In this document: piece after piece, positions 1-11,089 of the stretch
Numbering within the stretch: position 1 is the stretch's first letter
Layout: every line of letters begins with the position of its first letter
Assembly (NCBI GenBank): GCA_019894975.1
Contig: JAGXNO010000075.1
Coordinates: 1 to 11,089 of the forward strand
Direction: 5' to 3'
Length of the DNA stretch: 11,089 nt
Origin: Promethearchaeota archaeon
GTDB lineage: Archaea > Asgardarchaeota > Lokiarchaeia > Sigyniarchaeales > SOKP01
Position numbers and translations under genes: made by a program
The notes under the pieces: generated by a model
Seen by the model: the letters and a program-made list of their open reading frames with translations, nothing else
Told to the model about the DNA's origin: nothing
The model's database searches: none

Positions 1-179
1 TTGCAGAAGTAATAAAACCATCTAAATGTAAAATTGGTTGTACTACATGTGCAAATTTATGTTTAACTGAAGCTATAAAATTACCCCCACTTCCCGGACT
101 TTATAAACTAATGAAAAAGAGAAATATAATCGATTTATGCTGGAAAAATTTAGATTATAACAAATATATGTGGATGTAA
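1..179 (+). CDS. 4Fe-4S dicluster ferredoxin-family protein, 3' part (5' end outside window)
   Basis: Not in ORF track. Frame from nt 3 reads AEVIKPSKCKIGCTTCANLCLTEAIKLPPLPGLYKLMKKRNIIDLCWKNLDYNKYMWM* (TAA 177-179). CxxGCxxCxxxC..AI is a 4Fe-4S motif. Confidence 0.85.
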   Translation, partial: AEVIKPSKCKIGCTTCANLCLTEAIKLPPLPGLYKLMKKRNIIDLCWKNLDYNKYMWM

Positions 180-275
180 AAAATGATTAATTATTTATTA
201 TAAATTGAAAATTAACGGTTTTCAATTAAACATCAATTACCAAAAAAACAATATAAAAAACTAAATCAAATTTAC

Positions 276-300
276 TTTTTTTTATCTTGGATAAAAAAAA
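276..300. terminator. Putative bidirectional terminator between convergent genes
   Basis: TTTTTTTTATC-TTG-GATAAAAAAAA: 11-bp inverted repeat giving an oligo-T tract on each strand. A second 9-bp inverted repeat (AATTGAAAA 203-211 / TTTTCAATT 219-227) lies nearby. Confidence 0.45.
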
Positions 301-324
301 ATTATGTAATTTCCAATGAAATTT

Positions 325-531
325 TTATAAGTTATATCCTAATGAGATAACAAACATTCTTCCGAATTTTTTCACCATTTTTTCTAAATTCACCACAAAT
401 TTCGGTTCTTTTAATATTCCGCATTGAGAGAGTTTTGAATCGCCTTGAAATACGCTTACAGCAAAGGTAGAACAAATTGGGTAACCACATTTACCGCAAT
501 TGGCTTTTGGTAAATAATTATAAAGCTCCAT
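325..531 (-). CDS. Small putative Fe-S cluster domain protein (PF04060-type, as in RnfB/CdhE N-termini); possibly 5'-truncated
   Basis: LPKANCGKCGYPICSTFA...CGIL matches the LPxxNCxxCGxxxCxxFA...C four-cysteine signature. Confidence 0.75.
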   Translation of the reverse strand: MELYNYLPKANCGKCGYPICSTFAVSVFQGDSKLSQCGILKEPKFVVNLEKMVKKFGRMFVISLGYNL

Positions 532-558
532 CCACGATTTTTTAATTTTATAAAAATT

Positions 559-573
559 AAAAAAAAGAAAAAA
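559..573 (-). terminator. Oligo-T tract after dsrH (archaeal-type terminator candidate)
   Basis: Plus strand AAAAAAAAGAAAAAA is a T-rich run on the minus strand about 20 nt past the dsrH stop. Confidence 0.4.
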
Positions 574-592
574 TAAGTTAATTATTCTTCAA

Positions 593-892
593 TTACATAT
601 TTATTATTGAATCGCTTTTAAAAATTAAATCAATCACATCATCAGAGGCAATTAATTTAATTTTATCTGAAATAAAATTAGACAATCCTCGGATTTCTAT
701 GTGCTCTTCACACGCAGCGACTTTTTTATTTTGATTGAGAGCTTGTGAAACTGCTTTATTAGATTTATTAGCAAAATACACTGCATTTTGAAGCAAAAGA
801 ATTGTTACATCATCTTCTTCAGTATGTTCCATAGCAAGTTCTACACCTGTAATATCTTCGCTTGTTATAAAATATAAAACTTTTTTGCTCAC
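593..892 (-). CDS. dsrH: DsrH/TusB-family sulfur relay protein
   Basis: ILLLQNAVY and EHIEIRGL...LI...VIDLI motifs; about 100 aa; third gene of an E-F-H trio. The start is likely GTG at 892 (GGAGG about 10 nt upstream) rather than TTG at 901, which nearly abuts the GGAGG. Confidence 0.85.
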   Translation of the reverse strand: MSKKVLYFITSEDITGVELAMEHTEEDDVTILLLQNAVYFANKSNKAVSQALNQNKKVAACEEHIEIRGLSNFISDKIKLIASDDVIDLIFKSDSIINM

Positions 893-906
893 CTTAATCA
901 AACCTC

Positions 907-1251
907 CTAAAATGGTATTGCAACAGTTGAATCTTCAATCATTTTCAAAATTTCACCGTGTTCTTTTACTTCAACTTGATCGATTAAATCATTTTTAGTA
1001 AGTCCCCGTTCATTAAGAGCCTTCCTATCTACATAGATGTCAAGATCTATATTTTTTATGAAATCTATGTGCATAGAATACATTGTTTTATCCACATCCT
1101 TAAGAAAGGCATAGACACCATCATTTATAGCAATGGTTATCGGTTCAAAATCACCACTAAGGGCGACAGTCATTCTTAAACCTTCAACAGGATAAAGCGT
1201 CCCCTGAGGAGGTTGCCGTAAAAGAATAACTATATTTTTTTCTTCTGACAT
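907..1251 (-). CDS. dsrF: DsrF/TusC-like (DsrE-family) sulfur relay protein
   Basis: PPQGT..VEGLRM, INDGVYAF, YVDRKALNERGL and a C-terminal IPF. No Cys. AGGTGAT SD-like motif upstream. Confidence 0.8.
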   Translation of the reverse strand: MSEEKNIVILLRQPPQGTLYPVEGLRMTVALSGDFEPITIAINDGVYAFLKDVDKTMYSMHIDFIKNIDLDIYVDRKALNERGLTKNDLIDQVEVKEHGEILKMIEDSTVAIPF

Positions 1252-1262
1252 TTTTTATCACC

Positions 1263-1625
1263 TTAACAAATTACTACTAGTCTATCAGTTTCATCTATAA
1301 TTTTCGCAAGATCAGGCGTGCCTGCTCTTTTCACATCGCCACATTCCTTTTTTAGACAGTATTTCATGGTACCCCTAACTAAAAGACAGAGGTTGCATAA
1401 TCTTACCGTAGCGCCCTTCTTCAGGATTTCTTTAAAACCCTCTTCGATGTTGAATATCCCTTCGATTTTTTTCTGGTTTTCTAAAAGCGCATTCACCGCA
1501 TCCATGTAGCAAAAAACACGAACTTCATGCCCTTTATCCAATGCGGCATTAGCTAACCTTACTACTGTTTCAGGGGCTTGTGTTTGATAAGGCCCGCTAA
1601 AAAAAAGAATTCCCAGTCGTGACAT
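1263..1625 (-). CDS. dsrE: DsrE/TusD-family sulfurtransferase
   Basis: SGPY, LANAALDKGHEVRVFCYMDAV and LCNLCLLVRG (Cys at the DsrE/TusD persulfide position, within a CxxC). Confidence 0.88.
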   Translation of the reverse strand: MSRLGILFFSGPYQTQAPETVVRLANAALDKGHEVRVFCYMDAVNALLENQKKIEGIFNIEEGFKEILKKGATVRLCNLCLLVRGTMKYCLKKECGDVKRAGTPDLAKIIDETDRLVVIC

Positions 1626-1650
1626 CTTTTTTCATCAACTCCATCTTATA

Positions 1651-2715
1651 TTAATTTTTTCTCCACATAAAAAGTAGATAAGCCATCAACCAACAACCGA
1701 GGATAATGAATACCCCAGATAATAGGCTTCCGAGAGAAAGAAGTGGAAAACCGCTTAAAATGTTACCTATATTGCATCCCATAGCTATGATTGCTCCAAT
1801 TCCCATCGCTAATCCACCAACAAATTGAATCAAGATAGTTTTTGCATGTTTAGGGGTTCTCAACTTGAATTCTTTTGCTATAATCGCACTAATAAAAGCA
1901 CCAATAACAATCCCTATTACTAACCATGTTTCCCAACCTAATACTGAATTAACTCCTGTATTCCAGAATTTATTCCAGCCGACCCAACCACCTGTAATCC
2001 CTAAAGGATAATTTCGACCAGATGCCGCTGAAGTCACATAAGCAAACGATGCTATTATTCCTATTGCAACTGCGGTTACAGCCCAATGCCATCCTTGTTT
2101 GAAAGTTTTTTGCCCAAAATTGGAAAAATCAAGCATGGGTTTATTTTCTCTTTTTTTTGCTCGTAATTCACGCCATATCCAAAAATAAGCAATTAAAGCA
2201 ATTCCTACTATACCAATGATTAACATAAATATTGGTGTGAGATCTCCAAAAAGTGTAAGTGCAGTGTTATCTGAGTACGTGATTTTTGTACTATCTTGTA
2301 AAGCTTTAGCTATGGGGTTAAGTGCTCCAACTTTCGTAAAATAAGCACCACCTGCAAACCCTAATAAAGCAACTAGTGAACCCATCATACCTTCTCCTAC
2401 TCGGTATGTAGTTCCACTTGCGCATCCAGCGGCTAAGACCATTCCGACTCCGAAAATTAACCCTCCGATAATGTTAGCACCCCATGCAAAATGCTTAGGA
2501 TTTAATGTAATTATGTCCGCAAATGACATTATTGCAAAACCTAACATTGACAGAAGTATTGCTAGTGCTACTGATTTTGCTAATTTGTACTCTTTTAATA
2601 ATATAACATCTCTAAAAGCAGAATTCATGCAAAACCTTCCTCGCTGTAATACAAATCCAAAAATAATTCCTAAAATTAATCCAGGAATTAACGCATACTG
2701 TATATCTATTGCCAT
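1651..2715 (-). CDS. yeeE: YeeE/YedE-family sulfur-compound (thiosulfate-type) transporter
   Basis: Polytopic 354 aa protein with GFVLQRGRFCM, GGLIFGVGMVLAAGCASG and GGLAMGIGAIIAMGCNIG, which carry the three conserved Cys motifs. AGGTGA SD-like motif upstream. Confidence 0.93.
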   Translation of the reverse strand: MAIDIQYALIPGLILGIIFGFVLQRGRFCMNSAFRDVILLKEYKLAKSVALAILLSMLGFAIMSFADIITLNPKHFAWGANIIGGLIFGVGMVLAAGCASGTTYRVGEGMMGSLVALLGFAGGAYFTKVGALNPIAKALQDSTKITYSDNTALTLFGDLTPIFMLIIGIVGIALIAYFWIWRELRAKKRENKPMLDFSNFGQKTFKQGWHWAVTAVAIGIIASFAYVTSAASGRNYPLGITGGWVGWNKFWNTGVNSVLGWETWLVIGIVIGAFISAIIAKEFKLRTPKHAKTILIQFVGGLAMGIGAIIAMGCNIGNILSGFPLLSLGSLLSGVFIILGCWLMAYLLFMWRKN

Positions 2716-2728
2716 TTTTTCTTTTCAC

Positions 2729-2962
2729 CTATTTTATTTTAACCAATATTTTCCATTCAGAAGCTCCAACTTTGTCAGTTGAAAGAACTTCATTTCCCAT
2801 TGATTTCATTGTTTCAGGAATTCTTTCTGCTGAAAGAGGATAATCTATCAAGATTTCTAGAACTTCTCCTGAATTCATTTTTTTAGCTTTCCTCTTACTT
2901 TTGACATCAGGGTAGGGACAAACCTCCCCTCTACAATCTAATGTTTCTGTAACATCAACCAT
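2729..2962 (-). CDS. tusA: TusA/SirA-family sulfur carrier (YeeD/YedF-like)
   Basis: 77 aa; LDCRGEVCPYP (CPxP motif); GEVLEILIDYPLSAERIP. Confidence 0.93.
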   Translation of the reverse strand: MVDVTETLDCRGEVCPYPDVKSKRKAKKMNSGEVLEILIDYPLSAERIPETMKSMGNEVLSTDKVGASEWKILVKIK

Positions 2963-2990
2963 TTTTTTTCACTTTTTTATCAATTTTTAG

Positions 2991-3003
2991 TTACAATTTG
3001 TAA
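2991..3003. promoter_or_regulatory. Palindromic operator candidate 1 (TTACA-ATT-TGTAA)
   Basis: Perfect 5-3-5 palindrome about 28 nt upstream of the tusA start. Bracketed by a 12-bp inverted repeat (TTTTATCAATTT 2975-2986 / AAATTGATAAAA 3002-3013). Confidence 0.75.
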
Positions 3004-3017
3004 ATTGATAAAATAAA

Positions 3018-3053
3018 CAATATTAAGAAATTTATAAAGATTTCTTAATATTG
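3018..3053. promoter_or_regulatory. TATA box (TTTATAAA 3031-3038) inside a 14-bp perfect inverted repeat; probable promoter of the tusA operon
   Basis: CAATATTAAGAAAT (3018-3031) / ATTTCTTAATATTG (3040-3053). Purine-rich BRE-like AAGAAA precedes the TATA on both strands. Confidence 0.6.
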
Positions 3054-3137
3054 AGTATATAGTAAAAGTAGCGTATATATCTAGTAATATATCTTTTTTA
3101 AATCTTTACATTCCTTAATGTATTCGTATAAATTCAC

Positions 3138-3150
3138 TTACAAAATGTAA
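3138..3150. promoter_or_regulatory. Palindromic operator candidate 2 (TTACA-AAA-TGTAA)
   Basis: Same motif, upstream of the TTATAATTATAA TATA-like element (3165-3176) of the lrp gene. Confidence 0.75.
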
Positions 3151-3197
3151 CATAATTATCAAAATTATAATTATAAGGGAATTATTAATAAATAATC

Positions 3198-3210
3198 TTA
3201 CAATTTGTAA
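3198..3210. promoter_or_regulatory. Palindromic operator candidate 3 (TTACA-ATT-TGTAA)
   Basis: Same motif, exactly 60 bp from site 2, over the expected lrp transcription start. Confidence 0.75.
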
Positions 3211-3239
3211 CTAGAATTAACTGAAATTCTTATGGTAAA

Positions 3240-3848
3240 ATGGATACACCTAAGAAATTTAAAAAAAAATTAAAGCTAGATAAGATCAACATTGAACTTT
3301 TCAAGTCTTTAGATGAAGATGGAAGGATAAATTATTCAAGAATCGGAAAAAAATTTGGTCTATCTCATGTTGCTATAAAAAACCGGTATGAAAACCTAAT
3401 AAAAAAAAATATTATTAAACCAAGCCTGTTAGTTAATTTTTCAAAGTTAGATTTCAAATTAGCAATTTTATTATTAGAATTAGAAACTGAGAGTCTTGAC
3501 AAAATAAAAGATATCTATTCTAAATGTCCCAGAGTTTTATTCTCTTTTAATTTAATAGGTGAATATAATCATCTTTTATTATTTTTTGCTGAAAATTTAG
3601 AAACTATAGAAACAATTTTTAATTCCTGTATGCTATATAATTTGAAGGGTGTGAGAAAGTCGAATATCCTACTATTTGGAAGTTTAAAAGAGGATCTCTT
3701 TTTACCTTTAAATTTATCTCAACTTGACCAACAAAATGAAAATACACCATGTGGAACTTGTTGCAAGTTTTGTAAATCTTTTATTAAAGGACAATGTATT
3801 GGCTGCCCAGCATCAAAATATTACGAGGGACCGTTAAAAATAACCTAA
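3240..3848 (+). CDS. Lrp/AsnC-family transcriptional regulator with Cys-rich C-terminal extension
   Basis: N-terminal LDKINIELFKSLDEDGRINYSRIGKKFGLSHVAIKNRYENL HTH; RAM-like domain (LIGEYNHLL, GVRKS); tail PCGTCCKFCKSFIKGQCIGCP. Confidence 0.9.
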   Translation: MDTPKKFKKKLKLDKINIELFKSLDEDGRINYSRIGKKFGLSHVAIKNRYENLIKKNIIKPSLLVNFSKLDFKLAILLLELETESLDKIKDIYSKCPRVLFSFNLIGEYNHLLLFFAENLETIETIFNSCMLYNLKGVRKSNILLFGSLKEDLFLPLNLSQLDQQNENTPCGTCCKFCKSFIKGQCIGCPASKYYEGPLKIT

Positions 3849-3949
3849 TTCCAATATAAATTTCTTTATTTAAATAAAAAAATTAAATCTTAAGGATTAA
3901 AACCTAGATATTTTTTGTTTGGTAAGGCTGTATTTACTTTATCTATTTG

Positions 3950-4729
3950 TTAAACATTTTTATTTTTTGATCTTCTTTTCTTTACTGCTCGAGTCTTATA
4001 CAATTCAACATATAAATAACGATCCATTTTCATCCAATATTTACATTTAACGACTCCTTTTTGTATTAAATCATCAGGAATACTTTCTTTTGTAATTATT
4101 CCTTTATTATTATCTTTTTTATGAACATATTCATAAATCCATGATGGAATCTTTTTTGCGTTTCCAAACCCTAATTTTTCATATATCACATCAATATATT
4201 CTTTATTGTCTGCACCTTGAATTTCACAAGAAACATTAATGAGCTCACTAATTGGTAAATGTTCGGGTTGATATTTATTATATATTTTTTTTACTTCAGC
4301 ATTGTAATTTTTGACAGATGGAAAGGTTTTGCATTGTTCAATAAACGCATCTCTCATAACTTCAAAAAATTTAGTGCTCAATATTAATACTCTATAAACT
4401 TTTATGACTTGAGAATATACATCTACCAACATTAAATTCAACTTTTTTGGACAAGTTTCCTGTAAAATTTTTTTATAGTTATTAACCTCCATTTCTGGAT
4501 AAAGACAATTTGAATAAGTAACATCACACCAATCTAAGTTTCCGATTTTAAATAATAGAAAAAATACGTTGGGTCTTACAATGAGTTTTAGGTTTATATT
4601 CTCTGATTTATATGCTTTAATTTCTTGTTTTGAAGGGATTTTCATACCAACAATTAAATTACTATTAATGTAGTCAAATTCTATAAAATCTTTATTCCAG
4701 GAAAGCTTCTGATGATATTTTTCATTCAT
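3950..4729 (-). CDS. Hypothetical protein (259 aa)
   Basis: Long ATG-initiated ORF in AT-rich DNA with protein-like composition; no family confidently recognised. Confidence 0.75.
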   Translation of the reverse strand: MNEKYHQKLSWNKDFIEFDYINSNLIVGMKIPSKQEIKAYKSENINLKLIVRPNVFFLLFKIGNLDWCDVTYSNCLYPEMEVNNYKKILQETCPKKLNLMLVDVYSQVIKVYRVLILSTKFFEVMRDAFIEQCKTFPSVKNYNAEVKKIYNKYQPEHLPISELINVSCEIQGADNKEYIDVIYEKLGFGNAKKIPSWIYEYVHKKDNNKGIITKESIPDDLIQKGVVKCKYWMKMDRYLYVELYKTRAVKKRRSKNKNV

Positions 4730-4841
4730 GCTATTCTATATTTTCCAACACTTTTTACAATCTATTTAAATCAGTAGGATTTATCTCAATTAAGGTAAAT
4801 TAGATGTTTTTTGGTTCATATTAATTTAAATATTTTTTTGA

Positions 4842-4854
4842 TTACAGATTGTAA
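4842..4854. promoter_or_regulatory. Palindromic operator candidate 4 (TTACA-GAT-TGTAA)
   Basis: Same motif, followed by C as at sites 2 and 3, in the divergent gap between the hypothetical gene and the hesB-like/tlpA/ccdA operon. Confidence 0.7.
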
Positions 4855-4954
4855 CCTAAATATCTTAATATTCTTTCAAATTAAAAAAATATAAATTAAG
4901 ATTTAAATTAAATATTTTTATATAGAAATTTTCTAAAAATATGACTTTATAACT

Positions 4955-5284
4955 ATGAATGTGACTTTTTCGAATAAAGCGAGTGATTATATTAAAAAAA
5001 AAAATATTATTAATATTTTGGTAAAAATTTCATTTTTTATACAAGGTTGTGTTCATATTTATGAACCGAAATTAGAACCAATTCCGATAGATAAATTAGG
5101 AAATTTTGAGAAAAATGAACGGATTATACTAAATGGATTTACTATACTTCTATCAGATCAATTTCTAAAGATATATAATTCCCAAGAAGAGCTCCATATT
5201 GATTTGCAAAAATTCCCAAATCAAAAGCTAATATTAAAAAATCTCGATCCAATTATAATTCAAACATGCAAAATAGATAAATAA
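4955..5284 (+). CDS. HesB-like / CC-Se-motif-like small protein
   Basis: MNVTFSNKASDYIKKK...QGC...EP...LNGFTILL...LHIDL...KLIL resembles the HesB/IscA-like CC/Se family layout. One Cys at the motif and one near the C-terminus. Confidence 0.55.
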   Translation: MNVTFSNKASDYIKKKNIINILVKISFFIQGCVHIYEPKLEPIPIDKLGNFEKNERIILNGFTILLSDQFLKIYNSQEELHIDLQKFPNQKLILKNLDPIIIQTCKIDK

Positions 5285-5305
5285 GTAAAATTAAAAACTT
5301 TTAAA

Positions 5306-5980
5306 ATGTCAACAGAAAATAATAATTCAGATCAAAATACTAATACTCATAGAAAAGTACACTATAGGCTCGTTCGTTACAAAAAACTATCAAAATCTTA
5401 CTATAACAAATTTTTGACTCTATCTATCGTGATTTTCCCTACTATTATCGTAGTTGCATTATTAATTTCAGGAGGAATTTTTGATAACATGTTTAATGGA
5501 GGGGCCCCTAATATACCCACGATCCCTGATAACCCTACTGAACCTCCCACGGAACCTTATAAATCCGATATCACTTTAACAACAATTTATGGTCAGAAAA
5601 TTCAATTAGCAGATCATCAAGGTAAAGTAGTAATTATTTACTTTTTTGGTACTCACTGCCCTGGATGTCCAGAGCAAGCAAGTATTTTAGCAAATATAGA
5701 TGATATATACACTAGTAGTCAACTATATATAGTTCCAATATGCCTTGATACAACCGCTGAGACATCTAATAGTGAATTAGATGATTGGTTAGGAGGATAT
5801 GATCCTAATTGGCCAGTTATACGGGATACCGTTCAATATACGTATGCAAGTTATTTCAATCTAATGTACAAACCAACAGTGAAAATATTAGATATAAATG
5901 GAGATATTGAAGCTACAATGGTGGGTACAACACAAGGTAGTTTCAACAATATTAAAACACAAGTGGATGCTTTATTATAA
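5306..5980 (+). CDS. Membrane-anchored TlpA/ResA-like thioredoxin (redoxin domain)
   Basis: One TM helix, Pro-rich linker (PNIPTIPDNPTEPPTEP), LADHQGKVVIIYFFGTHCPGC, and YKPTVKILDINGDI with the cis-Pro. Confidence 0.88.
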   Translation: MSTENNNSDQNTNTHRKVHYRLVRYKKLSKSYYNKFLTLSIVIFPTIIVVALLISGGIFDNMFNGGAPNIPTIPDNPTEPPTEPYKSDITLTTIYGQKIQLADHQGKVVIIYFFGTHCPGCPEQASILANIDDIYTSSQLYIVPICLDTTAETSNSELDDWLGGYDPNWPVIRDTVQYTYASYFNLMYKPTVKILDINGDIEATMVGTTQGSFNNIKTQVDALL

Positions 5981-6004
5981 AAATTTAATTATCAAATTCT
6001 AAAA

Positions 6005-6733
6005 ATGTTTGATCTTGGATTATTTTTTATAGCAATTGGTGGAGGTATATTGTCTTTTTTAGCACCATGTAATATTGGCACACTACCAACTTTTATAGCA
6101 TATATTCAAGGTCAAACCAATTCAACTAAAAAGGCTATACTTATGAGTTTAGCGTTTTCTGTTGGATTTATCGCATTATTTACAATCGTTGCGACTCTTT
6201 TTATTGTTATATCTGGGTTTATACGTTATATTTTTTGGATAAAAATAATATCAGGCATTATTATAATATTAATGGCATTTTATCTTTTCTTCAGCAAATT
6301 TAATAAAAAAAAACCTCAAAACTATAAACCAACACAAGTAGAGGAGGAAGCTTTAAAGAACATTTATGGTATTAAACATGAAGAAGAAGAAAAAAAACAT
6401 CAAGGAATTTTAGGAGCAATAATTCTTGGGTGTTCTATGGGTTCACCTTGGATTGCCTGCATTACACCAATCTATCTATCCATCGTGACTATAGCTATGA
6501 ATCAAGAAACTTTTATTTTTGGATTTTTATTATTTTCTTTTTACGCGATAGGATTAATGATACCTTATATCCTTATAGGAACCGCATTAGGACTTATTAA
6601 CCAAAGAGTAATTGTTAAATTCTTTAAAATTAGTTCATGGTTGCAAAAATTCTTTGCTATATTATTAATTTGGATAGGAATTGAATTTTTACTGTCTGCA
6701 TTTGGTATTGGGGGGTTGCTACCTTTTATTTGA
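6005..6733 (+). CDS. ccdA: CcdA-family (DsbD transmembrane domain) electron transporter
   Basis: GGILSFLAPCNIGTLP, PWIACITPI, FYAIGLMIPY; about 6 TM helices. Confidence 0.88.
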   Translation: MFDLGLFFIAIGGGILSFLAPCNIGTLPTFIAYIQGQTNSTKKAILMSLAFSVGFIALFTIVATLFIVISGFIRYIFWIKIISGIIIILMAFYLFFSKFNKKKPQNYKPTQVEEEALKNIYGIKHEEEEKKHQGILGAIILGCSMGSPWIACITPIYLSIVTIAMNQETFIFGFLLFSFYAIGLMIPYILIGTALGLINQRVIVKFFKISSWLQKFFAILLIWIGIEFLLSAFGIGGLLPFI

Positions 6734-6756
6734 GTTTTATGGGTGTTATTTTAAAT

Positions 6757-7437
6757 ATGAATGTTGATATAATTATTGCCTTTGTTTCTGGATTAACTAT
6801 TGGTGCTACTCCATGTATTTTATTAATGGTTAGTGCTTTTGGTACTTCACTTATTTTAATAGAAGAAGAATTGAAATTTATAAAAATTGCTATTGGGTTA
6901 ATCTCGGGTCTAATCTTTGGTTATATTCTAATCTCGATACTGTTTCTCTTTTTCTTTCCCTTTTTGGAAGTTTTATATTTATTCAAGTATTTTTTTGCGG
7001 GAATTTTAATTTTAATTGGAATTTGGCAAATAATTGAGTGTAAAAAAGAAGATAGTATTATATTTGGTACTCCTGAAAAAGTTAAGAAAGTATTAAAGGA
7101 TTTTATTGAAAAAAAGACAGGTTTTTATGCCTTCCTGGTGGGAATTATTTTTGTTCTCATAAAAATGCCTTGTTTTGGAGGTGTTTATTTAGCATTAATA
7201 TATAATCTCCATACCAACCCCTTACTTTATGTATTCATCTTTGTATATTTAGTAGGGTTGGTTATTCCAATAATAACAGTTCTTATTCTTCTTAGATTGG
7301 GATTAGAGTCAAGAAAACTTAATGATTTTAGACTAAAGTATAGAACACAATTAAGAATATTAAGTGGGGTTATCATAATTTTTCTTGCTTTTTATTTATT
7401 AATACTAGATGATTTAATCAATAGTTTATTAATTTAA
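6757..7437 (+). CDS. Second CcdA/DsbD-transmembrane-like protein
   Basis: GLTIGATPCILL, KMPCFGGVY and YLVGLVIP; both redox Cys retained. The likely start is ATG 6757 (GGGTG upstream); the track uses TTG 6730. Confidence 0.8.
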   Translation: MNVDIIIAFVSGLTIGATPCILLMVSAFGTSLILIEEELKFIKIAIGLISGLIFGYILISILFLFFFPFLEVLYLFKYFFAGILILIGIWQIIECKKEDSIIFGTPEKVKKVLKDFIEKKTGFYAFLVGIIFVLIKMPCFGGVYLALIYNLHTNPLLYVFIFVYLVGLVIPIITVLILLRLGLESRKLNDFRLKYRTQLRILSGVIIIFLAFYLLILDDLINSLLI

Positions 7438-7450
7438 GAAAAGAAAATTT

Positions 7451-7705
7451 ATGACCAAATTAAATAGGTTTAAAAGAGATAATTAGTATGAAGTTTCTCG
7501 AGAAGAAATAAAAAGATATACTTCTGTTGATCATAAAAATGTATAGGGTGTAGTTCATTTGTATTGGATCGCCTTGTATTGATATTTACTTATGATTTTG
7601 AACGTCATAGCGTCAAAGGAATAAACCTTCAAAAATACGTCGTTGGGCGTGAGTAGATTCATGCATCCCTAAAGCAATAAATCTACCTTCTGTATCTTAT
7701 TTATC
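7451..7705 (+). pseudogene. Decayed 4Fe-4S dicluster ferredoxin gene (same family as the gene at 1-179)
   Basis: ATG 7451 MTKLNRFKRDN*YEVSREEIKRYTSVDHK; frameshift in the A-run 7535-7539; CIGCSSFVLDRLVLIFTYDFERHSVKGINLQKYVVGRE*; second shift; SCIPKAINLPSVSYL. The 3' end is approximate. Confidence 0.8.
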
Positions 7706-7829
7706 TCTCATCTTTGAAATGCTTTTTATAAAAATTATTGGACTGAATGAAAAGAAGTCAATTATTAATAAATAATTTATTATTGAATTCCAATTTTTAC
7801 TATACAATTTAACCCAGGTATTACGAAAA

Positions 7830-8612
7830 ATGAGACCACATCATAAGGAATCCATAGATAAATTGGTAGAAAGTATTAAACAAGATAACAGATTTTTAGC
7901 GCTTATTATTGGTGGATCCGTCGCAAAAGGCATGGAGAGAGAAGACTCGGATATTGATATCGTTCTTGTAGCCACTGATGAGGAATTCGAAAAACGAAAA
8001 AAAAAATCCATATTTATATATTATGAACAGAAGTTCTGTAATTATCCAGGAGGCTACGTAGATGGAAAAGTTGTCGACCTACAATTTTTAAGAACTGTGG
8101 CTGAAAGAGGGAGTGAACCTGCCAGAGATGCTTTTCGAGATGCGTGGATTGCTTATTCGAAAACTCCTGAACTTGAAGATATCTTAAATAAAATTCCTGT
8201 ATTCCAAAAAGAGGAAAAACTGAAAAAAATTAGAAAATTTTATGCTCAATTTGAATGCGCTAACTGGATTATCAAGGAAGCGGAGAGAAGAAACGATGAC
8301 TACCTGTTAACACGAGGAATTACAGATCTAATACTATTTGGCGGCAGATTAATCCTTGAATATAATGAGATTTTATATCCCTTTCATAAATTATTTATGC
8401 AAACTCTAGAAAAAGCACCTGATAAGCCTGAGAATCTAATGTCTTTGATAAATTCTTTATTGAATGAAAGGAATTTTAAAAATGCTGAAGTATTTTATGA
8501 TGCAGTAAAAAATTTCAGGAAATGGGAAACCCAAAAGTTTTGGGCGATAAGATTTCTACTTGATACTGAGTGGGCATGGATTAATGGAAAACCATATGTA
8601 GGAGATCTCTAA
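7830..8612 (+). CDS. Pol-beta superfamily nucleotidyltransferase domain protein
   Basis: IIGGSVAKG..EDSDIDIVLV (GS...DxD) plus a downstream VD; helical C-terminal domain. Confidence 0.85.
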   Translation: MRPHHKESIDKLVESIKQDNRFLALIIGGSVAKGMEREDSDIDIVLVATDEEFEKRKKKSIFIYYEQKFCNYPGGYVDGKVVDLQFLRTVAERGSEPARDAFRDAWIAYSKTPELEDILNKIPVFQKEEKLKKIRKFYAQFECANWIIKEAERRNDDYLLTRGITDLILFGGRLILEYNEILYPFHKLFMQTLEKAPDKPENLMSLINSLLNERNFKNAEVFYDAVKNFRKWETQKFWAIRFLLDTEWAWINGKPYVGDL

Positions 8613-8759
8613 AAGAACAACGAAAAAAAAGAGATGAACGTGGTCTAATACCAAAGACTTTTATAGAAACTAACCTTCCTAAAAGATGAATCCATGCATT
8701 CCTCCTCTTGAATCGCTCATTAAAGATATTTTTATCAACAAAATTCCTGATCTTCAAAT

Positions 8760-9317
8760 TCAATAATAAATTTTATCTGTTATAACCTTTCTTTTATCTG
8801 AAATATCTATTCCTTCCATTTCCAGAAGTTTTCGCTTCATTTCAATACCACCTTGATATCCACCAAGTTCTCCATTTGTTTTAATCGCTCTATGACAGGG
8901 TATAATTATAAGAAAAGGATTCTTAGCTAAAGAATTTCCAACAACTCTTGCACCGTTCGGTTTACCAATTTTTTCCGCAATTCGCTTGTACGTACTAACC
9001 CATCCCCTCGGGACTTCGGATTCCGCTATAAGTACTTTCTTTTGAACTTCAGAACATGTATTAAAGTCAAGTAGCTCTAAATCGAATTCTACTTTTTCTC
9101 CTTTAAAGAACCGTTGGATTTTCTCTCCAATGGATGTGATCTGTGAAGATGAGCCAGCACTAATTTGTTCGAAAGATTCAAGAGCTTTAATTTTGGATTT
9201 AAGTTGAGGATCACTAAGAAATACACGCTGAATCCGTAAATTAGAGTCAACTTCCCTCCATACAATAGTAAAAGTATCAAAAGGAGAAGAAAAAGTTGAG
9301 TAAAATAGATACACCAT
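8760..9317 (-). CDS. ogt: Methylated-DNA--protein-cysteine S-methyltransferase
   Basis: VPRGWVSTYKRIA, ARVVGNSLAKNP, IIPCHRAI active site, LGGYQGG..MKRKLLEMEG. Confidence 0.95.
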   Translation of the reverse strand: MVYLFYSTFSSPFDTFTIVWREVDSNLRIQRVFLSDPQLKSKIKALESFEQISAGSSSQITSIGEKIQRFFKGEKVEFDLELLDFNTCSEVQKKVLIAESEVPRGWVSTYKRIAEKIGKPNGARVVGNSLAKNPFLIIIPCHRAIKTNGELGGYQGGIEMKRKLLEMEGIDISDKRKVITDKIYY

Positions 9318-9388
9318 ACTAAATCACTAAAATCAATAAAATACAAAAATTTAATTATTTGGGAGTGTTTTGATCTATATCATAAAAT

Positions 9389-9460
9389 GGGCCTATGGAT
9401 TAGTGGAAGATCGTTTCCTTGGCATGGAAAAGGCCGCGGGTTCAATTCCCGCTAGGTCCA
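9389..9460 (+). tRNA. tRNA-Ala (anticodon GGC), intronless, CCA not encoded
   Basis: Acceptor stem GGGCCTA/TAGGTCC with G3:U70; D-stem GATT/GATC; anticodon arm TTTCC-TTGGCAT-GGAAA (GGC at 9421-9423); T-arm GCGGG-TTCAATT-CCCGC; discriminator A. Confidence 0.97.
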
Positions 9461-9480
9461 TAACTTATTCTTGATTCTGG

Positions 9481-9493
9481 TTATTTTTTTTTT
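9481..9493 (+). terminator. Oligo-T terminator after the tRNA
   Basis: TTATTTTTTTTTT about 20 nt downstream of the tRNA 3' end. Confidence 0.55.
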
Positions 9494-9609
9494 ATATAAA
9501 TTATTTTTCTATTCCATAATATTTCTAATTCATTGAGAAAATTAACATCGTAATTAGATTGAACAAAATGGGGTAAAGAGAAAAAAAGAGAATTCCCTAA
9601 TTAAAATTA

Positions 9610-9655
9610 TTTTCTGAAAAAAATTAAATATTCAGAAAAACATACTATATGTATG
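9610..9655 (+). promoter_or_regulatory. vapBC promoter with two inverted repeats (probable autoregulatory operators)
   Basis: TTTTCTGAA (9610-9618) / TTCAGAAAA (9631-9639) flank TTAAATA (9624-9630). CATAC-TATAT-GTATG (9641-9655) overlaps the ATG. Confidence 0.6.
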
Positions 9656-9913
9656 ACAATCCAAGATAAGACTATTGTTGGAAAAAAGGGAGAAATACTT
9701 CCGAAAAAACTTTTAAGAGATATGGCGGGAATAAATCCAGGAGATGAAGTACTGATAGAGGCTTTTAAGGGTGAATTAATAATCAAGAAGATCTATTCGA
9801 TAGACGAAGCCTTGAGTATGCCGGTTATTGATTCAGGGACTCCTACAAGTATTGAAAAGGATCTTGAAGAAGAAAGATTACTACAGGAGAAATTGACAAA
9901 TGAAGAACATTAA
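9653..9913 (+). CDS. vapB: AbrB/MazE/SpoVT-family antitoxin (VapB-like)
   Basis: VGKKGEILPKKLLRDMAGINPGDEVLIEAFKGELIIKK swapped-hairpin motif; acidic tail; overlaps the PIN gene by 14 nt. Confidence 0.88.
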   Translation: MTIQDKTIVGKKGEILPKKLLRDMAGINPGDEVLIEAFKGELIIKKIYSIDEALSMPVIDSGTPTSIEKDLEEERLLQEKLTNEEH

Positions 9914-10397
9914 GCCACTCATACTTGACACAACATTTATCTTACCTTTATTCGGTATAAAAATTAAGATCGATGATGATTTTGAAAGTGATATTAAACG
10001 AGTTTGGAAGAATGAGATTGATGGCTATGTTGTTTATTTACCATCAACATGTCTGATTGAGACGGTATTCAAATTATTAAATGTGTACAAGAAAACAAAT
10101 GATTTTAATGTTTTAGATAGATATCAAATGATTCTTCCTACATTGCTTAACTTACCAATCAATATCTTTAATTGTGAATTGAATCCAAAAGCAAGTATGA
10201 TTGCTTCAGTTATAAGACATTATGGACATCCTGATTTTATGGATTGTTGGATAGCTGCGACTGCAGCAGTATTGAATGGAATCTTTCTGAGTGAAGATGT
10301 AGAATTAAAAAAAAATTTAAAGAATATTCCAGAAACAAAAAATCTATCAGTATCCTCTTGGAAGGAATTTAAAATGAAGATAAAAATGAAGAAATGA
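9900..10397 (+). CDS. vapC: PIN-domain toxin (VapC-like)
   Basis: ILDTTFIL, LIET, DFMDCWIAATA and LSED supply the four PIN acidic residues. Confidence 0.9.
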   Translation: MKNIKPLILDTTFILPLFGIKIKIDDDFESDIKRVWKNEIDGYVVYLPSTCLIETVFKLLNVYKKTNDFNVLDRYQMILPTLLNLPINIFNCELNPKASMIASVIRHYGHPDFMDCWIAATAAVLNGIFLSEDVELKKNLKNIPETKNLSVSSWKEFKMKIKMKK

Positions 10398-10534
10398 CTA
10401 TCCTTAGGATAGATCTTATTTTACCTTATATCATTTTTAATATTTTAAGTTGAATATTTATTAAGGAAGCACCAGGAATTATATTTAATAGAAAGTTCAA
10501 TTTTAAGGTCTAAAATGGCAGATTTAGGACCTAA

Positions 10535-10711
10535 AGTTTCACTACAGGGAATCGAATTCTTCCTTTTTATCATTCATCTCTTCGCAATATTCCTTCATTA
10601 CATAAACTTGCCCCAGATCCTGAGTTACAAATTCATCCAGATACCGCAAAGCAACTTAAAATTGAGGATGGGGAGTGGGCATTCGAATGGAAAGGTAAAT
10701 TCAGAGTCTGA
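10535..10711 (+). pseudogene. Fragment of a molybdopterin (bis-MGD) oxidoreductase C-terminal dinucleotide-binding domain
   Basis: Frame bounded by TAA 10532-10534 and TGA 10709-10711, with no start codon: SFTTGNRILPFYHSSLRNIPSLHKLAPDPELQIHPDTAKQLKIEDGEWAFEWKGKFRV. It matches TTGxR...HS..R....L....P.P...IHPxxA..L.I.DG.W. Confidence 0.85.
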
Positions 10712-10752
10712 TTTCAATGAAAATAAGAAGTTAATTTTTATGGAATTTATGG

Positions 10753-11089
10753 TTAGATTGTTTTTGAAAATCTTTCTTTATTCTTTGTTTCTTGAACCAA
10801 AATCGCAAAATTCTTGGCAACATCCTCTGTTCTGGAAAATGAGGGAATGTTATACTCGCCATATAGCCGTGACATTTCTAACGATCCTTCACTTTCCATT
10901 ACTGAATAAAAAAAAACAGGTTTTGGGTATTTCGCTATGCGTTCCAGCATCGGTTTCATATAATCTATGGTTCCACCAGGTCCTCTTGGACCACCGGGCA
11001 TTGCTGTGAACAATCCTTCTATTTTAGGTTCTTCTAAAACAGCTTTTTGAATTACTTGCATAACGTTTCCAAAAGAACCCATCATACGG
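10753..11089 (-). CDS. Acetate/acyl-CoA ligase (ADP-forming) alpha-type protein, C-terminal part (5' end outside window)
   Basis: Frame open to the window edge. KYPKPVFF....G....LYGEYNIPSFSRTEDVAKNFAILV resembles the C-terminus of the succinyl-CoA-ligase-like flavodoxin domain. Confidence 0.65.
   Translation of the reverse strand, partial: RMMGSFGNVMQVIQKAVLEEPKIEGLFTAMPGGPRGPGGTIDYMKPMLERIAKYPKPVFFYSVMESEGSLEMSRLYGEYNIPSFSRTEDVAKNFAILVQETKNKERFSKTI

Follow-up and report, generated by a model that had tools for sequence, protein, structure and literature searches.

Gene content of the locus

We analyzed a window of 11,089 nucleotides (contig JAGXNO010000075.1) from the 3.9 Mb genome of an uncultured Loki-type Asgard archaeon, and surveyed the co-occurrence of its genes in 161 related genomes. 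The locus carries an operon of sulfur-transport and relay genes, a divergent gene for a cysteine-rich Lrp/AsnC regulator, and a second operon of thiol-redox genes (Table 1).

Table 1. Genes and boxes of the locus (positions in the window)
Feature	Position	Strand	Remarks
dsrH/tusB-like, last relay gene of the tusA operon	593..901	-	PF04077, E 2.9e-9
dsrF/tusC-like	907..1251	-	PF02635, E 1.2e-6 (DsrE/F-like)
dsrE/tusD-like	1263..1625	-	PF02635, E 1.8e-18
YeeE/TsuA-type sulfur (thiosulfate) transporter (predicted)	1651..2715	-	PF04143 (Sulf_transp), E 1e-87
TusA/YeeD-like sulfur carrier, first gene of the operon	2729..2962	-	PF01206, E 5.9e-21
Box S1, TTACAATTTGTAA	2991..3003		28 nt upstream of the tusA ATG
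Box S2, TTACAAAATGTAA	3138..3150		147 bp from S1, 60 bp from S3
Box S3, TTACAATTTGTAA	3198..3210		29 nt upstream of the regulator ATG; candidate autoregulation site
Lrp/AsnC (FFRP) regulator, 202 aa	3240..3848	+	HTH_AsnC/HTH_24 matches
orf259, protein of 259 aa, divergent from orf109	3950..4729	-	Between lrp and the second operon
Box S4, TTACAGATTGTAA	4842..4854		Within the orf259/orf109 divergent spacer
orf109, small two-Cys protein (C32, C105), first gene of the module	4955..5284	+	Remotely HesB/CC_Se-like
Membrane-anchored TlpA/ResA-like thioredoxin	5306..5980	+	AhpC-TSA, Redoxin and Thioredoxin_8 matches
CcdA/DsbD-type (DsbD_TM) thiol-disulfide transporter	6005..6733	+	PF02683, E 5.2e-10
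Second polytopic membrane protein, two 'PC' motifs	6730..7437	+	No Pfam match
Decayed 2x[4Fe-4S] ferredoxin gene	7451..7718	+	tblastn with the intact G103 gene

Pfam searches agreed with a preliminary description of this DNA on the tusA-yeeE-dsrE-dsrF-dsrH operon with its divergent Lrp gene, and on tlpA and the first ccdA. Against NCBIfam models, the dsrH/tusB-like product scored 49.0 bits with TIGR03011 (cut-off 49.2), and the dsrF/tusC-like product 38 bits with TIGR03010, far below the cut-off of 94. In the translations, Cys77 and Cys80 of the dsrE/tusD-like product lie in an RLCNLC motif, and the TusA/YeeD-like carrier has a CPxP motif, read as VCPYP. The best NCBIfam score of YeeE was with TsuA, at 309.7 bits, which is below the equivalog cut-off of 400, and the selenium-type YedE model gave 117 bits. 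A full-length alignment (E 2.5e-66) was obtained with the YeeE of S. thermophila (6LEO), whose functional cysteines C22, C91 and C293 correspond to C29, C97 and C313 here. The score and the Cys triad suggest a transporter of the thiosulfate (TsuA) type, with thiosulfate as the predicted substrate. Neither DsrC/TusE nor DsrA was detectable in the genome; SelD and an in-frame TGA indicate that the genome uses selenocysteine.

The preliminary description had overlooked orf259, located between lrp and the second operon. This ORF gave no Pfam or NCBIfam match and occurs in only 5 of the 161 genomes, each time beside a box-bearing copy of orf109. The label 'hesB-like' holds for orf109 (22 homologues aligned) as a remote likeness, but the family matches are sub-threshold (PF01521, E 0.017; NF041239, E 0.003). 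The TlpA/ResA-like sequence has a hydrophobic N-terminal segment and a CPGC site, and C22 and C152 of CcdA are invariant. The second membrane protein, described earlier as a further ccdA, matched the CcdA1 profile collinearly but weakly in hhalign (probability 11%), and is possibly a divergent CcdA. The ferredoxin pseudogene was correctly recognized: its intact counterpart in G103, a gene of 112 aa that comes after ccdA2, matched in three frames interrupted by stops and frame shifts, with Cys residues lost.

A palindromic box in the intergenic regions

We searched for the palindrome TTACA-N3-TGTAA and found four exact sites in the window (starting at 2991, 3138, 3198 and 4842), every one of them intergenic. 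The number expected from dinucleotide shuffles was 0.01, and none of 200 shuffles contained at least four sites. The whole genome has six exact sites including these four, compared with three for a reversed control pattern, so that the two copies outside the locus are at background level; one lies at hdrB/hdrA2 and is not kept in orthologous DNA, and the other falls within an ORF. One-mismatch intergenic sites in G000 stand before unrelated genes, and exact sites elsewhere in ten relatives are mostly within ORFs. The proposed regulon is local, with no further credible site in the genome. The boxes have the form abcdeWWWedcba with an AAT/ATT centre, the optimum selected by SELEX for four archaeal FFRPs (PMC2715240).

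The tusA-lrp spacer had been credited with one box and contains three (S1, S2 and S3). S1, enclosed by a larger, offset palindrome with 12-nt arms, also occurs in G071 and the two copies of G108, and the G071 boxes show the same spacing (148/60). The 29-nt gap between S3 and the start codon is unchanged in G071, G103, G067, G108 and G028. G071 and G067 have an exact counterpart of S4 in the corresponding position, G132 has two, and G103 has one with a single mismatch. Since intergenic DNA in the closest relatives is 81-84% identical overall, box conservation there is weak evidence alone. The four exact sites bear out the proposal of a palindrome upstream of both operons and the regulator, with the reservation that S4, which has orf259 at a distance of 112 nt on one side and orf109 at 100 nt on the other, may belong to either gene.

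A regulator with a cysteine-rich tail

The regulator has a CPR motif in its RAM domain and a C-terminal tail of the form C-x3-C-x2-C-x7-C-x2-C. Its AF2 model (pLDDT 83) matched archaeal Lrp structures in Foldseek (E 1e-9), and the modelled fold is that of a complete Lrp plus an extra tail. Alignment of 81 family members showed that C96, C171, C175, C178, C186 and C189 are 100% conserved; by sequence the family is pan-archaeal with six invariant cysteines. No structural or family match that reveals the chemistry of the tail was found, and a literature search returned no published account of a Cys-tailed Lrp subfamily. A paralogue in G000 adjoins hydrogenase rather than sulfur genes, so what the family senses may be redox or Fe-S status in general.

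Co-occurrence of box, regulator and cargo

The tusA-yeeE-dsrEFH (YTD) module is present in 43 of the 161 genomes and the orf109-tlpA-ccdA module in 26, and both are widespread independent modules. In the synteny survey, G000 and G071 were the only genomes in which the two operons adjoin each other. An exact box precedes tusA at 5 of the 30 YTD loci examined, four of which adjoin the regulator, and a box is found at 5 of 28 orf109-tlpA-ccdA loci, exactly those with orf259; neither operon carries the box unless orf259 or an orthologue of the Cys-tailed Lrp accompanies it. The box stands upstream of each of the five orthologous copies of orf109-tlpA-ccdA (four exact, one with a single mismatch), so the objection that the motif might be missing upstream of ccdA/tlpA orthologues fails.

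Just upstream of the start of regulator orthologues, an exact box was found in G071, G103, G067, G108 (two copies), G107, G028, G005 and L140, and a one-mismatch box in G040 (two copies), G147 and L138. It is kept in orthologues down to 41% identity despite changing cargo, and an exact box is absent from 16 paralogue loci at 30-35% identity. The regulator accompanies the ccdA module only in G103 and G067, and the YTD operon only in G108, G110, G119, G125 and L138; in G110, G119 and G125 it follows dsrH, and tusA is preceded by only a half-site or a one-mismatch site instead of an exact box. Boxes are present in G132 and G156 (92% and 95% complete), in which no regulator was found, and the P0037 locus has direct repeats in place of the palindrome.

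The YTD operon adjoins the regulator family in eight loci. A TauE/SafE sulfur-anion transporter gene lies beside the orthologues in G028 and G005, and is paired with the regulator in five of six distant members sampled from Korarchaeota, Euryarchaeota and Helarchaeales. Other neighbours are a CoADR/NirB-like flavoprotein and Trx3 with an ArsP_1 permease. Thus, the cargo beside orthologues and distant members is consistently sulfur- or thiol-related.

A model of the regulon and its alternatives

Whereas the genes, the boxes with their excess over chance, and the joint distribution of box and regulator among genomes are observed, we infer that the protein binds the box, in which direction it regulates and what it responds to. 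The Cys-tailed Lrp very probably controls its own gene, the sulfur-import and relay operon and the thiol-reducing membrane operon through the 13-base box, and the data support the proposed link between the tusA operon, the regulator gene and the orf259/orf109-tlpA-ccdA spacer. The best reading, which we hold with reasonable but limited confidence, is that the regulon is local and autoregulated, probably works by repression, and answers a sulfur or thiol-redox signal. The regulator would bind the palindrome TTACA-WWW-TGTAA. S1 and S3 each follow a TATA-like run, an assignment that is unreliable in DNA of about 23% G+C, so protein bound there would most likely block the core promoter and repress tusA-yeeE-dsrE-dsrF-dsrH and the regulator gene, while S2 would probably let an Lrp oligomer bridge or wrap the spacer. 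S4 would place orf259, orf109-tlpA-ccdA-ccdA' or both under common control; its distance of about 100 nt to both start codons is as compatible with activation, or with a long leader, as with repression. The sensor is probably the six-Cys module (Cys96 and the tail) rather than the usual amino-acid pocket, and may hold a metal or Fe-S centre or react directly, with a sulfur species (sulfane sulfur, thiosulfate, sulfite) or the thiol-redox state as the signal. The TsuA-type channel would import thiosulfate or sulfane sulfur for relay by TusA and DsrEFH to a non-dissimilatory use, and tlpA-ccdA would send reducing power out to an outward-facing thioredoxin.

An unlikely but serious alternative keeps the regulator and operator as described, makes the Cys tail a structural zinc knuckle only, and has the RAM pocket bind a small metabolite such as cysteine, methionine or a precursor, which would make the circuit a feast/famine switch that governs sulfur acquisition under starvation instead of a reactive-sulfur sensor. 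Wherever the ligand of a characterised Lrp/FFRP is known, the RAM domain binds an amino acid or a related small molecule; the best structural matches of our model are such complexes, and bacterial YeeE/YeeD uptake feeds sulfur assimilation (PMC11073785). However, the invariance of Cys96 and the five tail cysteines over several phyla exceeds the usual need of a structural site, and the commonest partner, TauE/SafE, belongs to a family named for sulfite/sulfonate export, not uptake.

The preliminary description had united the locus in one linear, co-evolved pathway, in which a sulfur or selenium compound is reduced outside the cell by TlpA/CcdA, and the product is taken up through YeeE and passed on by TusA/DsrEFH. 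The adjacent, box-sharing operons in two genomes and the use of selenocysteine would suit this, as would the 13 genomes that have both modules, against about 7 expected under independence and uncorrected for relatedness. The independence of the modules argues the other way and makes the pathway improbable: most copies of either lack both the other module nearby and the box, the regulator occurs with one module alone or with other cargo, and the YeeE score and conserved thiosulfate-relay triad are not of the selenium type.

It is very improbable that the cysteines sense thiophilic metals or metalloids such as arsenite or selenite within a detoxification island: the G040 and L140 orthologues do lie among ArsR, ACR3-like SBF, ArsP_1 permease, ArsH-like FMN reductase and DGC-domain genes, and several neighbour families include selenoprotein members, but the YTD operon and TauE, the commonest cargo, have no known metalloid role, and the window has no ars genes. 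Least probable is that another factor such as orf259 binds the palindrome, or that it is a promoter or structural element travelling with the locus, as the regulator-less boxes of G132 and G156 and the larger palindrome around S1 might suggest, given that the regulator is the sole gene adjoining the box in every lineage, that G107, G028, G005, G108 and L140 have the box without orf259, and that the box has the canonical FFRP form at a fixed distance from the regulator start typical of autoregulation.

Comparison with known systems

The regulator shares the HTH and RAM fold of the archaeal Lrp/FFRP proteins FL11, Ss-LrpB, TvFL3, LysM and LrpA (Foldseek E about 1e-9, TM about 0.8 on the targets), the same 13-bp operator (PMC2715240), a box before its own gene and several phased sites per control region. 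Unlike them, it carries an additional tail of about 50 aa, in which five cysteines are invariant, and its RAM domain has an invariant Cys-Pro-Arg; the genes under it concern sulfur transport and thiol redox, whereas theirs concern amino-acid metabolism.

Compared by gene content, the tusA operon resembles the type II YTD (yeeE-tusA-dsrEFH) cluster of sulfur disproportionators and cable bacteria (PMC13293266), with a YeeE-like transporter, TusA, a DsrE-like and two small DsrF/H-like proteins. In contrast, it has an archaeal host, tusA in first place and an Lrp-type operator, and since DsrC/TusE and DsrA were undetected in the genome, the delivery to DsrC/DsrAB proposed for YTD cannot apply here. 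Relative to the solved YeeE/YeeD (TsuA/TsuB) system (PMC11073785; PDB 6LEO, 8K1R), with which YeeE aligns at full length, our protein keeps all three relay cysteines and the arginines that contact YeeD, and the partner carries the CPxP motif, but the transporter scores under the equivalog cut-off, its substrate is a prediction, and DsrEFH-like genes come next.

As in CcdA-TlpA/ResA systems, the second operon encodes a CcdA with two membrane-embedded cysteines and a membrane-anchored CxxC thioredoxin. The module here differs in always opening with the conserved two-Cys, HesB-like orf109 and, at this locus, in the second CcdA-like membrane protein after ccdA; nothing in the window suggests a connection with cytochrome c maturation.

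CstR, BigR and SqrR are bacterial repressors that sense sulfane sulfur or persulfides. The logic is the same, with a Cys-based local repressor beside TauE-type exporters, YeeE-like importers, TusA/DsrE-type carriers and CoA-disulfide-reductase-like enzymes. For Hyphomicrobium, an ArsR-type SoxR is reported together with a YeeE-like SoxT (PMC10451225, PMC11582611). The protein families (CsoR, ArsR) are unrelated to Lrp, and sensing has been shown there whereas it is predicted for our locus. If the signal is indeed a sulfur or thiol one, the Cys-tailed Lrp would play the part that persulfide-sensing repressors play in bacteria. The locus points to an archaeal mode of sensing sulfur chemistry not described before.

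Gene organization of the locus

All 11,089 bp of contig C148 make up the window. The contig belongs to a MAG of 3.9 Mb (95% complete, 31.6% G+C); this genome is called G000 here, and its relatives in the set of 161 genomes are numbered likewise. Pfam and NCBIfam searches confirmed the minus-strand tusA-yeeE-dsrE-dsrF-dsrH (YTD) operon and the divergent Lrp gene that the preliminary description had read from this DNA. Its second operon was borne out for TlpA and CcdA, whereas the labels "hesB-like" and "ccdA'" proved weak, and a 259-aa ORF (orf259) before the operon had been overlooked. The proposed ferredoxin pseudogene was found to be a decayed version of a 112-aa gene, which is intact after ccdA2 in G103. 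At its start, the contig carries the 3' end of a paralogue of this ferredoxin that is intact (52% identity over 58 aa). Separated from dsrH by 61 nt and sharing its strand, a small downstream gene encodes a PF04060 protein and may be a sixth gene of the YTD operon; PF04060 proteins recur close to genes for Cys-tailed Lrp proteins in G040, G147 and the distant loci L148 and L152. The remainder of the contig (7830-11009) carries unrelated genes, and the sole Rfam match in the window was a tRNA.

Features of the window, listed by position
Feature	Position	Strand	Remarks
Ferredoxin paralogue, 3' end	3-179	+	gene cut by contig end
PF04060 "putative Fe-S cluster" protein	325-531	-	
dsrH	593-901	-	Pfam and NCBIfam; operon member
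dsrF-like	907-1251	-	Pfam and NCBIfam; operon member
dsrE	1263-1625	-	Pfam and NCBIfam; operon member
yeeE	1651-2715	-	Pfam and NCBIfam; operon member
tusA	2729-2962	-	Pfam and NCBIfam; operon member
Inverted repeat around S1	2975-3013		perfect 12-nt arms; axis 3 nt offset
Box S1	2991-3003		TTACA-ATT-TGTAA
Inverted repeat between S1 and S2	3013-3058		19-nt arms, 89% complementary; 8-nt loop
Box S2	3138-3150		
Box S3	3198-3210		TTACA-ATT-TGTAA
AsnC-type regulator gene	3240-3848	+	Pfam and NCBIfam; divergent from tusA operon
orf259	3950-4729	-	between regulator gene and second operon
Box S4	4842-4854		
orf109	4955-5284	+	second operon
TlpA/ResA-like thioredoxin	5306-5980	+	Pfam and NCBIfam; second operon
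CcdA	6005-6733	+	Pfam and NCBIfam; second operon
Second membrane protein (ccdA2)	6730-7437	+	second operon
Decayed 2x[4Fe-4S] ferredoxin gene	7451-7718	+	
Nucleotidyltransferase	7830-8612		
Ogt/MGMT	8760-9317		
tRNA-Ala(GGC)	9388-9461		
MazE/AbrB-like and PIN toxin-antitoxin pair	9653-10397		
Unknown ORF, 164 aa	within 7830-11009		

A shared palindrome marks a probable local regulon

The palindrome TTACA-N3-TGTAA, which the preliminary description had placed before both operons and the regulator gene, occurs exactly at four positions, all intergenic: three in the tusA-regulator spacer (S1 to S3) and one in the orf259/orf109 spacer (S4). Only 0.01 exact boxes were expected in the window, and none of 200 shuffles reached four. 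In the whole G000 genome, six exact boxes were found versus three for the reversed control pattern, and relatives carried 5-15 per genome versus 5-10 for the control. One of the two extra G000 sites lies inside a 409-aa HdrC/D-like ORF, and the other, at an hdrB/hdrA2 junction, is not kept in the orthologous DNA of G067 and G103, so that an extended regulon of Hdr-like genes was rejected. A wider regulon was rejected as well, since the additional exact W-centred copies sampled in four relatives were mostly within ORFs, and the one-mismatch W-centred intergenic sites by G000 gene starts precede unrelated genes (nucleoside hydrolase, CbiM, HD, NUDIX and dipeptidase, among others). These results indicate that the regulon is local. 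The spacer between tusA and the regulator gene also holds two inverted repeats, the one between S1 and S2 being conserved in relatives; these repeats may serve as a further operator or form an RNA hairpin.

The adjacent Lrp protein as candidate binder of the palindrome

Proteins of the Lrp/AsnC (FFRP) family bind palindromes of 13-15 bp with the form abcdeWWWedcba, often before their own genes. In SELEX experiments, archaeal Lrp/FFRP proteins favoured 13-bp duplexes of this form with an AAT/ATT centre (Yokoyama et al., PMC2715240). The box in the window has this form, is enriched, and is co-conserved with the regulator gene. Clear orthologues of the regulator were found in about 14 of the 161 genomes of the class, and an exact box lies just before the orthologue start, with a 29-nt gap like that of the window, in G071, G103, G067 and G108 (two copies). 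The same position holds an exact box in G107, in G028 and G005 (47% and 41% identity, the latter from another family) and at L140, a metagenomic locus (52% identity), and a one-mismatch box at the orthologues of G040 (two copies), G147 and locus L138. The exact box was absent from 16 loci of regulator paralogues with 30-35% identity. Taken as sequence evidence, these results point to the adjacent Lrp protein as the candidate binder of the box. The product of orf259 was rejected for this role, because most box-bearing loci are without orf259.

Several loci depart from this arrangement. In G110, G119 and G125, the regulator gene is located downstream of dsrH, and what precedes tusA is no more than a half-site or a site with one mismatch. 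G132 (L057/L147, 92% complete) has two boxes before orf109/orf259 and G156 (L130, 95% complete) has a box before tusA, and a regulator orthologue was found in neither genome. At the P0037 locus (L136:6940-6990; orthologue 67% identical), the palindrome has given way to a half-site and, after it, three direct repeats of CAATTTTAAACATA.

The regulator combines an Lrp/AsnC fold with a conserved Cys tail

The regulator possesses an N-terminal AsnC-type winged helix-turn-helix (PF13412, 23.4 bits vs a cut-off of 21.9; PF13404, 26.9 vs 27), and helices 15-55 of its model superpose on Lrp structures. Its RAM domain is weak by sequence (PF01037, E 0.018), and was recognised as an alpha-beta sandwich by structure, with about 150 aligned columns against 7fby, 2cyy, 2e1c and 1i1g (target TM 0.77-0.82, E about 1e-9). 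The structural matches were archaeal and bacterial Lrp/AsnC proteins, and about 50 further residues extend the AF2 model (pLDDT 83) beyond this fold at the C-terminus.

An exhaustive profile-free search matched about 200 sequence clusters at E < 1e-10, and the best-scoring ones, of about 190 aa, align over the full length of the regulator. The relatives of the window's regulator were found only in uncultured Promethearchaeota/Promethearchaeia, that is, Loki-type Asgard archaea, and named members of the family come from Korarchaeota, Thermoproteota, Euryarchaeota and Helarchaeales. Six cysteines (C96, C171, C175, C178, C186 and C189) are 100% conserved in 81 members, in which C96 is followed by P97 (96%) and R98 (93%), and C130 is kept in 69%. 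The Cys tail modelled alone gave a confident fold (pLDDT 88), and Foldseek, wide VIA and profile searches of the PDB gave no match to it. The DUF3795 profile matched 5 of 58 tails weakly (best E 0.03), the window's own tail not being among them. The tail may carry an Fe-S centre or zinc, or act through reactive thiols.

The YTD operon

The five-gene YTD operon keeps its order in 43 of the 161 related genomes. Among the 30 loci examined, five carry an exact box before tusA (G000, G071, both G108 copies and G156), and all of these except that of G156 adjoin the regulator gene. In tblastn alignments, the YeeE proteins next to the regulator form a high-identity group (at least 66%), and the others show 52-64%.

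The window's YeeE is covered by PF04143 over 1-310 of 310 and can be aligned end to end with 6LEO, a thiosulfate channel of known structure (E 2.5e-66); C29, C97 and C313 align to the relay cysteines C22, C91 and C293, and the YeeD-contacting arginines are conserved. It scores as TsuA (NF052577, 309.7 bits) over the selenium-linked YedE (117 bits), yet it is below the equivalog cut-offs (400 bits for NF052577; 187 vs 645 for NF041049). The TusA-like protein (PF01206, E 5.9e-21), encoded next to yeeE, has its top score with YedF and carries the CPxP cysteine motif as VCPYP at residues 14-18. The DsrE/F/H proteins all fall under the TusBCD (type I) equivalog cut-offs (TusD 30.8 vs 89, TusC 38.4 vs 94, TusB 49.0 vs 49.2 bits), and the syntenic set of yeeE, tusA, dsrE-like and two small DsrF/H-like genes matches the YTD cluster of DsrEFH type II.

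It has been reported that 74% of YTD carriers possess DsrC and (reductive) DsrAB (PMC13293266). The genome of the window differs in this respect: neither DsrC/TusE nor DsrA was detected in it at 95% completeness (no PF04358 and no TIGR02064 match), and a dissimilatory role of DsrEFH in sulfur metabolism is therefore unlikely in G000. G000 also encodes SelD with an in-frame TGA, and thus the cargo may have a selenium role.

The orf109-tlpA-ccdA module

The orf109-tlpA-ccdA module is conserved in 26 of the 161 genomes. The preliminary description had held that absence of the motif upstream of ccdA/tlpA orthologues would speak against it; the scan found the box before five copies of the module (exact in G000, G071, G067 and G132, one mismatch in G103), so this objection falls away. 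These are the only boxed copies, and all of them have orf259. The target of S4 may be either orf109 or orf259, which lie on the two sides of its spacer.

As for the first product, orf109 scored 15.8 bits against HesB/IscA (PF01521; cut-off 26.3, E 0.017), and its only invariant cysteines are C32 and C105, with no C-G-C, so that it lacks the three-Cys HesB signature. Weak leads were a match to NF041239 of the CC/Se family (E 0.003) and an atlas feature score of 0.91 for the CC_Se cluster. CcdA matched PF02683 (DsbD_TM, E 5.2e-10), and its C22 and C152, one in each of two helices, are invariant in seven orthologues. The second membrane protein had no Pfam match even at E 10; hhalign gave a collinear alignment to CcdA with both cysteines paired, at a probability of 11% and E 0.003. 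The predicted complex of orf109 with CcdA1 had a score of 0.10 (mark 0.32), which counts neither for nor against an interaction. For orf259, no family or atlas feature came up, and no structure that could be used.

Neighbours of the regulator across genomes

One circuit joining both operons under Lrp control had been proposed for the window. The two are adjacent in G000 and G071, in keeping with this proposal, but elsewhere the regulator accompanies just one of them. In G028 and G005, a divergent TauE/SafE gene takes this place, and the spacer between it and the regulator gene holds two boxes, one exact and the other with a single mismatch. The neighbour in G107 is a pyridine-nucleotide-disulfide oxidoreductase, whose best matches are the NirB N-terminal part and CoA-disulfide reductase, and L140 and G040 have Thioredoxin_3 with ArsP_1 permease, FMN reductase, SBF/ACR3-like and ArsR genes. 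A cluster of Fer4, GcvH-DGC fusion, DGC and DUF166 genes lies nearby in G103, G067, G110 and G155. Beside the regulator in relatives (L034:16-3558; L035:3382-7520; L042:21-2200; L140:1-2271), we observed a recurrent cluster of ferredoxin, GcvH-DGC fusion, several DGC-domain proteins, DUF166 (DfsP-like) and ArsR-x-DGC.

For six distant family members (34-37% identity), the divergent gene was TauE/SafE in five, and the sixth lies by genes for a hybrid-cluster-type protein and a metallo-beta-lactamase-fold protein. At one of these distant loci, a TTTCA-ATT-TGAAA box ends 3 nt ahead of the regulator start. The divergent TauE/SafE pairing looks like the commonest arrangement of the family. Such pairs with Cys-tailed Lrp genes were seen at L148, L149, L150, L152 and L153, and at L044 and L047 (Korarchaeota, Euryarchaeota, Helarchaeales and two Loki lineages). 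A G000 paralogue of the regulator (30% identical; C93:23735-24292, L154:3227-3790) is located upstream of the NiFe-hydrogenase small and large subunit genes. The shared theme of the regulator's neighbours is sulfur-anion transport and thiol/redox chemistry, not amino-acid metabolism.

Proposed mechanism and relation to known systems

S1 and S3 are located 28-29 nt before start codons, directly after TATA-like runs, and S2 and S4 are likewise preceded by such runs. Bound Lrp would cover either the BRE/TATA or the stretch from the TATA to the transcription start; blocking at the core promoter is the classical repression mode of archaeal Lrp proteins. The spacing of S1, S2 and S3 (147/60 bp; 148/60 bp in G071; 148 bp plus 69 or 65 bp in the G108 copies) would suit an oligomer in contact with several sites. 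The sign of regulation, the target of S4 and the effector are what we infer here.

The locus offers a compact, testable set of regulator, operator and targets in Asgard archaea. The signature of Cys-Pro-Arg plus five-Cys tail marks about 200 sequence clusters across archaeal phyla, usually with a TauE/SafE gene next to them. In bacteria the role of the YTD/DsrEFH type II cluster is under debate, and the locus places this cluster in a non-dissimilatory context. Should the tail turn out to sense sulfur or redox state, small-molecule binding in the RAM pocket would no longer be the only sensing principle of the Lrp family. To our knowledge, the sensing and regulation of sulfur trafficking in archaea are largely unknown, and SurR of Thermococcales is the sole well-known archaeal sulfur-responsive regulator.

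Each component is of a known kind, be it the operator of Lrp type, the YTD cluster or CcdA-TlpA, and the literature searched gave no description of the subfamily of Cys-tailed Lrp proteins, of its operator or of its sulfur-centred cargo. We tentatively propose, as a reading whose likelihood is still somewhat short of even, that the regulator belongs to a pan-archaeal, so far undescribed Lrp class, in which a six-Cys module replaces amino-acid sensing and reports sulfane sulfur, thiosulfate or sulfite. This module would consist of the Cys-Pro-Arg in the RAM domain and the C-x3-C-x2-C-x7-C-x2-C tail, probably with an Fe-S or metal centre. Under the same tentative proposal, the ancestral partner would be the TauE/SafE sulfur-anion transporter, Loki-type Asgard archaea would have captured the YeeE-TusA-DsrEFH import/relay and CcdA-TlpA thiol-export operons, and the regulator would be an archaeal counterpart of CstR/SqrR/BigR on a different scaffold.

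Follow-up and report, generated by a model that had tools for sequence, protein, structure and literature searches.

What would four copies of one palindrome be doing in the spacers around a gene for an Lrp/AsnC (FFRP) regulator? The locus lies in a Promethearchaeota archaeon MAG of 3.93 Mb, on contig JAGXNO010000075.1, whose whole 11,089 nt were analysed here (the window). It carries four exact copies of TTACA-N3-TGTAA (TTACANNNTGTAA; Table 1), with none elsewhere in the window, and each lies between ORFs, the limits being the end of tusA at 2962 and the start of the regulator gene at 3240, and, near site 4, the starts of the minus-strand 259-aa ORF at 4729 and of the 109-aa ORF at 4955. A sequence-only reading had described all four copies as intergenic and had expected few chance copies per window, and both statements hold: dinucleotide shuffles contained 0.01 copies on average, and none of 200 reached four. 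It had also pointed to an additional C after TGTAA, found on the plus strand at sites 2-4 and on the minus strand at site 1, and to a degenerate copy 32 bp ahead of site 2, a distance of about three helical turns; both are as claimed, and this pseudo-site, taken as a 14-mer, occurs once in the genome. We read the four dyads as predicted operators of the Lrp/FFRP regulator encoded at 3240-3848, forming a local regulon, and on the sequence evidence we hold this to be probable. The regulator likely controls its own gene, a sulfur-uptake/sulfur-relay operon and a thiol-redox operon. That the dyads are operators of the neighbouring Lrp had been predicted by the earlier reading, and every computational test reported here agrees with it.

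Table 1. Positions of the palindromes, promoter elements and genes in the window.
Feature	Position	Strand	Description
Target operon 1 (candidate)	593-2962	-	Pfam and NCBIfam matches
tusB/dsrH-like	593-901	-	Target operon 1
dsrE-like	907-1251	-	Target operon 1
dsrE	1263-1625	-	Target operon 1
yeeE/Sulf_transp	1651-2715	-	Target operon 1
tusA	2729-2962	-	Target operon 1
Site 1	2991-3003	.	TTACAATTTGTAA; exact match; predicted operator of the tusA-yeeE-dsrE operon
tusA operon TATA box	3031-3038	-	TTTATAAA; 92% conserved; putative promoter role, assigned from position only
Pseudo-site	3106-3118	.	TTACATTCCTTAA; good half-site plus divergent half-site; two mismatches
Site 2	3138-3150	.	TTACAAAATGTAA; exact match; putative auxiliary/activator-position site
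Regulator gene TATA-like element	3165-3176	+	TTATAATTATAA; between sites 2 and 3; putative promoter
Site 3	3198-3210	.	TTACAATTTGTAA; exact match; predicted autoregulatory operator
Regulator gene	3240-3848	+	Lrp/AsnC (FFRP): HTH, RAM domain and Cys tail; Pfam and NCBIfam matches
259-aa ORF	3950-4729	-	Flanks site 4; alternative target
Site 4	4842-4854	.	TTACAGATTGTAA; exact match; divergent spacer, 259-aa ORF / 109-aa/TlpA-like/CcdA-like operon
Target operon 2 (candidate)	4955-7437	+	Pfam matches
109-aa protein	4955-5284	+	Target operon 2
TlpA-like thioredoxin-fold protein	5306-5980	+	Target operon 2
DsbD/CcdA-type membrane protein	6005-6733	+	Target operon 2
235-aa ORF	6730-7437	+	Target operon 2

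In a genome-wide motif scan, which had been set beforehand as the refutation test, the motif proved rare and placed at these promoters, rather than common and free of promoter enrichment. The exact motif occurs six times in the 3.93 Mb, against 18 copies expected from base composition and 8-9 from Markov models of orders 1-5 (analytic), and four of the six fall within 1.9 kb; at least four copies in any 1.9-kb span of the genome would arise by chance with P ~5e-9 to 5e-7. Scored by weight matrix, the four sites are the genome's top four matches, led by site 3 at 22.5 bits, and the next ones reach at most 16.9 bits and lie in ORFs. Chance clustering of an A+T-rich word could appeal to whole-genome counts in relatives, which equal those of a control pattern, and to the 2-mismatch copies in the window, which stand at chance level (14 vs 14.5 expected), so that the signal resides only in exact or near-exact sites. 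This explanation is nevertheless effectively refuted by the clustering probability and by the recurrence of the cluster at orthologous positions in many independent assemblies. The regulator locus holds 4 of the 11 exact copies in genome G041, 3 of 11 in G043 and 2 of 15 in G042.

The predicted operators are also conserved across orthologous loci. An exact site lies no more than 300 bp ahead of the regulator gene in 17 of the 33 non-redundant loci compared, and motif density in these 300 bp is 3.03 sites/kb, compared with 0.025/kb elsewhere. Positions are fixed at about -42, -102/-111, -250 and +1600 relative to the regulator gene, and conservation reaches 93-98% in the arms, compared with 65-67% in the remainder of the orthologous spacers, while the centres vary. 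Site 3, at -42, is kept in nearly all orthologues of at least 77% identity. The arms of site 1 are 98% conserved over 11 orthologous spacers, and loci without the tusA operon as divergent neighbour lack this site. Site 2 (arms 93%, centre 61%) has decayed in L046 and L067 and is missing in G018-type loci without tusA, and the pseudo-site persists in degenerate form with 89% identity across orthologues. Site 4 (arms 97%, centre 44%) has equivalents in six loci (G018, L044, L045, L047, L073 and L076), ~1600 bp after the regulator start and ~100 bp ahead of the 109-aa gene. The sites accompany the regulator gene even where the surrounding genes are unrelated: orthologues at 47-60% identity, with different neighbours, still have a site upstream of the regulator gene. 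The 60 bp that the sequence-only reading had measured between sites 2 and 3 are correct for this genome; as a fixed phase the spacing does not stand, since it is 60, 65 or 69-70 bp in orthologues, which speaks against strict helical phasing. Of 40 relatives searched for the regulator, G018 and G021 alone gave a match at orthologue level; in the others, single-contig genomes included, no match exceeded 34% identity.

In these alignments the arms are conserved, the loop is variable and no compensatory arm change is seen, which is the pattern of a protein-contact site. It speaks against a role in RNA or DNA structure (leader hairpins, terminators, cruciforms) or an origin as mobile-element remnants, a reading that we consider very improbable even though sites 1 and 3 probably lie in 5' leaders and the tusA TATA box sits within a larger inverted repeat with 19-nt arms (3013-3031 / 3040-3058). 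An RNA hairpin or leader was rejected at the level of folding, each site reaching about -0.8 kcal/mol, no better than shuffles. A mobile element or MITE was likewise rejected: the genome has only six copies, flanking repeats and a transposase are absent, and at orthologous loci the sites keep their positions. The spacers match no Rfam family and contain no credible small ORF. The sole Rfam match in the window is a tRNA-Ala at 9388-9461.

The protein proposed to bind these dyads has 202 aa, against the ~140-170 aa of a usual two-domain Lrp/AsnC protein, and thus an extra module. Its N-terminal AsnC-type HTH is matched by HTH_24 at 23.4 bits (cut-off 21.9) and HTH_AsnC-type at 26.9 (cut-off 27). 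PDB profile alignments begin at residue 8-11 and include B. subtilis LrpC, PH0140, FL11/PH1519 (with the DNA complex 2e1c) and LrpA. The AlphaFold model delineates a RAM domain (E73-81, H83-94, E99-104, E111-117, H120-130, E138-146), and a Foldseek search with this model gave alignments to full-length Lrp structures over ~145 columns, the E values reaching as low as 1e-10. The top matches of the protein are FL11/PH1519, PH0140 and LrpA. Judged from the model, the regulator has the full-length Lrp/FFRP fold. Residues ~160-202, about 50 aa, make up a tail in which five Cys are invariant (C171, C175, C178, C186, C189) and for which a Pfam search returned no matching model.

FFRP operators follow the rule abcdeWWWe'd'c'b'a', in which AAT/ATT makes the best centre (Yokoyama et al. 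2009, PMC2715240), and the assignment of a 5-3-5 shape with an AT-rich centre to the archaeal Lrp/FFRP type, made in the sequence-only reading, agrees with this published rule. The centres in the window are ATT, AAA, ATT and GAT for sites 1-4, and AAT/ATT centres dominate among 45 orthologous sites; the single G in the centre of site 4 belongs to this genome, relatives having AAT or AAA. In extended form, the consensus of the predicted operators reads GTTACA-[AAT/ATT]-TGTAAC. FL11 contact positions 24, 34, 35, 36, 37 and 39 align gap-free to Y32, S42, H43, V44, A/S45 and K47 of the regulator. In the published contact table, Ser34 with Ala37 specifies T at a, a hydrophobic residue 36 specifies T at b, and Tyr24 specifies A at e (PMC2715240), and the arm bases T (a), T (b) and A (e) agree with Table 4 of that study, so three of the five arm bases fit. 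Bases c and d (A and C) face His35 and Lys39, which are without precedent in the contact table of PMC2715240 and therefore leave these two bases beyond prediction. FL11 (PH1519, Pyrococcus sp. OT3; PDB 2e1c) shares with the present system the 13-bp 5-3-5 dyad, the AAT/ATT centre, a preferred base at -1, the HTH plus RAM fold and contact positions that align without gaps. It differs in having Glu and Arg/His at positions 35 and 39, where the regulator has His and Lys, and in lacking the five-Cys tail; moreover, the TTACA arm is absent among the operators of PMC2715240 (TGAAA/CGAAA, TTCGA, TACGA, TGCAA, GACGA, TACGC).

The dyads could also be real operators bound by another protein, either a paralogous Cys-tailed Lrp or a non-Lrp dimer, the neighbouring regulator being a target and not the binder. 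The genome does encode at least three paralogues, with many more in relatives, and several orthologues in which all six contact residues are identical lack a good upstream palindrome, namely L048 and L053-L058 (67-78% identity, other contexts) and a co-directional clade (L062-L065, L069, L070, L079 and L082). Autoregulation is thus not universal, or the operator has moved. A recurrent ACTTTAAAAATGAAAC element in the dyad-less loci was considered as a variant operator and rejected; because it occupies the expected place of the TATA box, we take it for a promoter element of the BRE/TATA type. Three points argue against a different binder and make it quite unlikely in our view: the dyad goes along with this orthologue group even where identity falls to 47% and the gene neighbourhood is unrelated, the regulon is strictly confined to the surroundings of the 3240-3848 gene, and the Lrp-specific 5-3-5 form with its W centre comes with three arm bases that fit the contact residues of this very protein. 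We infer that the 3240-3848 protein binds the dyads itself. Each dyad would then bind one dimer, whose two helix-turn-helix motifs would read a TTACA arm each, and the A/T centre would let the DNA bend.

How such binding would act on transcription can be approached from promoter geometry, where TATA assignment is uncertain in DNA of ~70% A+T and promoters are placed by position and conservation. Sites 1 and 3 had been described as lying downstream of TATA boxes, and they do follow conserved ones, by ~28 bp (tusA) and ~22 bp (regulator gene); site 1 is 29 bp ahead of the tusA start codon (minus-strand reading), and site 3 starts 42 bp ahead of that of the regulator gene, whose TATA-like element is part of a conserved block, ATTATAATTATAAG, with 80% identity in the spacer alignment. 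LrpA represses from a site that borders the TATA box downstream, blocking RNA polymerase recruitment (PMC2995911), and by this analysis sites 1 and 3 are at the LrpA-like repressor position. In Pyrococcus furiosus, LrpA acts in negative autoregulation, its operator bordering its own TATA box downstream as do sites 3 and 1 here; its site is GTCGA-N3-TCGAC instead of TTACA-N3-TGTAA, repression at the present locus is a prediction, and, unlike in LrpA, the dyad is also found at a divergent operon and in a third spacer 1.6 kb away. We envision that with protein bound at sites 1 and 3, TBP and TFB would still bind while RNA polymerase would be blocked, as in Pyrococcus LrpA, with repression of the tusA-yeeE-dsrE-dsrE-tusB operon and of the regulator's own gene as the expected outcome.

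At the same sites, the same protein might instead be mainly an activator, acting from site 2 on the regulator gene and from site 4 on the 109-aa operon; like Ptr2 and LysM, it would recruit TBP/TFB from a position ahead of the BRE, and sites 1 and 3 would be secondary. About 7-14 bp separate the end of site 2 from the BRE/TATA of the regulator gene downstream of it, and archaeal Lrp activator dimers have their sites at this place, just upstream of the BRE (PMC2995911). Site 4, with 50-80 bp between it and the best conserved TATA-like elements on each side, precedes every well-conserved element of this kind that belongs to the 109-aa gene. Yet the best-conserved sites (3 and 1) are downstream of TATA, where repression is the only demonstrated archaeal Lrp mechanism, and site 2 is the least conserved, being lost in several lineages; we regard a mainly activating role as rather unlikely. 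Under the repressor model, site 2 and the pseudo-site, both upstream of the regulator TATA, would probably help to build a multi-dimer, DNA-wrapping and presumably cooperative complex; when little protein is present, they could act as activating sites, in the manner of the Ss-LrpB switch. Ss-LrpB binds three boxes in its own control region cooperatively, with DNA wrapping and a concentration-dependent switch (PMC2995911, PMC2715240). This Sulfolobus solfataricus regulator likewise has several regularly placed dyads before its own gene, and its consensus, TTGCAA-WWW-TTGCAA, is close in form to the present dyad. The locus here differs from it in having one site downstream and one upstream of the TATA box, and in a spacing of 60-70 bp against two or three helical turns, which only the 32 bp from pseudo-site to site 2 fit.

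The candidate targets give the proposed regulon its theme. Operon 1 is linked to the regulator gene in many loci, in divergent or co-directional arrangement. The synteny of operon 2 with site 4 is kept in G018, L044, L045, L047, L051, L073 and L074, and site 4 would tie either this 109-aa/TlpA-like/CcdA-like thiol-redox operon or the 259-aa gene to the same local regulon. The 259-aa ORF is conserved in position at 72-75% identity, with no match in Pfam or NCBIfam and no usable one in the Atlas. The sulfur/thiol-redox theme recurs among the neighbours of distant orthologues (thioredoxin, an ArsP-type permease, TauE, a disulfide oxidoreductase). Gene context points to sulfur and thiol genes and not to amino-acid genes, and the predicted targets differ from the amino-acid metabolism of the FL11 system.

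Cys-bearing local repressors that sit beside sulfur-handling genes and use palindromic operators include SurR (Thermococcales) and the persulfide sensors SqrR, CstR and BigR of bacteria. These belong to the ArsR or CsoR types, and SurR is a winged-helix protein with a CxxC switch and a GTT-N3-AAC motif. The present locus is not a SurR-type regulon, its protein being of the Lrp type without homology to any of these regulators and its motif of a different form, and the resemblance would be functional only. The signal is probably sensed by the five-Cys tail, which would form a metal or Fe-S site or work as a thiol/persulfide switch.

Among 90 representatives with a length of about 190 aa, 76 have this tail, with the pattern PCG-x2-C-x2-C-x7-C-x-GCP...YRG in Lrp proteins of ~190-200 aa, and the subfamily is found in Asgard, Korarchaeota/Thermoproteota and Euryarchaeota MAGs. 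We tentatively entertain the broader idea, which we place somewhat short of an even chance, that Cys-tailed Lrps of ~190-200 aa are uncharacterised pan-archaeal sensors of redox state, Fe-S or sulfane sulfur, with the first operator-regulon pair described here. If this is true, TTACA arms read by His35/Lys39 would be a new FFRP specificity, and a local switch would couple TusA-YeeE-DsrE import/relay and envelope thiol-redox genes to the sulfur/thiol state. The FFRP recognition table would gain TTACA as a previously unlisted arm, together with two unlisted contact residues, His35 and Lys39, and an Lrp-family protein would be linked to sulfur trafficking and thiol-redox genes instead of amino-acid metabolism. 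The literature searched described no regulator-operator pair from Asgard archaea, and none of its papers dealt with Cys-tailed Lrp proteins or with Lrp operators of Asgard archaea, which is not proof of novelty. With a 15-bp dyad, a 202-aa protein and three promoters, the locus offers a cheap and precise test, and because the Cys tail recurs throughout a large, unstudied subfamily spread over archaeal phyla, hundreds of regulators could be annotated from one biochemical study.

Beyond the locus, a search of this genome for a wider regulon returned, below the four sites, weight-matrix matches that are mostly inside ORFs. The two remaining exact copies in the genome are at Hdr-like clusters, a placement that is not kept in relatives. 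In G018 and G021, other exact copies are mostly in ORFs or beside unrelated genes (GH20, R-M methylase, PadR).

An exact pattern scan of the window recovered TTACANNNTGTAA four times (sites 1–4; see table), at the positions claimed from the sequence alone, and a six-frame ORF map placed all four copies in intergenic sequence, as that reading had it. Dinucleotide-preserving shuffles predict 0.01 copies per window, bearing out the low chance expectation put forward earlier; copies with two mismatches occur at chance level (14 seen, 14.5 expected). The finer details of the sequence-only reading were also correct, namely the additional C that follows TGTAA, the 60-bp distance from site 2 to site 3 in the window, and the degenerate copy (pseudo-site) 32 bp upstream of site 2. 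All feasible tests supported its interpretation of the dyads as Lrp-type operators, with binding by the neighbouring Lrp/AsnC-type regulator as the prediction. RNA hairpins (hairpin folding test), known RNA families (RNA-family search), small ORFs and mobile elements (six genome copies; repeat search) were each considered as explanations of the dyads and rejected.

Features of the contig bearing on the dyads
Feature	Position	Strand	Remark
YeeE/Sulf_transp transporter gene	1651-2715	-	same operon as tusA
tusA	2729-2962	-	operon divergent from regulator gene
Two DsrE-family genes, TusB/DsrH-like gene		-	same operon as tusA
Site 1	2991 (start)
Inverted repeat CAATATTAAG / CTTAATATTG	3013-3058		19-nt, 89%
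tusA TATA box TTTATAAA	3031-3038	-	conserved; inside inverted repeat
Block GTAAAAGTAGC	3062-3072
Pseudo-site	3106-3118
Site 2	3138 (start)
Regulator gene TATA-like TTATAATTATAA	3165-3176		conserved
Site 3	3198 (start)
Regulator gene	3240-3848	+	202 aa, Lrp/AsnC-type; divergent from tusA operon
Cysteine tail of regulator	3717-3845		residues 160-202
259-aa ORF	3950-4729	-	no known family in family searches
Site 4	4842 (start)
TCTTAATATT	4863-4872		repeated beside site 4
Conserved 42 bp	4873-4914		between site 4 and 109-aa gene
109-aa protein gene	4955-5284	+	operon after 259-aa ORF
TlpA-like thioredoxin-fold, DsbD/CcdA-type membrane protein and 235-aa ORF genes		+	same operon
tRNA-Ala (GGC) gene	9388-9461		TATA-like TTTAATTA ~30-40 bp upstream

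The whole source genome (3.93 Mb, 31.6% G+C, the window being one entire 11-kb contig) holds six exact copies, whereas 18 would be expected from base composition and 8–9 under Markov models of order 1–5; the dyad is thus concentrated in one place, without overall enrichment. The names of near-identical database proteins assign the genome to Promethearchaeota, an Asgard phylum. A motif common genome-wide without promoter enrichment, the pattern that the sequence-only reading had set against an operator, was not what we found. Chance clustering was rejected, the probability that some 1.9-kb stretch of the genome holds at least four copies being ~5e-9 to 5e-7. With a weight matrix built from 45 distinct orthologous sites, the window's own four among them, the four sites were the top matches in the genome (18.3–22.5 bits), followed by matches of at most 16.9 bits inside ORFs. 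Whole-genome totals in other assemblies equal those of a control pattern, and the regulator locus accounts for 4 of 11 copies in G041, 3 of 11 in G043 and 2 of 15 in G042. The two remaining copies in the source genome (C117:4598 and C109:25055; loci L087 and L088) fall within the 3′ portion of CCG-domain HdrB/HdrD-like genes, with HdrA-like genes following 25 bp and 269 bp later, a context that matches the thiol/disulfide theme of the regulon; homologous placement was not found in the same-genus genomes G018 or G021.

SELEX showed that archaeal FFRPs select abcdeWWWe′d′c′b′a′, that AAT or ATT is the optimal centre and that one base is favoured at −1 (Yokoyama et al., PMC2715240). The dyad consensus GTTACA[AAT/ATT]TGTAAC has exactly this form, which supports the earlier assignment of the 5-3-5, A/T-centred shape to the Lrp/FFRP type. 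An ungapped alignment with FL11 reproduces its contact residues L24, A34, E35, S36, T37 and H39 (PMC2715240); the regulator counterparts are Y32, S42, H43, V44, A/S45 and K47, and all six are the same in nearly all orthologues. In FL11 numbering, the table of PMC2715240 links T at position a to Ser34 together with Ala37, T at b to a hydrophobic residue 36, and A at e to Tyr24; the dyad carries all three bases. Arm positions c and d are A and C, as against C and G in characterised operators of proteins with Glu35 and Arg39, and they face His35 and Lys39, the two residues in which the regulator departs from those proteins; such matched differences are consistent with the regulator as binder. Compared with characterised FFRP operators, the form is the same but the arm sequence is new, and the cis-element appears to be a textbook-shaped Lrp/FFRP operator whose assignment to the regulator we consider likely.

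Start sites were placed by position, with a TATA-to-start distance of ~26 bp. Site 1 follows the tusA TATA box by ~28 bp on the minus strand and site 3 follows the TATA-like element of the regulator gene by ~22 bp, so both would overlap or directly follow start sites; the repressor-like position proposed earlier is supported within this inferred geometry. LrpA blocks RNA polymerase recruitment from a site at such a position (PMC2995911), matched by sites 1 and 3 as far as the inferred geometry goes, and a dimer on either site would block recruitment in the same manner. The end of site 2 lies ~7–14 bp upstream of the BRE/TATA of the regulator gene, the same position as archaeal Lrp activator sites, which stand just upstream of BRE (PMC2995911). 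That sites 2 and 4 serve chiefly for activation we regard as unlikely. On either side of site 4, the TATA-like elements with the best conservation are 50–80 bp away. The conserved pseudo-site precedes site 2 by three helical turns, and together with sites 2 and 3 its geometry makes an Ss-LrpB-like multi-dimer complex with dose-dependent autoregulation plausible; against this, the distance between sites 2 and 3 varies among orthologues (60, 65 or 69–70 bp).

G018 and G021 carry regulator orthologues, one at 86% and the other at 53% identity; both genomes keep a dyad ~25–30 bp upstream of the regulator start, and G018 has a site-4 equivalent ~100 bp before its 109-aa gene. Among 49 further loci retrieved from metagenomes and MAGs, 48 were scanned, with exact sites at about −42, −102/−111, −250/−258 and +1600 relative to the regulator start. 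After removal of near-identical upstream regions, 17 of 33 loci carried an exact site within 300 bp upstream of the regulator gene, a density of 3.03/kb in these 300 bp as opposed to 0.025/kb in the remainder of the same loci. When the two spacers are aligned across orthologues, identity to the window is 93–98% in the arms and 65–67% in other spacer sequence. The three central bases vary (44–76%) except at site 3, as expected of a site touched by protein at its arms, with a centre that need only bend. Site 1 occurs only in loci that have the tusA operon as divergent neighbour; in loci with other genes in that operon's place, sites 3 and 4 are kept. Orthologues of 47–60% identity in other gene contexts still have a dyad in their upstream spacer, and thiol or sulfur proteins recur as their divergent neighbours (an ArsP-type permease, a Thioredoxin_3 protein, a TauE-family exporter and a pyridine-nucleotide disulfide oxidoreductase). 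A good dyad is absent upstream of 67–78% identity orthologues in other contexts, despite the same contact residues, and of a clade, also with these residues, whose regulator gene stands downstream of tusA-yeeE-dsrE-dsrE-tusB in the same orientation. In this co-directional arrangement (L062–L065, L069, L070, L079, L082 and L083; 51–59% identity) no exact dyad was found, and L065 has a 5-4-5 variant, TTACA-TCTC-TGTAA, just upstream of the tusA BRE/TATA. Given this arrangement, the linkage of regulator and operon predates the divergent layout. That a different factor binds the dyads seems improbable to us, and the regulator is their probable binder.

When 17 orthologues were combined into a profile, residues 8–151 aligned with full-length Lrp/AsnC structures, among them B. 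subtilis LrpC, PH0140, FL11/PH1519 (DNA complex 2e1c) and P. furiosus LrpA. In the AlphaFold model (mean pLDDT 74.5), a beta-alpha-beta-beta-alpha-beta domain comes after three helices at the N-terminus, and Foldseek matched these structures too, at E values as low as 1e-10. The sequence past residue 160 is a tail of the pattern PCG-x2-C-x2-C-x7-C-x-GCP...Y-x-GP, in which five cysteines (C171, C175, C178, C186 and C189) are invariant and for which no Pfam model was found. An exhaustive search found this tail in 76 of 90 Lrp-like representatives of ~190 aa, so it is not confined to this locus; its named carriers are from Asgard, Korarchaeota/Thermoproteota and Euryarchaeota MAGs. The source genome has three paralogous Lrp-like genes, one (C93:23738-24289) with the full tail and a TTTCA-ATT-TGAAA dyad ~290 bp upstream, and a convergent pair (C84:22451-23686) with shorter Cys motifs. 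We describe an Asgard Lrp with an extra cysteine tail and predicted wiring to sulfur import/relay and thiol-redox genes.

The spacers hold other conserved elements. The inverted repeat that encloses the tusA TATA box, 89–94% conserved in orthologues, might bind a second factor or form a bidirectional promoter. TCTTAATATT turns up again beside site 4 (4863-4872); the 10-mers occur at chance frequency genome-wide. The GTAAAAGTAGC block is 94% conserved across orthologous spacers and has only two genome copies; no ORF or RNA family accounts for it. The 42 bp after site 4 are 92% conserved, above most of the spacer, and hold several TATA-like elements; in orthologues they also contain a half-site, TTACA, at a distance of 31 bp from site 4 on its downstream side. 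ACTTTAAAAATGAAAC recurs in L048 and L053–L058 and upstream of tusA in L065, L069, L070, L079 and L082 (up to three tandem copies in L082); because it sits at the expected TATA position, it is probably a shared promoter type. Orthologues of the 259-aa ORF begin ~28 codons later (231–239 aa), so its true start may be the Met at residue 29. The 109-aa protein has two cysteines (C32 and C105) and sub-threshold full-length matches to a CC/Se-motif family (E 0.003) and to Fe-S_biosyn (HesB/IscA-like; E 0.017).

Follow-up and report, generated by a model that had tools for sequence, protein, structure and literature searches.

The window analysed here, the whole 11,089-nucleotide stretch of DNA from a Promethearchaeota archaeon, contains at positions 3240..3848 (plus strand, stop codon included) an open reading frame that encodes a 202-residue Lrp/AsnC-type regulator with a cysteine-rich tail. 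Divergent from this gene is a putative target operon (593..2962, minus strand) with the order tusA-yeeE-dsrE-dsrE/F-dsrH. Pfam and NCBIfam matches identified its products as TusA (2729-2962, minus strand), a YeeE/TsuA-like protein of the Sulf_transp family (1651-2715, minus strand), DsrE (1263-1625, minus strand), a DsrE/F-like protein (907-1251, minus strand), and DsrH (593-901, minus strand), as expected from an earlier reading of these letters made without database searches (hereafter the sequence-only reading), which had placed the regulator next to sulfur-relay genes. On the other side of the regulator there is a second putative target operon, hesB-like/tlpA/ccdA (4955..7437, plus strand, from Pfam). 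Its first gene (4955-5284, plus strand) encodes a 109-residue protein with two cysteines (C32 and C105) and a HesB/IscA-like match to PF01521 that extended over its full length and scored below the family cut-off (E 0.017, 15.8 bits), making the sequence-based call of an A-type carrier a weak one. This gene is followed by those for a TlpA/AhpC-type thioredoxin-fold protein (5306-5980, plus strand; AhpC-TSA/Redoxin), a CcdA-type protein (6005-6733, plus strand; DsbD_TM), and a second membrane protein (6730-7437, plus strand).

Several other features of the window were noted. A 259-residue ORF (3950-4729, minus strand), which lies between the regulator and the predicted operator 4 described below, matched no Pfam family, and in orthologous loci (e.g., L013 and L014) it varies in position or is absent. 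At the window edge (3-179, plus strand) a ferredoxin-like ORF is present with its C-terminal end, and positions 325-531 (minus strand) encode a 68-residue protein with the "putative Fe-S cluster" motif of PF04060, as seen in the N-termini of RnfB and CdhE. Toward the far end of the window are a VapBC-type toxin-antitoxin pair (9653-10397, plus strand), in which an AbrB/MazE-like antitoxin gene (86 residues) overlaps that of a PIN-domain protein (165 residues), and two genes unrelated to the regulator finding, one for a nucleotidyltransferase-domain protein (7830-8612, plus strand) and one for an O6-methylguanine-DNA methyltransferase homolog (8760-9317, minus strand).

The assignment of the regulator to the Lrp/AsnC (FFRP) family is solid. 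A Pfam scan placed an AsnC-type winged HTH at residues 13-53 (3276..3398, plus strand), with PF13412 (HTH_24) scoring 23.4 bits, above its 21.9 cut-off, and PF13404 scoring 26.9 bits against a cut-off of 27 (E 4.3e-6). We placed the RAM (effector/oligomerisation) domain at residues ~62-149 (3423..3686, plus strand) on the basis of a weak match to PF01037 (residues 79-142, E 0.033), the structural model, and superposition on solved Lrp. The AF2 model, for which 45 homologs were the input, had a pLDDT of 88 and a pTM of 0.78 for the whole protein (pLDDT 82-90 in the tail); it showed winged HTH helices at residues 15-27, 32-38, and 43-55, and a RAM region with beta-alpha-beta-beta-alpha-beta order. 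The Foldseek PDB matches listed at E<=1e-5 were Lrp/AsnC/FFRP regulators (9w4w, 7fby, 2p6t, 2e1c, and others), and ~150 residues of the model superposed on solved Lrp/AsnC structures with a probability of 1.00 and a TM(target) of 0.7-0.8, leaving the tail with no counterpart in the matched structures. As the ORF, the Pfam HTH matches, the confident model, and the fold matches agree, the Lrp/AsnC identity that the sequence-only reading gave to 3240-3848 stands. The two cysteines it reported in the RAM region are likewise present, Cys96 in KCPRV, which is the CPR motif of the RAM domain (codon 3525-3527), and Cys130 in NSCML (codon 3627-3629).

Alignments and a tail-profile search delimited a C-terminal Cys module at residues 166-202 (3735..3845, plus strand). 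The tail has six cysteines (residues 171, 174, 175, 178, 186, and 189), as the sequence-only reading had seen when it described a CxxCCxxC-x7-CxxC pattern, but across family alignments position 174 varies between C, N, S, D, and K, so the "CC" pair of that description is not a feature of the family. The conserved tail motif is instead P-C-G-x-x-C-x-x-C-x-x-[FY]-x4-C-x-G-C-P, i.e., C-x3-C-x2-C-x7-C-x2-C, which in the regulator extends to PCGxxCxxCxxF-x4-CxGCP-x4-Y-x-GPL. In homologs down to 50% identity C96, C130, C171, C175, C178, C186, and C189 were invariant and C174 was variable. A wider comparison, which took in 64 diverse full-length members with a mean identity of 31%, showed C96, C175, C178, C186, and C189 without exception (64/64) and C171 in all but one (63/64), with P97, G188, P190, and Y195 near-invariant; C130 was kept in 43 of the 64, and of the subgroups without it some had a His at a distance of one or two residues and others a Ser. 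Judging from these alignments, the universal set is made up of five Cys in the tail and a single one in the RAM domain, to which the window's subfamily adds C130. C96 sits where the usual "lPeV" loop following RAM helix 1 (alpha1-beta2) has a hydrophobic residue. It is for this reason a peculiarity of the tailed proteins, and one that speaks for joint action of the RAM domain and the tail. Two of the cysteines are part of Cys-Pro motifs (C96-P and C189-P), and G or P residues adjoin the Cys. When the RAM domain (62-149) and the tail (150-202) were predicted as a complex, the score was 0.31 (mark 0.32), a value that we read neither for nor against contact between them. The candidate idea of selenocysteine in the module was rejected, as the in-frame TGA of several family genes from other genomes turned out on inspection to be the natural C-terminal stop codon.

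HMM searches and structure prediction, which the sequence-only reading had proposed for the tail, yielded a confident model but no relatives. The tail-only AF2 model (53 residues) had a pLDDT of 88; it had no Foldseek match in the PDB, and a wide VIA-align search returned nothing at Z>=2, which for a metal-less model of 53 residues is a weak test. Residues 141-202 matched no Pfam family at E<=10 and no NCBIfam family, and searches of the tail profile against PDB sequences gave only chance-level matches to the Zn-finger of USP5 (ZnF-UBP, E 0.29).

The sequence-only reading had further likened the tail to DUF3795 (PF12675). The regulator is not a DUF3795 member, since PF12675 gave no match at E<=10 to either the tail or the whole regulator (the family cut-off is 22.6 bits), a PF12675 scan of the whole genome found ten genuine DUF3795 regions elsewhere and did not pick up the regulator ORF, and the second Cys-rich half of the domain is missing from the tail. 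DUF3795 copies in this genome consist of CGxxCxxC, a spacer of 9-50 residues, CxGC, and a second Cys-rich half (C..C...C...C..C..FPC) that ends in FPC. The regulator tail has in common with these an N-terminal CGxxCxxCxx[YF] followed by CxGC, whereas its spacer is 4 residues and the protein stops 13 residues past CxGC. At the level of this CGxxCxxC...CxGC motif the resemblance is real, since hhalign of the family alignment with the own-genome DUF3795 copies gave a probability of 82% (E 1e-5) over the 15 columns PCGxxCxxCxxY, and a relaxed alignment of the tail with DUF3795 (mact 0.05) gave 84% over 29 columns, although with a narrower tail profile the probability was only 16%. The pattern that had been pointed out was thus confirmed and the domain was not, and on the profile evidence the tail and the first half of DUF3795 may have a distant common origin. 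DUF3795 itself has no solved structure, no characterised cofactor, and essentially no literature that we could find; the likeness therefore says nothing on what the tail binds.

A word-based search identified 58 close homolog clusters of similar length (195-219 residues), and the source names among these were only Promethearchaeota (Asgard) MAGs. When 1.84 billion cluster representatives were searched with the tail profile (E<=1e-3), 113 clusters at 50% identity were found to carry the module. Given these 58 and 113 clusters, the sequence comparisons indicate a module that is real and conserved far beyond chance. Nearly all of the tail-profile matches were ~185-205 residues long with the module at the extreme C-terminus and an upstream "CP[R/Y/L]"; ten longer matches were Lrp proteins with extra N-terminal domains (a KaiC-like ATPase, a second HTH), and among the full-length proteins examined there was no case of the module outside an Lrp context. 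In six-frame scans of sampled genomes with the tail profile, the window's phylum (homolog source names being Promethearchaeota, Asgard) gave matches in 161 of 301 genomes and, among those of high quality, in 57 of 90, with up to 8 copies per genome. The scans also gave matches in 33 of 201 genomes of a second archaeal phylum, that of a "Euryarchaeota archaeon" MAG. All of the named sources of family members were uncultivated archaeal MAGs. Our literature searches found nothing specific on an Fe-S or Cys-rich Lrp/AsnC regulator, or on this family in Asgard archaea, and the Cys-tailed Lrp/AsnC family is apparently undescribed.

The regulator's own genome encodes a second, distant Cys-tailed Lrp, P0059 (C93:23729-24298, minus strand, equivalent to L009:5727-6290), which has CPRV, NFC, and an identical tail spacing (C-x3-C-x2-C-x7-C-x2-C). 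This paralog gene is directly upstream of genes for the small and large subunits of a NiFe-hydrogenase and a 4Fe-4S dicluster ferredoxin; on its other flank are a MarR-type gene and CcmE/CcmC-like genes.

Gene neighborhoods of other family members varied. The divergent tusA-yeeE-dsrE-dsrE-dsrH cluster recurs beside homologs at 82% and 63% identity, where the other flanks differ, and one 67% homolog has nitroreductase, thioredoxin, and ETF genes as neighbors. Homologs at 52-59% identity are found with FMN reductase (FMN_red), a pair of Thioredoxin_3 and ArsP_1 permease genes, ArsR-type regulators, and SBF carriers, and distant family members are found with TauE exporters or, in one case, HdrABC-like genes. 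At L010/L011 (JGI Ga0366834_1006475) and at L015, two Cys-tailed Lrp paralogs are 3 kb apart in a gene island with several ArsR-type regulators, SBF/ACR3-like carriers, an ArsP_1 permease plus Thioredoxin_3, FMN reductase, DGC-domain proteins, and a GcvH-DGC fusion; this looks like a metalloid or thiol-stress island. In ~20 sampled loci of one lineage in the window's phylum (L041-L075) the regulator is in a non-sulfur context, the order being thymidylate synthase (~207 residues), Cys-tailed Lrp, hexapeptide-repeat transferase (~196 residues), and EF-G/EF-2-like GTPase (~570-630 residues). The context theme of the window's subfamily is sulfur, thiol, and redox traffic, and this theme is not universal in the wider family. 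Because the wider family also occurs in thymidylate synthase/EF-2 and hydrogenase contexts, "sulfur status", the signal named in the sequence-only reading, may be too narrow for the family as a whole.

Exact copies of the 13-bp palindrome TTACA-N3-TGTAA (5-3-5) occur six times in the 3.9-Mb genome, and four of these are in the window within 1.9 kb. All four are intergenic and three are in the divergent promoter region between tusA and the regulator. Six genomic copies are fewer than for most composition-matched palindromes, and from these counts we estimate the chance of finding four of the six within 1.9 kb to be of the order of 1e-9. The centre of predicted operator 1 (TTACAATTTGTAA, 2991..3003) lies 35 bp before the tusA ATG (minus strand), and that of predicted operator 3 (TTACAATTTGTAA, 3198..3210) lies 36 bp before the regulator ATG. 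Between the two is predicted operator 2 (TTACAAAATGTAA, 3138..3150), at distances of 147 bp to operator 1 and 60 bp to operator 3. Predicted operator 4 (TTACAGATTGTAA, 4842..4854) is ~107 bp upstream of the hesB-like/tlpA/ccdA operon, counting from the ORF at 4955.

The arrangement of these sites was reproduced in homolog loci. Over 19 such loci, 27 of 49 palindrome sites (<=1 mismatch) fell within the 320 bp that precede the regulator gene, a region that makes up 3% of the sequence. Eight loci including the window have a palindrome at -36/-37; in the other seven (L013, L016-L020, and L023) it is exact in six and has one mismatch in L020, and L014 has a one-mismatch palindrome at -43. The spacing of operators 1 and 2 is constant at 147-148 bp in L013, L016, L018, and L020, and that of operators 2 and 3 varies from 60 to 69 bp across homolog loci. 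At the relative position of operator 4 (+1604 to +1612), L016 and L019 have an exact palindrome and L017 has a palindrome with one mismatch. The palindrome is also kept at L015, a family member of 52% identity in a different gene context, so it tracks the regulator and not the targets. From this co-location we infer that the regulator binds TTACA-N3-TGTAA. A 13-bp palindrome of 5-3-5 form with an A/T centre is the operator form of FL11-type archaeal FFRPs. For the wrapping of DNA around an Lrp octamer, a length of ~150 bp has been proposed (PMC7830388). The two exact palindromes outside of the window are both in heterodisulfide-reductase-like loci (G000:C117:4598 and G000:C109:25055), one being ~60 bp upstream of the start of an HdrA-like gene, at the end of an HdrB-like ORF, and the other inside an HdrB/C-like ORF that adjoins a 1037-residue HdrA-like gene; these may be further regulon members or a coincidence.

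The reading that we prefer, and to which we assign a probability of roughly 0.55, is that the regulator is an autoregulated Lrp-type factor that acts at TTACA-N3-TGTAA and has a sensory metal centre, with Fe-S favoured as the cofactor. The HTH would read the palindrome at the regulator's own promoter, resulting in autoregulation, and the regulator would most likely control both the tusA-yeeE-dsrEFH sulfur-uptake/relay operon and the hesB-like/tlpA/ccdA thiol-redox export operon. Repression seems the likelier sign of this control, since the sites ~35 bp before two start codons are at positions of an archaeal core promoter or a short-leader transcription start; the region is too AT-rich for TATA/BRE calls by eye, and we therefore infer the direction of regulation from these positions. 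In place of an amino-acid effector, the five tail Cys and the RAM residue Cys96, joined by Cys130 in the subfamily, would form the metal centre, and such a centre, shared by the RAM domain and the tail, is what the six to seven conserved Cys, the Cys-Pro motifs, the G/P surroundings, and the His near position 130 in some Cys-lacking subgroups point to. The presence or the oxidation state of an Fe-S cluster would alter the oligomer or DNA binding, and the expression of sulfur-trafficking genes would in this way be tied to cellular sulfide/Fe-S/redox status.

Within this preferred reading, a sensory Fe-S centre as such is a possibility that we place somewhat short of even odds. At about that likelihood we also place the full proposal of a founding example of an Fe-S-cluster Lrp/AsnC family, common in the window's phylum (about half of the genomes sampled) and found in at least a second archaeal phylum. 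The RAM domain (C96, alone or with C130) and the DUF3795-like tail would share one cluster in place of the amino-acid effector, perhaps with an open or exchangeable iron that could read sulfide or persulfide directly, and the regulator would set a regulon of sulfur/selenium-uptake/relay and thiol-export genes at TTACA-N3-TGTAA. Points against a sensory centre are that C130 is not universal and that the ~20 loci with thymidylate synthase, hexapeptide transferase, and EF-2-like GTPase genes present a non-sulfur context; in addition, CxxC-x7-CxxC also fits a structural Zn knuckle. The last point leads to the possibility that the module is a purely structural Zn site, either a Zn(Cys)4 knuckle or a binuclear Zn2Cys6-like site that includes C96, which would staple the tail to the RAM domain or stabilise the oligomer and leave the RAM domain to bind a small-molecule effector. 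The resemblance of C175-x2-C178 and C186-x2-C189 to two zinc knuckles is consistent with such a site, as are the strict invariance of the Cys, the housekeeping contexts of many family members, and the identity of the sole sub-threshold PDB motif match, the chance-level one to the USP5 Zn-finger. We nevertheless consider structural zinc unlikely: six to seven conserved Cys are more than one Zn(Cys)4 site takes up, the RAM Cys is recruited at the usual effector-domain surface, and the Cys-Pro signatures together with the repeated redox and sulfur neighbors fit sensing. Fe-S sites are generally common in anaerobes, which the family's sources, uncultivated archaeal MAGs, may be, and this too would point away from zinc.

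The cysteines might instead work as a free-thiol switch with no resident cofactor. Either S-S(n)-S bridging or direct coordination would then carry the response, be it to disulfide stress, to persulfide/polysulfide, or to a soft metalloid (As(III), Sb(III), or selenide); SqrR/BigR/CstR and ArsR work in such ways. This option is suggested by the ars-like islands of members at 52-59% identity, with their ArsR-type regulators, SBF/ACR3-like carriers, ArsP_1, Thioredoxin_3, and FMN reductase, and by the yedE, tusA/D, and hesB-like genes of Methanococcus maripaludis, which respond to selenium supply (PMC11097638). It would also suit the TusA, DsrEFH, and YeeE neighbors, which carry or move reactive sulfur. 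However, the sensors known for persulfide and As(III) rely on 2-3 Cys, compared to the 6-7 invariant Cys in a compact CP/CG-rich motif here, the His near position 130 in some subgroups suggests metal ligation, and the regulator has no homology to the ArsR, CsoR, or FisR sensors; we regard a free-thiol switch as less probable again than structural zinc.

The regulator was compared with several known systems. Archaeal Lrp/AsnC feast/famine regulators (FL11, LrpA, Grp, and PH0140; PDB 2e1c, 1i1g, 7fby, and 9w4w) have the same winged HTH plus RAM architecture with ~150 superposable residues, and the regulator is like the FL11-type FFRPs in its autoregulatory palindrome placement and in having multiple sites spaced for wrapping. 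It differs from the ordinary archaeal Lrp/AsnC proteins by an extra module of ~40 residues with conserved tail Cys and by C96 in the "lPeV" loop, and whereas ordinary Lrp has an amino-acid effector we saw no evidence for such an effector here. In architecture, the closest characterised counterpart is CopR/CopT (PF0739), in which a copper-sensing TRASH Cys domain is joined to the C-terminal side of an Lrp core (PMC7830388), a precedent for metal sensing by a Cys domain on an Lrp protein. The two are alike in the appended C-terminal Cys-based domain, in transcription divergent from the target, and in the octamer-wrapping model (PMC7830388). However, the TRASH motif is C-x19-22-C-x3-C, so that Cys count and spacing differ from the C-x3-C-x2-C-x7-C-x2-C of the regulator tail, and a RAM-domain Cys takes part only in the site proposed for the regulator. 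TRASH/YHS-type Pfam families gave no match at E<=10 to residues 141-202, and the target of CopR/CopT is copA, whereas the putative targets here are sulfur-relay and thiol-redox genes.

The proposed logic, with DNA binding governed by the occupancy or redox state of a cluster on Cys ligands, resembles that of established Fe-S sensors (IscR/NsrR/RsrR of the Rrf2 family, FNR, SoxR, WhiB-like proteins, and NreB), and IscR also offers a parallel for sulfur-handling genes that receive feedback from the supply of clusters or sulfur. The folds and motifs of these sensors (e.g., C-x2-C-x11-C-x2-C in NreB) are, however, unrelated to those of the regulator, and no Fe-S sensor of the Lrp family was described in the literature that we searched. 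Regulation of TusA/DsrE-type sulfur-trafficking genes by Cys chemistry has precedents in SqrR/BigR and sHdrR/SoxR (ArsR type) and in CstR, which are two-Cys switches from protein families other than Lrp.

Few kinds of regulator are commoner in archaea than the Lrp/AsnC proteins. Nearly all of those known read amino acids, the one well-studied exception being CopR with its response to copper via TRASH. What seems to be new here, on the sequence evidence, is an Lrp regulator with a new appended module, for which we propose a sensory role. If this is true, the Cys module joined to the RAM domain would be a second, TRASH-unrelated, and new type of input for Lrp/AsnC regulators. For few Asgard archaeal transcription factors have an operator, a regulon, and a sensory site been predicted. 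The regulator would also give a first functional handle on the CGxxCxxC...CxGC motif common to DUF3795, and it bears on how the acquisition of sulfur (or selenium) via TusA/YeeE/DsrEFH may be controlled in these archaea.
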